Of a DNA stretch of 64,000 nucleotides, positions 1-64,000 are shown in pieces (positions within the stretch are counted from its first letter, which is position 1; each line of letters begins with the position of its first letter). The stretch spans positions 3,932-67,931 of the forward strand of contig JAJQCD010000010.1 in assembly GCA_021202925.1 (NCBI GenBank). Direction: 5' to 3'. The stretch comes from Clostridiales bacterium. GTDB lineage: Bacteria > Bacillota > Clostridia > Lachnospirales > Lachnospiraceae. The translations under genes and the position numbers were made by a program. Under the pieces are notes generated by a model, which did no database searches, was not told where the DNA came from, and worked only from the letters and a program-made list of their open reading frames with translations.

Positions 1-288
1 TGGGAGGTCACCAAAGATAATGTTGTTGATGTTATAAGAAACGCTCAGGAAGGAGACTATATCCATATATCAAATGGTATCGTATCCCTTCCGATTAACA
101 GGGGGAATAATATTATCATTTATCCCAGTGATGGATTAAGTTACGATCCAAGTAATTGCTTCCGTTTGGTTGTGACAGATCTTGATATGAGATTCTCTAA
201 TGGTGATCACCTTGAAATATATGGTACATTTGATTATCAGGATGATATAGCCTGGATCATACCAGAATCTGTGAGTTACCTCAATTAG
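1..288 (+). CDS. 3' part of a hypothetical protein (start outside window)
   Basis: Frame 1 is open from base 1 to TAG 286-288 (WEVTKDNVVDVIRNAQEG...WIIPESVSYLN) and is followed by a hairpin. Confidence 0.75.
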   Translation, partial: WEVTKDNVVDVIRNAQEGDYIHISNGIVSLPINRGNNIIIYPSDGLSYDPSNCFRLVVTDLDMRFSNGDHLEIYGTFDYQDDIAWIIPESVSYLN

Positions 289-298
289 CCAGATTGTC

Positions 299-328
299 CA
301 GGCAGGATTAAGTTCCTGCCTGGATTTG
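299..328 (+). terminator. Intrinsic terminator-like hairpin
   Basis: tccaggcagga-ttaagt-tcctgcctgga followed by ttt, just after the stop at 288. Confidence 0.6.
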
Positions 329-488
329 TCAAGCTATTCGCCATGATCTCTGGTACAGGCATATGATTGGCTGTGTGGCGTGTCGTGAACGGCCAACGTT
401 TGAGATGTGGAAAGAGTGTGACGTTTACAGCCAGCGATGATTACAACGAAGAAAGAAATTTTTTATCAAATGAGAAAGGGAAGAGTGT

Positions 489-1685
489 ATGGGTAAGAAG
501 AAAAAACATAAGAAATCTACGAGGGATGCTGGGTTAAAGAAAGTGGAATATACAAGAGCAGAAACCGTTTTAGTGGATAATATTGCGATCGCTTTTGTCT
601 CTGATAATGACGAGCGGATGAACCAGGTATTCGATTTATTGAGACGGAGAACCGAAGGAATTGCAAGAAAGTACTGCAATGAAAATATCACCTGTGTTGA
701 TGTGCCTCAAAAGCTGCCGTTGTGTGAGAACCTGTCGCAAATTATCAATGACTGGGCTGCTTATGGATGGGATGAAACTGTAAAAGTAAAGAAGCTGTAT
801 GATAAAAATACCAGAAAAGAAATAGAACTCGGCGCGGTTTCATATATTTCACGAACGGTGATTGTCAGAAATGGAAACAGGTGTATCACCTATTTACATA
901 TTAAGCCGGAGATGATTCTGGATCTGTCACCATGTATCGGTACTTTTTCTGTCGTATATGTGGATTTGTGTTCTCCTCTCTCGCTTGCTTTCAAGATGGG
1001 TAAGGTAAGGGACAGGCATGACGGTTTTCGCTGTATTCCTTTTATCAGTGTGATGCTGTCAGACCTGAGTACGGAAGATTGGTTCTGTTTATTTCGAAAC
1101 TACTTGGAGTTTCCGGAAGTCACAGGAGGCATCGGTTGCCAACTGGGTTACGCAGAAGACACGGAAAAAGGTAGTGATAGCTACGACGATATCACAAAAA
1201 CGATCGTGATAAGGGATTCTCCGATAAACTTACCGGATATTGCGATTTTATTGCTGATTGACCCGATTTCGTTTCTGACAGGTGAGGACGAGACTGAGGA
1301 TAATGAGGATATGGAATATTTCTGTCGGGATGAAAAGGAACCATCCGTGCCTGGTCAGAGCAGTAAAGATGCGATCCGGATGCTTGTCCGGATCCATTCG
1401 CCGGAATTTGAGAAGATTATTGACCGATTGATTTCTGAGACAGATGTTTCCGGATACGAGACACTAGAAGAATATCGGAAGGATGTGCGAGTCATGGCTG
1501 AGGATGCGTGTTGGGCTTATCTGGATGATTTACTGGAACGGACTGGTGATCAAGCGGCGGATGATTCCGACGTGATCCGGGAGATCATTGGGGCGTTGGA
1601 TTCGCTGGTTAGGAATCTGATCGAATATAAATTCGATAATCGCCTTTATGAGACTTATAAGACAAAAGAACAGGGAGATGCATGA
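489..1685 (+). CDS. Hypothetical protein, 398 aa
   Basis: Long ORF with a Lys-rich N-terminus and acidic C-terminal half; no family recognised. Confidence 0.75.
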   Translation: MGKKKKHKKSTRDAGLKKVEYTRAETVLVDNIAIAFVSDNDERMNQVFDLLRRRTEGIARKYCNENITCVDVPQKLPLCENLSQIINDWAAYGWDETVKVKKLYDKNTRKEIELGAVSYISRTVIVRNGNRCITYLHIKPEMILDLSPCIGTFSVVYVDLCSPLSLAFKMGKVRDRHDGFRCIPFISVMLSDLSTEDWFCLFRNYLEFPEVTGGIGCQLGYAEDTEKGSDSYDDITKTIVIRDSPINLPDIAILLLIDPISFLTGEDETEDNEDMEYFCRDEKEPSVPGQSSKDAIRMLVRIHSPEFEKIIDRLISETDVSGYETLEEYRKDVRVMAEDACWAYLDDLLERTGDQAADDSDVIREIIGALDSLVRNLIEYKFDNRLYETYKTKEQGDA

Positions 1686-1881
1686 GTATTTCTTTCAGAT
1701 GCAGATTAGTTTGCGTTGGCGAGATTTGAACGTCGATTTGCCGTAGTGTACAGAAGAAGCTGCAGGGACAGGTTCGCAGGATTCAGTTGGATCAGTAGAG
1801 TATTTGTAAAACCAGCCATTTTGAATCATATACCATATTCTTGAATAAGCAGTATCTATCAAATTCAAGGAGGTAATGATA

Positions 1882-2814
1882 ATGGCAGCGAATGTTGAAA
1901 CAATGTTTTACACGAGGACAAAGCCGTGGCACGGGCTTGGGACTGAGGTACAGGAAGCGCCAGATTCCGGACGCGCTCTGGAACTGGCCGGTCTTGACTG
2001 GCGGGTGATCCAGAAAAACGTGCAGACGGCAGATGGTCTGGCGATTCCGGGTTTCCGCGCGAATGTCAGAGAGACGGACAATCAGGTTCTGGGAATTGTC
2101 ACGGACCGTTACAAGGTAGTCCAGAATGAAGACGCCTTTGCCTTTACAGATGAACTGCTGGGCAAGGGCGTTACTTATGAGACGGCTGGTTCCTTGCAGA
2201 ACGGCCGCAGAACATGGATTCTGGCAAAGCTTCCACAGCGGTATATCATCAGCGGCGATGAGATTACGCCGTATCTGGTTTTTATGAACAGCCATGACGG
2301 GACAGGAGCGATCAAGGCGGCGATGACTCCGGTGCGTGTAGTGTGTCAGAACACATTGAATCTTGCGCTTTCGACTGCGAAGCGCAGCTGGTCAACGAAT
2401 CATGTCGGCGATATCCGTGGAAAACTAGAAGACGCAAAGTATACACTTCTTTACGCGGAGCTTTATATGTCGGAGTTGGGTAAGGCGATTGATAACCTGA
2501 ATCAGCAGAAACTCTCAGACCGTCAGGTGTATGAGTATATTGACGCACTGTTCCCATTGACCGAGGGTGCGTCAGAACAGCAGAGAAAGAATCTTCTCCG
2601 TATGAAAGAGGATCTGAAAGCGCGTTATTTCGATGCGCCGGATTTAAGGCATGTGGGTAAGAATGCATACCGTTTTGTCAATGCGGTTTCTGACTTTGCG
2701 ACCCATGCAAAGCCGATCCGGGAGCGTTCCAATTACAGGGAAAGTCTGTTTGGACGTACTGTAGATGGGAACGCGATGATTGATCGGGCGTATGCAATGA
2801 TGAAGGCGGCCTGA
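1882..2814 (+). CDS. DUF932 family phage/plasmid-like protein (TIGR03299-like)
   Basis: MAANVETMFYTRTKPWHGLGT, YETAGSLQNGRRTWILAKLP, MNSHDGTG, TPVRVVCQNTL motifs; AGGAGG RBS 8 nt before ATG 1882. Confidence 0.9.
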   Translation: MAANVETMFYTRTKPWHGLGTEVQEAPDSGRALELAGLDWRVIQKNVQTADGLAIPGFRANVRETDNQVLGIVTDRYKVVQNEDAFAFTDELLGKGVTYETAGSLQNGRRTWILAKLPQRYIISGDEITPYLVFMNSHDGTGAIKAAMTPVRVVCQNTLNLALSTAKRSWSTNHVGDIRGKLEDAKYTLLYAELYMSELGKAIDNLNQQKLSDRQVYEYIDALFPLTEGASEQQRKNLLRMKEDLKARYFDAPDLRHVGKNAYRFVNAVSDFATHAKPIRERSNYRESLFGRTVDGNAMIDRAYAMMKAA

Positions 2815-2896
2815 TTCAGATTGGAATGATGATGCCGGGAAACATGGAACTGTAGGTACAAATAGTAGGCATAAATAACAGAAGGTAAATGATCAG

Positions 2897-2930
2897 AGTG
2901 GAGTGTCAGATAAGGCACTCCTTATTTTTG
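2897..2930 (+). terminator. Intrinsic terminator-like hairpin
   Basis: ggagtgtc-agataag-gcactcc followed by ttattttt. Confidence 0.55.
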
Positions 2931-2965
2931 TGTCTGTTTGTGGATGATCGAGAGGAGGGCTGCAT

Positions 2966-3016
2966 ATGCCGATGATTATTGTAAAAATCATTATCATGCT
3001 TTTAAAGGGTGACTGA
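2966..3016 (+). CDS. Candidate 16-aa hydrophobic peptide MPMIIVKIIIMLLKGD
   Basis: Strong RBS (AGAGGAGGG), ATG 2966, TGA 3014-3016; too short for the ORF track. Confidence 0.4.
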   Translation: MPMIIVKIIIMLLKGD

Positions 3017-3122
3017 GAAGACAGTCAAATGAGTTTAGCATTAACAAAAACAGAATGCCGATGGCGCTGATGAAAAACCATATTTGAATGAATATGGACG
3101 AAAAAATCAGAAGGAGAAAACT

Positions 3123-3347
3123 GTGAATAAAGCGAGAAGAAAGCTGGTATCGGAAGCATTTGACCTGGTTGACAAGGCGAAGGGAATTCTGGAGGATGTG
3201 AAGTCCGCAGAACAGGAGGCATATGATAACCTTCCGGAGTCGTTTCAGAATGGAGGCCGTGGTGAGGAGATGCAGGAGTGTATTGAGATGATTGAGGAAG
3301 GATTCAATCTCCTGGACGATGCGGCTTCTGTCATTGAGCAGATTTAA
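3123..3347 (+). CDS. Small helical phage/MGE-type hypothetical protein
   Basis: GTG start with AGGAG RBS; NKARRK...EQEAYDNLPESFQNGGRGEEM pattern resembles small mobile-element proteins. Confidence 0.75.
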   Translation: MNKARRKLVSEAFDLVDKAKGILEDVKSAEQEAYDNLPESFQNGGRGEEMQECIEMIEEGFNLLDDAASVIEQI

Positions 3348-3403
3348 AGAAGGGATTGATTTGGATGAACAGAAGGTCGAGCAGTGAACAGATGGAGGGG
3401 ATG

Positions 3404-3886
3404 ATGAAACGTCCGATCCCCAAAAAGAAGGTTGGTATCGTCAGAATTCAGATGGTAAAGGAAGACCGGTCCCTGTACGGGATGAGACGTTTTCAGGATG
3501 CAGTTGCGGCTGCAGAAATGGCAAGGGTGCTTTTCTCAATGGCTGACCGGGAAATCTTTCTGGTAGTAAGCCTGGATAGTAAGCTGGAACCAATGGCGGC
3601 CGAGATCGCAGCGGTCGGCGGTGTGGAATCATGCGCTGTAGATATGCGGAGTATTTTCAAGCACGCGATTTTGAATAATGCTTCGTATCTTATCTGTCTG
3701 CATAACCATCCATCGGGCGATCCGGCTCCAAGTTGGGAGGACAGAAAAATAACAGATCGGATCGCACAGGCAGGTCAGCTTTTAGGAATTCATCTGGTTG
3801 ACCATATTGTTGTAGGCGAGGGTCGATATTTCAGTTTTCGGGAGGAAGGTCTGCTTCACGAGAACAGTGAATACAGCGCAGCGTGA
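3404..3886 (+). CDS. radC: RadC-family JAB domain protein (start uncertain)
   Basis: HNHPSGDPAPSWEDRKIT and LVDHIVVG JAB motifs. Confidence 0.9.
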   Translation: MKRPIPKKKVGIVRIQMVKEDRSLYGMRRFQDAVAAAEMARVLFSMADREIFLVVSLDSKLEPMAAEIAAVGGVESCAVDMRSIFKHAILNNASYLICLHNHPSGDPAPSWEDRKITDRIAQAGQLLGIHLVDHIVVGEGRYFSFREEGLLHENSEYSAA

Positions 3887-4095
3887 CAGAGGACGATGTT
3901 GGGCCGGGAACCATGAGGAACCCGGCCTGATTATTGCCTGATAATAATATGGAAGAATCTGTTTATGGCAGGCTCTGTAGTTTGTCAAATCGTATGCAGA
4001 GATCTGTTTGTGACAGATCCTATCGTTATCGTCAGAGATGCAGAAAAAGATGAGGATACTGCATATTCTGCAGGTCTGGCTTAGGAGGAAAAGAT

Positions 4096-5025
4096 ATGTT
4101 TGATACGATAAGCACGGTCGGAATGAGTCGCGAGGAGTGGCTGCGCATTCGTAAGACCGGAATTGGAGGTTCTGATGCCGGAGCAATATGCGGCCTGAAT
4201 CGTTATCGGAGCGCAATCGACGTCTATCTGGATAAGATTTCAGAGAAGACAGAGGATGAGGACAATGAAGCCATGAGGATTGGAAGAGATCTGGAAGGAT
4301 ACGTGGCCGGACGGTTTATGGAAGCGACTGACTTAAAGGTGCGGCGTTCCAATCGGATGTACCGGAGTCGGGAACATCCGTTTATGCTGGCTGATGTAGA
4401 CCGGCTGGTTGTCGGAGAGGATGCCGGACTGGAGATCAAGACAGCCAGTCCGTTCGCGGAGGATCAGTGGAAGGACGGATCAGTGCCATTGAGTTATTTG
4501 TGTCAGGTGATGCATTATATGATCATCCTGGGGAAACGTTCCTGGTATCTGGCCGTTCTGATTATGGGAAGGGGATTCCAGTATCGTAAAATTGAATGGG
4601 ACGAAGAATTTGCCTCCGCACTGATTGCTGCAGAGGAAATATTCTGGAATAATCACGTAACACTACGCAAGATGCCAACTCCCGATGGTTCTGAGTCGTG
4701 TGATAAAATCTTAAATCATCTGTATCCTGCATCGGTGCAGCAGACGGCGATCCAGCTGACTGGTTTTGACGAGAAATTAAAACGTAGGGAAGAACTGGTC
4801 CATCAGTTAAAAGCGTTGGAACAGGAACAGCGGCAGATCGACCAGGAAATCAAGCTGTTTATGGGTGGAAATGAGGCTGCATATAATCAGGAGTATCGCA
4901 TCTCATGGAAAGAAGTGGTCAGTTCCAGACTGGATACCGGGCGATTAAAAGTAGAGCGTCCGGAGGTGTATCAGAATTATCTGCGTCAGAACAGCACCCG
5001 CAAATTTACGGTAAAGGCGGCCTGA
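4096..5025 (+). CDS. YqaJ-like viral recombinase (lambda exonuclease family)
   Basis: EEWLRIRKTGIGGSDAGAI, MLADVDRL, GLEIKTAS and YLCQVMHYM motifs. Confidence 0.92.
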   Translation: MFDTISTVGMSREEWLRIRKTGIGGSDAGAICGLNRYRSAIDVYLDKISEKTEDEDNEAMRIGRDLEGYVAGRFMEATDLKVRRSNRMYRSREHPFMLADVDRLVVGEDAGLEIKTASPFAEDQWKDGSVPLSYLCQVMHYMIILGKRSWYLAVLIMGRGFQYRKIEWDEEFASALIAAEEIFWNNHVTLRKMPTPDGSESCDKILNHLYPASVQQTAIQLTGFDEKLKRREELVHQLKALEQEQRQIDQEIKLFMGGNEAAYNQEYRISWKEVVSSRLDTGRLKVERPEVYQNYLRQNSTRKFTVKAA

Positions 5026-5140
5026 GATGAGTGAGATGGAATTGATGGAATGATGGAAGATTTGGTCTGGAGCAGATCGGAACAATAACACAGGATCATA
5101 CGCGGCGGACATGTCAGAATGACGAGGAGGAAGGACTATC

Positions 5141-5962
5141 ATGGCGGTCAGAGAGATGGTACGTCTGTTAAAGGCAGACGAGATTGAATGTCGAATTGCA
5201 ACGGTAAATGAGAGAGGGCTTAGTCTGCTGTTATTTAAAGATGCAAGAGTGGATCAGAAAATTCTGGATGAGACGTTCACGCCATTTGGCTGGAGGAGGA
5301 GCCATCAGTCTATTGATGGGAATTTGTACTGCACCGTGGAGGTCTGGGATGCAGAAAAGAGACAGTGGATTGGCAAACAGGACGTGGGCACTGGCAACAG
5401 TAGTTACGCGGAAAAAGAAAAGGGAACAGCATCCGACAGCTTTAAGCGCGCGTGTTTCAACTGGGGTATAGGCCGGGAACTTTATACCGCTCCCTTTATC
5501 TGGATTCCGGCAGAAAGGGTGACGATCGATCAGAGGGATGGAAGATTCGTGGTGAAAGATCGGTTCTCTGTCGCTGCGATTGATTATTCCGAAGACAGAG
5601 TGATTACAGCGCTGACTATTGTGAATGGGAACGGCGTCTGTGTTTACGTAATGCAGGAGAAGAAACAGAAGGAAAAACTGATGTCTCAGGAGATACAGAA
5701 ACCAAAGGATACAAAAGCTCGGAAGCAACGATCACAGCCCGGTTACTCGGAGAAAGCTCAGCCTGACAGAACGGTATCGCAACAGAACCCGGAGATCAGT
5801 CCGGGACAGGTGGCGGCACTAAACCGGGAACTGGAACGTACGGGAGTCCCATTGGAGACGGTGCTTGGCCGATATCAGCTTACTGGCATGAATGGGATGA
5901 CGGCTGATATTTATGAAAAGGCAATGGGATGCTTGCGGCGATCGAAGGACAGAGCGGCGTAA
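5141..5962 (+). CDS. Rad52/Sak-like single-strand annealing protein
   Basis: LLFKDARVDQKILDE, WIGKQDVG, EKEKGTASDSFKRACFNWGIGRELY match the phage Rad52/Sak-like annealase core; low-complexity linker in the C-terminal part. Confidence 0.8.
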   Translation: MAVREMVRLLKADEIECRIATVNERGLSLLLFKDARVDQKILDETFTPFGWRRSHQSIDGNLYCTVEVWDAEKRQWIGKQDVGTGNSSYAEKEKGTASDSFKRACFNWGIGRELYTAPFIWIPAERVTIDQRDGRFVVKDRFSVAAIDYSEDRVITALTIVNGNGVCVYVMQEKKQKEKLMSQEIQKPKDTKARKQRSQPGYSEKAQPDRTVSQQNPEISPGQVAALNRELERTGVPLETVLGRYQLTGMNGMTADIYEKAMGCLRRSKDRAA

Positions 5963-6001
5963 AATGTGAAGATAGAAACAACAGAACAGGAGTGCGGTGA
6001 A

Positions 6002-6931
6002 ATGATAACGGTGGAAGAATTTAGAGAAAAAGTAGTTAAGGAGCTGAATGCGATATATGGACGGGAATATGAGGCGTTTCCACTTGATCTGGCAAAAAAT
6101 AACGGTGTGAGGCGCTGTGGAATATCTGTGAAGAGAAAGGACGCTCTTGCCTCGCCGGTCGTCTATCTGGAAGGATATTATAAAGATTACCAGGATGGAA
6201 TGGAGATGGATGAGATTATTCTTATTATCCGGAGTCTGTTAGTGGAGACAGTACCTTCAAGGGAAATCGAGAGACAGGTAGCAACGCTGAATGATTTTGA
6301 AACGGTCCGGGAGTATCTGCAGTGCCGCCTGATCAATTATTCTGCAAATGAAGATACGTTACGAAATCAGGTGTTCCGGAGAGTATGTGACTTGGCGCTT
6401 GTGTTGGAAATCGTGATTCACAGTGATGAAATGGGCTCCATGACCATGCGGGTACAGAAGAAAATGACAGAAGATTGGGGCATGTCCGATGATGAACTGC
6501 TGGGTCAGGCATTGGAAAATGGAAAGAGGAAGAATCCGGCCCGGTTTTTCCGCGTGGAAAGCTTATTAAAAAGTCTGGTTACAGGAACGTTGGATGAACC
6601 GGAAACAGGTGCGGCACAGATGGAAACAGAAATGGAACCGGACCTCGATCTGTATGTCCTGACGGTGAATAAAGGAATTCATGGAGCGGTTGCCATGATG
6701 TATCCTGGGTGCTTGGAAAAGATCGCGGATGAGTTGGGTAGCGATCTGGTGATTTTGCCGTCCAGTATCCATGAAACATTGATCTTCTCCCGTACAAAAA
6801 GGGACGATTGGAAGAGTCTTCGTCAGATGGTTTATACCGTTAATCGGCAACATGTGGAAGAAGAGGAACGATTGTCCGATCAGGTATATGTGTTCTGCAG
6901 GATCAGTGGGACATTGGCGCTTGCAGCGTAG
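6002..6931 (+). CDS. DUF5688 family protein
   Basis: KNNGVRRCGISV, SPVVYLEGYY, LYVLT, GAVAMMYPG, LVILPSSIHETLI and LSDQVY motifs typical of this Clostridia MGE family. Confidence 0.8.
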   Translation: MITVEEFREKVVKELNAIYGREYEAFPLDLAKNNGVRRCGISVKRKDALASPVVYLEGYYKDYQDGMEMDEIILIIRSLLVETVPSREIERQVATLNDFETVREYLQCRLINYSANEDTLRNQVFRRVCDLALVLEIVIHSDEMGSMTMRVQKKMTEDWGMSDDELLGQALENGKRKNPARFFRVESLLKSLVTGTLDEPETGAAQMETEMEPDLDLYVLTVNKGIHGAVAMMYPGCLEKIADELGSDLVILPSSIHETLIFSRTKRDDWKSLRQMVYTVNRQHVEEEERLSDQVYVFCRISGTLALAA

Positions 6932-6942
6932 GAGGAAAAGAA

Positions 6943-7248
6943 GTGAGCATACGAAAAGAAAAAGAACTGCTTCAGATAGCGTTGGAAGAACATCTGAGTC
7001 AGATTTTAAAACAGGCGAAAGAACAGGACCGTGAAGACGAACGGATTCAGATCGAAGCGATTATGGAGAAGATGGATTCGGAGGAGCAGACTGTCCTGGC
7101 AGACTATATGAACCGGACAGATGACCGGGAGGCAGATGTTGCACGAAAGGCTTATGTTGGCGGTTTGCTGGACGGCGTGAGAATCGCGGGCATTATTTGG
7201 CTGGAGGCACTGCGAGGACAGTGTGAATGGGAGAAAACCCTGGAATAA
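6943..7248 (+). CDS. Hypothetical protein
   Basis: GTG start with AGGAGG RBS, in the same operon. Confidence 0.7.
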   Translation: MSIRKEKELLQIALEEHLSQILKQAKEQDREDERIQIEAIMEKMDSEEQTVLADYMNRTDDREADVARKAYVGGLLDGVRIAGIIWLEALRGQCEWEKTLE

Positions 7249-7361
7249 CGGTTATGGTTTACCGGACAGTCAGGAGTGGCTGTCCGGCATATATGGACGT
7301 GGGGACAATAGGCATGATTCATTTTGCCTGGATGTAGTGAAAAAAAGAAAGGAGAAGCTAT

Positions 7362-7628
7362 ATGGTCAGGAAATACACATTAAGTCAGGAAACGGTGGAG
7401 GAGCTTGAGACATTTTCTGTAGATTTTGAGCAGCTGGGCAATCTGATTGATCTTCTGGATCAGTATGTGCAGCAGAATGTTCTGAATGGTGATCAGGCAA
7501 TACTGGAAAGCAAGGACAGGACAGCGAGTCTGATTATGACCGTTGCGGATATCGTGCGTAAGTGCAGGAGTGAACTGCTGGCTGTTTTTGACCAGATCGT
7601 GCCGACGGATCACTCAGAGGCAGAGTAA
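7362..7628 (+). CDS. Hypothetical protein
   Basis: ATG with AAAGGAG RBS; 88-aa helical ORF. Confidence 0.7.
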   Translation: MVRKYTLSQETVEELETFSVDFEQLGNLIDLLDQYVQQNVLNGDQAILESKDRTASLIMTVADIVRKCRSELLAVFDQIVPTDHSEAE

Positions 7629-7650
7629 GTGAGATAACTGAGCAGATATA

Positions 7651-7745
7651 TCCATCTTTCCATCACTTCCATCGTATAAATAAGATAGATATAGAGTGGA
7701 ATAATATGATGTTTTAAAATGATGGAATGGATGGAAAGGTGGAAT
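7651..7745. repeat. Left ~95-bp inverted repeat flanking the serine recombinase
   Basis: 7716-7745 matches the reverse complement of 8540-8569 at 29/30; 7651-7662 matches the reverse complement of 8621-8632 at 12/12. Confidence 0.85.
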
Positions 7746-7792
7746 GAAAATTCGTACGATGAACAGATATCCTGTAGTAGGAGGATAATATA

Positions 7793-8410
7793 GTGACGGG
7801 GAGAGTTTTTGGCTACGCGAGAGTGAGTAGCAAAGAACAGAATCTGGATCGTCAGATTCTGGCATTACAGAAGTTTGTACCCGAAGAAAATATTCTGGTT
7901 GATAAAGCCAGTGGAAGAAATTTTGAACGTCAATCATATCAGGCCTTGAAAGGGGCTCTGGGATTACGCGAAGGAGATACGTTGATCATTACGTCTTTAG
8001 ATCGTTTGTCAAGAAATAAGAATGATATCAAGCAGGAGTTACAATGGTATAGAGATAAAGGCGTGCGCCTGAAAATTTTAGATTTGCCGACGTCGATGGT
8101 GGAAGTTCCAGATGGTCAGACATGGATTCTGGATATGATTCAGAACATTCTCATTGAAGTGCTGGCAAGTATAGCTGAGCAAGAACGATTGACTATTCGG
8201 AAACGTCAACGGGAGGGTATCGAAGCGGCGAAGAGGAAAGGAAAGCATCTTGGGCGCCCTAAGTTGGAACGGCCAAATAATTTTGAAGACATTTACAAAG
8301 AGTGGAGGCTGGGTCATGTAACTGCGGTGGGAGCTATGCGAGTGATGGGACTGACAAGCAGTTCCTTCTATCGTATGGTAAGATCATATGAATGTGAATC
8401 AAAAGGTTGA
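7793..8410 (+). CDS. Small serine recombinase (resolvase/invertase)
   Basis: GYARVSSKEQNLDRQ (catalytic Ser), SLDRLSRN, RQREGIEAAKRKGKHLGRP and a C-terminal HTH. Confidence 0.95.
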   Translation: MTGRVFGYARVSSKEQNLDRQILALQKFVPEENILVDKASGRNFERQSYQALKGALGLREGDTLIITSLDRLSRNKNDIKQELQWYRDKGVRLKILDLPTSMVEVPDGQTWILDMIQNILIEVLASIAEQERLTIRKRQREGIEAAKRKGKHLGRPKLERPNNFEDIYKEWRLGHVTAVGAMRVMGLTSSSFYRMVRSYECESKG

Positions 8411-8539
8411 GGAGATTTGGGAGATGTATCAAATCAGTATGGAGGAGGTTTTGACACAGATAAATTCATGTGAAATAAGGCCACTCAAAAGGTAGAGGTT
8501 TTGAGTGAGTGCTGGATATTAAAGATATAAGAAACGATA

Positions 8540-8632
8540 ATTCCACCTTTCCACCCATTCCATCATTTTTTGAAGACATTATGATAAGGTGAATCTATGT
8601 CGTAAAAATGATGGTTCGGGTGGAAAGATGGA
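8540..8632. repeat. Right ~95-bp inverted repeat flanking the serine recombinase
   Basis: Mirror of 7651-7745; like the left copy it is itself a head-to-head pair of ccatc/gatgg-rich half-sites. Confidence 0.85.
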
Positions 8633-8683
8633 AATAAGCAAGGTAAGGGGTATTATGGGCTGATCATTCTATCAGCGAGACTA

Positions 8684-10135
8684 TCATTCCGATGCGCCCT
8701 TGGTACTCATGACTATCAGATTGAAGATGTAGTCCTTTGCTTCAGCGAGGTAGCCTTCATTGTGATAAGAGAGTACAGGAATGTTGCAACTCTTTAAGTC
8801 TTTGGTATAATTGTCATGAATCTTTTCAATAGCTTCCTTCAAATCACGACAATAGGTTGTACCCTGTCGAACGGATTTTCGATTTTTTGCCTGGTCGTCG
8901 GACGAGAGTTTAATCATTTTCTTGATGTCTTCAAGCTTCTTGACGAGTGGAGCGTAGGATTTTTCTGTACATTTTGAAAAATTATCTACGAGCTCGTTCT
9001 TTTTTGCCTGGTTAATGAGCAGTCCTCCTGATGTGTGTGCGTGTTGAATAGCTGATTCTTTAAGAAGTTTGTTAAAACAGGATCGAAAAGAACTTCCTGC
9101 TGCATCAATCAGGTTTTGAATGGAAGAGATTCGGACTGTCCATTCTTTAAGGAAGGAATCCGGATTGTCGATTGCCAGTTCAAATGGTGAATCGACAATA
9201 TGGTGCGTACACAAGGCTTCATTTAAGTGGGTTAAGGCTTCGTTTGCTGCCTGATTGAGTCGGGATGAATAATCCTGGATAAAGTGAACTTGCAGGTCAG
9301 TAATCCAGGGTTCATCGTGAGGATACAGTATATTCACTGAGGCAACAGAGGAATCCTTGGCTCGTGTTACTTCGTATAGTCTGTCAGAATATTTTCCCAG
9401 TAGGTCAGTGAGAATGACATAATCGGACGGCACATTAAGAAGTCGGTTCGTAAGCGCTCTTACGGAATCTTTGATACATTCTGCCTGATCATCTGTTGTC
9501 GCATAAGAAGAGCAAATCTGCTCCAGTTTGAGAAAATAGGAACGTCCAAGGTTCTTAACCATCCAGGAATGGTAGGTTTCTGAAAAATCCATCAATTCTA
9601 TTCCTTCGATGGCAATCTTTGAAGCAACCGTGTTTGCAAGCTCATCGACGGAATGGTAAAGTTCTGTGACTGAGCGAATATCTCCTTTTACCAGTCTGTC
9701 AGCAGATAAAATCATAGGTAAGAGATAGGGAAGAAAGGCATAGGGGACCTCCCATTGGAATGTAGTATTTTTCTGTTGCTCCAAATTACAGTTGAGAATG
9801 AATTTCCCTTCATCATAAAGAGAGTCATATTGCCCTTCTTGAATTGTCTCTTCCTTTTCGGAATAAGGAAGTTGCAGTTTCAGACACTTCCGAGAAGGAT
9901 CGGACAAATAATTATATAACAATTCGTAAGTGGAGAATATTTCGTCTGACAATTTCAAACCTTTATGCAGATTGAAATAGAAAGCGGGGTTTGAATGTCC
10001 GAGTGAAGCAATAAACATAAGTTTCTCGAATGAATCAAATTGTTTTTTCGCAGTCTTCTGATCATATCTGTCAGTGACGCTGTTGATAAAATCGTAAAAA
10101 GCGGTTTTCGTTGTGATCCTGTCTTGGTTTGTCAT
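8684..10135 (-). CDS. Orphan hypothetical protein, 482 aa
   Basis: Long ORF; GGAGG RBS before ATG 10135; no family recognised. Confidence 0.8.
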   Translation of the reverse strand: MTNQDRITTKTAFYDFINSVTDRYDQKTAKKQFDSFEKLMFIASLGHSNPAFYFNLHKGLKLSDEIFSTYELLYNYLSDPSRKCLKLQLPYSEKEETIQEGQYDSLYDEGKFILNCNLEQQKNTTFQWEVPYAFLPYLLPMILSADRLVKGDIRSVTELYHSVDELANTVASKIAIEGIELMDFSETYHSWMVKNLGRSYFLKLEQICSSYATTDDQAECIKDSVRALTNRLLNVPSDYVILTDLLGKYSDRLYEVTRAKDSSVASVNILYPHDEPWITDLQVHFIQDYSSRLNQAANEALTHLNEALCTHHIVDSPFELAIDNPDSFLKEWTVRISSIQNLIDAAGSSFRSCFNKLLKESAIQHAHTSGGLLINQAKKNELVDNFSKCTEKSYAPLVKKLEDIKKMIKLSSDDQAKNRKSVRQGTTYCRDLKEAIEKIHDNYTKDLKSCNIPVLSYHNEGYLAEAKDYIFNLIVMSTKGASE

Positions 10136-10166
10136 TTTTTGATTCCTCCATATATATAAAATAAAT

Positions 10167-10195
10167 ATTATACAAAATTTAATATGATTTGTCAA
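10167..10195 (-). promoter_or_regulatory. Consensus sigma-A promoter for the 482-aa orphan
   Basis: Minus strand TTGACA (10195-10190), 17-bp spacer, TATAAT (10172-10167). Confidence 0.8.
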
Positions 10196-10485
10196 TAACC
10201 AAAATTCTGGTTGAAAAAAATTGGCTGTTCCAGTGGCAGGGGTGTTGCGATAGGATAAGGGCGTAACAAAACAATGGATGACATCTTCAAGCCGAAGACA
10301 TAGGAATAGTACAATGACGGAATTGGAAAAGGCAAAGAGACAGTCATCTTGCAGGCAGGAAATTCATCTTGAAGCTTACTTAATCACTGACGGCGAACTC
10401 AAGATTACGGATTTCTTCTGGCGGAACTGAGTTGAGCTTTAGGATGACCTGCAACCGCTGATTGGCGGGGAAAGGGGTATGAACC

Positions 10486-12639
10486 TTGAAAACTAAAGAC
10501 GTGGGAACAAACGAAATTGCAGTAAATGTGGCGCAGACGAAACTGATGAAGCCCTTCCACAAGGAGAGTCAACCTTTGAAGCAGAGTCCTATTTATGATT
10601 GGCCTCCAAGTGAGAAGATCTGCCCAATTTATCCATGGGATTCAGGTCAGAAGGCAAATCCCATTGTTAATGCTGATGAACTATCAGGCAATTACCATGA
10701 CGATCCGTTTGAAGGTATGGAATCTGACCGATTTCGATCTAAGCTGGATGCTCATGGAGAGACAGAGACAGAAGCTTCTCAGGAAGAAGTGGCTCTGTCA
10801 TGTGTGTCGGAAGGTGAAATGGCGGAGGTCGTTGATGTGGTGAGCACTCCTGTTTATCCGGAATTAATTCCAAGTTATCAGGCACCAACATCGTATTCGA
10901 ACACATTGGCCGTCTTTAATCAATCGGAAACGAGGATTTATGGATCCCCCAAACAACCTGACGATGAAGATGAGAGAGGTGGCGAAAGCTTCGTCGCAAA
11001 TTACAAACTTGAACCGCTTCGCATGGAACAGGTGATTAATTGGCGTGGTGACGTCGATTATGAAAATTGTTTGATTCGGGTGCGAATTCGGATAACACTA
11101 AGATCTCGCGAAATCTGTCAGGAATTTACGATATTTTGGAAAGAGATCGAAAGTCTGGCACAGGTTGTTGCAAGGCGTTTCCCTATGGCTCGGGCGAGGA
11201 AGAAATTCTATTCGCAAATCGAAATGGAATTTCGTGAAAGCCTGGAATGTATTGCAACCATTAACTGCTACTGTGATCATGGGTGGCAGCTAATCGCTGG
11301 AAAACGCATGTACGTCCATCAGACGGCGAAGGGGATCCTGGGGATAATTACCACGACGCAGAATCTTCCAGCAACTTCTGGCGTTGGCATCCAGGAATGC
11401 TGTGGTATCTGGGAAGCGTCACGGTCGTTATATCGAGTATCCGGCACTTCGGCAATTTTGAGTGTGTCAGCGTTCCTTGGGGTCATGTATCGGATTTTTG
11501 ATGAGGCGGGCCATGCGCCACGTTTCTTACTGTTTCTGACAGGCAAGACAGGATCCTTCAAGACCGCAATCGGCAAAGTGTTATTCACGCAAGTCGAGGA
11601 GGAGCGATTCAGGGAGCAACCGAGGCGATTGGATTCGGATACTTTGACTTCGCTGGAACGGAGCATCGTCACCTGCGGGCGCGACACAACGAGGCTGATT
11701 GATGATTTTTCGCCGGCTCTGAATAGACAGAAGAAGGCGACGCTGGAAAACGCACTTGAGATGATCACCCGGATGGTTGGTGATGGGAGTTCGCGGAGTC
11801 GTTCGAACGGAAGTCTTGAGGATAGACGAGGAGAAGGTGTTCGAGGGTTCGTAGTCGTTACTGGCGAGCTTCGCGGCAAGATTCTTTCATCGAATCTCAG
11901 GTGTCTTTATCTGACGATCGAGAAGGAGCACGTCAATTTAACACATCTAACATGGCTGCAGGAGAACAACGGAATGTATTGCGCTTTGATTCAGCATTTT
12001 ATCAATTATTTGTCGGATAATTGGGAGGGGATCGTTTCTTTTGTCCGAGAAAATTTCGATATCATGCGAAAAAAAGCGAGCAATATTTTACACACTGGTA
12101 GACTGGCGGATGCTCTTGCGATTCTGTGGTTGGCAACAGATATTCTGGCGGCTTTCTTTGAACGATGTGGTGAGACAGGGAGAGGAAATCTGTTCGAGCA
12201 GATGAAACGGGATATGATTTCTGTTTTTCTCGCCAGTGAGGCAATGGCGTATGAGGAAGATCCGACCGTCTCGTATATGTGTGCTCTTGAAACGCTGCTT
12301 GAGAATCAGGAACTGAATCTGAAAACTGGCCGATTTGGAGAAGAGGATCTGGAGAAGCTGGACGGCTTTGAGGCGGATGAATGCCTTTATCTGATGCCGT
12401 TACGCGTGTATCTGAAGGTGAAGAGCTGGATTCAGAAGGGCGGAGGAAGCTTTACACTGAGCGAAAAGGAGATCGTGACGGCTCTGGGTCAAGAGGGGTA
12501 TTTGGTTCCATCCTCAAATGGAAAAGAAAAGCGTACTTTTTATGCGAGAATTTTGATCGGTAAAAACCGCGTGAATTTTCTTCGAATACCACGATCTAAG
12601 TTGAGTGAGTTTGCGAGGACTGAGCCAGATTTTTTCTGA
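10486..12639 (+). CDS. DUF927/Cch-like AAA+ replicative helicase candidate
   Basis: Walker A GKTGSFKT, Walker B RLIDD, VVVTGE and SSNLRCL; preceded by HGWQ; located upstream of xis-int. No primase domain seen. Confidence 0.7.
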   Translation: MKTKDVGTNEIAVNVAQTKLMKPFHKESQPLKQSPIYDWPPSEKICPIYPWDSGQKANPIVNADELSGNYHDDPFEGMESDRFRSKLDAHGETETEASQEEVALSCVSEGEMAEVVDVVSTPVYPELIPSYQAPTSYSNTLAVFNQSETRIYGSPKQPDDEDERGGESFVANYKLEPLRMEQVINWRGDVDYENCLIRVRIRITLRSREICQEFTIFWKEIESLAQVVARRFPMARARKKFYSQIEMEFRESLECIATINCYCDHGWQLIAGKRMYVHQTAKGILGIITTTQNLPATSGVGIQECCGIWEASRSLYRVSGTSAILSVSAFLGVMYRIFDEAGHAPRFLLFLTGKTGSFKTAIGKVLFTQVEEERFREQPRRLDSDTLTSLERSIVTCGRDTTRLIDDFSPALNRQKKATLENALEMITRMVGDGSSRSRSNGSLEDRRGEGVRGFVVVTGELRGKILSSNLRCLYLTIEKEHVNLTHLTWLQENNGMYCALIQHFINYLSDNWEGIVSFVRENFDIMRKKASNILHTGRLADALAILWLATDILAAFFERCGETGRGNLFEQMKRDMISVFLASEAMAYEEDPTVSYMCALETLLENQELNLKTGRFGEEDLEKLDGFEADECLYLMPLRVYLKVKSWIQKGGGSFTLSEKEIVTALGQEGYLVPSSNGKEKRTFYARILIGKNRVNFLRIPRSKLSEFARTEPDFF

Positions 12640-12664
12640 CATTTCAGAAACGATACATCCTTTG

Positions 12665-12691
12665 TCGGCATATTTTAATGTGGTATGCCGA
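12665..12691 (+). other. Stem-loop just upstream of the intron-like RNA
   Basis: TCGGCATA (12665-72) pairs with TATGCCGA (12684-91); ATGTGGTATGC occurs twice (12678-88, 12691-701). Confidence 0.6.
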
Positions 12692-12697
12692 TGTGGT

Positions 12698-12917
12698 ATG
12701 CGCCGGGCATGGCTCAGTTCTAACTGGTGAAAGTCCAGTTATGGGTAACTTACCGTCCATGTAGTTAAACGCAAGGCGGCAATCCCGTTGTCAGTGACAG
12801 TGACGAAAGTAAATCAGATACTGTGAGGATGGATTAATTACTATGGGCTTGGAAGTATGAAGGTCTTTATACACAATGCAACGGGAGAGGCGAGACATTA
12901 GCCTCCCTCTACCCTAT
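12698..12917 (+). ncRNA. Miniature ORF-less group IIC intron-derived RNA
   Basis: 5' ATGCGCCGGGCATGG, hairpin TAACTGG-TGAAAGT-CCAGTTA, AACGCAAGG, stem GTAGTTAA/TTAATTAC, and a 3' domain VI-like stem GGGAGAGG/CCTCT-A-CCC ending in TAT. Domain Id, DII-IV and canonical DV are absent. Confidence 0.65.
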
Positions 12918-12937
12918 TTTTGGAGGGAGGTGATATC

Positions 12938-13129
12938 ATGCAGAAACAAAGCATTCCGCTGACAGAAAAACGGCTGTTATCCGTTCCCGAGTTTCAGGCT
13001 TATGCGAGTATTGGCCGGAACAACGCATTTCGGTTGATCCGTCAAGCTGATTGCGAGGTGCGTATCGGACGCAGGGTCTTTGCGGATCGCGTTCGGTTCG
13101 ACGCCTGGTGTAGCGCACAACACGGATGA
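12938..13129 (+). CDS. xis: Excisionase-like DNA-binding protein
   Basis: 63 aa, RLLSVPEFQAYASIGRNNAFRLI...VRIGRRVFADR; GGAGGGAGG RBS; directly upstream of the integrase. Confidence 0.8.
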   Translation: MQKQSIPLTEKRLLSVPEFQAYASIGRNNAFRLIRQADCEVRIGRRVFADRVRFDAWCSAQHG

Positions 13130-13201
13130 AATGACATAGACAACGGAGGGGGATGGAGCGACCATCCCTCTTATTGAAATATTAGAAAGAAGGAATTATC
13201 A

Positions 13202-14356
13202 ATGACAACAAAAGATATAAAAAAGCTTCCGAAAGGAATCACGCTTCGATCAGATGGTTACTATTTAGGACGGGTATCCTACTTTGGGGAAAGATATTCT
13301 CTGTATGACAGAGATCTGAAAACACTTCAAAGGCGGTTGAATGACTTGCGTTACGAACTGGAGCACGGGCTATATGCGAAAAAATCCCAGCTTACGATTG
13401 ACGACTGGTTCCGAACCTGGATTAGAGAATATAAATCAATGACCGTCAAGCAGGGGACGGTTGGCGTATACGAGGATACGTATCGTGCATATATCAAAGA
13501 TGCTTTGGGCAGGAAGAAGTTAAAGGATCTGAGGCCGGAACAGATTCAGGCTCTCTATAATAAGCTGAATCTTGACGGCTATTCGCACAGTACGATTGAA
13601 CTGGTGTCCGTGGTCCTCGGAGGTCTGTACAAACAGGCTTACAAAAACCAGCTGATTCAGAAGAATCCCGTTCCGTTGGCAACACTTCCGAAAGCGGTCG
13701 ATACTGTGAGGCAACGTGTTCTGACGGCAGAGGAACAGGAAATATTCTTACAGATTGCCAGAAAGCGTAAATACAGTCTGGCTTATGAGCTGGCGTTGTC
13801 GACGGGAATGCGAAGTGGCGAGGTTCGTGGTCTGCGTTGGGAAGATATTGATTTTGACAAGAGGCTAATCCATGTAACCGGTACATTGGTACAGAATCGA
13901 TATGGTTTTTACCGCGATCTGCCAAAGACGAAGAGTAGCCTTCGGGATATTCCGATGTTAGACAATGTGTATCAGTTGCTCGAAAAGTGGCGGGAAGAAC
14001 AGTCGGAGCGAAGGAATATGCTTGGCGCAGACTGGCGAGCAACAGAAGAATTTAAGGATCTGGTGGTCGCGACAGACATGGGTGCGCCGTTAGGTAAGAG
14101 TTATCTTAATAAGGGCATTAAGACGATCATCAAGCATATTGAGTCGGAGACAGAGAAACCATTTGAGTACATCACGTTTCATGGCCTGAGACATACTTTC
14201 GCGACCAGATGTATCGAAAATGGAATGGAACCTCAGGTATTGAAAGCGATTATGGGACATTCTAAACTGTCAATGACGATGGATCTGTATGCACATGTAT
14301 TGCCAGATGCAAAGTTAAAGGAAATGGAAAAAATCGCTGGGCTGTTTGAAAAATAA
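13202..14356 (+). CDS. int: Tyrosine integrase
   Basis: STGMRSGE (catalytic R), FHGLRHTFATR, MGHS...MDLYAH; N-terminal arm-binding and SAM-like regions. Confidence 0.95.
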   Translation: MTTKDIKKLPKGITLRSDGYYLGRVSYFGERYSLYDRDLKTLQRRLNDLRYELEHGLYAKKSQLTIDDWFRTWIREYKSMTVKQGTVGVYEDTYRAYIKDALGRKKLKDLRPEQIQALYNKLNLDGYSHSTIELVSVVLGGLYKQAYKNQLIQKNPVPLATLPKAVDTVRQRVLTAEEQEIFLQIARKRKYSLAYELALSTGMRSGEVRGLRWEDIDFDKRLIHVTGTLVQNRYGFYRDLPKTKSSLRDIPMLDNVYQLLEKWREEQSERRNMLGADWRATEEFKDLVVATDMGAPLGKSYLNKGIKTIIKHIESETEKPFEYITFHGLRHTFATRCIENGMEPQVLKAIMGHSKLSMTMDLYAHVLPDAKLKEMEKIAGLFEK

Positions 14357-14484
14357 GAATGGAACATGCGCAGAGGTTGGTAAAACACTGGATGATAACT
14401 GTCAAAAGTAAAGGATGGCAGAGCAGAGGAGAAGGTAAGTGTTTCCTCTACTTTGCCATTTTAAGTGTGAAAAGAGTTTCATAT

Positions 14485-14916
14485 TCACGGAGATTGCACG
14501 CCAGGATCATCTTGGCTCTTTGACAGTCTCTTTTCCACATAATTTGATACGCCGTCAAAAAATAAATGTGCCTGACTGATCTGATCTTCAACGTCAACCT
14601 TTGATATGACATAATAATCATCATAATCAGATTCTGTTCTGACTTCAAAGGCTTTGGTTAGAATCTTGGAATACTCTTTTTCAAAGATTCCAGACCGGAC
14701 ATAGTTTTTCTGGAAATAAGCCATCACACCTGCGTGTTTAGAAAAATCAATTCCGTCTAATGCAAGTATACTTCTAATGCAGTGAAAAATACTATAATAG
14801 GATCGATTGGCAGCACTGCAATAGTCTCCTGAATTTAAAAGGATTTTGGCTGATTCGAGACATTGCGCCGATTTTTCCAGGCGATATTTGCATAAGGCTA
14901 TCTTCCTATCATCCAT
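14485..14916 (-). CDS. HEPN domain protein, partner of the MNT
   Basis: AANRSYYSIFH, SKHAGV and RTESDY; overlaps the MNT stop codon. Confidence 0.9.
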   Translation of the reverse strand: MDDRKIALCKYRLEKSAQCLESAKILLNSGDYCSAANRSYYSIFHCIRSILALDGIDFSKHAGVMAYFQKNYVRSGIFEKEYSKILTKAFEVRTESDYDDYYVISKVDVEDQISQAHLFFDGVSNYVEKRLSKSQDDPGVQSP

Positions 14917-15262
14917 AGATTGCTACCCCTTCTTTCACTACATTTTGATAGAACGGAAGGAAATCCTGATTTTCCTCAAAGTGTTTCCGATCTCTTAATA
15001 TAATTGACACGAAGATTCCTTCATCAAGAGAAATGTCGCTGGCCATTTCAGATGTCCTGTCGCGCAGCTTCCTGATTTCGTTCTGGTCACAGTCTAGCAA
15101 TATCATGATATCAATATCAGATTCGTCGGTATGATCCCCTCTGGCATAGGAGCCATACAGAATAATCCGATCAAGTTGGTTCCCATAAATTTTTCTGGAT
15201 TCTTCTTTTATTCTTCCCAATACGCTCTGCAATTCAGCATTGTTACATTCGTGATTCTCCAT
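14909..15262 (-). CDS. Minimal nucleotidyltransferase (MNT)
   Basis: LYGSYARGDHTDESDIDIM motif (GSxxxG..DxD). Confidence 0.92.
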   Translation of the reverse strand: MENHECNNAELQSVLGRIKEESRKIYGNQLDRIILYGSYARGDHTDESDIDIMILLDCDQNEIRKLRDRTSEMASDISLDEGIFVSIILRDRKHFEENQDFLPFYQNVVKEGVAIYG

Positions 15263-15527
15263 AAAGCAAAATTCCTTCCTACTACAATATATTTATGGGG
15301 GTAGATGCCTTACATTCAGTAAGGTTCTTCTCCATCTTGTTGCTTAAGCTGTTATAATGATGGAGCAATCGGTATATCGGCTTTCTTCCCTGGACTGTTT
15401 TATATTTTTTTAGGGCATTGTTTGGGCATGATAGTTAAAGGGTGATTTATAACCGACAACAATTCTCTGGTCGTCTGGTTACCATTATACACGGAAAAGT
15501 TTTCAAATACAACTATGGAAATCAGGC

Positions 15528-15737
15528 AGAAGACATGATATTTAAGTAAGAAAGTGATGAAGATAGGGAACTGAGTCAGAATCCCTATACACCATTTTCC
15601 ACACCAAAATATTACACCATTGTAAATCAGAATAAATTCCTGAACTCGAAAAGAGGCAGTAAATATCACGATTTAAATCTGTATAACCTTGTGAAAAACA
15701 GGCAGAGATTAACCTCCCCTTTTTAATCGGTTCCGGC
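15528..15737. repeat. 210-bp direct repeat, copy A
   Basis: Aligns along its length with 17524-17733 (agaagacatgatatttaagtaa...gagattaacct...tccggc) with scattered substitutions. Confidence 0.9.
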
Positions 15738-15777
15738 GCGATGGACGTGTTGGGGCCGATTTTTTTGCCCGGCATGC

Positions 15778-15808
15778 TCCAGAACCTGCCAGAGACAGGT
15801 TCTGGAGT
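15778..15808. terminator. Perfect 12-bp hairpin
   Basis: ctccagaacctg-ccagaga-caggttctggag. Confidence 0.55.
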
Positions 15809-15837
15809 TAAGTAAAATAAAGGGTTCTCGGAGATTA

Positions 15838-15982
15838 CATTTCCCGCTCACTTTTGTGAAGTTTTTTTAGACTCAACATCTGACTGGATGTTCAATCCCG
15901 ACAGCTTAATAATCTCCGGCAGCACCTGGTAGATGGAGAAGGTATTGAATTCGTCCAGCCATTCCTCAGGCAAATCAGGAAC
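15838..15982 (-). pseudogene. Fragment of a siphophage tail-assembly chaperone gene
   Basis: VPDLPEEWLDEFNTFSIYQVLPEIIKLSGLNIQSDVESKK followed by an A7 tract and a shifted frame KLHKSEREM; resembles Clostridia phage TAC genes as recalled from memory. Confidence 0.6.
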
Positions 15983-16059
15983 CTTGCCTGGTAATCAGCA
16001 CGATATGGATGTCTTTTGAGGTCGCAATTTGCGACCTCAAACATTATCAGAACTATTAC

Positions 16060-16395
16060 TGAGCAATCAGAACCGGCTTTGATAATAAACACAAAATTCG
16101 TTGTATCCAGATGGCTCGATATCAGATAATCCGCTTTTATCATTGTGGTAAATGGATACATACGGGGCATATAGGAAAAGAACGAAAAATCTTTTTCGAT
16201 AATATCCTTTAAACGAGTCAAGGCTTCAAGACGGGGTTTTACGAGATTCTCGTACTGTTCACCTTTAGTGATTTGCTCGAATGTAATTTTATGGTTAAGG
16301 ATTCGATCCACGGTTTTACGCGGATTGTACCTCGGCAAGGATAAATCCCGTAAATATTGAAATCCTGCAAGATGAGGAAAATCCTCCAATCTGAA
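16060..16395 (-). pseudogene. Truncated PBECR4-like nuclease gene
   Basis: FRLEDFPHLAGFQYLRDL and FTTMIKADYLI motifs; in-frame TGA at 16398-16396 and no N-terminus; the C-terminus runs into unrelated sequence. Confidence 0.6.
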
Positions 16396-17125
16396 TCAGT
16401 ACCACCGGCTTAGCCGGTGGTTTGATTTTCGCCCTATAAGGGCTCGTTCCCGGCGCAAGGGTCTAAAGACCCGCTGAGTAGTTCGCCAGCCGCAACATCA
16501 GTTACTTGCTAAGCCCCCTGGGCTCACTTTTTATTGCTTTTCATTACCGGCTCACCCGTAAACGGGTCAATATACTCTTTTAAAGACATCTGATCATATT
16601 CCAAATCTTCTTTCAGCTGATTTCGAATATACTCTTCAATCTTTTTTGCATTTTTCCCTACAGTATCCACATAATAGCCTCTGCACCAGAAATGCCTGTT
16701 TCCATACTTATATTTAAGGTTTGCATGTCGCTCAAATATCATAAGTGTACTTTTACCCTTTAAATACCCCACAAATTCCGATACACTCATCTTAGGCGGA
16801 ATCTCTACCAACATATGCACATGATCTGGGCATATCTCCGCTTCGATTATGTTTACTTCTTTGCGCTTACATAGCATACTTAAAATATTGGCAATATCCT
16901 GCTTCAACTCACCATATATTATTTTTCTTCTAAATTTAGGTGCAAAGACAATATGGTACTTACAATTCCACGTCGTATGTGATAAAGTATTCTTGTCCAT
17001 TCGGACGACCTCCTTTGATTAATAAAACGGTTGGCGAACCTTTTTTTATTATATCACTGGAGGTTTTTTACACATCGCTGAAGCTATCCCAACCACCCGC
17101 ATAGCAGGTGGTTTTTTTGTTCTCC
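16395..17125 (-). mobile_element. IS200/IS605-family element, tnpA only (ends approximate)
   Basis: Subterminal hairpins ACCACCGGCTTAGCCGGTGGT (16401-16421) and ACCACCCGCATAGCAGGTGGT (17093-17113) flank tnpA. Confidence 0.85.
16524..17000 (-). CDS. tnpA: IS200-like Y1 HUH transposase
   Basis: CKYHIVFAPKFRRK, PDHVHMLV (HUH), FWCRGYYVDTVG and EEYIRNQ (catalytic Tyr). Confidence 0.96.
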   Translation of the reverse strand: MDKNTLSHTTWNCKYHIVFAPKFRRKIIYGELKQDIANILSMLCKRKEVNIIEAEICPDHVHMLVEIPPKMSVSEFVGYLKGKSTLMIFERHANLKYKYGNRHFWCRGYYVDTVGKNAKKIEEYIRNQLKEDLEYDQMSLKEYIDPFTGEPVMKSNKK

Positions 17126-17189
17126 AAAGTTCCGTTTTTCGGAACAACGAAAAACTCCACAATGAAGAACAGGGCCACGCCCTAACAAC

Positions 17190-17365
17190 AAAAAGAAAGA
17201 GCCTTGCCATTGCAAGGCTCTCACTCAAGCGTTTTCATTCGATTCCGGGGAATCTAGTCGGCTTGTGGTAACCGCATAACCCACGGGCTGGCTCCACAGA
17301 TGGCTGCATTCCGACACAGTCAACTGTTTCATCACCACGATAGCTGGTCATCGCCGCTATCCTCT
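17190..17365 (-). ncRNA. Candidate ~175-nt structured sRNA
   Basis: Own promoter and 10-bp terminator stem (17198-17221, then TTCTTTTT); internal stems GATAGC/GCTATC, GTCGG/CCGAC and GATTC/GAATC. Confidence 0.55.
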
Positions 17366-17371
17366 ATAAAC

Positions 17372-17399
17372 ATTATAACACAAAAAAGGAACCCGTCAA
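17372..17399 (-). promoter_or_regulatory. Sigma-A promoter with extended -10
   Basis: TTGACG (17399-94), 16-bp spacer, TGnTATAAT (-10 at 17377-72). Confidence 0.7.
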
Positions 17400-17523
17400 C
17401 GAGATTTCTGCTTTTCTTGCAGGGAGTCTAAGGCCTTTTTCGTGAGCATGCTTACCGCATGCCTTATTTATTATATGCAGAGAAACGAAAAAATCAACAG
17501 AAAATTTTGAAAACGGAGGTGAG

Positions 17524-17733
17524 AGAAGACATGATATTTAAGTAATAAAGTGATGAAGATAAGGAACTGTGTCAGAATCCCTATACACCATTTTCCACAC
17601 CAGAATATTACACCATTGTAAATCAGAATAAATTCCTGAACTCGAAAAGAGGCAGCAAATATCACGATTTAAATCTCTATAACCCTGCGAAGAACAGACG
17701 GAGATTAACCTTTCCTTTTTAAATGGCTCCGGC
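17524..17733. repeat. 210-bp direct repeat, copy B
   Basis: See copy A; its right end overlaps the livF terminator hairpin. Confidence 0.9.
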
Positions 17734-17752
17734 ATGAAAACATGCCGGAGCC
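17725..17752 (-). terminator. Terminator hairpin of the liv operon
   Basis: ggctccggcatg-aaaa-catgccggagcc just downstream of the livF stop. Confidence 0.7.
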
Positions 17753-17770
17753 GGTTTTTGTAAAAAGGAT

Positions 17771-18478
17771 TCAATTTTTCTTTCCCAGATAGGCCGCCTT
17801 CACGGATTCATCCGCGAGGAGCTCTTTTCCTGTACCGGTGAGTGAGATCTTGCCGGTTTCCAGTACGTAGCCGATATCGGCAACCTGGAGCGCCATGTTG
17901 GCGTTTTGCTCGATCAGCAGGACGGTGACGCCCTGGCTGTGAATCTCCTTTATGATCGAGAAAATGTTTTTCACGATGATGGGGGCAAGACCCAGGGAGG
18001 GCTCGTCCATCATGAGGATCTTCGGGCGGCTCATCAGGGCGCGTGCGACGGCGAGCATCTGCTGCTCACCGCCGGAGAGGGTTCCGGCGAGTTGCCAGCT
18101 TCGTTCCTTTAAGCGGGGGAACAGGTCGTACATGCGGTTGATATCCTCATCCAGGGAGTCGTTTCGCAGATAGGCGCCGATGCGGATGTTCTCAATCACC
18201 GTCATGTCGGGGAAAACACGTCGGCCTTCCGGAACCATGGAAATTCCCTTTTTGACAATGTCCGGTGTGCTGACGCCGATTAATTCTTCTCCATCGAGGG
18301 TGATACTGCTTCCCGGCGCAGCCTTTACCAGCCCGGCGATGGCGCGGAGTGTGGTACTTTTTCCGGCGCCGTTGGCGCCGATCAGGGTCACGATGGTTTT
18401 GTCAGGTACTTCAAAGGAAATTCCCTTGACGGCCTCGATACCGCCGTAATTTACTTTCAGATTATCAATTTTCAGCAT
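17771..18478 (-). CDS. livF: Branched-chain amino acid ABC transporter ATPase
   Basis: GANGAGKST, LSGGEQQMLAVARAL, MMDEPSLGLAP. Confidence 0.95.
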   Translation of the reverse strand: MLKIDNLKVNYGGIEAVKGISFEVPDKTIVTLIGANGAGKSTTLRAIAGLVKAAPGSSITLDGEELIGVSTPDIVKKGISMVPEGRRVFPDMTVIENIRIGAYLRNDSLDEDINRMYDLFPRLKERSWQLAGTLSGGEQQMLAVARALMSRPKILMMDEPSLGLAPIIVKNIFSIIKEIHSQGVTVLLIEQNANMALQVADIGYVLETGKISLTGTGKELLADESVKAAYLGKKN

Positions 18479-19319
18479 CGTCACTCACCCCCAGATATGC
18501 TTCAATCACTCGTGGGTTACTCTGGACCTCATCCGGTGTGCCATGGGCAATCAGCTTTCCGAAATCCAGTACATAGATACGGTCGGAAATCTGCATGACC
18601 AGATCCATGTGGTGTTCAATCATGAAAATGGTCAGTTTGTAAGAATCCCGAATCTGTCGGATAAAATCAGTCAGCTCCTGTGTTTCCTGCGGATTCATGC
18701 CGGCAGCCGGTTCGTCGAGAAGCAAAAGCTTTGGTTCTGTGGCAAGCGCCCGGGCGATCTCTAACCGTCGCTGTAAGCCATAGGGCAGGGAGGAGGCAAT
18801 CTCATCCTTCAGGTGAAGGAGATTCTGCTCGGCGAGAAGTTCGGTGGTTTCCTCGCGCATTCGTTTTTCTTCCGCGTGGTTTAAGCGGAGAGTGGCAGAA
18901 AACACGTTCTGTCTGGCGCGCATATGTTTGGCAATCAGTACGTTATCAAACACGGTCAGCTGGCCGAAGAGGCGGATATTCTGGAAGGTACGCGCGATCC
19001 CTTTCTTTGTGATTACGTCGGGAGAGTTGTGGACAGTCGGAATCTGTCTGAGTTCTGCGTCTCCGGCATAGGCCTTCTTCATCTTGCCGGATGGCATATG
19101 GGAAAGGATTGTTTCGCCATAGAACTGAACCTGACCGTATGTTGGCTCATAGATGCCGGTGACACAGTTGAATGCGGTGGTCTTTCCGGCGCCGTTGGGG
19201 CCGATCAGGGCGATGATTTCGCCTTCATTGACATCCAGCGTCAGATTGTTGACGGCGACGACGCCGCCAAACTGCATGGTAATGTCCTGCATATGAAGAA
19301 CCTGTTTTGTCTCAGCCAT
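18465..19319 (-). CDS. livG: Branched-chain amino acid ABC transporter ATPase
   Basis: GPNGAGKTT, LPYGLQRRLEIARAL, LLDEPAAGMN, IEHHM. Confidence 0.95.
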   Translation of the reverse strand: MAETKQVLHMQDITMQFGGVVAVNNLTLDVNEGEIIALIGPNGAGKTTAFNCVTGIYEPTYGQVQFYGETILSHMPSGKMKKAYAGDAELRQIPTVHNSPDVITKKGIARTFQNIRLFGQLTVFDNVLIAKHMRARQNVFSATLRLNHAEEKRMREETTELLAEQNLLHLKDEIASSLPYGLQRRLEIARALATEPKLLLLDEPAAGMNPQETQELTDFIRQIRDSYKLTIFMIEHHMDLVMQISDRIYVLDFGKLIAHGTPDEVQSNPRVIEAYLGVSDDAEN

Positions 19320-20422
19320 CACGGGTTGCCCCCTTTCTGTTTTCGCCCTTTTCCGGCAAATTTTGCCGGAACACTCCGGATCAGCCGGCCAAGGCCGTCC
19401 CAGGAGAATTCATTGCTTCCCATGATGCCGCGCCGGTAGAAGAGAACGACAACCATCAGCAGGATCGAGAAGATAACCATGCGGAAGCCGGTGCGGAACA
19501 AGGGAATATTGACTCCGGCGATGATCAGAGGCTCGTCGAAGAAGCGGAGCCATTCACGGCCTGCTGTGACCAGGAATGAACCGACGATGCTTCCTGTTAC
19601 GCTCCCGATGCCGCCCAGGACGACGATCAGGAGAATGTCGTAGGTCAGCGAGATCTGGAAGGTTTTCGAGTCGATGGAGCGCATGAACATGGCGAGCAGT
19701 CCGCCTCCGACTCCGGTGAAGAAGGAAGACGCCACAAAAGCCAGTTCTTTATAGCGGAACAGATTCAGTCCCATGGCCTGGGCGGCAATCTCGTCCTCGC
19801 GCAGTGCCTTAAAGACTCGTCCGTAGGAGGAGTTAATCAGCAGCAGCATCAGCAGAATGCAGAGGGCGCAGAGACCGAATGCGACATACAGGTTTGGGAA
19901 GCCGGGAATATTCTTCAGGCCGTAGGAGCCGTTCGTAATCCGGTCAAGCTGCGGGGCAGCGATAACCGCACGGATGATTTCGGAAAAACCAAGAGTAGCA
20001 ATTGCCAGATAGTCACTTTTCAGCCGTAAGACCGGGATACCGATCAGAGCGGCGACGGCGGCAGCCAGAAGTCCGGCCAGAATCAGAGCGAGCCAGAAGG
20101 GACACTCCAGGTTTTCGATGACCGGCGAAATGCCGCTTACATAGTAGACGCTGGCACGATTTTCAACCGGAATGGTCAGAATTGCAACCGTATATGCGCC
20201 AATCGCCATAAATCCGGCCTGTCCGAGTGAGAAAAGCCCGGTGAAACCGGTCAGCAGGTTCATGGATACGGCGACCACAGCGTAGATGGCAGCACGCTCC
20301 AGGATCGAGATCTGGTAGCTGTATTCGGATTTGTTGGTCTGCAGAAAGGCCAGAAGCGCAATGATGACGACTAATGCGACCAGGCTGCAGAGATGATTTC
20401 TGGATATGGTATGTTTTTTCAT
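19319..20422 (-). CDS. livM: Branched-chain amino acid ABC permease
   Basis: GLFSLGQAGFMAIGAY, LRLKSDYLAIATLGFSEII, VVLGGIGS. Confidence 0.93.
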   Translation of the reverse strand: MKKHTISRNHLCSLVALVVIIALLAFLQTNKSEYSYQISILERAAIYAVVAVSMNLLTGFTGLFSLGQAGFMAIGAYTVAILTIPVENRASVYYVSGISPVIENLECPFWLALILAGLLAAAVAALIGIPVLRLKSDYLAIATLGFSEIIRAVIAAPQLDRITNGSYGLKNIPGFPNLYVAFGLCALCILLMLLLINSSYGRVFKALREDEIAAQAMGLNLFRYKELAFVASSFFTGVGGGLLAMFMRSIDSKTFQISLTYDILLIVVLGGIGSVTGSIVGSFLVTAGREWLRFFDEPLIIAGVNIPLFRTGFRMVIFSILLMVVVLFYRRGIMGSNEFSWDGLGRLIRSVPAKFAGKGRKQKGGNP

Positions 20423-20432
20423 TTCGCTCACC

Positions 20433-21314
20433 TCACACTTTATCGGTAATCTTCTCGCCGAACAGGCCGGTAGGCTTGATGAGGAGAATGATGATCAACA
20501 GGACAAAGGTAAATGCGTCGCTGAAGGTGGAGTAGCCCATGGCAACCAGAGCGGTCTCGCCGAGCCCCAGAATGAAGCCTCCGATGACTGCGCCGGGAAT
20601 GCTGCCAATGCCGCCAAACACGGCCGCCACAAAGCATTTCAGTCCCGGGAGAGAACCGGAAAATGGAAAGACCGTCATGCGGTCTGTGAAATAGAGCACA
20701 GAACCGACTGCCGCCAGAAGGGAACCGACCGCGAAGGTAAAGGTGATCACCGTATTGATTTTAATGCCCATCAAGGCAGCCGTATCATAATCCCTGGAGA
20801 CTGCGCGCATTGCCATGCCGATTTTGGTCTTGTTGATCAGAATAATCAGAAGATAGACGATGAACAGGGTCAGAATCGGCGTCAGAAAGGTGACGAAGGA
20901 AGCAGAAAGTCCCCCGATCTGAAAGATTTTTTTCAGAAACGGAATTTCCGGGTAGCCTTTTGGCAAAGCCGTGAACAGGTAAGTCGCAAGGTTCTGGAGC
21001 AGATAGGATACACCGATGGCCGAGATCATGGCTGACATTCTCGGGGCGCTGCGAAGCGGCCGGTAGGCGACGCGTTCGATCAGGACGCCGAGTACGACGG
21101 TGGCGATCAGAACCAGAGGGATGGCGATGGGCCAGGGAAAGCTTGCCATCGCAAAAATCATAAAATATCCGGCCATCATGAAAATGTCGCCGTGAGCGAA
21201 ATTGATCAGCCGGAGAATGCCGTAAACCAGTGTATATCCGATGGCGATCAGCGCATAGGCGCCGCCCAGGGAGATGCCGGTCAGGCATTGCTGCAGGAAG
21301 GTTGTCAGACTCAT
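20433..21314 (-). CDS. livH: Branched-chain amino acid ABC permease
   Basis: LIAIGYTLVYGILRLINFAHGD, FVAAVFGGIGSIPGA. Confidence 0.95.
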   Translation of the reverse strand: MSLTTFLQQCLTGISLGGAYALIAIGYTLVYGILRLINFAHGDIFMMAGYFMIFAMASFPWPIAIPLVLIATVVLGVLIERVAYRPLRSAPRMSAMISAIGVSYLLQNLATYLFTALPKGYPEIPFLKKIFQIGGLSASFVTFLTPILTLFIVYLLIILINKTKIGMAMRAVSRDYDTAALMGIKINTVITFTFAVGSLLAAVGSVLYFTDRMTVFPFSGSLPGLKCFVAAVFGGIGSIPGAVIGGFILGLGETALVAMGYSTFSDAFTFVLLIIILLIKPTGLFGEKITDKV

Positions 21315-21504
21315 AAGGGGAATTGCCTCCTAATCATAGTACGAAAACAGTTGAAGTGGATTGCGGATTTGCTGCGGATCGCTTCTTTTGTATGCGGCAA
21401 ATCGAAAACGAGCGGGGAAGCCTTTCGTGCGCCCCACTCGTCGCTTTCAGGAACAGGGGGAGACGCGGATTCGGCGTCTCCCGATAACAGCCTGGCATGG
21501 CTGT

Positions 21505-22743
21505 TTACTTTACAGTAGTAGTGGTAAGGAACTTGAACTGGCCGTCTTCGATCGTCTTGATGAACGCCATATCCTTGTCCGCGTCTCCGTTCTCATCGAA
21601 GGAAATGCTTCCGGTCACGCCGTCGATGCTGACATTTGCGAGGGCATCGCGGATTGCGGTGGTGTCGGTGGAGCCGGCATCCTCAATCGCCTGCAGTGCA
21701 CACAGATAAGCGTCGTAGCCAAGTGCGGATACGGCCGGGATGATCTCTTCCTGATCGTTCGCCTTCAGATACTCCTTAAAGCCGGTGATGAAGGAAGCGG
21801 CTTCATCGTTTGCCGGTTCTGCCTCATCAAAGAAGGTAGAAAGGACAACGCCCTCCGCGGATTCTCCCGCGTTCTCGATGATGGTGGAGTTCTCCCAGGT
21901 ATCGCCTGCCGCAATCGTGGCGGTAATGCCCAGCTCACGCGCCTGCTTGATGATCAGCGGAGCCGTGGTGATGGAAGACGGGGCAAAGATGATATCCGGC
22001 TCCTGCGCCTTGATGTTGGTCAGGATGGCCTTGAAATCGGTCTGGTTGGTCTGGAACTGTTCTTCGCTGACGATGGTGCCGCCCAGATCAGCAAAAGCAG
22101 TCTTGAAATAGGAGCCGAGTCCGGACGAATAGTCGTCGCCCAGCTGTGTGATGACGGCAGCGGTCTGCGCACCATTGTCGATCGCGTAATTTGCCATGAC
22201 TGTGCCCTGGAACGGATCCAGGAAGCAGACACGGAAATAATAGTCATTGCCCTGAGTAACCTGCGGGTTGGTGCAGGATGCGCCGATTGCCGGGATCTGC
22301 GCGTCAGCGAAGATCTGGCCTGCAGCAATGGACACGCCGGAACCGTAGCTTCCGAGTACGACAGACACCTTCTCACTGACCAGCTTCTGCGCCGCATTGA
22401 CCGCTTCGGTCTTGTCTGACTTATTGTCGACTTCGACAAGCTGAACCGTATATTCGGTATCGCCGACTTTCACGGTCGGGTGAGTCTCGTTCGCGTAACG
22501 GATACCCAGAACCTCCTGGAAACCGCCTCCGCCGTTCTCGCCGGTCGTCGGCTCGAATACGCCGATCTTGATGACCTGATCGCCGGAGCTGGCAGCCGCC
22601 GCAGCTGTAGTCTCCGCGGCTGCTTCTGTAGCGGAGCCGGTATCTGATGAGCTGGAAGAGCCGGAACCTGAACTGCAGCCGGCCATCATGCCGGTACACA
22701 TGCATGCACATAATGCGAGTGACAGGATCTTTCTCAGTTTCAT
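21505..22743 (-). CDS. livK: Branched-chain amino acid ABC substrate-binding lipoprotein
   Basis: Signal peptide with lipobox MAGC, Ser/Ala-rich linker, VDNKSD, YFRVCFLDPFQG, GYDAY. Confidence 0.9.
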   Translation of the reverse strand: MKLRKILSLALCACMCTGMMAGCSSGSGSSSSSDTGSATEAAAETTAAAAASSGDQVIKIGVFEPTTGENGGGGFQEVLGIRYANETHPTVKVGDTEYTVQLVEVDNKSDKTEAVNAAQKLVSEKVSVVLGSYGSGVSIAAGQIFADAQIPAIGASCTNPQVTQGNDYYFRVCFLDPFQGTVMANYAIDNGAQTAAVITQLGDDYSSGLGSYFKTAFADLGGTIVSEEQFQTNQTDFKAILTNIKAQEPDIIFAPSSITTAPLIIKQARELGITATIAAGDTWENSTIIENAGESAEGVVLSTFFDEAEPANDEAASFITGFKEYLKANDQEEIIPAVSALGYDAYLCALQAIEDAGSTDTTAIRDALANVSIDGVTGSISFDENGDADKDMAFIKTIEDGQFKFLTTTTVK

Positions 22744-22916
22744 AATGTTATCCTCCTTCTTCGTGTTCTCATATGCGGACAGCCCGGTCTGTATTTGCCG
22801 GATGCACAAGTGTCTTCGCAATGAACACACGATGCACTCTATTATAGCAGATGGAGCGAAAACTTCAAGGATAATACCGGAAAAACTTTAATTTTTAATG
22901 CAAATTTATTTGTTCG

Positions 22917-22945
22917 TTGACATCGAATTCAGAAAGTTGTATAAT
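22917..22945 (+). promoter_or_regulatory. Consensus sigma-A promoter for the tannase-like gene
   Basis: TTGACA (22917-22), 17-bp spacer, TATAAT (22940-45). Confidence 0.8.
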
Positions 22946-22999
22946 TAATTCGGTATCTTGTAGATATGGGGATTTCATTTATGAACAGGAGGTTACACG

Positions 23000-24766
23000 A
23001 TGAAAAGACGAAGAAAGGCCGGCATTATGCTGGCAGCTGCAGTCCTGGCGGGAATTCAGCTTGCCGGAGGCGGCTTCTGTTCGATGGCTGCGGAGACGGA
23101 GGAGGTGACGACGACGGAAACCGGGAGTATAGGCCTGAATGCGTCCATTGATCTGGCGGCGCTTCTTGCGTCCGGTAAGTATACGCTTAAGAAGGCGGAA
23201 CAGTCTTACCTGACGGTGGAGTGCTATGAGATTGAGAAGGTGCAGTACACGACAACGGTCGTGGACGATTCGATCCAGTATATGAATATCTGGATTCCGA
23301 AGGAGTACGTCAATGCGGATGGTTCTTTTAACTGGGAGGCGCAGGTGAACGGTTACACCGCTTCCACGGCTCCGGTAATATTCCGGAACAACTGTTCCGG
23401 CTGGATGTCCAGCAGTGCGGATAATGACAGTGAGAATTCCATTGGACTGAATGATTACATGACGAACGGGTTTGTTTTCGTGTCCTGCGGCGCCCGCAGC
23501 CGGGATGCCAATGACGGCGGCGCAGAGGGCAGTCACAGGAACTGGGGGAAGGCGCCGACGCCGGTCGTTGATCTGAAAGCCGGGATTCGTTTTCTCAGAG
23601 CCAACGCGGGCGTGATCCCGGGTGATACGAATCATATTATTTCCATCGGAGGTTCGGGCGCAGGGGAAATGAGTACGACGCTGGGTGCAACCGGCAATAT
23701 GGATGATTACTATCCATATCTTTACGAAGCCGGCGCCGCGGGTATTTCCCATGATGAATCGACAGGTGCCTATACCAGTACCATCAGTGACGCGGTATAT
23801 GCCTGCATGGCATATTATCCGATTACCGATATTGATAACGCGGATATCGCTTACGCCTGGATGCGTATGAATACCGGTGAAACCGATGCGGTTACCATGA
23901 CCGGCGAATATGTGCAGTTTACAGATTTTCAGCTGGCCCTGCAACAGGATGAAGCGTATGCATTTGTTGATTATCTGAACAGTTTGAATCTGGTTGATAT
24001 GAATGGCAATGCACTGCAGCTGACCGGTGTTCGTTCCGGCAGCTATTACGATGCGATTCTCAATAACATTTCCGACGCACTGAATGCGTACCTGGCTTCC
24101 ATGAGCGAGGGAGAGGCCGCGGAGTACGCTGCCAGACTTACCGCTACGAATACGGATGAACGGACCTGGATCATACAGAAGGAAGACGGAAGCTACGCAG
24201 TTGTTGATCTGGATGGTTTTATGATGAACAATGGAAACGAAGGAGATCCGTCTACGATCGGGCAGGTATTTTTGCGTAACAAGGATATCCCCGGATTTGA
24301 TACGCTGAATCTGAATGCGGAAAACAATGCGTTCGGCTATGGAGATCAGGTTGCGGTTCATTATTCTACGACAGTTGCGAAGGTGCTGGAGGACAATTAT
24401 GACAAGTATCTGACGCTGATGACGGATGAGGAAAAAGCGGAAGTGGATCTGTATATCGAACAGGCTCTGCATGGCGAGCAGGCGGAATTCCTGGAATACC
24501 AGACATATCTGATGGATGCCATGGAGATTATGTATAAGATCAAAGCCGGTCAGGAGACTGCAGAGATTGCCCAGCATTGGCGCATCCGCAGCGGTACCTC
24601 TGACCAGCATACCTCCTTCTCGATTGGTTATAACACGGCGCTTGCAGCCAGGGCGAACGGTATCGATATTGATTATCATCTGGTGTGGGCGATGATCCAT
24701 GGAGGAGAACTGGAAGGGACTTCCACCGGTACGTTTGTTGACTGGGTGAATGGTCTGATGAAATAA
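23000..24766 (+). CDS. Secreted alpha/beta-hydrolase, bacterial (subtype B) tannase-like
   Basis: Signal peptide; PVIFRNN, GKAPTPVVDLKAGIRFLRAN, SIGGSGAG, WRIRSGTSDQHTS and VWAMIHG follow the tannase family layout. Confidence 0.7.
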   Translation: MKRRRKAGIMLAAAVLAGIQLAGGGFCSMAAETEEVTTTETGSIGLNASIDLAALLASGKYTLKKAEQSYLTVECYEIEKVQYTTTVVDDSIQYMNIWIPKEYVNADGSFNWEAQVNGYTASTAPVIFRNNCSGWMSSSADNDSENSIGLNDYMTNGFVFVSCGARSRDANDGGAEGSHRNWGKAPTPVVDLKAGIRFLRANAGVIPGDTNHIISIGGSGAGEMSTTLGATGNMDDYYPYLYEAGAAGISHDESTGAYTSTISDAVYACMAYYPITDIDNADIAYAWMRMNTGETDAVTMTGEYVQFTDFQLALQQDEAYAFVDYLNSLNLVDMNGNALQLTGVRSGSYYDAILNNISDALNAYLASMSEGEAAEYAARLTATNTDERTWIIQKEDGSYAVVDLDGFMMNNGNEGDPSTIGQVFLRNKDIPGFDTLNLNAENNAFGYGDQVAVHYSTTVAKVLEDNYDKYLTLMTDEEKAEVDLYIEQALHGEQAEFLEYQTYLMDAMEIMYKIKAGQETAEIAQHWRIRSGTSDQHTSFSIGYNTALAARANGIDIDYHLVWAMIHGGELEGTSTGTFVDWVNGLMK

Positions 24767-24811
24767 CTGAAAATCTGTCGCTGCAAATAAATCAGTGACA
24801 AGATATCCTGA

Positions 24812-24858
24812 AAGAAGAAAGCTGCCACAGGAAGTATCCTGTGTGTAGCTTTCTTCTT
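24812..24858. terminator. Bidirectional terminator between convergent genes
   Basis: aagaagaaagctgc-cacagga-agta-tcctgtg-t-gtagctttcttctt. Confidence 0.7.
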
Positions 24859-24883
24859 CCTGTACAATCAGTCAATTACATGT

Positions 24884-25348
24884 TTATCTTGCCATAAAAG
24901 ATATATTCAATTTCATATCCATACCATTAGCAAGGCGTTTTAAAGTAGATAAAGAAGGATTTGCAAGACCTCTTTCAATCCTGCTTATATCCCCCTGATA
25001 TATACCTGTTTTCTCCGCAAGCTGTTTCTGTGTGATCCCTTTGTTTTCTCTCGCTTCAGATAATTTGGCTGCTAATTCATAAACAGGATCGACGTTCTCT
25101 TTTCCTATTGTGATTCCATCTTCCCAAATTGTTTCTGCATCCAAATCTAAATCGGCATTCCAGGATACGCCATATCCTCCGGCATCTACCTGCACTTGAC
25201 GGAATAAATTAATGTCATTTAAAGCCTGTGCAAGTGGATAAAAAGAAAACATTTCTCTTATGTTATATTTTTTGATAGTACCATCAAAAAATGTAGCGTG
25301 TAAGATTAAGTTTTCCTTTGGTTCAATAGCTTTTATTTTGTGCGTCAT
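24884..25348 (-). CDS. DUF2442 plus XRE-HTH protein (putative antitoxin)
   Basis: QVQVDAGGYGVSWNADLDLDAETIW followed by ARENKGITQKQLAEKTGIYQGDISRIERG. Confidence 0.85.
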   Translation of the reverse strand: MTHKIKAIEPKENLILHATFFDGTIKKYNIREMFSFYPLAQALNDINLFRQVQVDAGGYGVSWNADLDLDAETIWEDGITIGKENVDPVYELAAKLSEARENKGITQKQLAEKTGIYQGDISRIERGLANPSLSTLKRLANGMDMKLNISFMAR

Positions 25349-25371
25349 TTAAATCCCTCCCTTGCAATGAG

Positions 25372-25623
25372 TTATAATGGATCGAGATGCCTGAAATTTT
25401 GAGTTTCCCACATTTCTAAAAGTTCTGTTTGGTAGTTCTCAATAAACCTTTTAACTGCTTTCTGTTCTTTATTGCCCAAGTCACCTTCAAACATTTCTCC
25501 ATTTGACAGATTGAATGAACCAACACAGTCTCCGCATTTGGCGTGTAAATGCGGTGGATTATGTTCTTTGCGTCTTAGGTACATTTGTATTACAATTCCA
25601 TTGAACCTGGCTATTTCCGGCAT
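25372..25623 (-). CDS. DUF4160 protein (putative toxin)
   Basis: MPEIARFNGIVIQMY...EHNPPHLHA...LLEMWE; GGAGG RBS. Confidence 0.88.
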   Translation of the reverse strand: MPEIARFNGIVIQMYLRRKEHNPPHLHAKCGDCVGSFNLSNGEMFEGDLGNKEQKAVKRFIENYQTELLEMWETQNFRHLDPL

Positions 25624-25733
25624 TTTGTGAACCTCCATTACATGTTAGTTTTATTATATAGGATATTTCCTATAACGTCAAGCGAGTATTAAGACACAAT
25701 GATAGTAGGCGTTCCCGGATTATTTTAGGGTAG

Positions 25734-25919
25734 ATTCATGCTTATCGTCGCACAATTAATTCTAAGATGAGATGTGCGGGGGTGTCTGCAACAGTAGCAG
25801 CATCGCTGTTAGGGCATTCAAGAGAAGTGAATGAGAAGTATTATACTTTTGATATTACTAATATAGAGCAGAAAACTGCAATTGTTTCTAAAATAAACAA
25901 AGAAACAATTGCTATATAA
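25734..25919 (+). pseudogene. 3' remnant of a tyrosine integrase
   Basis: IHAYRRTINSKMRCAGVSATVAASLLGHSREVNEKYYTFDI...* contains HxxR, LGH and Tyr; in-frame TAG directly upstream. Confidence 0.8.
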
Positions 25920-25969
25920 CGATTGTTTCCTCGCCTGACTGCCAATTTATTTGATAGTCAAATGATTTG

Positions 25970-26010
25970 GTAATCAAAATATCCTGAAAAAGTAATCAAA
26001 AGTAATCAGA
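25970..26010 (+). repeat. GTAATCA(A/G)A direct repeats, probable integrase arm-type sites
   Basis: Copies at 25970, 25992 and 26002, between the integrase remnant and the tRNA 3' end. Confidence 0.55.
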
Positions 26011-26057
26011 ACATTCGTTCGATTGCATCAAAAAACCCTTATAAAATAAGGGCTGAA

Positions 26058-26131
26058 TCGGGGCAACAAGATTTGAACTTGCGACCTCTCGGCCCCCAGC
26101 CGAGCGCGCTACCAAGCTACGCCATACCCCG
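26058..26131 (-). tRNA. tRNA-Pro (GGG)
   Basis: CGGGGTA...TGCCCCG-A acceptor stem, anticodon arm CTCGG-CTGGGGG-CCGAG, TTCAAAT T-loop; CCA not encoded. Confidence 0.95.
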
Positions 26132-26460
26132 ATGTTTTAACTCGTTTAGTATAACACAGACAGCGGGATTTGGAAAGAGAAATTTTAAATTTTTATCGTG
26201 AGTCATTCCTTTCGCGATGTTGCAGGTTATGCTGGCAGAGGATCCGGATTCGCATAAAAGCCGGTATCTGCCGCAGTACAATATAGTTTGAAAAATGGCA
26301 ACTTCAAACAATTCAGGGTCAAAATTTAGCTTTATATTATGCTATATTAATAACACGGAAACACCAGGCATGCATGGGGGAATTACAAGAAAGTCAGAAA
26401 ACCGGCAAAATGTCGCGAAATTTTGTTGGTTTTCGGCAAAAAGAAAAGGAGAAGAACATC

Positions 26461-27483
26461 ATGAAAAAGTGGCAGACAGCCCTTTGTGCCGTAGTTACGG
26501 TAGCGGGAATTCTGGTCGTGGGATCGACATTTTTCTCGGTCTCCAGCGCGGCTGGCAGTGACACGCTCGTGATCAACATGGCACACAACCAGGCAGGCGG
26601 CTCGGAGATCGCCGGTTCGATCGCCAAAATCGCCGAATTTGTAGCAGAGGATCCCAGCCAGAAGCTGGCGGTCTCGATCTACGACAGCGGCGTACTGGGG
26701 TCAGAGAAGGAAGAAATCGAACTGGTGAAGGCCGGGGTGCTGGATATGGCAAAGGTTGGCGCGCAGACGCTCAGCCAGTTTGAAGACAAATATTCGGTCT
26801 TCGCACTCCCTTATCTTTTCCAGAGTCAGGAGCACTACTATGAGGCCTGCGAAAACAGCGAGAAGATTAAGGAACTCTTTACCTCAACAGCCGATGACGG
26901 CTACATTGCAATCGGTTATTACGCAAACGGCTCCCGTAACTTTTATCTGAAGGAAAACATCGCGGTTACCGACCCGTCCGTACTGAAGGGCAAGAAAATC
27001 CGTTCCATGCAGAGTACCACATCCATGGACATGATCGAAAAGATGGGCGGCTCTCCCGTACCGATGGCCAGCGGTGAGACCTACAGCGCACTGCAGCAAG
27101 GCATCGTGGACGGCGCGGAAAATACGGAGTTGGTTCTGACCGTAGACGGACATCAGGATCTGGTCAAGGCCTACACCTACACCGAACACCAGTATTCCCC
27201 GGACATTTACATCATCAGCACCAAGACCTGGAATCGCCTGACGGACGGTCAGAAGGAGCTTCTGACCACCTCGATTCAGAAGGCGAACGATAATTTTAAA
27301 AATCTGTACAACGGCATGATGCTGGAGGCAACGCAGGAAGCCGAACAGCACGGCGTGACGATTTATCGTGACATTGACAAGACGGCATTCATCGAAGCGG
27401 TTCAGCCCATCCATGCGGATTACACGGCAAAGGGTGAGGATTATAAGGCGCTGTACGATGATATCCAAAAATACGCGCAGTAA
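26461..27483 (+). CDS. dctP: TRAP transporter substrate-binding protein
   Basis: SGVLGSEKEEIELV, LKGKKIRSM, YSALQQGIVDGAEN, TEHQYSP. Confidence 0.9.
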   Translation: MKKWQTALCAVVTVAGILVVGSTFFSVSSAAGSDTLVINMAHNQAGGSEIAGSIAKIAEFVAEDPSQKLAVSIYDSGVLGSEKEEIELVKAGVLDMAKVGAQTLSQFEDKYSVFALPYLFQSQEHYYEACENSEKIKELFTSTADDGYIAIGYYANGSRNFYLKENIAVTDPSVLKGKKIRSMQSTTSMDMIEKMGGSPVPMASGETYSALQQGIVDGAENTELVLTVDGHQDLVKAYTYTEHQYSPDIYIISTKTWNRLTDGQKELLTTSIQKANDNFKNLYNGMMLEATQEAEQHGVTIYRDIDKTAFIEAVQPIHADYTAKGEDYKALYDDIQKYAQ

Positions 27484-27497
27484 GGAGGACATACAAA

Positions 27498-27965
27498 ATG
27501 AAAATCGTTGATAAAATTCTGGAAACCGTATTGAGCCTTCTGGTCGCCGTCATGGTACTCGGCTGCGTATGGCAGGTATTCACCCGGTTTGCCTTAAACA
27601 GCCCCAGCAAATATACCGAAGAGCTGCTGCGTTACCTGCTGATCTGGACCACCATGCTCGGCGTACCATACGCATATGGCAAGGACAAGCACCTGTCCAT
27701 CAACCTGCTCACTACCGCTTTTACGGAGAAGGGAAAATTCTATGCCCAGCTCGCGACCCGCATTCTCATCATCATTCTGAGTATTACCGTCATGATCATC
27801 GGCGGATATATGGTAACCACAAACGCCGCAGGCCAGATTTCTCCGGCTCTGCAGCTCCCAATGGAAGTTTATTATGCCTGCGTACCGATCAGCGGCATCC
27901 TGATGCTCGTTTACAGCGCCGATCATCTGATCAAAATGGCAACAACCTGGAAGGAGGTTCAATAA
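27498..27965 (+). CDS. dctQ: TRAP transporter small permease
   Basis: Four TM segments; WQVFTRF, TEELLRYLLIW. Confidence 0.9.
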   Translation: MKIVDKILETVLSLLVAVMVLGCVWQVFTRFALNSPSKYTEELLRYLLIWTTMLGVPYAYGKDKHLSINLLTTAFTEKGKFYAQLATRILIIILSITVMIIGGYMVTTNAAGQISPALQLPMEVYYACVPISGILMLVYSADHLIKMATTWKEVQ

Positions 27966-29270
27966 ATGCAGATTCAGGCAGCAATTGTTCTTGTCATTGT
28001 ATTTTTTCTGTTACTGGCCTACAGCGTACCTGTATCCTTCAGCATCATCAGCGCTGCGCTGGTCACCATTATCATGTTCCTGACGCCGAACTTCGGCATG
28101 TTTATCTCCGCCCAGAAGATGGTCGGCGGTATCGACAGTTTCTCCCTGCTTGCCGTGCCATTCTTTATCCTCGCCGGACTGCTGATGAGCAGTGGCGGCA
28201 TCGCCAGACGACTGGTTAACCTGGCGTTGCTTTTCCTTGGGCGGGTTCCCGGCTCCCTGGCTCTGACCAACATTGCCGGTAACGCGATGTTCGGCTCCAT
28301 CTCCGGTTCCGGTATCGCGGCAGCCACCGCCATCGGCGGCGTGATGAATCCGCTGGAAAAGGAGCATGGCTATGATGAAACCTATTCGGCAGCAGTCAAC
28401 ATCGCTTCCGCTCCGGTCGGACAGCTGATCCCTCCGACCACCGCACCAATCATTTACTCTACCGCAGCGGGCGGCATCTCCGTTTCCGCTCTGTTGATGG
28501 CAGGCTGGGTCCCGGGTATCCTCTGGGCATTGCTTTGTATGATCGTTGCCATGATCTATGGCCAGAGACACGGCTACATCATCAAGGGAGAAAAGATTTC
28601 CCTCTCTCAGGCACTTACTACCATCTGGCAGGCCGTACCCAGCCTTTTCCTGATCGTAATCATCGTCGGCGGTATCCTCTCCGGTCAGTTTACCGCGACA
28701 GAGGCCTCTGGTGTGGCAGTCGTTTACGCATTTGTACTCGCCGTATTCATTTATCGCACGATCAAACCATCTCAGATCATGGGGATTCTGCTGGATACCG
28801 CCGTCATGACGACCACCGTCATGCTGATCATCGGCGCCTCTTCTGTCCTGAGCTTTGTTCTCAGCTTTACCGGACTTCCGCAGGCGATCAGCTCCCTGCT
28901 GCTTGGAATTACGGAAAATAAGATTATACTCCTGCTGATCATCAACCTGATCCTGCTGGTTGTCGGTACCTTCATGGATATGGCTCCCGCACTGCTGATC
29001 TTCACCCCGATCTTCCTTCCGGTTGTCAAAAACCTGGGAATGGATCCGATCCAGTTTGGCGTTGTCATGATCATGAACCTGGCGCTTGGCACGATCACAC
29101 CGCCGGTAGGAAGCGTACTTTTCATTGGCAGCAGCGTCGCTCACCTGCCCGTCGAAGCCGTTATAAAAAAGCTGATTCCTTATGTACTGGTTGTCGTATT
29201 CGGACTGCTGCTGGTAACCTTTATCCCGGCCTTCTCGATGTGGCTGCCGACAGTGCTGGGACTTGTGTAA
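27966..29270 (+). CDS. dctM: TRAP transporter large permease
   Basis: SFSLLAVPFFILAG, LIPPT, TITPPVG. Confidence 0.93.
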   Translation: MQIQAAIVLVIVFFLLLAYSVPVSFSIISAALVTIIMFLTPNFGMFISAQKMVGGIDSFSLLAVPFFILAGLLMSSGGIARRLVNLALLFLGRVPGSLALTNIAGNAMFGSISGSGIAAATAIGGVMNPLEKEHGYDETYSAAVNIASAPVGQLIPPTTAPIIYSTAAGGISVSALLMAGWVPGILWALLCMIVAMIYGQRHGYIIKGEKISLSQALTTIWQAVPSLFLIVIIVGGILSGQFTATEASGVAVVYAFVLAVFIYRTIKPSQIMGILLDTAVMTTTVMLIIGASSVLSFVLSFTGLPQAISSLLLGITENKIILLLIINLILLVVGTFMDMAPALLIFTPIFLPVVKNLGMDPIQFGVVMIMNLALGTITPPVGSVLFIGSSVAHLPVEAVIKKLIPYVLVVVFGLLLVTFIPAFSMWLPTVLGLV

Positions 29271-29282
29271 AGAGGAGTTCCC

Positions 29283-30242
29283 TTACAGCATGGGGTGTTC
29301 GGTGAACTCTGCCGGGATCTGGTTGTTGTAAGTGACCGTATTCAGTGTCTTGCGGTACTTGAGGGGGGAGACTGTCATATATACCTTGAATATCCGTTCA
29401 AAGTATGTCATGCTCTCGAACCCCAGAGCCTCCGCAATCTCAGCGATACTCATATTCGTCTCTTCCAGATAGCGTTTGGCGCGGCGGATGCGATGGATAT
29501 TGCTGTATTCACTGATTGTATAGCCAGTGATTTCCTTAAAAATCTGGCACAGATAGGATTTGCTGAGGAAAAAGCGTGCAGACAGTTCATCCAGCGAGAT
29601 CGGATTCTCGCAGTGGGAGGAGAGATAATCCGCAATTTCATAGACGGTCCTGTTTTTCGGATTGTCCTGATCATGCGGGATCTCCTGGTTCTGCAGGAGA
29701 ATATAAGACTTCAGCCGGAAAAGCCATGCAAGAATGTCCAGATCGATACCGGTTCGATAATCGTGACCGCGATCCGTCAATGCATGACGGAGCTTGCGGA
29801 ACAGATCCAGAATCAGAATCTGCTGCTCACGGTCCAGATGATAGACACCGTAATGGTCGTCCAGCAGCCGCACCAGCTTAAGCGAAGGAAAAAGTTCGTC
29901 GTATGACTCCATCTTTTTCCGGTCGATATAGAGGATAATCCGGTTATGTCCGTCGGTGGTTCCCTTAATCGAGCGGGTCATGTGGATCAGATTGGAGGGA
30001 ATCAGGATCAGATCGCCGGAGTGGGCGATGTACTCGCGGTTATGAAAGAAAAAGACTCTCTCGCCTTCGACGATGTAGAAGATTTCGTACTGCATATGAA
30101 AGTGCTTGACACGCATATCGAATTTGCCGTATCGTACCATCTGTTCGAGCGAGATGCCGTCTGTTTCGCCGAAATATGTAACTTTTTCCATAAACAGCAT
30201 CATCCTTTGCGATTTGTCTGACAATGAGCAACATTTAATCAA
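29283..30242 (-). CDS. AraC-family transcriptional regulator (start uncertain)
   Basis: Cupin motif HFHMQYEIFY and a C-terminal double HTH (SIAEIAEALGFESMTYFERIFK). Confidence 0.9.
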   Translation of the reverse strand: MIKCCSLSDKSQRMMLFMEKVTYFGETDGISLEQMVRYGKFDMRVKHFHMQYEIFYIVEGERVFFFHNREYIAHSGDLILIPSNLIHMTRSIKGTTDGHNRIILYIDRKKMESYDELFPSLKLVRLLDDHYGVYHLDREQQILILDLFRKLRHALTDRGHDYRTGIDLDILAWLFRLKSYILLQNQEIPHDQDNPKNRTVYEIADYLSSHCENPISLDELSARFFLSKSYLCQIFKEITGYTISEYSNIHRIRRAKRYLEETNMSIAEIAEALGFESMTYFERIFKVYMTVSPLKYRKTLNTVTYNNQIPAEFTEHPML

Positions 30243-30296
30243 TATAGTTTAAATTATACAATAGACAGGATAAAAAATCCAGTATTGGAGGGAATA

Positions 30297-31415
30297 ATGA
30301 AAGGAATTAATTCGAACGATCTTGAAACCAAACTGAATCTTGTGATTGAAAAACTGATGAATCTTGGCGGACCGGAAGACGAGGCAGAGCTTGCAGAGGG
30401 TGGTGAGAAAATCGGCTTTTTCCGCCGCGATTTTGGCATCCATGAATGGGATTGGCCTCAGGGCGTCGGCCTTTACGGACTCCTGAAAATCATGAAAATC
30501 AAGAACCGGGACGATTATCAGGATTTTCTGTATCGCTGGTTTAAGGATAACATCCGTGCCGGACTTCCGTCGAAAAATATCAACACGACGACGCCTCTTC
30601 TGACCCTCGTAGAGTTAAACGAGAGTTACCATGACGAACAGTTTGAAGAACTGTGCCTCAAATGGGCGGACTGGCTGATGAACTGCCTGCCGCGCACCAA
30701 AGAAGGCGGATTTCAGCATGTCACCAGCGCCAACGGCGACCGGCAGGGCGTCCGTCTCAATGAGAATGAGATGTGGATCGATACGCTGTTTATGACCGTC
30801 CTCTTCTTAAACAAGATGGGACAGAAGTATCAGCGTCAGGAATGGGTCGACGAGTCCATTCACCAGGTACTCATGCATATCAAATATCTTTATGATAAGG
30901 AAACCGGGCTTTTTTATCACGGCTGGACCTTTAACGAATACAATAATTTCGGCGGTATCTTCTGGTGTCGTGGCAACAGCTGGTTTACTCTGGGTATTCT
31001 CGACTATGCCGATATGTTTGAGGGTTCGATGAATGCCGGACTCAAACATTTCATCATTGACACCTACAAGGCTCAGGTGTCCAGGCTTAAATCTCTCCAG
31101 GATGAGAGTGGCCTGTGGCATACCGTCCTTACCGACAGCACCAGTTATCTGGAAACCTCCGGCAGCGCGGCCATTACCGCCGGTATCCTTAAGGGAATCC
31201 GCTATGGCATTCTCGACGACTTATACCTTCCCTGCGCGACACGGGCAATCAATGGAATTCTCCGGAATATTGATGAGGATGGAACGGTTCTCAATGTGTC
31301 CGGCGGAACCGGCATGGGATACAATGCGGAGCATTATAAAAATATCCTGATTGCACCAATGGCCTATGGGCAGTCATTGACGATCCTTGCCCTGGCGGAA
31401 GCGCTTGCCATGTAA
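30297..31415 (+). CDS. GH105/GH88 unsaturated glycuronyl hydrolase (YteR-like)
   Basis: WDWPQGVGLYG, MWIDTLFMTV, FWCRGNSW, YLETSGSA, PMAYGQ. Confidence 0.9.
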   Translation: MKGINSNDLETKLNLVIEKLMNLGGPEDEAELAEGGEKIGFFRRDFGIHEWDWPQGVGLYGLLKIMKIKNRDDYQDFLYRWFKDNIRAGLPSKNINTTTPLLTLVELNESYHDEQFEELCLKWADWLMNCLPRTKEGGFQHVTSANGDRQGVRLNENEMWIDTLFMTVLFLNKMGQKYQRQEWVDESIHQVLMHIKYLYDKETGLFYHGWTFNEYNNFGGIFWCRGNSWFTLGILDYADMFEGSMNAGLKHFIIDTYKAQVSRLKSLQDESGLWHTVLTDSTSYLETSGSAAITAGILKGIRYGILDDLYLPCATRAINGILRNIDEDGTVLNVSGGTGMGYNAEHYKNILIAPMAYGQSLTILALAEALAM

Positions 31416-31506
31416 GAAAGACAGCTGTTTATGCTCTCATGTGGCGTCTCCGCAATATTTTGTACGGAAACAGGAGTAACGAGTAATCGGGAAAGCGAGG
31501 AATGAT

Positions 31507-32319
31507 ATGGCAATCGGTGTTCGTGCGCATGATTATGGAAAACGGAAGATTACGGAAATGGCAGAGCTGCTTCATGATGAAGGATATCGGGCTGCTCAGG
31601 TGATTTTGCCGAAAGCCTTTATCGAAATTGACCGTTATGAGGATGTTACCCCGGAGCATCTGGAAAGGATTCGAAGAGAATTTGCCAGAAATGATATTTC
31701 CATTGCGGTGCTTGGCTGTTATATGGATTTGGGAAATCCGGATGCGGATGTGAGAAAAGCCGGGGTCGAGACCATGAAAAAGTGTCTTGTTTTTGCCAGG
31801 GAGCTGGGGGCAGGCATGGTTGGCACGGAAACGGCATATCCGCATCTTAGCCCGGAGGAACGGAAGCTCTGGAAGCCATATATGATTGACAGTGTGCGGC
31901 GAATCATGGAAGAAGCACAGCGTGTTGACATGCATCTTGGCCTGGAGCCGGTGTGCTGGCATCCGCTGGCGGATCTGGATACGGTGCGGGAGGTCATTCA
32001 GATGGTGGATGATCCGCAGCACCTGCGTCTCATTTTTGACGCAGCGAATCAGCTGGAATTTCCTGCGCAGGTGGATCAGGACGCTTTGTGGACGGCGTGG
32101 CTGGACGCGGTCGGTGAATATGTGGACGTCCTTCATGTCAAAGATTTTACTTTTGGACGGCGCGGCTCTTACCAGCCGGAACCGTTGGGCAGGGGCATGA
32201 TGGATTACACGGCGATCAGCCGGTGGCTGCGGCGCCAGAAGCGGGAGATTCATCTGATTCGGGAGGAGATGAATCTGCTTTTCGCAAAAGAAGACCTGGC
32301 GTATATGAGAAACCTGTAA
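31507..32319 (+). CDS. Sugar phosphate isomerase/epimerase (TIM barrel)
   Basis: GTET, GLEPV, LIFDAAN, LHVKDF, IREE metal-binding pattern. Confidence 0.85.
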   Translation: MAIGVRAHDYGKRKITEMAELLHDEGYRAAQVILPKAFIEIDRYEDVTPEHLERIRREFARNDISIAVLGCYMDLGNPDADVRKAGVETMKKCLVFARELGAGMVGTETAYPHLSPEERKLWKPYMIDSVRRIMEEAQRVDMHLGLEPVCWHPLADLDTVREVIQMVDDPQHLRLIFDAANQLEFPAQVDQDALWTAWLDAVGEYVDVLHVKDFTFGRRGSYQPEPLGRGMMDYTAISRWLRRQKREIHLIREEMNLLFAKEDLAYMRNL

Positions 32320-32477
32320 ACACGAATTTTTATTTGAATCGGCAAAATGGTTTTGGAGGGAGCGCGAATGATCGCGCTCCTTTCTTCATGTGGAGGGGCG
32401 GAGTTCTTCGGAAAATCCGGTTTACACCGGAAGCGAAATTTGCTATCATGGACTGTGGACACAAAGGAGGTCAGACA

Positions 32478-33287
32478 ATGAAGGGGATTGTCAGTTTTGA
32501 TATTGATATGACGCTTTTGAATCATGCGGACTACCGGGTGCCGGACAGCGCCATGCGTGCGATTGAGCAGTTACGGAAGAATTATTATGTTGTGCTTGCG
32601 ACCGGACGGGATCTGGATACCAGTTACAGTGCCGGTTATCGGGAGATGTTCAATCCGGATGCGATTATTCACCTGAACGGAACGAAGGTAGAAGTCGGCG
32701 GTGAAGTGATTGCATCCCATTTTATGGATCGGAATCTGGTGGAGCGGGTGCTGCATTTTGCGGAAGGAAAGTCCTTTGCGGTGGGCCTGACGGCGGGATC
32801 GGAAGATTATTTCGTGAATCCGGAGTATGTGACGATCCATGACATGCGTCGGTGGGGCAGTTCGGACCGCAGGTTTCGGAATCCGTGGAAACTGATGGAG
32901 ATGGAAGTGCGGACGATGACATATATTGGCAGCGAAGAAGGCAGAAAGCAGGTCGAGGAAGCGTTTCCGGAATTGCGGCTTCCACCGTTCTCCAGCCGGG
33001 AAGGCGCAGACATGATCGAACTGGGCTCATCGAAAGCGGTGGGGCTGGGGCGCCTGTGTACGTATTTTGATATTCCGATTGAGAAGACGGTTGCGTTTGG
33101 CGATAGCATGAACGACATGGAGATCATCGAAGCGGCGGGAATCGGTGTGGCGATGGGAAACGCCGACGAGGAGCTGAAAGCGGTCGCAGACTATGTCACG
33201 ACGGCGATTGGCGACGATGGCGTCTGGAATGCCTGCGTGAATCTGGGGCTGATTGAAGGAACGAACCGGGAGGAGGAAGACGGATGA
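32478..33287 (+). CDS. Cof-like HAD hydrolase
   Basis: FDIDMTL, LATGR, AFGDSMNDMEII, AMGNA. Confidence 0.92.
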   Translation: MKGIVSFDIDMTLLNHADYRVPDSAMRAIEQLRKNYYVVLATGRDLDTSYSAGYREMFNPDAIIHLNGTKVEVGGEVIASHFMDRNLVERVLHFAEGKSFAVGLTAGSEDYFVNPEYVTIHDMRRWGSSDRRFRNPWKLMEMEVRTMTYIGSEEGRKQVEEAFPELRLPPFSSREGADMIELGSSKAVGLGRLCTYFDIPIEKTVAFGDSMNDMEIIEAAGIGVAMGNADEELKAVADYVTTAIGDDGVWNACVNLGLIEGTNREEEDG

Positions 33288-35080
33288 GCGAGATTGCGGT
33301 CAGACTGGAAAAACTGAGAATGCAGATGGAGAACCGGGGCGTTGATGCGGTACTGATTCCTACGTCTGATTACCATGGATCGGAATATGTGGGCGATTAT
33401 TTTGCCTGTCGCGAGTATATTACGGGTTTTACCGGTTCGGCAGGGACTGCACTGGTGATGAAGGACTGGGCAGGACTCTGGACGGATGGCCGTTATTTTG
33501 TACAGGCGGCCGCACAGCTGGCCGGTTCGGGCGTGGAGCTCATGAAGATGGGGCAGCCAGGCGTGCCGACAGTGGAAGCGTATCTGGAACGAAATCTGCC
33601 GGCTGGCGGGACGCTGGGATTTGATGGCCGGGTGGTAAATGCTAAGACCGGGGAGAAGCTGGAGAAGCTTCTGGAAGACAGGAAGGTTACCATTGCATTT
33701 CGCGAGACGCTGGTTGACAGGATCTGGGAAAACCGGCCGTCTTTGTCTGCGGAGCCAGTCTGGATTCTGGATGAGAAATATGCGGGAAAATCCGCGTCCC
33801 ATAAGATCGCTGATCTGCGCGCTGCAATGAACGCGTTGCGGGCAGACGTCCATGTGATGACGACGCTGGATGATATTATGTGGCTTTTAAACATTCGCGG
33901 GAATGATGTGCCTTGCAATCCGGTGGCGTTGTCGTATCTGGCAGTAACCCGGACAGAAATCTTTCTGTTTCTGAATGAAACGGTTGTTTCAGACGAAGTA
34001 CAGACGTATCTGGAAGCGAACGGTGTGACCATCTGTCCATATAACGGTATATATGAATACGTTGCCGGGCTGCGTAACAGGAGAATCCTTCTGGAAAAGG
34101 GACAGGTCAATTATGCGATTGTCAAATCGATCGATGAATCCAACCGGGTGATTGACCGCATGAATCCGACGGTGATGGCCAAGGCGAGGAAGAACCCGAC
34201 AGAGATTGAGAACCTGAAGGCCGCTCATATTCGTGATGGCGTGGCGATGACCAGGTATATTTACTGGTTGAAGCACAATGTCGGGAAACTTCCGATGACG
34301 GAATGTTCGGTGGCAGACAGACTGGATGAGCTGCGGAAAGAGTGTGGAGCCATGCAGCCCAGCTTTGCGACGATTTCCGCCTGTGGAGCCAATGCGGCCA
34401 TGTGCCATTATCATGCGGAGCCGGACAGTTGCGCGACGATAGAAGCGAGGGGACTTTACCTGGTCGACTCCGGCGGGCAGTACCTGGAAGGAACGACGGA
34501 CGTGACGCGGACCATTGCCCTGGGGATGGTGACTGAAGAGGAAAAGTTCCATTATACGCTGGTGTTGATGGGGATGCTGAGGCTGGGGCGTGTCAGGTTC
34601 CTGCGCGGTGCGAGCGGACTGACGCTGGATTTTGCGGCACGGGAACCACTCTGGAAATACGGCCTGGATTTTAACCACGGCACCGGACATGGCGTCGGGT
34701 ATCTGCTGAATGTCCATGAGCGGCCGGTGGGAATCCGTTTCCGCGTCGTGCCGGAACGGCAGGACAGCGTTCCTTTTGAGCCGGGCATGGTCTGTTCGGA
34801 TGAGCCTGGTCTCTATATAGAAGGAAAGCATGGCATCCGCACGGAAAATCTGATGTATTGTCTGGAGGACGAACAGACAGAATATGGTTCGTTCCTCCGC
34901 TTTGAGTACCTGACATATGTGCCGATCGATCTGGAACCGGTGGATGTGTCGCTGATGGAACCTGAGGATGTTGCGGCGTTAAACGCATACCATGAGAAGG
35001 TGTTTGAGAAAATCGCGCCTTACCTGACGACGGAGGAGGCAACATGGCTGCGTCAGGTAACCAGGCCTCTGGAGAAATGA
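33284..35080 (+). CDS. Xaa-Pro aminopeptidase (M24)
   Basis: DSGGQYLEGTTDVTRT, HGTGHGVG, SDEPGLY, GIRTEN. Confidence 0.95.
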   Translation: MSEIAVRLEKLRMQMENRGVDAVLIPTSDYHGSEYVGDYFACREYITGFTGSAGTALVMKDWAGLWTDGRYFVQAAAQLAGSGVELMKMGQPGVPTVEAYLERNLPAGGTLGFDGRVVNAKTGEKLEKLLEDRKVTIAFRETLVDRIWENRPSLSAEPVWILDEKYAGKSASHKIADLRAAMNALRADVHVMTTLDDIMWLLNIRGNDVPCNPVALSYLAVTRTEIFLFLNETVVSDEVQTYLEANGVTICPYNGIYEYVAGLRNRRILLEKGQVNYAIVKSIDESNRVIDRMNPTVMAKARKNPTEIENLKAAHIRDGVAMTRYIYWLKHNVGKLPMTECSVADRLDELRKECGAMQPSFATISACGANAAMCHYHAEPDSCATIEARGLYLVDSGGQYLEGTTDVTRTIALGMVTEEEKFHYTLVLMGMLRLGRVRFLRGASGLTLDFAAREPLWKYGLDFNHGTGHGVGYLLNVHERPVGIRFRVVPERQDSVPFEPGMVCSDEPGLYIEGKHGIRTENLMYCLEDEQTEYGSFLRFEYLTYVPIDLEPVDVSLMEPEDVAALNAYHEKVFEKIAPYLTTEEATWLRQVTRPLEK

Positions 35081-36261
35081 GGAAACAGGAGCAGGGGAAA
35101 GGAACATTGAGAGAAAACAGGAAAGAGAAGCTTTGTCCGGTGGCAAAGCGTTGCGGAGGATGTCAGTATCTGGATCTTCCCTATCCGGAACAGCTTGCAA
35201 ATAAACAGGAGCGGATGCGGAAATTACTGAGTGAGTATGGGAAGGTCTGGCCGATTCATGGGATGGAACATCCGTTTCATTATCGCAATAAGGTTCACGC
35301 GGTGTTCGGGTTTCAGAAGGGAGAGACGGTTTGCGGCATCTATGAGGAGGGGACGCATCATATTGTCCCGGTGGAACGATGCCTGATTGAAGATGAGAAA
35401 TGCAGCGCGATCATCCGCACCATCCGGGGGATGCTGCGGTCATTCAGGATTCGCACATATGATGAGGATACGCAGTTTGGCCTTTTGCGGCATGTCCTGG
35501 TCAGGCGTGGTTTTGCGACCGGTCAGATTATGGTGGTTCTGGTGACGGTTTCGCCGGTCTTCCCGTCGAAGAACAATTTTGTGAAGGCGCTTCGCGAGAA
35601 ACATCCGGAAATCACAACGGTGGCGCAGAACATCAATGGACGCGGAACCAGCATGGTACTGGGGGACAGGGAGCAGGTCCTGTATGGCAGTGGATATATC
35701 GAAGACATTCTCTGTGGCTGCCGTTTCCGAATCTCTTCACGGTCGTTTTACCAGGTGAACCCGGTGCAGACGGAATATCTGTATGGGAAGGCAGTGGAGC
35801 TTGCAGGGCTGACCGGCCGGGAGACGGTGCTTGACGCATATTGTGGAATTGGCACGATCGGGATTCTGGCTGCTTCCCGCGCCAGGCAGGTGATCGGCGT
35901 GGAACGCAATGCGGATGCGGTTCGTGACGCAGTGCAGAATGCAAAGCGAAACGAAATCCGCAACATTACCTTCTATTGTAAGGATGCGACGGAATTTATG
36001 ACGGAGATGGCGCGAAACGCCCAGACCGTCGATGTGGTTCTGATGGATCCGCCGCGAAGCGGGAGCACCGAGGCGTTTATCCGGGCGGTGGCTGCTGTCC
36101 GGGCCAGACGGGTGGTGTATATTTCCTGCGGGCCGGATACGCTCGCCAGGGATCTGGGAATATTCCGGAAACTCGGGTACCGTGCGGAAGGTGCGTGGCC
36201 GGTAGACATGTTTCCATTTACGACACATACGGAAGTCTGTGTGAAGCTGAAAAGCAATTGA
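35077..36261 (+). CDS. rlmD: 23S rRNA m5U1939 methyltransferase
   Basis: CPVAKRCGGCQY, SFYQVN, LDAYCGIGTIG, MDPPRSG, YISC, DMFPFTTHTE. Confidence 0.92.
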   Translation: MRKQEQGKGTLRENRKEKLCPVAKRCGGCQYLDLPYPEQLANKQERMRKLLSEYGKVWPIHGMEHPFHYRNKVHAVFGFQKGETVCGIYEEGTHHIVPVERCLIEDEKCSAIIRTIRGMLRSFRIRTYDEDTQFGLLRHVLVRRGFATGQIMVVLVTVSPVFPSKNNFVKALREKHPEITTVAQNINGRGTSMVLGDREQVLYGSGYIEDILCGCRFRISSRSFYQVNPVQTEYLYGKAVELAGLTGRETVLDAYCGIGTIGILAASRARQVIGVERNADAVRDAVQNAKRNEIRNITFYCKDATEFMTEMARNAQTVDVVLMDPPRSGSTEAFIRAVAAVRARRVVYISCGPDTLARDLGIFRKLGYRAEGAWPVDMFPFTTHTEVCVKLKSN

Positions 36262-36287
36262 TGATTGATCGAAGGAGGAAAATTATC

Positions 36288-36929
36288 ATGAACGGAAATT
36301 CCGCAAAAAAGGAGATCGCTGCGGACAAGATGGGCCTGAGCGCAAAGGAGATTGCTCTGATCGGTTTATTCGGCGCTCTGGGCGCGATCCTGATGATGTT
36401 CCGGTTCCCGATCCCGTTTATGCCGCCTTATATGTCCTTTGACCTTTCCGGTCTGCTGGAAATGATCGGAGGGTTTATGATGGGGCCGGTGGCAGCAGTG
36501 ATGATCATTCTGGTCAAAATTCTGGTGCAGGTGGTAACGACGGGGACGAAATCAGCCATGACCGGTGAACTGCAGAATTTTATTCTCAGTTGTGCATATG
36601 TCCTGCCGGCGGTAGTGATCTATGACTGCCATAAGACGAGAAAACGTGCGATCGTGGGGATGGTTGTGGGAACGGTGATCTGTGCCCTGGTCGCAGTCCT
36701 GACGAACATTTATCTGATCATTCCGTTTTATGTCAATCTGATGGGAATGACCTGGGAAGCGATTGTCGAGATGTGTACCAAAGTCAATCCTCTGATGAAG
36801 GATGTGCCGACAATGGCGATTTTCGGTATCATCCCCTTTAATCTGATCAAGTATGGAATCACTTCCATCCTGACACTGATCGTATACAAGAAAATCAGCC
36901 GCCCGATGAAGGAATTTATGAGAAAGTAG
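36288..36929 (+). CDS. ECF transporter S component (RibU-like)
   Basis: FPIPFMPPYMSFDLS, GFMMGP, IIPFNLIK. Confidence 0.85.
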   Translation: MNGNSAKKEIAADKMGLSAKEIALIGLFGALGAILMMFRFPIPFMPPYMSFDLSGLLEMIGGFMMGPVAAVMIILVKILVQVVTTGTKSAMTGELQNFILSCAYVLPAVVIYDCHKTRKRAIVGMVVGTVICALVAVLTNIYLIIPFYVNLMGMTWEAIVEMCTKVNPLMKDVPTMAIFGIIPFNLIKYGITSILTLIVYKKISRPMKEFMRK

Positions 36930-36942
36930 AGGAGGATCGCTG

Positions 36943-37428
36943 ATGAAATTCAGTCTGAACAAATCGTTGAGTTTTGAGGAAGCCGTTGCGCTCCTGTTTG
37001 AGAAGCTGGGCACGGACAAGATCATGGCGCTGGCATCGAGTGTCCATGACTATGTCATGGTCCGCAATGTAAGCTGCCTGTTTTATGACGGCAGGATCTG
37101 GTTTAAGACGGATAAGAATTTCCGCAAGACCAGGCAGCTGTTTGAGAATCCGAACGTGGCTCTGTGCTGGAGCGGCGTGCAGGTGGAAGGGACGGCAGAG
37201 AACTGCGGGCTGGTGGTTGATGAGCTGGGGCGCGTGTTTGAGCAGGCCTACCAGAAATATCTCTGGGGGAGCTATAATAAGTACAGTCACGAGGATTCTG
37301 AGATTATCATCCGGGTGACGCCACGCTATGTGGAGGTCTGGGATACCAGCGAGGATGGTTATGCCTATCAGATTTTCATTGATTTTGAGCATGAGAGTGT
37401 TGAGGTGAAACCGTACGACCGGAAATAA
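36943..37428 (+). CDS. Pyridoxamine 5'-phosphate oxidase-like FMN-binding protein
   Basis: MALASS, IWFKTDKNFRKTRQLFENPNVALC. Confidence 0.75.
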   Translation: MKFSLNKSLSFEEAVALLFEKLGTDKIMALASSVHDYVMVRNVSCLFYDGRIWFKTDKNFRKTRQLFENPNVALCWSGVQVEGTAENCGLVVDELGRVFEQAYQKYLWGSYNKYSHEDSEIIIRVTPRYVEVWDTSEDGYAYQIFIDFEHESVEVKPYDRK

Positions 37429-37477
37429 GGACCGGCCAGGGAACCGCTGCAACCATGGAAGATCAGAATAGTTTGGA

Positions 37478-37560
37478 TTGACTTTTTGCGAAAACATGTT
37501 ATACTTGACTGAGTGCAGTTTAACAAATAAAAGCGTTACGCTTTAAAGAATAAAAGCATT
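37478..37560 (+). promoter_or_regulatory. Promoter plus palindrome and direct repeat upstream of the SSS gene
   Basis: TTGACT-16-TATACT (37478-37505); AAAGCGT-T-ACGCTTT (37530-44); AATAAAAGC(G/A)TT twice, 23 bp apart. Confidence 0.5.
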
Positions 37561-37595
37561 TAAGGCGCAGCGTGGTCGTAAGGAGGAAATGGAAG

Positions 37596-39137
37596 ATGGC
37601 GGTGAAGGTATTAATTTTGATTCTGTTTTTTGGGATTATGGTCTATGTGGGCGTGTACTCTCAGAAGCATGCGAGAAGTGTCAATGATTTTGTGCTTGGT
37701 GGACGCGGCGTGGGCCCCTGGCTGACCGCATTCGCATATGGAACTTCCTACTTTTCAGCGGTTGTGTTCGTCGGATATGCAGGACAGTTCGGGTGGAAGT
37801 ACGGTCTGGCTACGACCTGGGTCGGTCTGGGCAATGCGTTTCTGGGGAGCCTGCTGGCCTGGGTTGTGCTGGGCAGAAGAACGCGTGTTATGACACAGCA
37901 TCTGGCTGCGGCGACGATGCCGGATTATTTTGGCAAACGCTTCGACAGCGGCGCGCTGCGGATCGCGGCTTCGGCGATCGTCTTTGTGTTCCTGATTCCT
38001 TATACGGCTTCTCTGTATAATGGCCTCTCCCGCCTGTTCGGAATGGCGTTTGACATTCCGTATACCTTCTGCGTCATTCTGATGGCGACGCTGACCGGTG
38101 TATATGTGATTCTGGGCGGATATATGGCGACGGCGATCAATGATTTCATTCAGGGAATCATTATGATCTTTGGTATCATCGCGGTCATTCTGGCGGTGCT
38201 GAACAGCCAGGGCGGTTTTATGCAGGCCGTACGGACGCTCTCTGAGCTGGAGAGCGATGTACCCGTGACGCTGGGTCAGCCGGGTGCGTTTACTTCGTTT
38301 TTCGGACCGGACCCGGTCAATCTGCTGGGCGTCGTGATTCTGACTTCTCTTGGTACCTGGGGGTTGCCGCAGATGGTACATAAGTTCTATACGATCAAGG
38401 ACGAGAAGGCGGTTCAGACCGGTACGGTGATTTCGACCTTCTTTGCCGTGATCATCTCCGGCGGATGCTATTTCCTGGGCGGTTTTGGCCGTCTGTTTGA
38501 CAATCCCGCGATTTACAGTGAGAGCGGCAGTATTGTCTATGATGCGATCATTCCGCAGATGCTTTCGACGCTGCCGGATATTCTGATCGGTATCGTGGTA
38601 ATCCTGGTGCTGTCTGCGTCCATGTCTACGTTGTCTTCCCTGGTTCTGACCTCCAGTTCGACACTGACGCTGGATTTCATCAAGGGTACGGTAATGAAGG
38701 AGATGGATGATAAGAAGCAGCTTCTGACCATCCGTGTGCTGATTGTTTTCTTCATTGTTATTTCCGTCGTGCTGGCACTCGATCCGCCGACCTTTATTGC
38801 GCAGCTGATGGGTATTTCCTGGGGAGCGCTGGCAGGCGCATTCCTGGCCCCGTTCCTTTATGGCCTGTTCTGGAAGAGAACAACGAGGGCGGCCGTGTGG
38901 GTGAGCTTTGTCCTTGGCGTCGGCATTACGGTTTCAAACATGTTCATTCATTTTATCGCTTCTCCGATCAATGCGGGAGCAGCGGCCATGATCGTTGGTC
39001 TGATCGTTGTTCCGATTGTCAGTATTCTGACGCCCAAGCCGGATGCGAAGCGCACGGAGGAAATTTTCGCCTGTTACGAGACGAACGTGTATGGGAGACT
39101 GGAGACGCCGTTGCCGAACAAAGAGGAGCGGAAGTAA
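37596..39137 (+). CDS. Sodium:solute symporter family protein
   Basis: DFVLGGRGVGPW, SYFSAVVFVGYAG, GLPQMVHKFY, SASMSTLSS. Confidence 0.92.
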   Translation: MAVKVLILILFFGIMVYVGVYSQKHARSVNDFVLGGRGVGPWLTAFAYGTSYFSAVVFVGYAGQFGWKYGLATTWVGLGNAFLGSLLAWVVLGRRTRVMTQHLAAATMPDYFGKRFDSGALRIAASAIVFVFLIPYTASLYNGLSRLFGMAFDIPYTFCVILMATLTGVYVILGGYMATAINDFIQGIIMIFGIIAVILAVLNSQGGFMQAVRTLSELESDVPVTLGQPGAFTSFFGPDPVNLLGVVILTSLGTWGLPQMVHKFYTIKDEKAVQTGTVISTFFAVIISGGCYFLGGFGRLFDNPAIYSESGSIVYDAIIPQMLSTLPDILIGIVVILVLSASMSTLSSLVLTSSSTLTLDFIKGTVMKEMDDKKQLLTIRVLIVFFIVISVVLALDPPTFIAQLMGISWGALAGAFLAPFLYGLFWKRTTRAAVWVSFVLGVGITVSNMFIHFIASPINAGAAAMIVGLIVVPIVSILTPKPDAKRTEEIFACYETNVYGRLETPLPNKEERK

Positions 39138-39380
39138 GCGCGTATCCGACGTTTTTTGCAGGGACGGTGTCCGTACCGAGAAGCGCATAACAGAAAGATT
39201 GGAATTTGCAGAGAGCCGTTGCGATTTTGTTTGCAAATTTTCCGGATGTAGTATATACTATGAAAGTGTTGCCAGGCGGCTGTGCGGACTGCGTGCTTGC
39301 GACGCGAAGCCAGTCCTTTAGGGCACGCCGGTTTACAATCATGTATGCGCAGAAAAGACGGAAGGAAGGATAGAAGAAAT

Positions 39381-39890
39381 ATGTCACTGTTGGAGAACTG
39401 GAGAAACCTTGCTTACGGCAAGGATTTGAATGATAAACAGAAGGATCAGCTGTGGAAGGGTTATTTTGCTGTTGAGAAGGGAATTTATGAGCAGATTCTG
39501 TCGGATCCGACTCAGGTGGTTACCGGTACTGTGAAGCAGCTGGCTGAGAAATACGGCACAGAGATCCTGATTATGACCGGATTTCTGGATGGAATCAATG
39601 AGAGCCTGAAGGGATATCAGAATCCGATTGAGACCATGGATGAGGATACGGAGGTTAAGATCGAGATTGATCCGGAAAAGCTCTATTATAATATGGTAGA
39701 GGCGAAGGCGAACTGGCTGTATGAGCTGCCCCAGTGGGATGCGATCCTGACGGAGGAGAGACGGAAGGAACTTTATAAGCAGCAGAAGGCTTCCGGAACC
39801 ATTCGCAAGGAAAAGAAGATTTTTCCGAATGATCCGTGTCCGTGCGGGAGTGGCAAGAAGTATAAAAAGTGTTGCGGCAGGAATGCATAA
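39381..39890 (+). CDS. SEC-C motif protein
   Basis: C-terminal [18 protein letters not shown]. Confidence 0.9.
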
Positions 39891-40008
39891 AAAGGAAAGC
39901 AGGGGGCATACGGGATGACCGGAGCCGCCTGCTTTCATGCGTGGTGGGGCGCCGTGCGAGCGGCGCATCGTCGTTTACCCCATAGCATACGGAAGGAGGA
40001 CGGACGAG

Positions 40009-40782
40009 TTGGATGCATATTCTGCTTTTGCCTGGGTATACGATCTGTTTATGGATGATGTTCCTTATGAGACGTGGTGTGATTATCTGTCGGGTCTGCT
40101 GGCAGATTATGGCGTCCGGGAGGGACTGGTGCTGGATCTCGGATGTGGAACCGGGACGCTTACGAGACTGCTGGCGGCGCGTGGATATGATATGATCGGC
40201 GTCGACTGTTCCGGGGAAATGCTGGAGGAAGCGCAGGAGAAGGAGAGGGAAGATCCGGCCGGAATTCTGTATCTGCTTCAGGATATGCGCGAGTTTGAAC
40301 TGTATGGGACGGTGCGGGCGATTGTCAGCATCTGCGATTCGATGAATTATCTGACCTCGTATGAGGATCTGGTACAGGTGCTGCGGCTGGCGAACAATTA
40401 TCTGGATCCGGGAGGAGTGTTTCTCTTTGATCTGAACACCGTCTATAAATACCGGAATGAACTGGGAGAGCGCACGATCGCGGAGAACCGGGAAGAAGGA
40501 AGCTTCATCTGGGAAAATTATTTCGATGAGGATGAGAAGATCAACGAATATGACCTGACGCTGTTTATCCGTGAGGAGGATGGACGGTATCAGAAGTACG
40601 AGGAGACTCATTTTCAGAAAGCATATGAGCCGGAGACGGTGAGGCGTGCGATTGCAGAGGCGGGAATGGAATTTGTCGCAATGTACGATGCGTTCACCAG
40701 GGAAGCCCCGCGACCGGACAGCGGGCGCGTATATGTGATTGCACGGGAACGTGGGAAGAAGCGGGGAGCTTTGGATGCGTGA
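40009..40782 (+). CDS. Class I SAM-dependent methyltransferase (YqeM-like)
   Basis: TTG start with RBS; VLDLGCGTG, GVDCSGEML, CDSMNY. Confidence 0.9.
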   Translation: MDAYSAFAWVYDLFMDDVPYETWCDYLSGLLADYGVREGLVLDLGCGTGTLTRLLAARGYDMIGVDCSGEMLEEAQEKEREDPAGILYLLQDMREFELYGTVRAIVSICDSMNYLTSYEDLVQVLRLANNYLDPGGVFLFDLNTVYKYRNELGERTIAENREEGSFIWENYFDEDEKINEYDLTLFIREEDGRYQKYEETHFQKAYEPETVRRAIAEAGMEFVAMYDAFTREAPRPDSGRVYVIARERGKKRGALDA

Positions 40783-40845
40783 CAGATCGAGTAGAATAAG
40801 AATGTGTTTCTTCCATTGGAAGAACGAGAGAAGGAGGAAGAAATC

Positions 40846-41724
40846 ATGTCAGACTATATGATCCGGGCGACGGCGGCGGACGGACAGATTCGTGCGTTTG
40901 CTGCGACAACCGGTGAACTGGTGGAATTTGCAAGACGTGCGCACAATACCAGCCCGGTGGCGACGGCGGCGCTCGGGCGTCTGCTGACGGCAGGCGCAAT
41001 GATGGGCGCGATGATGAAGGGTGAGGAGGATCTCCTGACGATCAAGATCGAGGGAGGCGGACCGATCGGCGGACTGACAGTGACCGCGGATGCAAAAGGA
41101 AATGTGAAGGGCTATGTCAACAATCCGGACGTGATGCTGCCGCCGAATGCAAAGGGAAAGCTGGATGTGGGCGGTGCGCTGGGACTTGGTGTTTTAAGCG
41201 TCATCCGGGATATCGGGCTCAAGGAACCGTATGTTGGCCAGACGATTCTGGTGACTGGGGAAATTGCGGAAGATCTGACGTATTATTTTTCGACGTCGGA
41301 GCAGACGCCATCGAGTGTGGCGCTTGGTGTCCTGATGAACCGGGAGAATACGGTGCGGCAGGCGGGCGGTTTCATTCTGCAGCTGTTGCCGGGCGCTTCG
41401 GAGGAAGTGATTGGCGGACTGGAAAAAAAGCTGGCCGGAATTTCATCCGTTACGGAGCTTCTGGACCAGGGCATGACGCCGGAGAATATTCTGGAGTATG
41501 TGATCGGGGAATGGGGGCTTGAGCTTCTGGATCGGATGCCGACCCGGTTTGCCTGCAACTGTTCCAGACAGAGAATTGAGAAGGCACTTATCAGTGTCGG
41601 AAAGAACGAGCTGCAAAGCATGATCGAGGAAGGGAAAACCATCGAAGTCAACTGCCATTTCTGCGGAAAGCATTATCCGATTACGGTGGAGGAGCTGCGA
41701 ATCCTGCTGGCGCAGGCGGTGTAG
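40846..41724 (+). CDS. hslO: Hsp33 redox-regulated chaperone
   Basis: ATAALGRLLT, GEIAEDLTYYF, CNCS...CHFC zinc motif. Confidence 0.95.
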   Translation: MSDYMIRATAADGQIRAFAATTGELVEFARRAHNTSPVATAALGRLLTAGAMMGAMMKGEEDLLTIKIEGGGPIGGLTVTADAKGNVKGYVNNPDVMLPPNAKGKLDVGGALGLGVLSVIRDIGLKEPYVGQTILVTGEIAEDLTYYFSTSEQTPSSVALGVLMNRENTVRQAGGFILQLLPGASEEVIGGLEKKLAGISSVTELLDQGMTPENILEYVIGEWGLELLDRMPTRFACNCSRQRIEKALISVGKNELQSMIEEGKTIEVNCHFCGKHYPITVEELRILLAQAV

Positions 41725-41769
41725 GGAACCGGACACATTTGTCGAGGAAAGCGGACGGGAGGACGGAAT

Positions 41770-42330
41770 ATGGATCATAAGGCATGGCATCATTTCTGTA
41801 CGATTACGGAGCATAAGCTGCTGGTGATGAAACACTGTTTTCAGATCGGATTGTTCTGGCAGGGACTGACGCATGATCTGTCGAAATACAGTCCGGTGGA
41901 ATTTCTGACTGGTGTGGCCTATTATCAGGGAGACCGAAGTCCCAATGCGGCGGAACGGGATGCGAAGGGATATTCGGAGGCATGGCTGCATCACAAGGGA
42001 CGGAACCGGCATCATTTCGAATACTGGCTTGACTTCTCGACGAAAGCCGGTGGTCTTCGCGGATGCAGAATGCCGGTGCGTTATCTGGCGGAGATGGTGA
42101 TGGATCGCATGGCGGCTTCCAAGGTATACCGGGGGAAGGAGTATACGAATGCTTCCGCCTGGGAATATTATCAGCGGGAACGGCCGTATCTGGGGGATGG
42201 AATCATGCACCCGGACACCAAAAGGGAGCTGGAGAAGATACTGATGATGCTGCGCGACAGTGGGGAGCGCAGGATGTTTGCTTATATTCGAAAGCTGCTG
42301 AAAAGAGAAGACTATGGAAGCGGTTCTTAA
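41770..42330 (+). CDS. DUF5662 family (HD-like) protein
   Basis: HDLSKYSPVEF, WLHHKGRNRHHFEYW, EMVMDRMAASK. Confidence 0.85.
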   Translation: MDHKAWHHFCTITEHKLLVMKHCFQIGLFWQGLTHDLSKYSPVEFLTGVAYYQGDRSPNAAERDAKGYSEAWLHHKGRNRHHFEYWLDFSTKAGGLRGCRMPVRYLAEMVMDRMAASKVYRGKEYTNASAWEYYQRERPYLGDGIMHPDTKRELEKILMMLRDSGERRMFAYIRKLLKREDYGSGS

Positions 42331-42437
42331 GACCGGAGTGGCGCCGGGGAAGCAGATTCCCCGGCGTCCGTTTTCACAGGCCGCCGGACACAGCAGGAGA
42401 CGGTCGCATCGGCAGAAGGCTCATCCGCCTCCGGGAG

Positions 42438-42662
42438 CTATTTCCGGAGAATATCCCCCGGATAATGATACAGGTCCGCATAGGCTTCCAGTGCGAATTC
42501 ACTTTCCGGCAGCGACGGGATCAGACCGGTGAAGTCGGTTGCGCTGCCGCACCGAAACCCTGGGTCATCTGCCGCGTTTTGATGGCCGGATTCACAGTGA
42601 TACGGATCAGGACCGTTTGGAGCGGGCGGCGGCCAGCCGGGGTATTTCCTGGTTTCATTCAT
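42438..42662 (-). CDS. Small hypothetical protein, 74 aa
   Basis: GAGGTGG RBS before ATG; SATDFTGLIPSLP...YADLY pattern recalled from small Clostridia proteins. Confidence 0.55.
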   Translation of the reverse strand: MNETRKYPGWPPPAPNGPDPYHCESGHQNAADDPGFRCGSATDFTGLIPSLPESEFALEAYADLYHYPGDILRK

Positions 42663-42732
42663 AAAAAATCACCACCTCGATATCAGTATGAGATGGTGAT
42701 TCTTTTTTTATACATTTTTATACATATGGAAG

Positions 42733-44343
42733 TTATTGTTCGTTTTGTTTTGCAAGCGCGGCTTCGATGAATCCTTTGAAGAGAGGATGCGGGTGGTTGG
42801 GCCGGGACTTGAATTCCGGATGCGCCTGAGTCGCAACGAACCACGGGTGGGACGGAATCTCGATCATTTCGATGATCCGGCCGTCCGGAGAGATGCCGGA
42901 GAGCATCATGCCATGGTCGCGGAGCACGTTGCGGAAATCGTTGTTGACTTCATAACGATGGCGGTGGCGTTCGTGAATCAGATCCTGTCCATAGAGCCGG
43001 TATGCTTTGGATTCTCTGTTCAGAGAACAGGGGTAGGAACCGAGACGGAGCGTTCCGCCGATGTCCTCGATGGCTTCCTGGTCCGGCATCAGGTGGATGA
43101 CCGGGTGAGTGGTGTTCGGGTCAAGTTCCGAGCTGTGTGCGTCGGTATATCCGACGACATTGCGGGTAAACTCGACGATGGCAAGCTGCATGCCGAGGCA
43201 GAGACCAAGGAACGGGATGCCGTTCTCGCGGGCGAAACGGATCGAAGCGATCTTGCCGTCAATTCCGCGGGAACCGAAGCCGCCGGGTACGAGGATGCCG
43301 CTGACGCCGTTTAAATATTCTCCCTCATTTTCCTGTGTGACCTTCTCGGAGTCAATCCAGCGGATATGAACCGTGGCGCGGTTTGCCACGCCGCCATGCC
43401 GGAGTGCTTCAACGACGGAAATATAGGCGTCGTGAAGCTGGGTATATTTGCCGACCAGGGCGACGGTCACATCATGCTGAGGATGCTTCCAGGCGTCGAT
43501 CATGGCGCGCCATTCGTCCAGATCGGGTTCGGGGCAGGGAAGCTTCAGGCATTCGCAGGCGACCTCGGCCAGGCGTTCCTGCTCCATCGCCAGAGGCGCT
43601 TCGTAGAGAACTTCCACGTCCAGATTCTGCAGAACCCGGTTCTTCGGAACATTACAGAAAAGGGCAATTTTGGCACGGATGCTGTCGTCGAGCGGATGTT
43701 CGCTGCGGCAGACGATCACGTCCGGCCAGATGCCCATGCCCTGCAGATCCTTGACGCTGGCCTGCGTCGGCTTTGTCTTCAGTTCGCCGGAGGCTTTCAG
43801 GTAAGGAATCAGGGTAACGTGAATCAGAATCGCGTTCTCATGGCCGATTTCATGCTGAAACTGACGGATCGCTTCGAGAAAAGGCTGGCTTTCGATGTCG
43901 CCGACGGTGCCGCCGACTTCGATGATGGCAATCTCGGTCCCTTCTGTCGAATAGTTGCGATGAAAACGACTCTTGATCTCATTGGTAATATGGGGGATAA
44001 CCTGAACCGTCCCTCCGCCGAAATCGCCGCGCCGTTCCTTGTGCAGGACGCTCCAGTACACCTTGCCGGTTGTGACGTTCGAATTCTTGGTCAGGCTTTC
44101 ATCGATAAAGCGCTCATAATGCCCCAGATCCAGGTCGGTCTCGGCGCCGTCGTCGGTGACGAAGACCTCGCCGTGCTGAACCGGATTCATGGTTCCCGGG
44201 TCGATGTTGATGTAGGGGTCAAATTTCTGCATGGTTACCTTGTAGCCGCGCGCTTTCAGCAGACGCCCCAGGGATGCGGCTGTGATACCTTTGCCCAGAC
44301 CGGACACAACACCACCGGTCACAAAGACATACTTTACTGGCAT
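42733..44343 (-). CDS. pyrG: CTP synthase
   Basis: [46 protein letters not shown]. Confidence 0.98.
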
Positions 44344-44573
44344 GAAAAACCTCCTTTGATGATATGTGGGAAAGCTGTGCTGTATATAACATGAACGAAA
44401 ATGAAAAAATAACTCATCCATTATACATCGAAGCAACCGGGAAATCCAGATGTTTTTTCGGAAATTATCGTTTTTTTCCGCACAGTTTTCTTGATTTCTA
44501 TCAGGACAGTCAGTATAATGAAACATAGCGCTTCCAATACGAATGAGATGAGAAAGAGGAGAGTTTCGCATAT

Positions 44574-46562
44574 ATGGATTTTACGAATCATAATCAGCCG
44601 GAAGGCGGAGACGGGAATAAATTTCCGCGGAGCCAGGTACTGGTTGCGTTACTTATAGCACTGGTGACGTTGCTTGCCGCGACGATGATGAGAAATTATA
44701 TGACAGACAAAAGCCAGCAGGAGGTCACGTATGATGAATTCGTGCGTGATGTCGAAAATGGCGAGGTGGAATCGGTGACCATTCGCAGTGCGCGGATATC
44801 CATTGGATACTTCGAGGATTCCGAAAAATACGACCCGGTCATTCAGTATTATACGATTCCGATTACGGATCTGCAGCTGACAGAACGTTTGCTGGACGCG
44901 GAGGTGAGAATCGAGGTCGAGCGTCAGGACACGGCGGCGTTAGTGGAGTCGATCCTCAGTTTTGTATTGCCCTTTGTCATGATTGTTCTTTTCATGAACA
45001 TTATGCTTAAGCGTATGGGCGGTATGGGAAAGAGCAATGCCAAAGTCTACATGCAGAAGGAGACGGGCGTGACCTTTGCCGATGTGGCCGGTGAGGATGA
45101 GGCCAAGGAATCGCTGGTCGAGCTGGTGGATTTCCTGCACAATCCGGGCAAATATACGCACATTGGCGCGAAGCTGCCCAAGGGTGCGCTGCTTGTGGGA
45201 CCGCCGGGAACCGGGAAGACTCTGTTGGCGAAGGCGGTAGCCGGTGAGGCGAAGGTGCCGTTCTATTTCCTGTCCGGTTCGGATTTCATGGAACTGTATG
45301 TGGGCGTGGGCGCTTCCCGTGTCCGCAGCCTGTTCAAGCAGGCGCAGCAGACGGCACCCTGCATTATTTTTATTGATGAGATTGACTCGATCGGGCGCAG
45401 CCGCGGCGGACACAGCGGAGGAGATTCCGAGCAGTCGCAGACATTGAACCAGCTGCTTTCCGAGATGGACGGCATGGATTCTTCGAAAGGGCTTTTGATT
45501 CTGGCGGCGACGAACCGGCCGGAGATTCTGGATCCGGCGCTTCTGCGCCCGGGGCGTTTTGACCGTCGCGTAATTGTGGACAAACCGGATCTGAAAGGGC
45601 GCGTTGAGATCCTCAGGGTGCACGCAAAGCACGTCAATCTGGACGATACAGTGGATCTGGAAGCGATTGCGCTGGCGACTTCCGGTGCGGTCGGATCGGA
45701 TCTGGCCAATATGATCAACGAGGCAGCCATTCTGGCGATCAAGTACGGGAGAAGCGCGGTCAGTCAGAAGGATCTGTTTGAGGCAGTCGAGGTTGTCCTG
45801 GTGGGGAAGGAGAAAAAGGATCGCATCCTGAGCCGCGAAGAACGACGGATTGTTTCTTACCATGAAGTGGGTCATGCGCTGGTCAATGCGCTGCAGAAGG
45901 ATGCGGAGCCGGTACAGAAGATTACCATTGTGCCGCGGACGATGGGTGCCCTGGGGTATGTGATGCAGGTACCGGAAGAGGAGAAATATTTAAACAGCAA
46001 GAAGGAGATCGAGGCCATGCTGGTCGGCTATCTCGGCGGCCGCGCAGCGGAGGAGATCGTATTTGATACGGTGACGACCGGTGCGGCGAATGACATAGAG
46101 CAGGCGACGAAGCTGGCTCGCGCCATGGTGACACAGTATGGCATGTCGGAAACGTTCGGCCTGATGGGACTTGCGACACAGCAGGACCAGTATCTGACCG
46201 GTCGTCTGGTGATGAACTGCGGCGATGCGACTGCCGCCGAGGTGGATCATGAGGTGATGTGGATTCTTTCCCGGTCCTATGAACAGGCGAAGGAGCTGTT
46301 GAAAGCCAACCGGTATGCCATGGATGAGATTGCGGCGTATCTCATCGAAAAGGAGACCATTACCGGTAAGGAATTCATGGAGATTTTTCATCGCTGCAGG
46401 AAAGAACAGGAAGAGGAAGCGGCGGAACAGGCTGCATGGATCGCGGGGAACGATGGCCAGAGTCCGCGTACAATGGGCGAAAGTCCCATGGGAACGCCAT
46501 CACCGGTCATCGATTCTTGCTTTGTCAATGGCCTGATCGATCGCGTGGATGAGAACCTGTGA
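44574..46562 (+). CDS. ftsH: ATP-dependent zinc metalloprotease FtsH
   Basis: Two TM segments, [26 protein letters not shown]. Confidence 0.96.
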
Positions 46563-46949
46563 GGTATAGCGGCTCTCCTCACCGTAGTCCAGGTTTTCGA
46601 GTGACTGGGTGGCAGTGATCTGTTCTGCGAGATGCTGCAGGGAAGGGGCGGCCAGTGGATACATGGCAGACACGGAGTCGCTCAGATCCGTCATCGCGAT
46701 CGAAGTAATACGGTCGGAATCCACCGTTACTTCGATATTGACTTCCTGGGAGCCGAGCTGCAGGGCGGTAGAGTAGGCGCCTGGGGTGTAGATCACTTCC
46801 GGGGAAGCTGCGGGGGCGTCTTTCGGCTTTGAGCCGGGGCGGAACATGATGAACAGGAGCAGGACCAGAAGAATCGCAAAACCGAGGAACACAGCGGTGT
46901 AGATGATTTCCTTCATTCGCAGGACCACAATTTTTGTTTTGGAACTCAT
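46500..46949 (-). CDS. Conserved membrane-anchored hypothetical protein
   Basis: MSSKTKIVVLRMKEIIYT, one TM, YTPGAY, MYPL; overlaps the ftsH 3' end by 63 bp. Confidence 0.75.
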   Translation of the reverse strand: MSSKTKIVVLRMKEIIYTAVFLGFAILLVLLLFIMFRPGSKPKDAPAASPEVIYTPGAYSTALQLGSQEVNIEVTVDSDRITSIAMTDLSDSVSAMYPLAAPSLQHLAEQITATQSLENLDYGEESRYTSQVLIHAIDQAIDKARIDDR

Positions 46950-47041
46950 GGGGAACCTCCGGGAATATTTGTTATACATTATTCTCAGAGGTTTCCATTT
47001 ATGCTATACTGATTGCCATCAGGATTCAGGAGGTGAGGGAG

Positions 47042-50000
47042 ATGTCGCTGGAGTTTGTTGTTGGTGGATCCGGAAGCGGCAAGACAACGTTTCTGTATGA
47101 CCGGGTAATCCGGGAGGCTGTCGCAGATCGGCAGCAGCAGATTTTTTTTGTCGTGCCCGAACAGTTTTCCATGCAGACACAGAAGGATCTGGTCGTGCGG
47201 CATCCGGATCATGCGACGATGAATATCGATATCGTCAGCTTTCGGAGGCTGGCCTGGCGGGTCTTTGCGGAACTTTCGGTTGCGAACCTGCCGGTGTTGG
47301 ACGACATGGGGAAGTCGATGGTTTTGCGCCGGGCGGCCGGGAGTGTGAGAAAGCAGCTGGTTCTGTTTTCCGGTCATCTCGGCCAGGCGGGATTTGTCAG
47401 CCGCATGAAATCCATGCTTTCGGAATTCTATCAGTACGGAGTGACCCCGGAGATTCTCTCTGAGGCGGCGTCAAAGACAAAAAGCTCTCTGCTGCGGCGC
47501 AAACTGGAGGATTTTGCCATTGTATACCGGGAGTTTGAGGATTATATCGAGGGACATTACATTGCGTCAGAACAGGTGCTGGATGTCCTCTGCAGGGTGA
47601 TGCGGGATTCCCGGCTGGTCAGAGACAGCGTGATCGTCCTCGACGGATTCACGGGCTTTACACCGGTCCAGTATCGGATCCTGGAACAGATGATGACGTG
47701 TGCCAGGCAGGTGATCGTGTCGGTGACGGCGGATCCGGCTGTCTCTCTGTATCGGGATGCAGGGATGCAGAGCCTGTTTCATATGAGCAGTCAGATGGCG
47801 ATCCGGCTTTCTGCGCTGGCGGAGAAAAATCATGTGAGGCAGCTTCCGGATCAGGTAATCGATGGAAAACGGGGAAATCGTTTTTCGGGTTGTCCGAAGA
47901 AGGAGAGCAGGGAATTAAACGGCGGGAAAGGACGGTCCGGCAGTCCGGAGCTTGCCTGGCTGGAGGGTCATCTGTTCCGATATGAGGACAGGCCATATCC
48001 GGGAGAGTCGGCCGACGGCATACAGCTTGTTGAGGCGGCAAATCCGTCCGCGGAGGTTGCGCAGGTCTGTCATCGGATTCTGGAGCTGGTTTGTGAGCAT
48101 GGCTTTCGTTATCGCGAGATGGCTGTGATCACAGGAGATCTGGCATCCTATGGAAAGGAACTGATCCAGCAGTTTGCGCGGCATGAAATTCCGTACTTTC
48201 TGGATGATCGGAAAACGGTAACGGACAATCCCCTGGTTGAACTGATTCGGGCAGCGTTGGAGACGGTCCGGAGAGATTTTTCCTATGAGAGTGTGTTTCG
48301 CTGCCTGCGGACCGGTTTCCTGACGGATGACCGGGAAATGATTGACCGGATGGAAAATTATGTGATTGCGCTCGGAATTCGTGGTGGGAAACGCTGGCGG
48401 GATACCTGGGATCGAACCAGCCGCGGCGGCAGAGCCGTCAATCTGCAGGAATTGAACGCGTTTCGTGATGAGACGCTGGCTCCGCTGTTTGCCATGCAGG
48501 ACGCCATGCGGGTGGAGGAGATCACGGTTGCGGGGATGACGGAGGCGGTGAGAGGACTGCTTGCCGCATGCCGGGCCGAGGATCGTATGAAGGAGTATCA
48601 GGAATATTTTCATGCGATCGGGGAACTTCGCCTGGAGAAAGAATACGGGCAGGTGTATGGTCTGGTAACGGAACTGCTTGACCGGGTAACAGAACTGCTG
48701 GGCACAGAGAAGGTCAGCCGGAAGGAATTCATGGAAATTCTGGACGCAGGGTTTGCGGAGCTTACGTTAGGCGTGATTCCGGCGACTGTAGACCGGGTCG
48801 TGGTGGGAGACATCACCCGTACTCGCCTTGCGCACATCCGTGTGCTGTTTTTTGTCGGCGTCAATGATGGAATTGTGCCGGTGAAGAAGGACGCCGGAGG
48901 TATTCTGACGGATCGGGAGCGGGAATTCTTAAGCGGACTTTCAATCGAGCTGGCGCCGACGGCGCGGGAGGACAGCTTCCAACAGAGATTTTATCTGTAT
49001 CTGATGATGACAAAGCCGTCAGACTGTCTGACGGTGTCTTTTTCGCGGACCGGCAGTGACGGGAAGAGCCGGCGGCCATCATACCTGATCGGCGAACTGC
49101 TGCGTCTGTTTCCGACGCTCCGGGTAAAAGAAGCAGAATGTGCTCCGCGGATTTATTCCATGGAGGAGGCAAGGGCGAGACTGGCGGATGGGCTGGGACG
49201 CTACCGTGACGAAGGAGCCGGAGAGGGAACGGCGCGTTTCCTGGAACTCTATCGGTGGTTTCTGACGTCCGGAGGACGGGAGCAGGAGGCAGAATCTCTC
49301 GCGGACGCGGCGTTTTATATCTATGAGAAGAAAGGCATTGGTCATGCTGTGGCGCGGGCACTCTACGGCAATATCGTCAAGGGCAGCGTAACCCGCCTGG
49401 AACAATACGCGGCATGTGCCTATGCACATTTCCTGCGGTATGGTCTGGAACTTGAGGAGAGGGAGCGATATGAACTGGAGGCTTCCGATCTGGGCAATCT
49501 GTTCCATGAGTCCATCAACCGCTGTTTCGTGCAGATGAAAGCCGGACAATGGGACTGGAGGACAATCACAGACGAGGAACGCCGCAGGATGGTTCATGAG
49601 GTGGTGACCGACGTCACGACAGAGTATGGCAACACGATTCTCAGCAGCTCATCGAGAAACGAATATCTGGCGAAGCGGGTGGAGACGATCACACAGCGCA
49701 CCGTCTGGGCGCTTCAGCAGCAGATTCAGAAAGGCGATTTTTCTCCGGCGGGGTTTGAGGTGACGTTTTCTGCGGCGGATCATCTGCAGGCGATGAAAAT
49801 TACACTTTCCGCAGAGGAATCCCTGCATCTGTCCGGCCGCATCGACCGACTGGATCTCTGTGAGGACGGAGAGACCGTCTATGTAAAAATCATGGATTAC
49901 AAGTCGGGCAGTACATCGTTTGACTTGCTGGCGTTGTATTATGGGCTGCAGCTGCAGCTGGTTGTTTACATGGATGCGGCGCTGGAGCTGACCAGGCGAA

Positions 50001-50527
50001 ATTATCCGCACGCGGAAGTGGCGCCTGCGGGAATTCTGTATTATAATATAGCAGACCCGGTAGTGTCAAAGAACGGAAGGCAGGATCCAGAGGAGATCGA
50101 CGCGCAGATTCTTCGTGAACTGCGGATGAACGGACTGATCAACAGCGAACTGGAGGTGATCCGGCATCTGGATCATACGATCGAGAAGGAGTCGGATATC
50201 ATACCGGTTGTCCTGAAGGACGGGCGGGTACAGGAAGGCCGGTCGTCCGTGGCGAACCGGGAACGTTTCGCTTCTCTGTGTGGTTATGTCCATGAAAAAC
50301 TGCGTGGGATGGGAAGGGAGATACTGGATGGAACCGTCGATGTGAGCCCATACCGGACTGGCGGGCGGACGGCCTGTGATTACTGTCCGTATCATGCGGT
50401 ATGCGGGTTTGACCAACAGTCGGCCGGGTTCGACTACCAGAGATGGAGAGCAATGAAATCAGAGGAAATCTGGGAGGAGATAGATGGTGGCGGTAAACTG
50501 GACAAGGGAGCAGACGCAGGTCATTGA
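47042..50527 (+). CDS. addB: ATP-dependent helicase/nuclease subunit B
   Basis: GGSGSGKT, VPEQF, GRIDRLD, DYKSG and the Fe-S cysteines CDYCPYHAVC. Confidence 0.96.
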   Translation: MSLEFVVGGSGSGKTTFLYDRVIREAVADRQQQIFFVVPEQFSMQTQKDLVVRHPDHATMNIDIVSFRRLAWRVFAELSVANLPVLDDMGKSMVLRRAAGSVRKQLVLFSGHLGQAGFVSRMKSMLSEFYQYGVTPEILSEAASKTKSSLLRRKLEDFAIVYREFEDYIEGHYIASEQVLDVLCRVMRDSRLVRDSVIVLDGFTGFTPVQYRILEQMMTCARQVIVSVTADPAVSLYRDAGMQSLFHMSSQMAIRLSALAEKNHVRQLPDQVIDGKRGNRFSGCPKKESRELNGGKGRSGSPELAWLEGHLFRYEDRPYPGESADGIQLVEAANPSAEVAQVCHRILELVCEHGFRYREMAVITGDLASYGKELIQQFARHEIPYFLDDRKTVTDNPLVELIRAALETVRRDFSYESVFRCLRTGFLTDDREMIDRMENYVIALGIRGGKRWRDTWDRTSRGGRAVNLQELNAFRDETLAPLFAMQDAMRVEEITVAGMTEAVRGLLAACRAEDRMKEYQEYFHAIGELRLEKEYGQVYGLVTELLDRVTELLGTEKVSRKEFMEILDAGFAELTLGVIPATVDRVVVGDITRTRLAHIRVLFFVGVNDGIVPVKKDAGGILTDREREFLSGLSIELAPTAREDSFQQRFYLYLMMTKPSDCLTVSFSRTGSDGKSRRPSYLIGELLRLFPTLRVKEAECAPRIYSMEEARARLADGLGRYRDEGAGEGTARFLELYRWFLTSGGREQEAESLADAAFYIYEKKGIGHAVARALYGNIVKGSVTRLEQYAACAYAHFLRYGLELEERERYELEASDLGNLFHESINRCFVQMKAGQWDWRTITDEERRRMVHEVVTDVTTEYGNTILSSSSRNEYLAKRVETITQRTVWALQQQIQKGDFSPAGFEVTFSAADHLQAMKITLSAEESLHLSGRIDRLDLCEDGETVYVKIMDYKSGSTSFDLLALYYGLQLQLVVYMDAALELTRRNYPHAEVAPAGILYYNIADPVVSKNGRQDPEEIDAQILRELRMNGLINSELEVIRHLDHTIEKESDIIPVVLKDGRVQEGRSSVANRERFASLCGYVHEKLRGMGREILDGTVDVSPYRTGGRTACDYCPYHAVCGFDQQSAGFDYQRWRAMKSEEIWEEIDGGGKLDKGADAGH

Positions 50528-53500
50528 GAGCAGAGGAAAAAACCTGCTTGTCAGCGCTGCCGCCGGAAGCGGAAAGACAGCCGTGCTGGTAGAACGGATC
50601 ATCCGTCTGGTGACAGAGGGAGAGCATCCGCTGAATATTGATGAGCTGCTGGTGATGACATTCACCAACGCGGCAGCAGCGGAAATGCGGGAACGGATCG
50701 GAGTGGCGATTGAGGAAAAGCTGCGGGAGAATCCGGGCGACGCACATCTGCAGATGCAGTCCGCGCTGGTTCATCATGCGCAGATCACAACCATCGACAG
50801 CTTTTGCCTGCGTATTATCCGTGAGCATTTCCAGGAACTGGATATCGATCCTTCGTTCCGGGTCGGGGATGACGGCGAGTTGCTCCTGCTGCGGGCGGAT
50901 GCCATGGGGGAAATGCTGGAGAACTACTATGAGAACGGTGGGAGCCGCTTTGAACAGTTTGTCGAGACCTATGCCCAGGGTAAAAGCGACGCCGGAATCG
51001 AAGATTATATTATGCAGGTGTATACCTTTGCCCAGAGTAATCCCGATCCGCAGCAGTGGATAGCGGATTGCCGGGCAGAGATCGGCGCAGACAGCCGGAG
51101 CGATGCAAAAGAGAACGGAACGCCACGTATGACGGGAGAAGAGGTCAGCCTGGCCCGACCGGCCTGGGAGGAGTTTCTGATCAGCGATCTTGGCAGGCAG
51201 GCCCGGGAACTGGCGGAGCAGATGCGGGAGGCATATGAGATTTGCCGGGACGATGAATATCTGTGTGCGTATGCGCCGATGCTTTTGGAGGACACACGCC
51301 GCCTGACGGCCTTGTCTCAGGCAAAACAGATGCGGGAGATGTTTGACCGGCTGACGGCATTTATCTGGGATCGTCTGGCGACGGTGCGAAGCAAATCCGT
51401 GGATCCGGAGCGGAAAGCGTATGTGACCGGCTGCCGGGATCGTGCGAAGAAGGCCATTGCGAAGATGAAGGATCTGTATTGTTTCGCGGAGCCTGCAGAG
51501 ATGGAAGCAGACGGGAAGGCGGCCGCAAAAGGGACGGAGATGCTTCTGGAACTGGCGGAAGAATTTTCGCGCCGCTTCCAGGAGAAGAAGCGGGAGAGAA
51601 ATCTGGTTGATTTTAACGATCTGGAGCATGAAGCGTTGCGTGTGCTGATTACTCGCAGAGAAGACGGAACGATCGGATACACAGATGCGGCGGATGAACT
51701 GAGCCATGGATTCGGGGAAGTGCTTGTCGATGAATATCAGGACAGCAATCTGGTACAGGAGACGCTTCTTCAGGCAGTGTCCGGAGAGCGGTTTGGCCGC
51801 CATAACCTGTTTATGGTCGGAGATGTGAAGCAGAGCATTTATAAATTCCGCCTGGCCCGTCCGGAGATTTTTCTTGACAAATACGAAAAATATATGCCAT
51901 ATGATGAAGGAGAGGGCGTGGACAGGAAAATTGAGCTGCACCAGAATTTTCGAAGCCGTGCCGGGGTGCTGGACGGCGTCAATGATGTATTTTTCCGGAT
52001 CATGACGGAGAATCTGGGAAATATCCGCTATTCGAAGGAGGCGGCGCTTTATCCGGGAGCCGTGTTTGAAGCCTTGCCGGATGGCCGGACAGCCGCGATG
52101 CCGGAACTGCTGATGGTGGATACCGGAGGAGGCAGCCTGGCTCAGCCGGATGACGATGCGGCGGATTACACGGCGAAGGAGATCGAGGCGAAGCTGATCG
52201 TCAGGAAGATTCGCGAAATGACTGACCCGAAGAGTGGGCTTCTGGTCTGGGATAAAAAAGAGAATTGTTATCGGATCGCGCAGTACCGGGATATGGTGAT
52301 TCTCCTGCGCAGCACGGTCGGATGGACGGAGACGCTGCTCAATGTGCTGATGAATGAAGGAATTCCGGCGTATGCGGAGTCGCGGGAAGGATATTTCAAC
52401 ACGATTGAAGTGGAGACAGTTTTAAGTCTGCTTTCCGTGATTGATAATCCGATGCAGGACATACCGCTGACGGCCGTTCTGAAGTCGCCGATCGTTGGAA
52501 TGAGCGATCAGGAACTGGCTGAAATGATGATTCGTTTCCGGCAATCCGCCGGTCGCGGAGCGGACAGAGGAATGTACGGAGCGATGCAATATTTCCTCAG
52601 GCTGGAGATTTCAGAGGAAGGGTCAGACGCGGAGACATCCGCAGACGGAAAGATCATGCGCAGACTGCGTACGTTCTGGAAGCTGCTCACGGATTTTCGC
52701 GAGAAGAGTCGTTATCTGCCGATTCATGAACTGCTTTATGAGATCTATGAGAAGACAGGGTACGACCGCCTGGTTTCGGTGATGCCGGCCGGAGCTACCC
52801 GTCGGGCGAACCTGGATATGCTGGTGGAGAAGGCCGCCGCTTACGAGAAGACCAGCTATAAAGGACTGTTTCATTTTGTCCGTTACATTGAAAATCTGAA
52901 ACGCTACCATACGGATTTCGGGGAAGCTTCCACGGTGGGTGAGGAAGAAAACACCGTGCGAATCCTGAGCATTCACAAGAGCAAGGGCCTGGAATTTCCC
53001 GTCGTGTTTCTTGCCGGGATGGGGAAAAAGTTCAATCGAAGAGACGGGTATGGCAAGGTTCTGATTGATCCGGAACTGGGGATTGCGACGGATTATCTGG
53101 ATACGAAGCGGCGTCTGAAGGCGGTTACATTGAAGAAAAATGTTCTGCGCAGGAAGATGGAGCTGGACAATCTGGGTGAAGAACTTCGCATGCTTTATGT
53201 GGCGATGACCAGGGCGAAGGAGATGCTGGTGATGACGGGAACGGACCGGTATCTGGCGAAAAATCTGGATCGGTTTTCCCGGGTGCCCGTGACAGACGGA
53301 AGGATTCCGTACACGGTTCTGGGGACGGCGGGCAGTTATCTGGACTGGCTGCTGATGGCGTCCGGGAGCGGGACTGTCCGTATCCGTGTGGAGGAGATTC
53401 CGTTGGCGCAGATCGTCGGCGGGGAGCTGGTGCGGCAGGTGCAGACAAGACAGTCGAGGGCATTTCTGGAAAGCATGGATCGGAACCGGATCTATGACGA

Positions 53501-54209
53501 AGACGTCAGGAACATGCTGGAGAAGAATCTGAGTTATCATTATCCGCATGCCGCGGACATCCGGCTTCCCATGCAGGCGTCGGTTTCCGAATTGAAGCGC
53601 TGGCGTGATCCAGAGGAGGAAGAACCGGGGCTGGAGCTTTTTATGCAGGAGGAAGCGGAAATGACTGGTCCGTCACAGGAGGGCGACCGTGTTTTCCTGG
53701 GTGGTGCCACGCGGGGAACCGCATACCACCGCGTACTGGAGTTGTTGCCGTTTGACCGCATGGATAGCCAGAGTGATATTGAACGGTATATCCGACGGAT
53801 GGTGCAGGAACAGAAGCTCTCCGTCACAGACCGGAAACTGGTGAACAGCGGCGTGCTCTGGAGGTTTCTGGATTCTGATCTCGGAAGAAGGATGCGGCGC
53901 GCGCAGGCAGCCGGGCAGCTGTACAAAGAACGGCAGTTTGTCATGGGCGTTCCGGCGCATGAGATGGGTCTGGGCGATTCGGATGAAATGGTGGTCGTCC
54001 AGGGAATCATTGATTCCTGGTTTGAAGAGGACGGAGAACTGGTGCTGGTTGATTATAAGACGGACCGGGTCGAACAGGCGGCGGTTCTGGTGGAGCATTA
54101 CCGAAAACAGCTGGATTATTATGAAAGGGCGCTGGGGCAGATGACAGGGAAGCATGTGAAAGAGAAGATGATTTATTCACTGGCGTTACAGATGGAGATT
54201 CGATGTTGA
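50484..54209 (+). CDS. addA: ATP-dependent helicase/nuclease subunit A
   Basis: AAAGSGKT, VDEYQD, VGDVKQSIY, IHKSKGLEF, YVAMTRA, QGIID, DYKTD. Confidence 0.97.
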   Translation: MVAVNWTREQTQVIESRGKNLLVSAAAGSGKTAVLVERIIRLVTEGEHPLNIDELLVMTFTNAAAAEMRERIGVAIEEKLRENPGDAHLQMQSALVHHAQITTIDSFCLRIIREHFQELDIDPSFRVGDDGELLLLRADAMGEMLENYYENGGSRFEQFVETYAQGKSDAGIEDYIMQVYTFAQSNPDPQQWIADCRAEIGADSRSDAKENGTPRMTGEEVSLARPAWEEFLISDLGRQARELAEQMREAYEICRDDEYLCAYAPMLLEDTRRLTALSQAKQMREMFDRLTAFIWDRLATVRSKSVDPERKAYVTGCRDRAKKAIAKMKDLYCFAEPAEMEADGKAAAKGTEMLLELAEEFSRRFQEKKRERNLVDFNDLEHEALRVLITRREDGTIGYTDAADELSHGFGEVLVDEYQDSNLVQETLLQAVSGERFGRHNLFMVGDVKQSIYKFRLARPEIFLDKYEKYMPYDEGEGVDRKIELHQNFRSRAGVLDGVNDVFFRIMTENLGNIRYSKEAALYPGAVFEALPDGRTAAMPELLMVDTGGGSLAQPDDDAADYTAKEIEAKLIVRKIREMTDPKSGLLVWDKKENCYRIAQYRDMVILLRSTVGWTETLLNVLMNEGIPAYAESREGYFNTIEVETVLSLLSVIDNPMQDIPLTAVLKSPIVGMSDQELAEMMIRFRQSAGRGADRGMYGAMQYFLRLEISEEGSDAETSADGKIMRRLRTFWKLLTDFREKSRYLPIHELLYEIYEKTGYDRLVSVMPAGATRRANLDMLVEKAAAYEKTSYKGLFHFVRYIENLKRYHTDFGEASTVGEEENTVRILSIHKSKGLEFPVVFLAGMGKKFNRRDGYGKVLIDPELGIATDYLDTKRRLKAVTLKKNVLRRKMELDNLGEELRMLYVAMTRAKEMLVMTGTDRYLAKNLDRFSRVPVTDGRIPYTVLGTAGSYLDWLLMASGSGTVRIRVEEIPLAQIVGGELVRQVQTRQSRAFLESMDRNRIYDEDVRNMLEKNLSYHYPHAADIRLPMQASVSELKRWRDPEEEEPGLELFMQEEAEMTGPSQEGDRVFLGGATRGTAYHRVLELLPFDRMDSQSDIERYIRRMVQEQKLSVTDRKLVNSGVLWRFLDSDLGRRMRRAQAAGQLYKERQFVMGVPAHEMGLGDSDEMVVVQGIIDSWFEEDGELVLVDYKTDRVEQAAVLVEHYRKQLDYYERALGQMTGKHVKEKMIYSLALQMEIRC

Positions 54210-54328
54210 ACGTTTTCAAAGAAAAATGGAGGAATATCCGGTAAGCCGGAAATGGGGAACCGGGTTTTTACGGGAACGAGGAGAAGCGTGAATCAGATCT
54301 GGAAGGAATAATCAGGAGGAATCGGAAA

Positions 54329-55297
54329 ATGAAACGAATGGAAGAGGAAATGCAGGCGGTAATCGGAGATATCATGGCAGACTATGAGCCGAAGAGAGAG
54401 ATCAACCGCATGGATGAATATTTCAATCAGCCGGATAAGGAGGCAATTATTGATATCATCAATAAGCTGATGCGAATCATGTATCCGGGTTATTATCGGG
54501 ATAAATCTTACAAGATTTATAATGCGGACAATCATGTGGCGATGATCATTGAAGACGTCGGGTATCGTCTGAATAAGCAGATCGCGATTGCACTGCGGTA
54601 TCTGCCGGAAATGAAGGTAAAGACGGAAGCAGAAGTGCGTGAGGTTTCGGAAGAAATAACGTTGAAATTCCTGCGCACCTTTCCGCGGATCCGCGAATAT
54701 CTGGAATCCGATCTTCAGGCAGCCTACGACGGCGATCCGGCCGCTTACTACAAAGAAGAGGTGATTCTGGCATACCCTGGCTTTTTTGCAATTACCGTGA
54801 GTCGTCTGGCGCATGAACTGTTTCTGCTGAAGGTGCCGATGATCCCCCGGATTATGACGGAATATGCGCACAGCGAGACAGGAATCGATATCCATCCGGG
54901 TGCATCCATCGGAAAGCGTTTCTTTATTGATCATGGCACCGGCATTGTAGTCGGAGAGACGACGATCATTGGCAATGATGTCAAGATATACCAGGGCGTT
55001 ACGCTGGGAGCGCTTTCCACCAGGGGCGGACAGAAGCTGCGCACGGTGCGGCGCCACCCGACGATCGAGGATAATGTGACGATTTATTCCGGCGCGTCGA
55101 TCTTGGGCGGTGAGACTGTTATCGGACATGATTCTGTGATCGGAAGTAATGTCTTTATTACGAAATCGGTCAGTCCGGGAACGAGGGTGAGCATCCGCAG
55201 CCAGGAACTCCGTTATCAGTCTGACATTCACGCGGATGAAGAAGTGATCCGCACGGACGAGCTGGAGAAGGATACCTGCTCGTATTACATGATATAG
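54329..55297 (+). CDS. cysE: Serine O-acetyltransferase
   Basis: DPAA, GIDIHPGASIG, FIDHGTGIVVGET, RHPTIED. Confidence 0.92.
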   Translation: MKRMEEEMQAVIGDIMADYEPKREINRMDEYFNQPDKEAIIDIINKLMRIMYPGYYRDKSYKIYNADNHVAMIIEDVGYRLNKQIAIALRYLPEMKVKTEAEVREVSEEITLKFLRTFPRIREYLESDLQAAYDGDPAAYYKEEVILAYPGFFAITVSRLAHELFLLKVPMIPRIMTEYAHSETGIDIHPGASIGKRFFIDHGTGIVVGETTIIGNDVKIYQGVTLGALSTRGGQKLRTVRRHPTIEDNVTIYSGASILGGETVIGHDSVIGSNVFITKSVSPGTRVSIRSQELRYQSDIHADEEVIRTDELEKDTCSYYMI

Positions 55298-55355
55298 AAG
55301 CGGTTGGAAAGCATGACCGGAAAAGAGACTATGAAGAAGGGCAGAGGGAATAAAC

Positions 55356-56731
55356 ATGCAGAAGAGAGCCGTAAAATCCTATGAAATTGATATGTGCAAC
55401 GGACCGATTTTTTCCAGGCTGGTGTTGTTTACGGTGCCGTTGATGCTGTCAGGGATTCTGCAGCTGTTATTTAACGCGGCGGATATTATTGTGGTCGGGC
55501 GGTTTGCCGGAAAGGAGTCGATGGCGGCCGTCGGATCGACCACTTCGCTGATTAACCTGCTGGTAAATTTTTTGTCGGATTGTCGGTGGGAACCAATGTT
55601 CTGACCGCGCGTTATTATGGAGGGCAGAAAGGAAAGGAACTGAACGAGACGGTACATACCGCAATGGTTCTGGCTCTGGCCGGGGGCGTCATTCTGCTGA
55701 TGATCGGTGAGATGTTTGCGACGCCGATTCTGCGGCAGATGGGAAGTCCGGACGATGTGCTTCCGCTGGCGTCCCTTTATCTGAAAATTTATTTCATCGG
55801 CACGCCGGGCACGCTGCTGTATAATTTTGGCAGTGCGATTCTGCGTGCGGCCGGTGATACGAGACGGCCCCTGTATTATCTGACGATTGCCGGTGTCACG
55901 AACGTTGTGCTGAACCTGATTTTCGTAATCGGCCTGTCCATGGGCGTTGCGGGTGTCGGTACGGCTACGATTGTGTCTCAGTACATATCCGCGGCTCTGG
56001 TTATCCGTTGCCTGATACAGTCGGATTCCGTCTATCGTCTGCGTCTGCGCGAACTGCGGATTGTGCCGGATAAGCTGTCCGGCATCCTGCGGATCGGGCT
56101 GCCGGCGGGACTTCAGAGTTCGATTTTCTCGATTTCCAATGTGCTGATTCAGTCGTCGATCAACTCCTTTGGTTCGGTCGCGATGGCAGGCAGTTCAGCG
56201 GCGGCAAATCTCGAGGGTTTTGTGTATATTTCCATGAACTCTGTGGCACAGACGGTTTTAAGTTTTACCAGTCAGAATTATGGGGCCAGGAATTATGAGC
56301 GGATGAGGAAGATTCTGATGTATTCTCTGGGACTGGTCACATTCATTGGCATTGTGGCCGGAGACGGGGTGCTGCTTCTTGGAAAGCAGCTTCTGGGCAT
56401 TTATTCTTCCGACGCGGAGGTTGTCGCGTATGGCCTGGTACGGCTGCGCTTTGTCAGCGGACCGTATTTTCTGTGCGGCCTGATGGACGTCATGTGCAGC
56501 GGGATCCGCGGAATCGGATACTCCATGCTGCCGACGCTGGTGTCTCTGACGGGCGCCTGTGCGCTGCGGATTGTATGGATTTATACGATTTTTGCCGTGA
56601 ACCGGACGCTTGCGATTCTGTATTTGTCTTATCCGGTGACCTGGACGATTACCTTTGCCGCTCATGCAGCCTGCTACCTGATGATTCAGCGTTCCATGGT
56701 GCGCAGGCACGCAAAGCGGGCGGTTGCCTGA
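55356..56731 (+). pseudogene. MATE efflux transporter split by a one-base frameshift at ~55570
   Basis: ORF 55356-55604 (LQLLFNAADIIVVGRF) continues in ORF 55580-56731; a T6 tract at 55568-73 would need T7 to read NFFVGLSVG. Confidence 0.8.
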
Positions 56732-56770
56732 AGAGGTGATTTCCGGTTATGGGTAAAGCAGGAGCCGGGT

Positions 56771-57418
56771 TCATCTGGCTGTATGTCCGGGCAGGAATGC
56801 GAGGATCCGGTGAATGAGATAAGCGCCCAGACAGACGCAGAACAGGTAGAACAGATTGCCGGGCAGAATCCCGATCCGCAGGGCGATTTCATGGAAGACA
56901 GGCTGTGTGGTCGGGTAGTAGGGAGAGATGTAGAACATATCCGCTTCCCCGCAGCCGGGCGCGAGCAGGTTAATCAGCGTGGCGATCAGGCAGAAGCATG
57001 CGAACAGGGGAAGCGTCCGCAGAAAGCCGCGCGTCGAGCGATCCGACTGTGCGGTCGCCCGGATAAAGAGGGCGATCAGAATCAGCATGATATGCCAGAC
57101 GTAGCCGTGCAGCGTCAGCGTCCAGTGGAGATGACGGAAGCCATCCGGTACAAGCAGGGCGGCGATGCCGCCGAGCATGCCGTAGTCCTGCAGGAACGTA
57201 TATACGGTCGTTTTCAACGTCCCTTCTCTGAAATATGGCATGAGAAGACACAGATAGACGGGCAGGCTGCAGAGCTGGAAGGGAAAATACCACCAGTCAT
57301 AGCGTCCGCCATTGATGACGAGATACAGAAACATCTGTTTGTAAAGCTCGCATCCTGCGAGAAACAGACCGCAGACGAACAGAACGCGGTCGGCCGGTAA
57401 TGGAAATCGTGTCTTCAT
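56771..57418 (-). CDS. YwaF-like integral membrane protein
   Basis: FPFQLCSL, HGYVWH, ADMFYISPY; several TM segments. Confidence 0.75.
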   Translation of the reverse strand: MKTRFPLPADRVLFVCGLFLAGCELYKQMFLYLVINGGRYDWWYFPFQLCSLPVYLCLLMPYFREGTLKTTVYTFLQDYGMLGGIAALLVPDGFRHLHWTLTLHGYVWHIMLILIALFIRATAQSDRSTRGFLRTLPLFACFCLIATLINLLAPGCGEADMFYISPYYPTTQPVFHEIALRIGILPGNLFYLFCVCLGAYLIHRILAFLPGHTAR

Positions 57419-57474
57419 GTGACCAAGTATAACACGCTTTGAAAAAATGAACAAGATTCGGAAAGGAATACGCT

Positions 57475-58101
57475 ATGATCAAACTGGAACGAACGAGTGT
57501 CATGAATCTGGATAACGCCATGCGCGGCGCGAGGAACCCGCTGAACAGCTGGAACCGGATGGACTCGGCATTCGATGAAGAGGGAAACTATGTGCTTGGT
57601 CCCAACGATCTGGATCTCGCGCAGCGTCTGCGCCGGGCCGGCAGCGACCACCGCAAATTTATCCGTCAGATCTTTGTCTCGGTGGACATTACGGCGCCGA
57701 TCTACTGGTGGAAAGAATACGACACCTATAAAATCGCGACGGTTGCGAATTCGACGAGTACAATGCACAGGATTCACAGCCGCCCCTTTGAGCGGGACGA
57801 TTTCAGCCACGACCACATGACGCCGGACACGCTCGCTTTTCTGGATGTCGTCATCGAACGGCTGGAGTCGATTCGCCTGAAATATATGAATGAAGGAAAG
57901 AATAAGGAAGACTGGTACGACATGATTCAGCTTCTCCCTTCGAGCTACAACCAGATGCGTACCTGCACATTGAATTATGAAACGCTGGTTAATATTTATT
58001 TCGCGAGAAGAAATCACAAGCTGGAAGAATGGCATACGTTCTGCGACTGGATTCTGACGCTGCCATATGCGAGAGAATTGATTGTAGCGGAGGAAGTGTG
58101 A
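57475..58101 (+). CDS. ThyX-fold-like conserved protein lacking the canonical ThyX motif
   Basis: HRKFIRQIFVSVDITAPIYWWKEYDTYK...NSTSTMHR and LLPSSYNQMRT...LNYETL parallel the ThyX layout. Confidence 0.7.
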   Translation: MIKLERTSVMNLDNAMRGARNPLNSWNRMDSAFDEEGNYVLGPNDLDLAQRLRRAGSDHRKFIRQIFVSVDITAPIYWWKEYDTYKIATVANSTSTMHRIHSRPFERDDFSHDHMTPDTLAFLDVVIERLESIRLKYMNEGKNKEDWYDMIQLLPSSYNQMRTCTLNYETLVNIYFARRNHKLEEWHTFCDWILTLPYARELIVAEEV

Positions 58102-58286
58102 AGCCGGAAAGGCCAGAGAAATTGTCGTTACAGGTCATGCGTCAGCTGGCTGACGTGTGACCTGTGACAAATTGCCGGTGAATGAGACGAATCACGAATT
58201 AACAATTGTGTTTTGTAATAAATAATGGTAGAATATAAAGGATTTGCTTGGGATTGAGGAGGAAATAACGAAACAGGAGGAAAGAA

Positions 58287-59168
58287 ATGTATAAGATTCT
58301 GGAAGCTGAAATACTCGCGGACAAGATATATCTGATGGTGGTGGACGCGCCGCGGATCGCAAAATCCTGCGAACCGGGAGAGTTTGTCATTGTCCGTATG
58401 GATGAGAAAGGGGAGCGGATTCCTCTGACAATCTGTGACATTGACCGTGAAGCGGGGACCATTACCATCGTATTTCAGATCGTGGGGGCGTCTACGTATC
58501 GGATGGCGCAGCTTAAGGCCGGGGATGCGTTCCTGGATGTGGTCGGGCCGCTGGGTCAGCCGTCCGAGTTTGTGAAGGAAGATCTGGAGGAAGTAAAGAA
58601 GAGAAGGTACCTGTTCGTGGCCGGTGGCGTCGGCACGGCGCCGGTTTATCCACAGGTAAAATGGATGCATGAGCATGGAATCGATGTGGACGTGATTGTC
58701 GGCGCCAAGAATAAGGATCTGGTCATTCTGGAAGAACAGATGGCGAAGGTGGCCGGTCATCTTTATGTGACGACGGATGATGGCTCGTATCAGAGAAAAG
58801 GCATGGTCACCGAGGTGATTCAGGATCTGGTAGTAAACCAGGGCAGAAAATATGATATCTGTGTAGCCATTGGTCCGATGATTATGATGAAGTTTGCGTG
58901 TAAGCTGACGAAGGAGCTGGGAATTCCGACGATCGTCAGCATGAACCCGATTATGGTAGACGGAACCGGCATGTGTGGAGCCTGCCGCCTGACCGTTGGC
59001 GATGAGGTGAAGTTTGCCTGCGTCGACGGACCGGAGTTTGACGGACACCTGGTCAATTTTGACGAGGCGATGAAGCGTCAGCAGATGTATAAGACCGAAG
59101 AGGGCCGCGCCATGCTGAAAGCGCAGGAGGGCGATACCCATCACGGCGGCTGCGGCAACTGTCGGTAA
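58287..59168 (+). CDS. nfnA: NfnA/SudB-like FAD/[2Fe-2S] subunit
   Basis: ERIPLTI, AGGVGTAP, MVDGTGMCGACR, CVDGPEF. Confidence 0.9.
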   Translation: MYKILEAEILADKIYLMVVDAPRIAKSCEPGEFVIVRMDEKGERIPLTICDIDREAGTITIVFQIVGASTYRMAQLKAGDAFLDVVGPLGQPSEFVKEDLEEVKKRRYLFVAGGVGTAPVYPQVKWMHEHGIDVDVIVGAKNKDLVILEEQMAKVAGHLYVTTDDGSYQRKGMVTEVIQDLVVNQGRKYDICVAIGPMIMMKFACKLTKELGIPTIVSMNPIMVDGTGMCGACRLTVGDEVKFACVDGPEFDGHLVNFDEAMKRQQMYKTEEGRAMLKAQEGDTHHGGCGNCR

Positions 59169-59240
59169 GAGGGAAGTCATCATTACGATGCGGCTTGGCG
59201 AAGCTGAGTCTGGCGTCGTTGTTTATAATCGGAGGTCAAT

Positions 59241-60626
59241 ATGGATATCTTAAAAAAAGTTCCTGTCAGGGAGCAGGACGCGAAGGTACGCGCGACAAAT
59301 TTTGAGGAAGTATGTTACGGATACAATCAGGAGGAAGCGGTAGAGGAGGCGACCCGCTGCCTGAAGTGCAAGAAGGCCCGTTGTGTCGGCGGCTGCCCGG
59401 TCTCCATTGATATTCCACGTTTCATTCAGCATGTGCAGAATGGCGAGTTTGAGGAAGCGGCAAACGTCATCGCCGAGTCTTCGGCACTGCCGGCTGTCTG
59501 TGGCCGGGTGTGCCCGCAGGAGAGTCAGTGCGAGGGGCAGTGTGTGCGTGGTGTGAAGGGAGAGCCAATCTCCATCGGCAAGCTGGAGCGTTTCGTGGCA
59601 GACTGGTCGCGAGAGCATGGTTTCGTTCCCAAATCCGCAGAGGAAAAGAATGGCAGAAAGGTTGCCATCGTCGGTTCCGGCCCATCTGGCCTGACCTGCG
59701 CCGGTGACCTGGCGAAGCTTGGCTATGATGTGACGATTTTTGAGGCGTTGCACGAGCCGGGCGGCGTGCTCACCTATGGGATTCCGGAATTCCGTCTGCC
59801 GAAGGAAAAGGTGGTACGCGCGGAGATCGAAAATGTAAAGAAACTGGGCGTAAAGATCGAGACGGACGTGATCATCGGCAAGATGGTGACCATCGATGAG
59901 CTGATGGATGAGGAGGGCTTTGAGGCTGTCTTTATCGGTTCCGGCGCGGGACTGCCCAAGTTCATGGGGATTCCGGGAGAGAACGCGAACGGTGTATTCT
60001 CAGCGAATGAATATCTGACCCGCTCGAATCTGATGAAGGCGTTCCGTGACGACTACGATACGCCGATTGCTGCCGGGAAGAAGGTTGCCGTCGTCGGAGG
60101 CGGCAACGTGGCGATGGATGCGGCGAGGACCGCTCTGCGTCTGGGTGCCGAGGTGCATGTCGTCTATCGCCGGAGCGAGGCAGAGCTTCCGGCCCGTGTG
60201 GAGGAGGTTCACCACGCGAAGGAAGAGGGCGTTATCTTTAACCTGCTGACGAATCCGGTAGAGATTCTGACAGATGAGAACGACTGGGTGAAAGGAATCC
60301 GGGTCATCCGCATGGAACTGGGAGAGCCGGACGCGTCCGGGAGAAGGAGACCGGTCGAGATTCCGGGTTCCGAGTTTGTCATGGATGTCGACACGGTAAT
60401 TATGTCTCTTGGAACATCGCCCAACCCGTTGATTTCGAATACGACGGAGGGCCTGGAGATCAACCGCAGAAAATGCATTGTCGCCAGGGCGGAGAATGGC
60501 CAGACGACGAGAGAAGGCGTTTTTGCCGGCGGCGATGCCGTGACCGGCGCGGCAACTGTGATTCTGGCCATGGAAGCCGGAAAGCACGGCGCAAAGGGAA
60601 TCCATGAATATCTGAGTCAGAAATAA
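59241..60626 (+). CDS. nfnB: NfnB/SudA (GltD-like) NADPH oxidoreductase
   Basis: RCLKC...CVGGCP, VCGRVCPQESQCE, GSGPSG, GGGNVAMD, YRRS. Confidence 0.9.
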   Translation: MDILKKVPVREQDAKVRATNFEEVCYGYNQEEAVEEATRCLKCKKARCVGGCPVSIDIPRFIQHVQNGEFEEAANVIAESSALPAVCGRVCPQESQCEGQCVRGVKGEPISIGKLERFVADWSREHGFVPKSAEEKNGRKVAIVGSGPSGLTCAGDLAKLGYDVTIFEALHEPGGVLTYGIPEFRLPKEKVVRAEIENVKKLGVKIETDVIIGKMVTIDELMDEEGFEAVFIGSGAGLPKFMGIPGENANGVFSANEYLTRSNLMKAFRDDYDTPIAAGKKVAVVGGGNVAMDAARTALRLGAEVHVVYRRSEAELPARVEEVHHAKEEGVIFNLLTNPVEILTDENDWVKGIRVIRMELGEPDASGRRRPVEIPGSEFVMDVDTVIMSLGTSPNPLISNTTEGLEINRRKCIVARAENGQTTREGVFAGGDAVTGAATVILAMEAGKHGAKGIHEYLSQK

Positions 60627-60723
60627 GAGTGGAAAAGCAGAACGCCTGCCTTGCCAGAAGACAGGGGTTCTGCTTTTTGAAAAATTGCGCAAGACTGAAA
60701 TGACTGGAAAGAAGGAAGTGCCG

Positions 60724-62856
60724 ATGAGCAGCTACGATCAGAGAATTACCCTGGACGTCCCGGTGACGATTGTTCCGATGGGCGAGTCCGGCGGATATCA
60801 GGTGAGACCAGGTTTGTTTGACATGAATGGGACGATGGCCGTCCAGTGCGGCGTGAACTTTACAATCCATACACATGGGGGAACATCCTGCGAACTTCTT
60901 CTGTTCCATGCGGGCGAGGAGGAACCTTATGCGGTGCTTCCGTTTCCGAAGGAGTACCGGATCGGAGACGTTTATTCGATGATCGTTTTCGGTGTGGATG
61001 CGGAGAAGATCGAATACGCTTACCGAGTGGATGGTCCTTACAATCCCAAAAAGGGATTGCTGTTTGATAAGAAAAAGATTCTGCTGGACCCGTACGCGAA
61101 GGCCGTGAGAGGCAAGGGCGCCTGGGGACAGAAAAAGCACCGGACTTACCATGGACGAGTTGTGAATGATACGTTTGACTGGGGGACGATGCCGCAGTCC
61201 AGACGCGAACTCAGCGACCTGATTATCTATGAGCTCCATGTCCGGGGCTATACGCAGGATCCGTCGTCCGGGGTGAAAAACCGTGGAACCTTTGCCGGAC
61301 TGCGCGAAAAGATTCCGTATCTGAAGGAACTGGGGATCAACGCAGTGGAACTGATGCCGATTTTCGAATTTGACGAGACGCTGAACGCGAGGACGGTAAA
61401 CGGCAAAGAACTTCTGGAGTACTGGGGCTACAACACCGTCGGTTTTTTTGCGCCGAATGGCAGTTATTCTTCCGACTCTGCGCCCGGGCACGAGGGAGTG
61501 GAACTGAAGGAGCTGATCCGCGATCTGCATGAAAATGGCATTGAGGTGATCCTGGATGTGGTCTTCAATCACACGGCAGAGGGCAATGAGAAAGGGGCGC
61601 ATTTCAGTTTCAAGGGGCTGGACAATCAGATTTATTATATGCTGACCCCGGATGGAAATTATTACAATTTCAGCGGCTGCGGCAACACGCTTAACTGTAA
61701 TCATCCGACGGTGCAGAACCTGATTCTGGAATGTCTGCGCTACTGGACGGTCCGCTACCGGGTAGACGGGTTCCGTTTTGATCTGGCGAGTATCCTGGGG
61801 CGAAACGTTGACGGTTCGCCGATGAACAATCCGCCGCTCCTGCGGAGTCTGGCCTGCGACCCGATTCTGAGCAATGTCAAGCTGATTGCGGAAGCCTGGG
61901 ATGCGGGCGGCATGTACCAGGTAGGACGGTTTCCGGCGAGCAGAAGATGGGCGGAGTGGAATGGACGTTATCGTGATACGGTGCGCGGTTTCCTGAAGGG
62001 AGACAACTGGGAATCCTGGAATGCGGCCTGGAGTATCTGCGGTTCGAGCGATCTGTATGGCTATTATTACGAGGATGCGTCTGGTGAATACGCAGGGTAT
62101 AATTCATGCGTCAATTTCCTGACCTGCCACGATGGATTTACGTTGTATGACCTCTATGCTTACAATGAAAAACACAACGAAGCAAATGGATGGAACAATA
62201 CGGATGGCGTGAGTGATAACCGCAGCTGGAATTGTGGCGCAGAGGGCGAGACGGATGACCCGGAGGTGAACAAACTGCGGATGCGGATGATCCGCAATGC
62301 CTGCGCGGTGCTTCTCTGCAGTCGCGGGACGCCGATGTTTTTCATGGGAGACGAGTTTGGCAACACGAAATTCGGCAACAACAACAGCTACTGTCAGGAC
62401 AATGAGGTTTCCTGGGTGGACTGGACGCTTCTGGACAAGAACCGGGATCTGTTTGAATTCTTCAAATATATGATTCGTTTCCGCCAGGAGCACCCGATTA
62501 TCTGCAAGAAGCTGCCGGATGCGGTGCGTGGGATGAATGGCCTCCACGCACATGATGTGAATCCTTCGATACTGGACCTGCCGCCGGACACCAGGACATT
62601 CTCGATCAGCTTTGCCGGCTACGACACCGTCAAGGGGCGTGACGATATGGTCTATCTGTCGATCAACACCTATTGGGAGGATGTGGAGATCGGCCTTCCG
62701 AATATCCGGGGCATGGGCTTCTGGTATCTGAATGTGAATACCTATGGGGACTGGCGCGGGAAATACTGTTACGAGGAGAAAGAGGCGATCCGGATTGACG
62801 GAAGTTTTGTGATGAAGCCAAGATCGGTAGCGATTTTTACCTATCGGGAACACTGA
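60724..62856 (+). CDS. glgX: Glycogen debranching enzyme (isoamylase, GH13)
   Basis: YWGYNT, DVVFNHT, GFRFDLAS, IAEAWD, TCHDGFT. Confidence 0.92.
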   Translation: MSSYDQRITLDVPVTIVPMGESGGYQVRPGLFDMNGTMAVQCGVNFTIHTHGGTSCELLLFHAGEEEPYAVLPFPKEYRIGDVYSMIVFGVDAEKIEYAYRVDGPYNPKKGLLFDKKKILLDPYAKAVRGKGAWGQKKHRTYHGRVVNDTFDWGTMPQSRRELSDLIIYELHVRGYTQDPSSGVKNRGTFAGLREKIPYLKELGINAVELMPIFEFDETLNARTVNGKELLEYWGYNTVGFFAPNGSYSSDSAPGHEGVELKELIRDLHENGIEVILDVVFNHTAEGNEKGAHFSFKGLDNQIYYMLTPDGNYYNFSGCGNTLNCNHPTVQNLILECLRYWTVRYRVDGFRFDLASILGRNVDGSPMNNPPLLRSLACDPILSNVKLIAEAWDAGGMYQVGRFPASRRWAEWNGRYRDTVRGFLKGDNWESWNAAWSICGSSDLYGYYYEDASGEYAGYNSCVNFLTCHDGFTLYDLYAYNEKHNEANGWNNTDGVSDNRSWNCGAEGETDDPEVNKLRMRMIRNACAVLLCSRGTPMFFMGDEFGNTKFGNNNSYCQDNEVSWVDWTLLDKNRDLFEFFKYMIRFRQEHPIICKKLPDAVRGMNGLHAHDVNPSILDLPPDTRTFSISFAGYDTVKGRDDMVYLSINTYWEDVEIGLPNIRGMGFWYLNVNTYGDWRGKYCYEEKEAIRIDGSFVMKPRSVAIFTYREH

Positions 62857-62960
62857 ACAGAATAACACGAAAAACAGGGATCGAGCCCCGTATCGGCAGA
62901 TTGTCGATGCGGGGCTCGGTTGATAAGAATATAACAGAGATCATACTACAATGAAGTTAC

Positions 62961-64000
62961 TCAGACGGTCTTTCTCTTCGGAATGTATACCGGGAAGTCC
63001 TTGTCGCCTTTCAGTTCCTTGCCGGCGGAAATGGTCACATCCTTGTCTGTGATCACATATTCGAGTTCAGCGCCTGCTTCGACAACCGTATCCTGCATCA
63101 GGACACAGTTCGAAACCTTGGCACCCTTGCAGATCTTTACGCCACGGAACAGAATGCTGTTCTCGACGTCGCCTTCGATCACGCAGCCGTCAGCGGCCAT
63201 GATATTCTTCGCAGAAGCGCCGTTGATATAGCGGGTCGGGTTGTCATCACGAATCTTGGTGTAAATCGGATTCGGGCTGAACAGCGCGTCCAGATTCACA
63301 TCATCAAGCAGCTTCATGTTCTCGTCGAAGTAGCTCTTCGTGTCCGTGATCCGGGCCACATATCCGTCATACTTATAGCCCTGGATATTCAGCTTATTCA
63401 GCTGCGGAGTCAAAATATCGCGCTCAAAGAAACGGAATCCACGTACAAACGCAGTCGAAATCTGATCGATCAGCAGTTCGCGATCCATGATATAAATGTT
63501 CATACCAAAGTTCTGGATGCCGGCCTCCTTGGAATTGATATAAATGTTCTTTACACGGGAGTCGTCCAGGTCAAGCGTGTAATACAGAACATTGCTGACA
63601 GCCGGAGCAGTCAGCAGACCCTCCGGTATCGGAGCTGCCTGATACGCGATGGTCACATCTGCACCGCTTTCGGTGTGCGCATTGATGAATGCCTTGAAGT
63701 CGAAGTTGACAGCAAGGTTGGCGTCGGAAAGGATGACATATTTCTCTTTCTGATTCTTCAGGAAGGGGAGAATATTGGCCAGAGCCTCGATGCGTCCGTT
63801 GTAAACAGAGACATTCTTGTCCGAGTATGGCGGAATGATGTTCAGGCCGCCCGACTTGCGGACCAGATCCCACTCACGGCCGGATCCGAGATGATCCATC
63901 AGGGAGTGATAATTCTGACGGACAACGAGGGAAATGTTGTCAATCCCATTGTTTGCCAGGCTGGAAATGATGAAATCCACCAGGCGGTAACGGCTGGCGA
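62961..64000 (-). CDS. glgD: Glucose-1-phosphate adenylyltransferase subunit GlgD (5' end outside window)
   Basis: RYRLVDFIISSLAN, DHLGSGREWDL, ADGCVIEGDVENSILFRGV; frame open to the window edge. Confidence 0.93.
   Translation of the reverse strand, partial: ASRYRLVDFIISSLANNGIDNISLVVRQNYHSLMDHLGSGREWDLVRKSGGLNIIPPYSDKNVSVYNGRIEALANILPFLKNQKEKYVILSDANLAVNFDFKAFINAHTESGADVTIAYQAAPIPEGLLTAPAVSNVLYYTLDLDDSRVKNIYINSKEAGIQNFGMNIYIMDRELLIDQISTAFVRGFRFFERDILTPQLNKLNIQGYKYDGYVARITDTKSYFDENMKLLDDVNLDALFSPNPIYTKIRDDNPTRYINGASAKNIMAADGCVIEGDVENSILFRGVKICKGAKVSNCVLMQDTVVEAGAELEYVITDKDVTISAGKELKGDKDFPVYIPKRKTV

Follow-up and report, generated by a model that had tools for sequence, protein, structure and literature searches.

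The window, a stretch of 64,000 nt, contains an integrative element in which genes for a putative replicative helicase, a putative excisionase (xis) and an integrase (int) follow each other on the + strand. The helicase (717 aa, 10486..12639) has no Pfam match of its own. Its relatives, which share at most 47% identity with it, gave faint DUF927 or weak nSTAND3 matches and have the same helicase-xis-int order. The xis gene (12938..13129) encodes a small HTH protein of 63 aa, for which the matches to HTH_17 (14 bits) and Tn916-Xis (12.8 bits) stayed below threshold. Its putative assignment is based on size and on synteny with the HTH_17/Tn916-Xis genes of the relatives, one of which it matched in BLASTP (E 0.005). 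The tyrosine integrase of the element (13202..14356) matched Phage_integrase (105.6 bits), a SAM-like domain (43.9 bits) and the phrog_1 integrase (E 8e-74).

Between the helicase gene on the 5' exon side and xis on the 3' exon side lies an insert of 220 nt (12698-12917, + strand). Judged by its sequence, the insert is descended from a class C (IIC) group II intron. Very probably, the 220 nt before the excisionase gene are a non-functional fossil of such an intron, hollowed out internally. The helicase-xis spacer measures 298 nt (78 nt minus the insert), versus 84, 1, 35, 10 and 5 nt in five related elements, which were gathered via homologous helicase proteins and the contigs encoding them. 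None of the five helicase-xis-int elements has such an insert in this spacer. A search of the genome contig collection with the 717-aa helicase returned no related loci, and a helicase search of 401 genomes of the family found one distant relative. The first-pass annotation had proposed that an intron scaffold was repurposed here as a cis-regulator of excision and integration; recurrence upstream of xis-int was not found, the five related elements being free of the insert.

Behind the helicase gene, folding revealed the target hairpin of the intron insertion (12663..12693, + strand), the geometry of which is shared by 14/14 relatives. Its core of 8 bp (TCGGCATA at 12665-72 and TATGCCGA at 12684-91) extends to 12 bp if G-U pairs are included, and its fold (-17.3 kcal/mol, z about -3.9) was matched by 0 of 200 shuffles. 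The remnant starts 4-6 nt past the hairpin; the spacing in the relatives is 3-7 nt (14/14), so that an upstream hairpin is documented in all 14 cases for the intron family of the source genome. The first base of the 3' exon is a T at all junctions. IIC introns insert at terminator motifs (PMC4424553), and the remnant likewise lies a few nt past a terminator-like hairpin and in sense orientation, with helicase, xis and int on the same strand. A group IIC origin behind a stem-loop had been proposed before. The 8-bp stem-loop indeed ends 6 nt before A12698, and homology to full-length introns, together with the 14/14 hairpin geometry, bears this origin out. An alternative 5' boundary at G12693 (GUGGU...) fitted the GUGYG consensus and the hairpin spacing worse than 12698 and was rejected.

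In the empty site, defined as the hairpin followed directly by TTTTGGAGGGAGG, the hairpin and the T-run at 12918-21 would give a terminator-like motif. In a promoter/terminator scan of 10200-14600, domain VI (DVI) of the remnant and the T-run gave no terminator call, and promoter and terminator counts were at shuffle level. A promoter-like site within the remnant (12794-12822, 9/12) was not taken as evidence of function.

Three intron-derived segments

The insert is made up of three segments, the boundaries of which were taken from BLAST, tblastn and MAFFT; a global nucleotide alignment in which gap extension was cheap broke the middle into too many pieces. Segment A (12698..12778, + strand; 3' boundary uncertain within 12777-12799) corresponds to the intron 5' terminus and the first ~80 nt of domain I. 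It begins with AUGCG, in which G1 is mutated to A, and contains a CUGG-UGAAAGU-CCAG hairpin. In BLAST, segment A was about 91% identical over 53 nt to a copy of the family at a contig end of the same genome (C23) and 74-87% identical to introns of other genomes. In a MAFFT alignment it diverges from seven relatives past AACGCAAGG. The motifs by which the first-pass annotation had recognized this part, ATGCGCCGGGCATGG at 12698-12712, TAACTGG-TGAAAGT-CCAGTTA at 12721-12741 and AACGCAAGG at 12768-12776, are all placed correctly.

Segment C (12877..12917, + strand) comprises J5/6 (AAC) and domain VI, with a bulged A12911 and the 3' end ...CCCUAU; domain V (DV), located ahead of it in full-length copies, is absent. 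In domain VI, GGGAGAGG at 12883-90 pairs with CCTCT-A-CCC at 12906-14. The hairpin folds with -16.5 kcal/mol (z -4.05), and a terminal AT is located at 12916-17. Thus, the bulged branch-point A lies at -7, within the 7-8 nt from an ...AY 3' end that characterize domain VI. Segment C is 95-96% identical to intron 3' ends at two further contig ends of the same genome (C25 and C36) and shares homology with the DVI portion of the RF00029 match in relative L033. The survival of the 5' terminus, the first domain I hairpins and a bulged-A domain VI ending in AU, as claimed earlier, was confirmed. The similarity of the two ends to full-length introns is above chance, with BLAST E-values of 1e-14 within the source genome and as low as 4e-20 elsewhere.

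The middle of the insert had been described as ORF-less. This is only partly correct: the centre contains a recognizable piece of the intron ORF. Segment B (12779..12868, + strand; boundaries uncertain by ~10-20 nt on each side) is a remnant of the maturase/X domain of the intron-encoded protein (IEP) gene. Its ~28 codons, interrupted in frame by a TGA (12824-26), translate to AIPLSVTVTKVNQIL*GWINYYGLGSMK. The maturase profile GIIM (PF08388) exceeded its cut-off of 23 bits both in a scan of the genome (27.9 bits) and on the translated piece (29.4 bits, E 7.8e-7), and the IEPs of two full-length relatives matched segment B in tblastn (E 2e-10 and 5e-11). The segment encodes GWINYY, and the TGA replaces the Arg found in the RGWINY of the relatives. 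Nucleotide matches of 12799-12861 lie inside the ORFs of other introns. The three blocks (5' end, ORF and 3' end) are collinear with full-length introns of two other genomes, G124 (1,653 nt) and G089 (1,883 nt).

These data do not agree with the idea of a miniature scaffold, since what fills the middle third is left over from the maturase gene and contains a stop codon; the maturase codons show where the apparent scaffold came from. Two long-range stems had been proposed to close it, GTAGTTAA (12761-68) with TTAATTAC (12834-41) and GCTCA (12712-16) with TGGGC (12844-48). Their coordinates are correct, but they are not above chance, and the 3' strand of each is part of the maturase coding sequence (ATT AAT TAC TAT GGG CTT = I N Y Y G L). 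Since the middle is a maturase remnant, the proposed stems represent chance complementarity. A special fold of the whole 220 nt was likewise not observed (z -1.27; 19/200 shuffles as good).

Lost parts, resident copies and proposed history

Relative to full-length introns, two internal deletions of ~1.3 kb and ~0.3 kb have occurred, which correspond to about nt 81-1421 and 1509-1839 in the numbering of the 1,883-nt relative. Since the parent copy is absent from the assembly, the deletion junctions can be placed only with an accuracy of 10-20 nt. About 80% of domain I (with the exon-binding sites), domains II-IV, the reverse transcriptase (RT), the maturase C-terminus and the catalytic domain V are gone; left are intron nt ~1-80, ~28 maturase codons with a stop, and J5/6 with domain VI. 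The loss of domain V is visible at the 3' end, where full-length copies read ...ACCGTACGTCCGGTGCAACGGGAG and the remnant reads ...TATACACAATGCAACGGGAG, and the sequence preceding J5/6 is unlike the DV 3' strand of the copies residing in the same genome. The 5' terminus is AUGCG versus GUG[UC]G in 14/14 relatives, A1 being unique to the remnant. In the 1,883-nt relative the frame stays open over 440 codons (about 434 aa if counted from the first Met), versus ~28 codons here. Of the features of a functional IIC intron, the GUGYG start, domain V, a complete domain I with domains II-IV and an RT/maturase ORF are all missing. The first-pass annotation had already listed the loss of domain V, of the exon-binding part of domain I and of domains II-IV as well as the change of G1 (a G in 14/14 relatives), and its view that self-splicing is unlikely was upheld. 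With these catalytic parts missing, the remnant appears unable to self-splice.

The covariance models gave a corresponding picture. The expected similarity to group II intron families was in part recovered: the sole Rfam match at the locus was a weak one to group-II-D1D4-4 (RF02003; 21.3 bits, E 0.013), below the gathering score of 49 bits. RF00029 and RF02001, and likewise RF01998, remained without a match in 12500-13100 when E-values of up to 10 were admitted. At gathering thresholds, the scan of the whole window returned nothing at the remnant locus. The full-length relative of 1,653 nt, for comparison, scored 109.9 bits with RF02001, 41.1 bits with RF00029 and 29.7 bits with RF01998.

Related intron copies break the assembly of the source genome at three contig ends, one with the 5' end (C23) and two with the 3' end (C25 and C36); at 91-96% identity they are the closest matches to the ends of the remnant. 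The interior of the repeat is unassembled, and RVT_1 had no match anywhere in the assembly. Full-length copies that form unresolved repeats at three contig ends could raise the suspicion that a short-read assembler collapsed a full-length intron to a 220-nt chimera. However, the remnant differs from the contig-end copies at 6/53 and 2/41 positions and was thus not assembled from their reads. It is located 16 kb inside a 361-kb contig, and a collapse would not yield an in-frame ORF remnant between unique junction sequences. We regard the probability of such an artefact as practically negligible. Two further intron remnants exist in the same genome, one consisting of DVI only (C13) and one of DV and DVI only (C14). 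Intron decay is common in the source genome, and in bacteria the majority of intron copies have been truncated or inactivated (PMC4424553).

The history of the locus could be as follows. A full-length intron of ~1.9 kb would have retro-inserted in sense orientation 4-6 nt past the hairpin that follows the helicase gene, a standard IIC target. Two internal stretches would then have been lost, either by template jumps of the RT during insertion or by DNA deletions afterwards. In its present state the remnant would neither splice nor move, would lack a binding site for any helper protein, and its 220 nt would be carried along passively between helicase and xis. This striking non-coding stretch of intron type would hence be a decayed retroelement and not a new RNA class, which mainly tidies the annotation. 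It would also provide a clean case of internal gutting, in which a IIC intron lost its interior and retained both termini.

Relation to known group II introns

Examples of IIC introns are O.i.I1 of Oceanobacillus iheyensis and GsI-IIC. The class properties used for comparison were taken from PMC4424553 and PMC4748821. The remnant resembles IIC introns in its 5' end (xUGCGCCGGGCAUGG), the GGUGAAAGUCC hairpin, the bulged A 7 nt from an ...AU end, the sense insertion behind a hairpin and the homology to full-length introns that are positive for RF00029 and RF02001. Unlike working IIC introns, it is devoid of domains II-V, ~80% of domain I and the RT, and has an A at position 1. A close parallel is FRE652 of Sinorhizobium, an RmInt1-related remnant (PMC4181065), which is also a dead intergenic piece near mobile-element genes with related copies in the genome. 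Fragments of this type and the remnant described here may incidentally influence neighbouring genes. In contrast to fragmented copies, the remnant retains both termini and lost its interior through two deletions.

The retention of both termini and of a bulged-A domain VI, and the presence of close and presumably full-length relatives in the same genome, would also be consistent with a non-autonomous mini-intron that is spliced or mobilised in trans by the resident copies, in the manner of Euglena group III or TeI3 introns. Indeed, bacterial introns without an ORF can rely on IEPs supplied in trans (PMC4424553). The TeI3-type introns of Thermosynechococcus elongatus (PMC4424553) share with the remnant the lack of a functional IEP gene and the co-residence of related, presumably ORF-containing copies, although the assembly of the source genome contains no RT gene. 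However, several copies of TeI3-type introns exist and their ribozyme (DI-DVI) is intact, whereas the remnant is without catalytic core and a singleton; known trans-helped ORF-less introns retain the entire ribozyme. Domain V, the EBS part of domain I, J2/3 and the protein-binding site of domain IV are missing here, and G1 is an A. The group III introns of the Euglena chloroplast are superficially alike, being short RNAs with an intron-like 5' end and domain VI (PMC4424553), but they interrupt coding genes and are demonstrably spliced. The remnant has a mutated G1 and a maturase-ORF middle. Its exons are non-coding at the junction, and nothing therefore requires splicing. Furthermore, the ends differ by 5-11% from the resident copies, and the remnant is therefore not their recent product.

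A second copy, as might be expected of a unit acted on in trans, was not detected in the collections searched. The plasmid collection contained no match to the remnant, 301 genomes of the family contained no whole-length match, and the exact junction 33-mer had 0 matches in the metagenome collection. A gapped pattern (GGTGAAAGTCC-N76-106-TGGATNAAYTAYTAYGG) had 0 matches in genome, metagenome and viral contig collections, from which the genome of the window itself may be excluded. In the phage collection, only the 5' 81 nt were matched, by a full-length intron from a faecal phage record without annotation. By sequence search the remnant is a singleton in all these collections, with one copy in its genome, and we consider splicing or mobilisation in trans very improbable. 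Taken together, the intron-derived ends, the ORF middle, the losses and the singleton status leave both the repurposed-scaffold and the trans-acted reading unsupported.

Predicted pairing with the xis ribosome-binding site

The Shine-Dalgarno (SD) sequence of xis is located 5 nt downstream of the remnant. Folding predicted an alternative hairpin (12901..12931, + strand) in which positions 12901-10 of the DVI 3' strand (GCCUCCCUCU) are paired to positions 12922-31 in the SD region of xis (GGAGGGAGGU). This hairpin has -18.3 kcal/mol and is the MFE form in a 70-nt context (-23.7). The predicted probability of an unpaired SD was 0.004 with the insert and 0.31 for the joined flanks, which reconstruct the empty site. 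For 30 shuffles of the insert it was 0.36, and at least 0.11 in every one of them. Replacement of DVI by that of the resident copies, which differs by 2 nt, raised the value from 0.004 to 0.35. The two differences are both G-to-A changes that weaken domain VI. By this model, pairing of the SD with DVI could lower Xis translation. If true, the occlusion would mean less excision of the host element, and this is the sole biologically consequential possibility at the locus.

The strength of the predicted RBS occlusion (0.004) is an observation that speaks against a mere fossil. The two DVI-weakening G-to-A changes would likewise be compatible with selection for regulation.

A translational gate would account for both. 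The fossil would have been retained for its domain VI remnant, which would act as a two-state switch over the xis RBS: the DVI hairpin leaves the RBS free, and pairing of the DVI 3' strand with the SD closes it, so that Xis is kept low and the integrated element is stabilised. Strand 12901-12914 takes part in both hairpins, which are locally near iso-energetic (-16.5 and -18.3 kcal/mol), and the unpaired-SD values given above, including the effect of the DVI swap, are in line with a gate. However, the resident full-length copies have exactly the same anti-SD strand (GCCUCCCUCUACCCUAU), and its end CCCUCUACCCUAU is common to all intact 3' ends of the family that were examined. Hence this strand was not shaped for the xis site, and any strong GGAGG site beside the 3' end of this intron would pair likewise. 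Two substitutions cannot tell decay from selection, and the five related elements, with spacers of 1-84 nt, do without such a structure. We consider a gate of this kind, as suggested by equilibrium folding, unlikely. The fuller version of exaptation, in which bistable DVI/xis-SD hairpins set excisionase translation and the G-to-A changes were selected for this role, appears similarly doubtful; if it were correct, the bistable hairpins would in this way determine how often the integrative element is excised. Under the preferred reading of an internally hollowed intron fossil, the effect on the xis ribosome-binding site is predicted to be incidental, the pyrimidine-rich 3' strand of DVI being inherited from the intron family.

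An influence of a IIC intron on a downstream gene has a precedent. The outward promoters of IIC-attC introns were rejected as an analogy, as they are on the opposite strand and in domains absent here. The IIC-attC intron S.ma.I2 alters the expression of downstream integron cassettes (PMC3001079), and both cases represent IIC insertions between genes with a structure that affects the downstream gene, in the present case by prediction. While IIC-attC introns are full-length and antisense, impede transcription and contain internal outward promoters, the predicted effect here is SD occlusion by a sense DVI remnant.

Relationship of the mini to group II introns

The 220-nt stretch at 12698-12917 (plus strand; here called the mini) lies between a 717-aa helicase ORF (10486-12639) and a small ORF with its ATG at 12938. 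Every motif named in the first-pass annotation was recovered: ATGCGCCGGGCATGG at 12698-12712, the hairpin TAACTGG-TGAAAGT-CCAGTTA at 12721-12741, AACGCAAGG at 12768-12776, the complementary pairs 12761-68/12834-41 and 12712-16/12844-48, and a terminal hairpin, GGGAGAGG (12883-90)/CCTCT-A-CCC (12906-14), in which A12911 is the seventh base from the end (T12917). Upstream of the mini stands a stem-loop with an 8-bp core (12665-72/12684-91; 12663-12693 counting G-U pairs; -17.3 kcal/mol, z -3.9).

At gathering thresholds Rfam gave no match at the mini, and at permissive thresholds the sole match was group-II-D1D4-4 (21.3 bits, E 0.013, sub-threshold), centred on GGUGAAAGUCC. Positions 12699-12751 are 91% identical to the final 53 nt of contig C23 of the same genome (locus L003 1501-1553; C23:80392-80444), where a strong hairpin is followed after 7 nt by GTGTGCCGGGCATGG. 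Two further contigs, C25 (L002 1501-1546; C25:79043-79088) and C36 (L004 1501-1542; C36:56691-56732), end in sequence that is 95-96% identical to positions 12877-12922. These two ends read ACCGTACGTCCGGTGCAACGGGAGGGGCGAGGCATTAGCCTCCCTCTACCCTAT and continue into unrelated exons. About 53-59 nt of intron is present at each of the three contig ends; the RT-bearing interior is absent from the 39-contig assembly, in which no RVT_1 match was found. C23 carries a 5' junction, and C25 and C36 each a 3' junction, of an intron repeat left unresolved by short-read assembly; the resident copies are presumably full-length. Homology to these copies constitutes the decisive evidence for a group II descent of the mini.

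Pieces of the mini were found in 15 of the 301 same-family genomes scanned, always inside much longer elements, and are collinear with complete introns in two of these genomes, G124 (1,653 nt) and G089 (1,883 nt). The G124 intron (L033 1116-2768, minus strand; G124 contig C13) matches RF02001 with 109.9 bits and RF00029 (domains V-VI) with 41.1 bits. The G089 intron contains an open frame of 440 codons, about 434 aa when counted from its first Met, in which RT and X domains are present. The group II origin claimed for the mini was thus confirmed by homology to the own-genome copies and to those in G124 and G089. Against the resident copies the mini shows 6 differences over 53 positions and 2 over 41, and so is neither a recent product of those copies nor a chimera that the assembler made from them.

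Three collinear blocks and probable loss of intron function

The mini divides into three blocks in collinear order. The first, block A (12698 to about 12778), corresponds to the first ~80 nt of the intron; in an alignment with seven relatives it tracks them to the end of GTAGTTAAACGCAAGG and departs thereafter. Block B (about 12779-12868) is a remnant of the gene for the intron-encoded protein (IEP). Its in-frame translation reads AIPLSVTVTKVNQIL*GWINYYGLGSMK and scores higher than the cut-off of the Pfam maturase domain GIIM (27.9 bits in the genome scan; 29.4 bits alone, E 7.8e-7). Block B also aligned to the G124 and G089 IEPs (ARPLAVTIKRVNEMVRGWINYFRIGLMK; E 2e-10 and 5e-11, respectively), its TGA occupying the place of Arg in the RGWINY of the relatives. 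Block C (12877-12917) comprises J5/6 (AAC) and domain VI.

Numbered as in G089, what remains corresponds to about nt 1-80, 1422-1508 and 1840-1883, so about 1.34 kb and 0.33 kb were deleted from the interior of the intron. These two deletions took away the remainder of domain I with its EBS (exon-binding site) regions, domains II and III, the stem of domain IV, the RT, the C-terminal part of the maturase and domain V. Because the true parent intron is unassembled, the deletion junctions are placed only within 10-20 nt (12777-12799 and 12863-12877). Position 1 of the mini is A, while all 14 collected relatives start with GTG[TC]G. The long-range "closing stems" proposed earlier join block A to the maturase codons ATT AAT TAC TAT GGG CTT and are fortuitous, since their 3' strands are coding remnants; the whole 220 nt folds no better than shuffles (z -1.27). 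Of the initial interpretation, the anatomy stands in part, as does the predicted lack of self-splicing, whereas the middle, read as an RNA scaffold, proved to be the IEP gene remnant identified by GIIM and the IEP alignments.

Group II catalysis requires domain V and J2/3, and exon recognition requires EBS1 and EBS3 of domain I. Domain IVa is the IEP binding site, and G1 is part of 5' splice-site recognition. Each of these parts is missing or mutated in the mini. From established group II biology, it would be unable to function as an intron, either by itself or with help in trans. Where ORF-less bacterial introns rely on IEPs supplied in trans, they retain the full ribozyme (PMC4424553); in contrast, the mini is without domain V, the EBS regions and domains II-III.

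Internal decay appears to be routine in this intron family. The otherwise complete G124 intron is without about 100 N-terminal RT codons and is about 230 nt shorter than the G089 copy, and so is itself internally deleted. Two more intron scraps occur in the genome of the mini. One, from the same family and consisting of domain VI only, ends in GAGGCGAGGCGTTTAGCCTCCCTCTACCGTAT and is located on own-genome contig C13 (L005 1501-1534; C13:126352-126385). It ends 15 nt upstream of an ATG, and AAGGGGA in between is a possible ribosome-binding site. On contig C14 (L006 1501-1569; C14:81891-81959, minus strand) domains V and VI match RF00029 with 46.9 bits; neither an upstream D1-D4 match nor a neighbouring RT accompanies this piece, apparently the 3' remnant of a different group II intron.

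Insertion site and occurrence

The relatives provide 14 distinct 5' junctions, and in each of them the intron begins 3-7 nt past a stable hairpin, mostly with T residues after the hairpin; the first 3'-exon base is T at all 3' junctions seen. The geometry of the mini is the same (hairpin end 12691/12693, intron start 12698, 3' exon TTTTGG), and its joined flanks give a hairpin followed by TGTGGTTTTTGG, a terminator-like motif. Class C introns insert at intrinsic terminator motifs (PMC4424553; PMC4748821), and the mini shares this insertion behaviour behind a terminator-like hairpin. A 9-nt direct repeat, GTGGTATGC, was observed at 12680-12688 and 12693-12701. One copy (12680-12688) forms the 3' arm of the hairpin behind which the intron inserted; the other straddles the exon/intron boundary and takes in the mutated A1. 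Coincidence together with the G1-to-A change may account for the repeat, as may a minor conversion event.

The mini represents a solitary fossil from an already known class of retroelements. The plasmid collection gave no match to it, phage records matched only via the 5' end of a full-length intron, and no whole-length match was found in the 301 same-family genomes, which include the one other genome of the genus. The junction 33-mer gave 0 matches in the metagenome collection, as did GGTGAAAGTCC within 76-106 nt of TGGATNAAYTAYTAYGG in about 185,000 species genomes and the metagenome and viral collections. The helicase-xis spacers of five relatives with the order helicase, small HTH gene and integrase measure 84, 1, 35, 10 and 5 nt; that in the window measures 298 nt, or 78 nt minus the 220 nt. 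The mini had been suggested to be a cis-regulator or a unit acted on in trans. As far as the searches can show, it does not recur upstream of xis-int, and no second copy was found in the collections searched; both functions are unsupported.

The host element and predicted pairing at the xis Shine-Dalgarno

The genes around the mini mark an integrative element. Upstream genes encode DUF932, RadC, YqaJ exonuclease, Rad52-like and DUF5688 proteins, followed by a serine recombinase, a minus-strand orphan, the helicase, the putative xis, the tyrosine integrase int (13202-14356; Phage_integrase, 105.6 bits) and a HEPN/nucleotidyltransferase pair. The xis assignment derives from size and synteny and is weak at the sequence level (HTH_17 14 bits, Tn916-Xis 12.8 bits, both under cut-off). 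The host element is rare; the best identity to the helicase among 5.8 billion proteins is <=47%. This 717-aa protein founds a poorly annotated family (with L036, L038, L040, L043 and L035) showing faint DUF927 and weak nSTAND3 matches only. The order helicase, small HTH gene, tyrosine integrase is constant in this family, and the integrative elements concerned come from gut-type metagenomes. Immediately past int, on the minus strand (14485-17000), are the HEPN (73 bits) and nucleotidyltransferase (47 bits) pair, a fragment of a PBECR4 nuclease (15892-16389) and a Y1 transposase of the IS200-like type (16524-17000). A full-length drum RNA (RF02958, 98.3 bits, E 1e-17) lies at 17224-17337 on the minus strand.

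The xis Shine-Dalgarno (SD) region, GGAGGGAGGU (12922-31), has its complement in GCCUCCCUCU (12901-10), which forms the 3' strand of the domain VI hairpin. The SD-pairing hairpin (-18.3 kcal/mol, versus -16.5 for domain VI) is the predicted MFE form in context. The mean predicted probability of an unpaired SD is 0.004 with the insert, compared to 0.31 for the reconstructed empty site and 0.36 for 30 insert shuffles (minimum 0.11). The pyrimidine strand is inherited: the resident copies have it unchanged, and all intact family 3' ends examined share its CCCUCUACCCUAU end. The pairing was therefore not built for the xis site. Domain VI of the mini differs from that of the resident copies only by G-to-A substitutions at 12888 and 12895 (5' strand, apical stem), which weaken it from -22.2 to -16.5 kcal/mol and, by prediction, make the SD less accessible (0.004 in place of 0.35). 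As these two substitutions fit neutral decay and selection alike, we consider an adaptive "gate" on Xis translation quite improbable. A measurable passive effect of the mini on Xis translation is plausible from these predictions.

What the first reader, a model, noticed from the sequence alone, without database searches (positions are those of the whole stretch)
12883..12940. Two mutually exclusive hairpins gate the excisionase ribosome-binding site
Seen: CCTCCCTC (12902-09) is perfectly complementary to GAGGGAGG (12923-30), the xis Shine-Dalgarno before ATG 12938. The same pyrimidine tract can instead pair with the upstream GGGAGAGG (12883-90), the domain VI-like stem, which would free the RBS. 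A T5 run (12917-21) follows that stem. Inference: this is a translational or attenuation switch coupling the fold of the intron-like RNA to Xis output.
Basis: partly seen in the sequence, partly recalled or inferred. Interest (0 to 1): 0.7.

Follow-up and report, generated by a model that had tools for sequence, protein, structure and literature searches.

The report
Dead intron stub masks excisionase start
The two competing hairpins are real, but one is simply the last stem (domain VI) of a dead, gutted group IIC intron that by coincidence matches the strong ribosome-binding site of the neighbouring excisionase gene; it may dampen that gene, and nothing shows it is an evolved switch.

Summary
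Observation confirmed. Every motif is at the stated coordinates. The CCUCCCUC/GAGGGAGG pairing extends to 10 contiguous bp, and to 19 bp including the AUG.

Window ~12696-12917 is a ~220-nt internally deleted relic of a terminator-targeting group IIC intron. It keeps the first ~84 nt, a maturase-coding scrap with a stop codon, and domain VI with the 3' end. It lacks domain V, the reverse transcriptase and most of domains I-IV, so there is no intron fold to couple to Xis.

The pyrimidine tract is the invariant 3' strand of domain VI in all 17 copies found in 10 genomes. Only this copy has a 3' flank that captures the tract.

The xis Shine-Dalgarno core (GGGAGGUGA) is shared with the closest relative (87% Xis), which has no relic. 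That relative's start region would pair with the relic just as well, so the match predates the insertion and did not evolve for it. Eight distinct relic-free leaders from xis relatives were read, and SD occlusion is not a family trait.

As the sequence stands, the fold is one-sided: the SD is >99% paired. A relic-specific G-to-A change at 12895 weakens domain VI by ~6.6 kcal/mol and causes this.

Most likely this is an accidental, constitutive translational damper. An exapted switch is not excluded (~12%). No transcript data could be obtained. Another first-stage note of this scan, on this same stretch, also calls it a stripped IIC intron.

The parts
10486..12639 (+). 717-aa ORF upstream of the leader. 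It sits where relatives carry a DUF5906/Pox_D5 primase-helicase, and it has no family hit itself.
   Evidence: relatives' gene
12664..12692 (+). 11-bp terminator-like hairpin 3 nt upstream of the relic's 5' end. This is the stem-loop motif that group IIC introns insert behind.
   Evidence: Fold; equivalent hairpins precede full-length copies; IIC habit described in PMC1702495
12696..12779 (+). Relic block A: the first ~84 nt of the intron. The 5' end has decayed from GUGUGCC to GUAUGCGCC.
   Evidence: 90% identity to the end of own contig C23; 76-78% to nt 1-81 of full-length copies L115-L117; junction alignment
12768..12871 (+). Relic block B: a fragment of the maturase (GIIM) coding region of the intron-encoded protein, with an in-frame TGA.
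   Evidence: 50% identity to IEP residues 303-347, one stop
12879..12917 (+). Relic block C: domain VI and the intron 3' end (..CCCUAU). The branch-point-type bulged A is at 12911. Domain V, which should precede it, is missing.
   Evidence: 95-96% identity to the ends of own contigs C25 and C36; alignment A2; energies
12883..12914 (+). Domain VI hairpin in the canonical register (-16.5 kcal/mol). A12895 breaks a G-C pair that intact copies keep.
   Evidence: upper-stem covariation among lineages visible
12890..12941 (+). SD-occluding hairpin: 12902-11 pairs with 12921-30 (10 bp), plus 12890-12900 with 12931-41. Total -23.7 kcal/mol. It covers the SD and the AUG.
12917..12921 (+). T5 run: the last intron base plus four 3'-exon T's.
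   Evidence: The first flank base is T at 13 of 17 sites; three or more T's occur at 5 of 17 sites.
12922..12934 (+). xis Shine-Dalgarno GGAGGGAGGUGAU. The core GGGAGGTGA is shared with the relic-free closest relative.
12938..13129 (+). 63-aa Tn916-Xis-like excisionase gene
   Evidence: profile vs 1Y6U, E = 5e-4
13202..14356 (+). Tyrosine integrase

Best explanation
An intact group IIC intron once inserted just behind the terminator-like hairpin of the upstream helicase-like gene, 4 nt upstream of the xis Shine-Dalgarno. It then lost domain V, most of domains I-IV and its reverse transcriptase through two internal deletions, leaving a ~220-nt dead stub whose last element is domain VI.

The 3' strand of domain VI (CUCCCUCUACCCUAU, invariant in the lineage) contains CCUCC, like the 16S anti-SD (general knowledge; the 16S 3' end is not in this assembly). 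It therefore pairs with the pre-existing strong xis SD.

An uncompensated G-to-A change at 12895 weakened domain VI. The equilibrium fold now occludes the xis SD and AUG in a ~19-bp hairpin. The predicted effect is a constitutive reduction of Xis translation on any transcript that starts upstream of about 12900. It is not a signal-responsive switch.

Shown: the origin, anatomy, uniqueness and predicted energetics. Inferred: that occlusion actually lowers Xis in vivo.
For: Origin of the relic:
- Its ends match intron ends at three own-genome contig ends.
- It matches full-length 1.65-1.9 kb copies in other genera. Those copies score RF02001 at 110-116 bits and RF00029 at 41-43 bits, and carry an RVT_1+GIIM protein.
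- The full copies lie right after terminator hairpins, as described for IIC introns (PMC1702495).

The relic is dead:
- There is no D5/D6 family hit at E <= 1, and only 21.3 bits (gathering score 49) for a D1-D4 model.
- D5 is replaced in alignment A2.
- The IEP is reduced to 45 residues with a stop codon.

Energetics:
- D6 scores -16.5; the extended SD-occluding hairpin scores -23.7.
- P(SD paired) is >0.99.
- Restoring G12895 gives D6 -23.1 and P(occluded) = 0.10.

Coincidence rather than design:
- The pyrimidine tract is identical at 17 sites in 10 of 401 genomes, and only this flank captures it.
- The closest relative (87% Xis), which has no relic, carries the same SD core. Its start region, fused in silico to the relic, pairs with P = 1.00.
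- Eight distinct leaders of xis relatives lack the relic.
Against: - The match is in the top ~1% of start regions of this genome. Pure chance is therefore somewhat uncomfortable, and retention of the relic could have been favoured.
- All energetics are nearest-neighbour predictions. Co-transcriptional folding forms D6 first, which could leave a kinetic window for initiation.
The promoter, read-through and 3' ends are unknown.
Confidence: 0.62

Rival explanations
1. Exapted switch or lock. The dead intron's domain VI has been co-opted as the anti-SD arm of a regulatory element that controls Xis, and hence excision. D6 would act as anti-anti-SD, and perhaps as a terminator together with the U-run. 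The state would be set by transcription or translation kinetics, for example ribosomes on the 14-codon sORF 12857-12901 opening the 5' arm.
For: - The complementarity is in the top 0.8-1.4% of 867 start regions.
- With an intact D6 the two states are nearly isoenergetic (-25.1 vs -23.7), and a single relic-specific substitution tips the balance.
- In the canonical register, D6 ends 2 nt before UAUUUUU.
- An sORF ends at 12901, inside the 5' arm (read).
Against: - There is no conservation. Eight distinct leaders of relatives lack the relic, and SD occlusion is not a family trait.
- The complementarity predates the insertion.
- The present ensemble is >99% one state.
- No sensor or known RNA family is present.
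- The terminator scan is negative.
- The sORF lies in pseudogene debris and has a weak SD.
Confidence: 0.12
2. No functional consequence. The hairpin exists on paper only. Xis output would be set elsewhere (transcription, or a promoter close to the SD), or the element no longer excises, so the relic is neutral junk.
For: - The relic is decaying: a mutated 5' end, an uncompensated D6 mismatch and a stop codon in the IEP scrap.
- Dead IIC stubs behind terminators are common. An earlier scan note, e1-1369393, describes one on other DNA.
- D6 folds first during transcription and may persist long enough for ribosome loading.
Against: - A predicted -23.7 kcal/mol helix that buries both the SD and the AUG would, from general knowledge of SD-sequestering hairpins, be expected to lower initiation.
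- There is no good promoter between the anti-SD arm and the SD. The best candidate is an 8/12 match by eye, whose start would fall inside the SD. The scan found only a 9/12 site at 12794-12822, upstream of both arms.
Confidence: 0.22

Closest known systems
Bacterial group IIC (class C) introns, e.g. B.h.I1 of Bacillus halodurans (PMC1702495)
   Same: - The 5' end is of the GUGUGCC(A/G)GGCAUG type.
- It sits directly after a terminator-type stem-loop.
- Domain VI has a bulged A 7 nt from the 3' end.
- Relatives are 1.65-1.9 kb with an RT+maturase protein and no endonuclease domain.
   Different: The window copy is a ~220-nt stub. It has no domain V, no D1-D4 core and no ORF, and its 5' end is mutated. 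It cannot splice or move.
SD-sequestering leader hairpins with an alternative partner (translational attenuators such as the ermC leader, riboswitch expression platforms, RNA thermometers)
   Same: An anti-SD strand is shared between two mutually exclusive helices, one of which buries the SD and the start codon.
   Different: There is no sensor, no conserved leader peptide and no conservation among homologous leaders. The ensemble is one-sided. The anti-SD strand is inherited mobile-element debris.
Ll.LtrB domain IVa / LtrA autoregulation (Singh et al. 2002, as summarised in PMC3851717)
   Same: A group II intron RNA structure controls access to a ribosome-binding site.
   Different: In Ll.LtrB it is the intron's own ORF, the structure is domain IVa, and the intron-encoded protein is the effector. 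Here a host-element gene outside the intron is affected and no protein partner exists.
Tn916 Xis-Int module
   Same: A small HTH excisionase lies immediately upstream of a tyrosine integrase at the element's end. The profile matches Tn916 Xis (1Y6U, E = 5e-4).
   Different: It is only distantly related. The window protein alone is below Pfam's cut-off. The element carries a primase-helicase-like gene rather than Tn916 conjugation genes in the part examined.

Membership tests
Functional group II intron ribozyme | Domain V catalytic hairpin | tested here: not met
   There is no RF00029 hit at E <= 1 in 10000-15000, whereas full copies score 41-43 bits. In alignment A2 the D5 columns are replaced by unrelated sequence.
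Functional group II intron ribozyme | Domains I-IV scaffold reaching the Rfam gathering score | tested here: not met
   The only hit is 21.3 bits for RF02003 (gathering score 49). The region that scores as RF02001 in full copies is deleted.
Functional group II intron ribozyme | 5' GUGYG | tested here: not met
   The window has GUAUGCGCC where intact copies have GUGUGCC.
Functional group II intron ribozyme | Domain VI with a bulged A about 7-8 nt from the 3' end | tested here: met
   A12911 is bulged between 3-bp and 5-bp helices, 6 nt before the end at 12917.
Functional group II intron ribozyme | Intron-encoded RT/maturase | tested here: not met
   Only a 45-residue maturase-like fragment with a TGA remains.
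Descent from the group IIC lineage | Homology of both ends to full-length copies that encode RT+X without an endonuclease domain | tested here: met
Descent from the group IIC lineage | Location just downstream of a terminator-type inverted repeat | tested here: met
   The hairpin at 12664-12692 lies 3 nt before the relic. The same holds for four full copies. The criterion is from PMC1702495.
Translational switch / attenuator | Two mutually exclusive helices sharing one strand, one of which buries the SD | tested here: met
Translational switch / attenuator | Both states appreciably populated or kinetically selectable | tested here: inconclusive
   At equilibrium P(occluded) is >0.99. D6 forms first in growing transcripts. 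Kinetics were not computable here.
Translational switch / attenuator | Conservation or covariation in homologous leaders | tested here: not met
   No relic in the eight distinct relic-free leaders read. SD pairing probability ranges from 0.13 to 0.82.
Translational switch / attenuator | A sensor (aptamer, leader peptide, protein site) | tested here: not met
   No Rfam family is present. There is only an unconserved 14-codon sORF in pseudogene debris.
Intrinsic terminator (D6 + U5) | G+C-rich hairpin immediately followed by a U-run | tested here: inconclusive
   The consensus scan found none on the + strand. In the canonical register the interrupted stem ends at 12914 and UAUUUUU follows. No 3'-end data are available.
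Tn916-Xis-like excisionase | Sequence match to the family | tested here: met
   The profile of 6 homologues matches 1Y6U at E = 5e-4 over residues 1-59. All 6 match PF09035, with a best E of 2.6e-6, but the window protein alone scores 12.8 bits against a cut-off of 22.9.
Tn916-Xis-like excisionase | Gene directly upstream of a tyrosine integrase | tested here: met

The most novel reading that the evidence does not exclude
The domain VI stub of a dead group IIC intron has been retained because it locks the excisionase start site and so stabilises the integrated element. A single G-to-A change (12895) would have converted a nearly isoenergetic D6/anti-SD pair into the locked state. That would be an example of intron debris exapted as a translational regulator of another mobile element.
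Probability: 0.12. Interest if true: 0.5.

Novelty: new member of a known kind. Interest (0 to 1): 0.25.

Why it matters
As an accident, it matters little beyond annotation. It shows that a striking pair of alternative hairpins can arise when a pyrimidine-rich intron stem lands next to a canonical SD, and that comparison with relic-free relatives can expose this.

If the occlusion does lower Xis, it would be a small, concrete case of one mobile element's debris changing the excision propensity of another. The test would be simple: a reporter fusion with a single-base reversion at 12895.

Tried and rejected
- The Rfam scan of 10000-15000 at E <= 1 found no riboswitch, leader or other family, only a sub-threshold group II fragment hit.
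- The promoter/terminator scan found no + strand terminator at D6 and only a weak 9/12 promoter-like site at 12794-12822.
- A distant BLAST against the plasmid collection gave no match.
- An exact-pattern scan of metagenome contigs for the SD/xis junction gave no match. A profile scan gave three loci, all without the relic.
- An exact-protein look-up of Xis found only one contig, 100% identical across the 361-nt leader compared (window 12600-12960), so it is uninformative.
- I considered that domain VI/SD pairing might be a general property of this intron lineage. I rejected this because 16 of 16 other sites show P <= 0.08.
- I considered that the SD evolved to match the relic after insertion. 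I rejected this because the relic-free closest relative's start region pairs as well or better.
- I considered that the stub is a mobile mini-element. I found no second copy of this architecture in the own genome or in 400 family genomes. One differently deleted stub exists in G373.
- The 16S 3' end is not in the assembly, so the anti-SD resemblance rests on general knowledge.

Full report
**Observation**

- GGGAGAGG at 12883-90
- CCTCCCTC at 12902-09
- T5 at 12917-21
- GAGGGAGG at 12923-30
- ATG at 12938

The ATG is the real start. Five homologues begin at the aligned residue and a canonical GGAGGTGAT precedes it.

Folding 12870-12960 gives the SD-occluding hairpin as both MFE and centroid (-27.3 kcal/mol, z = -3.06, 0 of 200 shuffles fold as well). 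The same hairpin survives in the 306-nt leader fold. It has 10 contiguous bp (12902-11 with 12921-30) and continues, with interruptions, to 12890-12900 with 12931-41. It therefore buries the AUG too.

**What the upstream stem is**

In the window's own genome (window = contig C10:3932-67931):
- Window 12877-12922 matches the ends of contigs C25 and C36 at 95-96%. There it is preceded by the 3' half of a domain V hairpin.
- Window 12699-12751 matches the end of contig C23 at 91%. There it is preceded by a G+C-rich terminator hairpin.

The same two pieces recur 1.65-1.9 kb apart in other genera of the family. Those full copies score RF02001 at 110-116 bits and RF00029 at 41-43 bits. They encode a 434-aa RVT_1+GIIM protein. 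They lie immediately after terminator hairpins. This is the defining habit of group IIC introns, and the 5' end resembles B.h.I1 (PMC1702495).

The window element maps to three blocks of such an intron:
- nt 1 to about 84
- about 100 nt from inside the maturase coding region; the own-genome search finds only this 45-residue, stop-containing scrap of the protein
- domain VI plus the 3' end

Domain V, the RF02001 region and the ORF are gone. The 5' GUGUG has become GUAUGCG. It is a dead stub. An 11-bp hairpin at 12664-92 lies 3 nt upstream and is the likely original target motif.

**Domain VI register**

The canonical register scores -16.5. It consists of:
- GGG with CCC
- bulged A12911
- AGAGG with CCUCU
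- GAG with CUC

The upper stem covaries among lineages (GAGGC/GCCUC, GAGA/UCUC and GAGAC/GUCUC), which supports this register. The window's A12895 breaks a pair that intact copies keep.

**Energetics**

| Structure | kcal/mol |
|---|---|
| D6, canonical register | -16.5 |
| Core anti-SD helix | -16.9 |
| Extended SD-occluding hairpin | -23.7 |

P(SD paired) is above 0.99. Restoring G at 12895 gives D6 -23.1 and P(occluded) = 0.10. Restoring both relic-specific changes gives 0.39-0.43. With an intact D6 the pair would therefore have been nearly bistable. In the present sequence it is one-sided. In growing transcripts D6 forms first, and the occluding hairpin takes over once about 12941 is made.

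**Design or coincidence**

1. The pyrimidine tract is intron-intrinsic. CTCCCTCTACCCTAT occurs at 17 distinct sites in 10 of 401 family genomes. Only the window's 3' flank captures it (P = 1.00 against <= 0.08 for the other 16).
2. The xis family does not share the arrangement. The relatives found by integrase, by Xis profile and by protein search give eight distinct relic-free leaders (48-87% Xis identity). They have 25-112-nt spacers, no relic and varied SDs. Their own leaders give P(SD paired) of 0.13-0.82, so occlusion is not a family trait.
3. The closest relative (87% Xis) has the same HEPN-family gene after int, a different upstream helicase gene and no relic. It has the start region ..AAAGGGAGGTGAATGTC-GTG. 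It shares the GGGAGGTGA core with the window. When this region is fused in silico to the relic it is captured with P = 1.00 (-26.2 kcal/mol), and with P = 0.86 even against an intact D6. The complementarity therefore belongs to the ancestral xis start region and did not evolve in response to the intron.
4. As a chance event it is still unusual. Only 0.8-1.4% of 867 GGAGG-type start regions of this genome would be captured as strongly. Five more distant xis start regions give P of 0.00-0.49.

**The T-run**

The intron ends at ..CCCUAU (12917). The next base is T at 13 of 17 sites, and three or more T's follow at only 5 of 17. The run is therefore mostly 3'-exon sequence. It plausibly belonged to the U-tract of the upstream hairpin before the insertion, which is an inference.

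In the canonical register, D6 ends 2 nt before UAUUUUU, so a terminator-like effect cannot be excluded. The consensus scan does not call one and no 3'-end data could be obtained.

**Mechanism proposed**

Any transcript that starts upstream of about 12900 is predicted to carry the xis SD and AUG in a stable hairpin whose 5' arm is the loop and 3' strand of the dead domain VI. The likely sources are read-through from the helicase-like gene, or the weak promoter-like site at 12794-12822. The expected result is constitutively low Xis translation.

No sensor, no balanced alternative and no conservation are evident, so I do not call it a switch. Co-option remains possible (about 12%), as does no in vivo effect at all (about 22%).

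**Comparison with known systems**

The RNA is a relic of a IIC intron and fails the membership test for a functional group II intron. Its behaviour resembles SD-sequestering leaders without meeting their conservation or sensor criteria. The nearest intron-related precedent is domain IVa/LtrA control of the intron's own RBS (summarised in PMC3851717), which differs in target and effector. Two full-text searches found no description of a domain VI relic masking a neighbouring gene's SD. That is not proof of absence.

**Verdict**

This is an ordinary kind of object (a dead IIC stub) in an unusually suggestive position. Interest is low to moderate.

Noticed in passing
own genome contig ends C23:80392-80444, C25:79043-79101, C36:56691-56745: Three contigs of the window's genome end a few dozen bases inside group IIC intron copies. 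No intact intron-encoded protein is assembled anywhere in the genome. The full-length copies are therefore collapsed or dropped repeats, and their number is unknown.
   Followed up: partly
own genome C13:126352-126385 (L005): A second, even smaller relic. It has only a domain VI-like hairpin (GTAGAGG..CCTCTAC, with the branch A now paired) and the intron 3' end. An AAGGGGA SD-like motif follows directly, and then an ATG.
   Followed up: no
L124 (G373:C28:1804-1818, minus strand): Another genus has an independently deleted mini-stub. About 60 nt of the intron 5' end is joined directly to the 3' half of domain VI. Internal-deletion derivatives that keep both ends therefore recur in this lineage.
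   Followed up: no
window 10486-12639 (+): A 717-aa ORF has no Pfam, NCBIfam or PHROG hit. It carries a Walker-A-like GKTGSFKT motif, and its C-terminal DNA is similar to the gene that precedes xis in Otoolea muris (L036). In other relatives the position is held by a DUF5906/Pox_D5-type primase-helicase.
   Followed up: partly
window 12680-12702 (+): A direct repeat, TGTGGTATGC, occurs twice. It straddles the 3' arm of the upstream hairpin and the decayed 5' end of the relic. This may be a junction duplication.
   Followed up: no
window 12857-12901 (+): A 14-codon sORF (ATG..TAG) ends inside the 5' arm of the SD-occluding hairpin. It has a weak SD and lies in intron pseudogene debris. It is probably accidental, but it is the only candidate for translational opening of the hairpin.
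   Followed up: no
window 14485-15262 (-): A HEPN plus nucleotidyltransferase (MNT-type) gene pair lies immediately after the integrase. A HEPN-family gene also follows int in the sister element (L140-L143). It is either cargo at the element's edge or a shared integration site.
   Followed up: no
window 3356-8410 and 15892-17000: The element context includes RadC-JAB, a YqaJ-like exonuclease, a Rad52-like protein, DUF5688 and a serine recombinase (7793-8410). Beyond int there are a PBECR4 nuclease-like ORF and an IS200-type Y1 transposase.
   Followed up: no

Follow-up and report, generated by a model that had tools for sequence, protein, structure and literature searches.

The xis–int module

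The window, a 64,000-nucleotide stretch of DNA, contains a small excisionase-like gene (xis) placed between a large open reading frame (ORF) and a tyrosine integrase gene (int). The three genes run in the same direction:

10486–12639, + strand: ORF of 717 aa upstream of the intron fossil described below, encoding a replication-type protein of an integrative element.
12938–13129, + strand: xis-like gene of 63 aa, recognized from its homologues and from synteny, with a Shine-Dalgarno (SD) sequence, GGAGGGAGGTGA, ending 4 nt before the ATG.
13202–14356, + strand: tyrosine integrase of 384 aa, 72 nt after xis, matching Phage_integrase (3e-30) together with SAM-like domains, and the phrog_1 integrase (8e-74).

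The 717-aa protein itself matched nothing in Pfam, NCBIfam or PHROG; some of its homologues carry PF06048 (DUF927), and the equivalent gene in a related locus (L042) has DUF5906/Pox_D5. The putative identification of the 63-aa gene as xis follows from synteny and from weak profile matches. Eighteen homologues of 63–72 aa begin at the same position as the xis ATG, and all those with enough downstream sequence lie directly upstream of a tyrosine integrase, a synteny seen in L042, L048, L050, L052 and L053. The gene in the window likewise directly precedes a tyrosine integrase gene of the same orientation within an integrative element, the arrangement expected of an excisionase gene. Its product matches HTH_17 (E = 0.063) and Tn916-Xis (E = 0.15), both below the cut-off, and Tn916-Xis matches 13 of the 18 homologues with a best E of 3e-5. 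A comparison with PDB entry 1y6u gave a weak match (E = 0.048). The AlphaFold model of Xis is of low confidence (pLDDT 62) with elements in the order H-H-E-E-H, and Foldseek retrieved no match to it from the PDB at E ≤ 0.001.

Several other features of the neighbourhood deserve mention. An 11-bp GC-rich hairpin in the spacer between xis and int (GAGGGGGAUGG / CCAUCCCUCUU, then UAUUGAAAUAUU) occupies 13141–13176, and the spacer folds at −19.4 kcal/mol. This hairpin could be an internal attenuator or terminator, and is a stem-loop of the kind targeted by class C introns. Directly downstream of int lies a toxin–antitoxin-like pair of HEPN and minimal nucleotidyltransferase genes (14485–15262, − strand), the Pfam domains of which are found at the same position in L042. 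A strong match to the Rfam 'drum' RNA (17224–17337, − strand; 98 bits against a threshold of 43) lies ∼220 nt beyond an IS200-like Y1 transposase gene (16524–17000, − strand) in + strand numbering, and so upstream of it in the direction of transcription. Among the genes within 1–8410 are those for DUF932, a RadC-like JAB protein, a YqaJ-type exonuclease, a Rad52-like protein, DUF5688 and a small serine resolvase. The GC fraction lies at 0.40–0.49 as far as ∼17.5 kb and at 0.52–0.56 beyond. The sequence suggests an integrative element or prophage-like island, the left end of which would lie at or before the start of the window.

A group II intron fossil upstream of xis

The interval between the 717-aa gene and xis holds the remains of a group II intron, preceded by a stem-loop:

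12663–12693, + strand: 12-bp stem-loop, lying 24 nt past the stop codon of the ORF and separated by 6 nt from the start of the intron, present in the MFE structure of every long fold.
12700–12917, + strand: doubly deleted group II intron fossil of ∼218 nt (full-length relatives, ∼1.65–1.9 kb), delimited by BLAST to introns L037–L039.
12700–12779, + strand: segment A, intron nt 1 to ∼81, with 75–90% identity to intron 5′ ends in the same genome (end of contig C23) and in relatives.
12793–12871, + strand: segment B, a scrap of maturase (domain X) with an in-frame TGA, equivalent to ∼nt 1438–1516 of a 1.9-kb relative by BLAST to L039.
12883–12914, + strand: domain VI (DVI), in which A12911, six nt short of the last intron position (12917), is bulged in the manner of a branch point, identified from its fold and from 23 other distinct DVI sequences.
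12917–12921, + strand: T5 run, made up of the last intron base, T12917, and four T of the 3′ exon.

BLAST against L039 aligned 12699–12779 with intron nt 1–81, 12793–12871 with ∼nt 1438–1516 and 12879–12921 with ∼nt 1844–1887. Two internal deletions, of ∼1.36 kb and ∼0.33 kb, have left the first 81 nt, the maturase scrap and domain VI. A GIIM match (PF08388, 27.9 bits) spans 12764–12871 with one stop, and the translation of this 36-codon fragment has GWINYYG. Each of the full-length introns L037–L039 has Rfam group-II-D1D4-3 (RF02001), a 434-aa RVT_1+GIIM protein and Intron_gpII (DV+DVI); RF00029 scores 41–43 bits in these and in L041. In positions 10000–15000 of the window, Rfam gave no match to RF00029 (DV) at E ≤ 1. 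A match to Rfam group-II-D1D4-4 at 12721–12886 was considered as an intact domain and rejected: it reaches 21 bits against a threshold of 49 and corresponds to the retained GGUGAAAGUCC motif.

The 5′ end of the fossil reads GCGCC, and that of the relatives examined reads GTGCC. Among the hallmarks of a functional intron, the fossil retains a domain VI with a bulged A a few nt from the 3′ splice site, and is devoid of DV, of the DI–IV core with a GUGYG-type 5′ end and of an RT/maturase ORF. It is established in group II biology that an intron without such domains can neither form the ribozyme nor splice. Because the fossil is without the catalytic domain V, 12700–12917 should be unable to splice or to fold as a ribozyme.

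Pieces of this intron recur elsewhere in the same genome. A match to 12877–12922 (95–96% identity) lies at the end of each of contigs C25 and C36, and one to 12699–12751 (91% identity) at the end of C23, which is the usual signature of a multicopy element breaking the assembly. Full-length copies of this intron number at least two in the genome (G000), but their bodies are unassembled and only stubs at contig ends represent them (C25:79043–79101, C36:56691–56745 and C23:80392–80444). A more divergent DVI is located in C13 (126352–126385) and a separate RF00029 match in C14 (81891–81959). Beyond this genome, the same pieces flank elements of 1.65–1.9 kb in 25 of 400 genomes from this family, and L037–L039 are three of these elements. 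We also considered that the window copy is a trans-mobilised 'mini-intron', and rejected this because no second copy with the same deletions was found in its own genome or in the 400 other family genomes.

Insertion site and the T5 run

[quoted passage not shown] The fossil begins 6 nt downstream of a terminator-like stem-loop, and its full-length relatives lie 8–11 nt behind terminator-like hairpins. By its insertion site, and by the IEP domains of its relatives, the fossil intron is class C-like. A direct repeat, GTGGTATGC, occurs at 12680–88 and 12694–12702, the second copy crossing the boundary between 5′ exon and intron; it may be due to chance or be a trace of the history of insertion and deletion.

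In some samples a related xis–int element (Xis P0011, 77% identical) carries the 5′ end of a group II intron (...GACGGGCATGCC...GGTGAAAGTCC...) immediately behind the terminator that lies between xis and int (L046:3240–3318, and L047). The same site is uninterrupted in other samples (L048:330–380, and L049), which represent the empty-site allele. Comparison of these two pairs suggests that xis–int modules have been hit repeatedly by such introns, with independent invasion of the same module family.

A preliminary description of the locus had noted a T5 run behind the upstream stem and had inferred a translational or attenuation switch. The run is present at 12917–12921, but it coincides with the intron/3′-exon junction, which is T-rich in most family insertions examined. 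Family copies all end CCCTAT / ...CTCTACCCTAT, and a T-rich start is common to most 3′ exons examined, among which TTTTGG recurs. Being the last T of the intron followed by the T's of the target site, the run is not a purpose-built attenuator tail. DVI together with UAUUUUU might still serve as a polar terminator or insulator that weakly stops read-through before xis, a mainly transcriptional effect that is compatible with the explanation favoured below. The stem, at −16.5 kcal/mol, ends at 12914 and is followed by UAUUUUUGG, and the geometry of DVI plus a T-rich 3′ exon recurs across the family. Terminators, however, need strong pairing at the stem base, precisely where DVI has a bulged A and a 3-bp basal helix. 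Moreover, the U run begins 2 nt past the stem and is only 5 long. A consensus scan made no terminator call here, though by its rules a stem with a bulge or a long loop is passed over. We regard termination as the main effect of the fossil as unlikely.

Two hairpins share one pyrimidine tract

The same preliminary description had proposed that two mutually exclusive hairpins gate the xis ribosome-binding site. Reading 12400–13400 directly, we found its coordinates to be right throughout: GGGAGAGG occupies 12883–12890, TTTTT 12917–12921 and ATG 12938–12940. Checking the reverse complement showed that CCTCCCTC (12902–12909) is perfectly complementary to the xis SD, GAGGGAGG (12923–12930), as had been claimed. 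In RNAfold structures this pairing is part of a 10-bp core between 12902–12911 (the anti-SD, on the 3′ strand of DVI) and 12921–12930 (the SD), one G-U included. The anti-SD tract sits 12 nt 5′ of an unusually long SD, GGAGGGAGG. The core belongs to a larger hairpin:

12890–12941, + strand: SD/AUG-sequestering hairpin of −23.7 kcal/mol, the imperfect extension of which reaches the AUG at 12938–40.

Folding places the SD within this downstream hairpin, as proposed, and the AUG is covered too. The 91-nt region has a folding z of −3.06, and none of 200 shuffles was equally stable.

The competing upstream stem had been called domain VI-like. Its fold and family comparison identify it as group II intron domain VI. 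The pyrimidine tract does pair upstream, but not in the register suggested, 12883–90 with 12902–09, which contains one A-C mismatch and one G-U and is bettered by a shifted register. Energy and 24 distinct family members support a register that pairs 12883–85 with 12912–14, leaves A12911 bulged, and pairs 12886–90 with 12906–10 and 12892–94 with 12903–05. Both hairpins need 12903–09, and folding confirms that they exclude one another.

Origin of the anti-SD tract and the SD

We compared 41 true DVI ends from other genomes with the window copy, which together amount to 24 distinct sequences. All 24 share the same shape (a 3-bp base, the bulged A, a 5-bp helix, a 1-nt bulge and an apical stem of 3–6 bp), and the apical stem covaries (GAGGG/CCCTC, GAGAA/TTCTC, GAGGC/GCCTC and GAGAC/GTCTC). 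The pyrimidine tract CUCCCUCU is kept on the 3′ strand of DVI in all family copies, whatever gene lies downstream. CTCCCTCTACCCTAT is present in the 41 true DVI ends beside unrelated 3′ exons, which is to be read as recurrence beside such exons and not as an independent test of invariance, the 3′-strand tract CTCCCTCT having belonged to the 15-nt search pattern. The tract is also present in copies found independently by homology (L002, L004, L005, L020, L037–L039 and L041). Because it recurs in intron copies next to unrelated 3′ exons, the anti-SD is an inherited feature of the intron and no adaptation to xis.

The other partner can be traced through L042, the nearest intron-less relative, which has a Xis 87% identical to that of the window, the same int and HEPN/nucleotidyltransferase neighbours, and the SD AAAGGGAGGTGA. 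The SD core, AGGGAGGTGA, is common to the window and L042, DNA homology with the window starting at 12924. GGA at 12922–24 lengthens the pairing and lies outside the homology with L042. Since the tract is that of the intron family and the SD core is shared with an intron-less relative, the pairing arises from juxtaposition of the two.

Rarity and conservation of the pairing

A complement of at least 8 nt to the 3′ strand of DVI is found at 0.7% of ∼11,000 crude SD-bearing candidate starts in the same genome. At the 40 other distinct 3′ junctions of the intron family, a complement of at least 7 nt within 35 nt was never encountered (0/40); the longest is 6 nt, in one case, and the others are of 5 nt or less. 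By these counts the pairing is rarer than a coincidence would typically be, and it is also a singleton picked after the fact. We considered SD pairing as a general trait of the family, by which translation downstream would depend on splicing. This was rejected on the same 0/40 junctions, and because DVI, when intact, prevails over the SD hairpin.

The mean unpaired probability of the SD region ranges from 0.27 to 0.81 in 10 xis relatives (at least 7 different contexts), as against 0.05 here. Among ∼10 xis relatives, none has an intron signature or an anti-SD upstream of xis, and none has an occluded SD. A search of the other 400 family genomes gave no second case of the arrangement, and exact scans of metagenome_contigs and viral_contigs gave none of the SD–xis junction. 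The only other carrier of an identical Xis (L051) has 100% identical DNA and is probably the same organism. The collections searched contained no near-identical intron-less copy, homologues of the 717-aa protein being at most 47% identical. The plasmid collection gave no match and the phage collection one short match only, to the 5′ piece of the intron in an unannotated faecal phage record.

A regulatory switch would be expected to show conservation or covariation of both structures in homologous loci, and neither was seen. We found no sensor, whether riboswitch, aptamer, thermometer or leader peptide; Rfam gave only the sub-threshold intron match. Within 12640–12937 there is no leader ORF save a 41-codon frame overlapping the end of the upstream gene.

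Energetics favour the SD-closed hairpin

Folded alone, DVI has a predicted free energy of −16.5 kcal/mol and the SD/AUG hairpin one of −23.7 kcal/mol, a ddG of 7.2 kcal/mol. In contexts of 69–451 nt the anti-SD:SD pair probability is at least 0.99 and the SD unpaired probability at most 0.02, such that the SD is more than 98% paired at equilibrium. In silico, and at that level only, the locus has the makings of a translational switch: the SD and start codon are paired to an anti-SD, and a competing helix is present. As the transcript grows, DVI is completed ahead of the SD and remains the MFE structure until the 3′ end passes ∼12926. The barrier to leaving DVI by the direct path is estimated at up to 15.7 kcal/mol. 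Given that DVI is the MFE structure to ∼12926, a transient co-transcriptional window in which DVI forms first and the SD is open is plausible.

The dominance of the SD-closed form results from damage to DVI by the derived base A12895. A12895 breaks the apical stem, a defect that only the window copy shows among the 24 distinct DVI sequences of the family. Copies in the same genome, and L102, have a G at this position, which pairs with C12902. When G was restored at 12895 in silico, DVI moved to −23.1 kcal/mol and the MFE structure then kept DVI. The G-to-A change also converts a G-U to an A-U pair in the extension of the SD/AUG hairpin. Hence, in these models, the strong bias towards SD closure hangs on one derived substitution in a decaying remnant.

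These data bear on the central claim of the preliminary description, which took the two hairpins for an evolved translational or attenuation switch coupling the fold of the intron RNA to Xis output. In such a bistable element the ratio of DVI (SD open) to anti-SD hairpin (SD closed) would be set co-transcriptionally or by a trans-acting factor, and Xis tuned to a signal. Several features would suit it: each hairpin is stable individually and they overlap at 12903–09, DVI is completed before the SD is made and holds the MFE to a 3′ end at 12926, the direct-path barrier out of DVI is high, and the pairing is longer than in the 40 other junctions. We nonetheless think such a switch very unlikely. 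The fossil is without DV, DI core and IEP, so that there is no ribozyme fold to couple, and deletion has taken the parts of the intron for IEP binding or ribozyme formation. Ancestry explains both sequence partners, the tract being in all intron copies and the SD core in L042, and no relative of xis has an occluded SD or an upstream intron. The equilibrium is unbalanced rather than poised, its imbalance stemming from a single mutation that damages DVI. Finally, the arrangement is a singleton across 400 other family genomes, the Xis relatives and the exact-junction scans, and no riboswitch or aptamer family was matched.

The folding kinetics also allow for exaptation of the fossil as a timer. 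Nascent DVI would permit a short burst of Xis before slow refolding, over a barrier of up to ∼15 kcal/mol, locked the SD and AUG, with A12895 selected to set the balance. Were this so, a dead retroelement would keep excisionase low and the element integrated. We hold it to be a long shot.

A probable translational brake as a by-product of intron decay

The explanation we favour, which we think probable though far from assured, is that the pairing is an accidental by-product of intron insertion and decay, acting as a largely constitutive translational brake on xis with no sensor-driven switch. A by-product is indicated because neither a sensor nor conservation was found. The analysis establishes what the fossil is and how it is built, that its tract is conserved and its pairing unique, and what the in silico energetics are. 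For the cell, effects on translation or excision are predictions from the folding models.

According to this explanation, a class C-like group II intron would have inserted 6 nt behind the stem-loop at 12663–93, between the 717-aa gene and xis. Read-through transcripts from the 717-aa gene would carry the unspliceable fossil, in which the 3′ strand of DVI would capture the xis SD and AUG and damp translation of Xis largely constitutively. A brief SD-open phase would be possible while nascent domain VI persists, and DVI followed by UAUUUUU may also terminate some transcripts. Occlusion is perhaps tolerated, low Xis keeping the element integrated.

Some observations sit uneasily with a mere by-product. 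An 8-nt perfect match (10 bp with the G-U) that also extends to the AUG is uncommon by chance, and selection for pairing is possible. A12895 both weakens DVI and puts an A-U in place of a G-U in the extension of the SD hairpin, which has the look of adaptive change, but it is a single event. The refolding barrier is high, and the SD-open form might last long enough in vivo to matter.

At the other extreme, the fossil may be a functionally silent relic, the hairpin being irrelevant to the transcripts or conditions that yield Xis, or the element already immobile, with no phenotype in either case. Consistent with silence, there is no conservation and the fossil is decaying, as seen from the stop in the maturase scrap, the mutated 5′ end and the broken apex of DVI. 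However, a hairpin of about −18 to −24 kcal/mol over the SD and AUG is far beyond the stability that reduces translation; the stability of an SD hairpin at which translation falls was reportedly worked out by de Smit and van Duin in 1990. The space between 12911 and the SD is too short for a promoter, and none that is convincing lies inside the fossil, where the scan was at chance level. The promoter and terminator scan of 12300–13300 as a whole gave matches at chance level and was not used. A silent relic is in our judgement quite unlikely.

If occlusion by the by-product hairpin is real in vivo, it is a clear case of a group II intron whose scar alters how a second mobile element behaves, namely whether an integrative element is excised. 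It would also show that the pyrimidine-rich strand of DVI can mimic an anti-SD. The locus is a caution that a conserved ribozyme helix beside a strong SD can yield a convincing two-hairpin 'switch'. No general mechanism or long-standing question hinges on this case of xis SD occlusion.

Comparison with known systems

Group II introns in fragments are familiar, as are hairpins that sequester an SD. A shallow search of the literature found no description of a dead-intron DVI strand acting as the anti-SD of an excisionase.

The intron resembles class C (IIC) introns, for example, B.h.I1 of Bacillus halodurans, in being intergenic, in sense orientation and a few nt (3–11) downstream of a terminator-like stem-loop (PMC1702495). 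Further likenesses are that the IEP of its full-length relatives has RT and maturase domains with no match to an endonuclease domain, and that the DVI of the fossil has a bulged A near its 3′ end. Unlike IIC introns such as B.h.I1, the window copy has shrunk to a fossil of 218 nt that lacks DV, the IEP and most of DI–DIV.

Intact group IIC-attC introns alter expression of downstream integron cassettes through polarity and an outward promoter, Pout (PMC3001079, as summarised in PMC8876359). As far as that summary goes, the parallel is that a class C-type intron placed between genes of a mobile element changes downstream expression, which is what we propose here. The effect summarised there is transcriptional, whereas ours would be occlusion of an SD by the DVI strand of a dead remnant, in which no convincing outward promoter was found.

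SD-sequestering systems include the MS2 coat-gene hairpin series, RNA thermometers and translational riboswitches; they are conserved and covarying, and have a sensor (temperature, a ligand or leader translation). The xis locus is like such switches in that an anti-SD pairs with the SD and start codon and an upstream helix competes, but unlike them in being a singleton, sensorless, and in drawing its anti-SD from a retroelement. Introns, too, can govern ribosome-binding sites. In Clostridioides difficile a c-di-GMP-dependent group I ribozyme assembles such a site on splicing, and in Ll.LtrB the LtrA protein binds DIVa over its own SD. Whereas these depend on an active intron or on an IEP-binding domain, neither of which the fossil has, the xis locus would share with them the principle that the structure of an intron RNA sets the usability of a neighbouring SD.

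Follow-up and report, generated by a model that had tools for sequence, protein, structure and literature searches.

The 298-nt gap upstream of the excisionase gene xis, in the 64,000-nt stretch of Clostridiales DNA that we analysed (hereafter the window), is a decayed class C (IIC) group II intron and not a dedicated regulatory leader. The 220-nt relic (12698-12917, + strand) fills much of the gap, and its last hairpin, domain VI, carries a pyrimidine tract that can pair with the Shine-Dalgarno (SD) sequence of xis. We consider it likely that this is simply a class C intron relic lying beside a strong SD, and that the anti-SD hairpin is a by-product of the insertion that constitutively damps Xis translation. 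An initial annotation had interpreted the same region as a switch, in which two mutually exclusive hairpins would make Xis output depend on how an intron-like RNA folds. The domain VI, the exclusive folds and the excisionase of that interpretation hold up; the regulated switch is unsupported.

The ORF at 12938 had been named an excisionase gene, and a profile of eight homologues agrees with that name by matching Tn916 Xis (PDB 1y6u; E = 1.1e-15); xis (12938-13129, + strand) thus encodes a 63-aa protein of the Tn916-Xis kind. The identification comes only through the family profile and not from a single-sequence search: Pfam Tn916-Xis (PF09035) matches seven of the eight family members, and the window protein alone scores 12.8 bits, under the 22.9 cut-off. 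A tyrosine recombinase gene, int (13202-14356, + strand; Pfam Phage_integrase, 3e-30, together with Phage_int_SAM_3), lies 72 nt downstream of xis. Directly downstream of int is a HEPN and nucleotidyltransferase (MNT-type) pair (14485-15262, - strand), according to the Pfam marks on a contig identical to this locus (L092); in the closest relative element, L108, a HEPN gene is found downstream of int too. On the other side of xis are a 717-aa ORF (10486-12639, + strand) and a 503-aa ORF (8684-10195, - strand). Singly, the Xis, 717-aa and 503-aa proteins had no matches in Pfam, NCBIfam or PHROGs. Since the gene just upstream of xis in related elements encodes a D5-like primase-helicase (DUF5906), the 717-aa ORF found here means that the upstream module has been exchanged in the window.

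Other copies of the intron, some in this genome and some in relatives, match the relic at its 5ʹ end and in domain VI. The 5ʹ exon contains a stem-loop (12663-12693, + strand; 12 bp, 7-nt loop; RNAfold -15.7 kcal/mol), a terminator-like intron target motif that lies 24 nt past the stop codon of the 717-aa ORF and ends 4 nt before the intron. The intron 5ʹ segment, the start of domain I (12698-12779, + strand), reads ATGCGCCGGGCATGG where the family consensus is GTGTGCCGGGCATGG, and is 73-88% identical to five related copies (L094, L096, L102, L103 and L104). Its first five bases are ATGCG (12698-12702), as against GTGTG in five of the six related copies that are readable there and CTGTG in L102; the GUGYG 5ʹ end of a functional group II intron is absent from the window copy. 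This segment overlaps a fragment of the maturase domain of the intron-encoded protein (IEP) (12764-12871, + strand; Pfam GIIM, 27.9 bits in a six-frame translation), which comprises 36 codons, covers GIIM positions 12-48 only and is interrupted by one in-frame TGA. The peptide includes the motif GWINYY and can be aligned to a relative's IEP (L101, 434 aa) at residues ~300-338. In the relic, sequence of the IEP fragment up to 12871 takes the place of the domain V sequence found in L101, L103 and the copies elsewhere in the genome. A genome scan with RF00029 (domains V-VI) finds only a site on contig C14 and a weak one on C6, not the window relic.

The relic has no ORF, no domain V and an A as its first base, and its 220 nt compare with ~1.9 kb estimated for a full copy. 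Of the features of a functional intron, it retains a bulged-A domain VI hairpin near its 3ʹ end; neither an intact IEP nor an intact ORF-less ribozyme is present in the window copy. Given the missing domain V, the first base A and the destroyed IEP, we regard this copy, from its sequence, as dead: it cannot splice and should stay in every transcript that reads into xis. This leaves no ribozyme fold that could be coupled to Xis output, and the proposed coupling is unsupported. Nor is there a sensor of the kind expected in a regulatory leader, that is, a ligand domain, a leader peptide with an SD, or an Rfam family. An Rfam scan of 10000-15000 (E up to 1) returned no regulatory family, only a weak match to intron domains I-IV (D1D4-4, 12721-12886; 21.3 bits, under the cut-off of 49). 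There is a 14-codon ORF, MKVFIHNATGEARH (12857-12901, + strand), which is the tail of the broken IEP frame and has no convincing SD; it crosses domain VI in the 5ʹ strand and ends a single base short of the anti-SD tract. A consensus scan for promoters and terminators found nothing at the hairpins. It marked one weak promoter-like site inside the relic (12794-12822), and the promoter-like count was no higher than in shuffles. Two other placements of the intron were considered and rejected. Were xis and int inside domain IV of a giant intron, domain VI would follow them; instead it precedes xis, the last intron base being 12917. The SD hairpin is likewise no relic of domain IVa, the IEP-binding site with the SD of the IEP itself, as the SD belongs to the 3ʹ exon and also occurs in L108, which has no intron there.

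The domain VI sequence is common to six other copies, in this genome and two relatives. A search of the genome with 12640-12940 placed matches to the last ~45 nt (12877-12922), at 95-96% identity, on contigs C25 and C36, in each case at the contig end. A shorter, more diverged form of this segment lies inside C13, and C23 ends in a match to the first ~50 nt (12699-12751). Such a pattern marks a multi-copy element at which the assembly breaks. Three contigs end within copies of this intron family (C23:80392-80444, C25:79043-79101 and C36:56691-56745), and full-length copies appear to exist in this genome. The assembly itself contains no full-length copy and no other GIIM match, only the contig-end junctions, with the interior not assembled. 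Because all contigs are at least 2501 nt long, a short repeat contig holding the collapsed intron interior was probably filtered out. In searches of other collections with the locus, plasmid DNA gave no match and phage DNA gave one 81-nt match to the intron 5ʹ end, irrelevant to xis.

Which class of group II intron does the relic come from? In the window and in the six copies with a readable 5ʹ junction (L003, L094, L096, L102, L103 and L104), the intron lies a few nt past a stem-loop. For IIC introns, the site of splicing or insertion is 3-11 nt past a terminator-like stem-loop, and the IIC intron B.h.I1 begins GTGTGCCAGGCATGCGC, as read from primer sequences (PMC1702495); insertion of IIC introns at terminators has also been described elsewhere (PMC4424553). 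The 434-aa IEP of L101 has RVT_1 and GIIM only, with no endonuclease domain, although this is the protein of a relative and not of the window copy. Together, the location past a stem-loop, the B.h.I1-like 5ʹ end and the lack of an endonuclease in the relative's IEP are hallmarks of class C (PMC1702495, PMC4424553), the only sequence evidence for this lineage being the 5ʹ 15 nt that resemble B.h.I1.

Other intron remnants and repeats came to light during these searches. L103 holds an ORF-less 167-nt mini-intron of the same family behind a terminator hairpin (2355-2521; G023:C7), in which the first ~95 nt are fused to domains V-VI (RF00029, 42.8 bits), a deletion pattern unlike that of the window relic. 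A second relic, consisting of domain VI alone, is found at L005 (1492-1538; G000:C13:126343-126389), followed after 3 nt by an SD-like AAGGGGA and an ATG. Its complement to that SD is only ~4 nt, which indicates that anti-SD pairing is no recurring design. A different group II intron has left a domain V-VI at G000:C14:81891-81959 (- strand; RF00029, 46.9 bits), with no GIIM match nearby. The ends of contigs C2, C3, C6, C8, C10, C14, C16 and C32 of the same genome share ~60-nt sequences (GTAACTATTCAG..., then a hairpin-like stretch), which are probably the termini of one or two multi-copy insertion sequences.

The strings on which the initial annotation was built are all where it placed them: GGGAGAGG at 12883-90, CCTCCCTC at 12902-09, TTTTT at 12917-21, GAGGGAGG at 12923-30 and the ATG at 12938. 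Its anti-SD pairing is also correct; the register it gave for the upstream pairing is not. There, 12883-90 had been paired with 12902-09. A partner stem does exist, but in this register it includes an A.C mismatch and a G.U pair and so is imperfect. The best fold of domain VI (12883-12914, + strand) instead pairs 12883-90 with 12906-14 around the bulged branch-point A12911, and adds an inner three-pair stem (12892-94/12903-05), for -16.5 kcal/mol (z = -3.9). For the bulged-A register, 96.4% of cells across the seven intron copies are paired, slid controls reaching 75% at most, and the stem shows one compensatory pair. RF00029 covers the homologous stem, corresponding to 12883-12914, in L101 and L103, where the family scores above the gathering score (42.9 and 42.8 bits). 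What had been called a "domain VI-like stem" is hence a genuine group II intron domain VI. The UAU at 12915-17 is the 3ʹ end of the intron, and the T5 run that follows the stem is composed of T12917, the last intron base, and the first 3ʹ-exon bases TTTT (12918-12921, + strand). All seven copies have T12918, in keeping with an IBS3 position. They share every base of TATT (12915-12918) and then diverge, which fits a 3ʹ splice site after 12917 and a conserved IBS3 base one position later.

The 3ʹ strand of domain VI is also the strand that meets the SD. CCTCCCTC is the exact reverse complement of GAGGGAGG over all 8 nt, as had been claimed, and this perfect core grows to 11 bp, from G12901.U12931 to A12911-U12921, with the flanking G.U, U.G and A-U pairs included. 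The resulting anti-SD hairpin (12901-12931, + strand) pairs 12901-11 with 12921-31 across a 9-nt loop, with an energy of -18.3 kcal/mol (z = -3.05 relative to shuffled sequences). Given 71 nt of context, it widens to an imperfect hairpin spanning 12890-12941 (-23.7 kcal/mol), in which the U and G of the start codon are paired as well. The SD itself, GGAGGTGAT (12926-12934, + strand), has a GGAGG core that ends at 12930, with a 7-nt spacer to the ATG, and it is a strong, G-rich one (GGAGGGAGGUGAU). Domain VI and the hairpin that buries the SD use the same pyrimidine strand, so the mutual exclusivity proposed for the two folds is real.

Seven copies, with 3ʹ exons unrelated to one another, hardly differ in the 3ʹ strand of domain VI. 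Hence, the tract was inherited from the intron family and not shaped for xis. We compared the loci of xis homologues (L013-L017, L105, L106 and L108-L117), 15 loci with ~8 distinct upstream regions, and found no intron upstream of xis at any of them. At these loci xis starts 40-140 nt past the preceding gene, behind an ordinary strong SD. In the closest relative, L108, Xis is 87% identical and the locus is intron-free; it comes from the same sequencing series as the identical copy of the window locus. The SD of L108 is AGGGAGGTGA, and the SD core GGGAGGTGA is already present there without the intron. Within the L108 SD stretch, AAAGGGAGGTGA, AGGGAGG is a 7-nt perfect complement of domain VI, which means that most of the complementarity existed when the intron landed. 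The duplex with domain VI is 7 nt and -15.1 kcal/mol for the L108 SD and 8 nt and -20.6 kcal/mol for the window SD, a gain of one Watson-Crick and two flanking pairs. All homologous loci compared lack the relic, the pyrimidine strand comes from the intron family and the SD core is present in L108; each of these counts against the switch idea. Conserved, covarying alternative structures before homologous xis genes were not found; with only one independent sequence of the window locus, covariation has no power in either direction, as Logan contig L092 is identical to it over 5423 nt. Viral contigs searched by the exact xis-start pattern or with the Xis protein gave no match, and a metagenome scan with Xis gave no relative closer than those found otherwise.

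To gauge how unusual the complementarity is, we used as a comparison set the 940 starts of the form GGAGG-N5-10-ATG that belong to ORFs of at least 120 codons in the same genome. All 940 have a complement of at least 5 nt to the domain VI strand, trivially, since the strand contains CCTCC. A complement of at least 8 nt is found at 2.0% of the 940 starts, and a duplex as strong as -20.6 kcal/mol at 1.4%. The anti-SD complementarity thus exceeds chance only moderately. The most economical reading, to our minds, is that it arose by accident rather than by selection. Nonetheless, complementarity above that of 98% of GGAGG-type ribosome-binding sites, and pairing longer than that of the L108 SD, may reflect some tuning after the insertion.

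Which of the two folds prevails? In partition functions computed for five contexts (71-401 nt), the probability of the anti-SD pairs never falls below 0.99 and that of the domain VI pairs never exceeds 0.01. The alternative folds are exclusive yet not balanced, contrary to what a switch between them would suggest: the equilibrium is 99:1 for the closed state. The hairpin wins outright, and constitutive damping is the predicted result. During transcription the order is different. As the transcript grows, domain VI is the minimum free energy (MFE) fold until the 3ʹ end reaches ~12926-12930, and the anti-SD hairpin wins from 12932 on. Domain VI can, on these models, form only transiently, before ~12932 is made. 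The direct refolding path from domain VI to the anti-SD hairpin has a findpath barrier of ~15.7 kcal/mol, which is an upper bound. With so high an estimate, and with domain VI forming first, a transient state with an open SD is physically possible; if kinetically trapped, it could persist long enough to matter. This predicted state is the sole element that keeps the switch idea alive.

A co-opted kinetic switch would make use of exactly this state: nascent domain VI would free the SD for the first ribosome loading, and later refolding would close xis. In an extended form, stabilisation or disruption of domain VI by translation of the 14-codon ORF or by IEP binding would tune Xis. The exclusivity of the folds, the early MFE of domain VI, the refolding barrier and a complementarity in the top 1.4-2% are all as such a switch would have them, as is the end of the 14-codon ORF at 12901, directly before the anti-SD tract; full-length copies of the intron family, apparently present in the genome to judge from the contig ends, could supply an IEP. 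We nonetheless think a co-opted switch unlikely. The arrangement is absent from every homologous xis locus compared, domain VI is unchanged from the intron family, the SD core is older than the insertion, and the 99:1 equilibrium lies with the closed state. The 14-codon ORF is a mere tail of the broken IEP frame with no usable SD. Domain IVa is the main IEP-binding site of group II introns, and it is deleted here. The stronger claim, that the relic has been domesticated as a kinetic gate that allows one pulse of translation per transcript and then closes, giving low, burst-like Xis, is a model that we hold to be slightly less probable still; ribosomes that translate the 14-codon ORF, or the maturase encoded by full-length intron copies in the cell, would possibly modulate such a gate. 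If true, this would be a first instance in which a group II intron domain has been reused to regulate the translation of a mobile element's excisionase.

At the other extreme, the hairpin might be of no consequence. An in-silico hairpin of this kind might easily be opened by ribosomes and by coupled transcription-translation, leaving Xis output unchanged. In line with this, the net cost of opening the SD at xis is 5.7 kcal/mol, and 10% of the native sites are as costly or more; for opening -16..+3 the net cost is 8.0 kcal/mol, and 26% of native sites are as costly or more. These net costs are unremarkable because domain VI refolds as compensation. When native -20..+15 segments were joined to the 3ʹ end of the intron, 5.7% reached an SD-opening cost at least that of xis. 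The SD and two bases of the AUG are, on the other hand, paired at a probability above 0.94 in all tested contexts, which speaks against an easily opened site. Hairpins of such strength over an SD commonly lower initiation. We therefore give the absence of any effect very little credence, and favour constitutive damping: Xis translation is probably reduced, as far as the folding models go.

The relic could also act on transcription. The stem of domain VI (-16.5 kcal/mol) ends at C12914 and is followed by six U in 7 nt, and together with UAUUUUU (12915-21) it would constitute an intrinsic terminator that halts read-through from the 717-aa gene before xis, rebuilt from the intron stem and the leftover U-tract of the target terminator. 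The copy on C25 also has a U-run right after domain VI, and IIC introns are known to insert at terminators (PMC4424553). By eye, however, the stem is a bulged one of 11 bp that ends at 12914; it is broken by two bulges, and the consensus terminator scan makes no call at the site. The 3ʹ exons of other copies are not U-rich. Termination here would silence xis altogether unless there were another promoter, and there is no room for one downstream: only 28 nt separate 12910 from the ATG, so that a promoter downstream of 12910, an outcome the initial annotation had allowed for, is not physically meaningful. Attenuation of this kind is doubtful on these grounds, and where it did occur it would be compatible with an accident of insertion rather than exclusive of it. 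The stem and U-run may be a by-product of IIC insertion at terminators; in the other copies compared, the T-rich tract is upstream of the intron.

A second RNA structure in this region has a better claim to conservation. A GC-rich hairpin between xis and int (13146-13172, + strand; -19.4 kcal/mol, z = -3.1) keeps its position in relatives: in all five loci compared (the window and L013-L016), a GC-rich stem of 10-11 bp lies between the xis stop codon and the int SD. The stems differ in sequence and share the position, and in most relatives a T-rich run follows. Possibly the hairpin is a conserved attenuator or terminator by which the Xis:Int ratio is set. Among the loci compared, the conserved RNA feature of this xis-int family is the intergenic xis-int hairpin, not the anti-SD hairpin.

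Our preferred reading, an accident of insertion, would run as follows. A class C group II intron would have retro-inserted 4 nt past the terminator-like stem-loop behind the 717-aa gene, at a site 21 nt upstream of the xis start codon. It would then have decayed, two internal deletions leaving 220 nt that consist of ~80 nt of domain I, a 36-codon maturase piece with a stop codon, and domain VI. The unspliced relic would persist in each transcript that runs into xis. There, the family-conserved pyrimidine tract with its CCUCC would meet the G-rich xis SD to form the 11-bp anti-SD hairpin, which would extend to 12890-12941, pair two bases of the AUG as well and win at equilibrium. The predicted outcome is constitutive damping of Xis translation.

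What is the significance of such an arrangement? The striking anti-SD hairpin is accounted for by two features that are ordinary in themselves, a domain VI rich in pyrimidines and a strong SD of the Firmicute kind, and retroelement debris can in this way create a new cis-acting RNA structure upon insertion. If the hairpin lowers Xis synthesis, the relic would stabilise the integrated state of the element. As it stands, the finding is an annotation point and opens no long-standing question.

The intron itself is most readily compared with B.h.I1, a IIC intron of Bacillus halodurans. Like the family of the relic, B.h.I1 sits a few nt past a terminator-like stem-loop, and its 5ʹ end is nearly that of the family (GTGTGCCAGGCATGCGC and GTGTGCCGGGCATGG, respectively). 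IIC introns such as B.h.I1 also share with it the bulged-A domain VI, the single conserved first base of the 3ʹ exon (IBS3) and, in the relatives, an IEP without an endonuclease. Unlike B.h.I1, the window copy is a 220-nt relic with A as its first base, no domains II-V and 36 IEP codons with a stop. In its state of decay it resembles the fragmented or ORF-less group II copies of bacterial genomes, which are likewise internally deleted, intergenic and beside mobile-element genes; it differs from them in that the surviving strand of domain VI is the complement of the SD of the next gene.

Pairing of a pyrimidine tract with an SD, together with an upstream competitor that could release it, also recalls ermC-type attenuators, RNA thermometers and the expression platforms of riboswitches. 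In contrast to these SD-sequestering leaders, the window has no sensor, no conservation among homologous genes and no balance of energies (99:1). The gene order, with a small Tn916-Xis-like excisionase directly upstream of a tyrosine integrase, is that of Tn916-type modules, and xis expression presumably depends, by analogy with those modules, on read-through from upstream genes. Control in Tn916 is by transcriptional attenuation far upstream, near tet(M), and we know of no intron-derived anti-SD described in Tn916-type modules.

The closest parallel for an effect on a neighbouring gene is provided by IIC-attC introns, for which outward-directed effects on downstream cassettes have been reported (Leon et al. 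2010, as related in PMC4424553). As far as that account goes, the likeness is that a IIC intron just upstream of a gene alters the expression signals of that gene. The IIC-attC introns it describes are intact and supply promoters, whereas the relic in the window would supply an inhibitory RNA strand.
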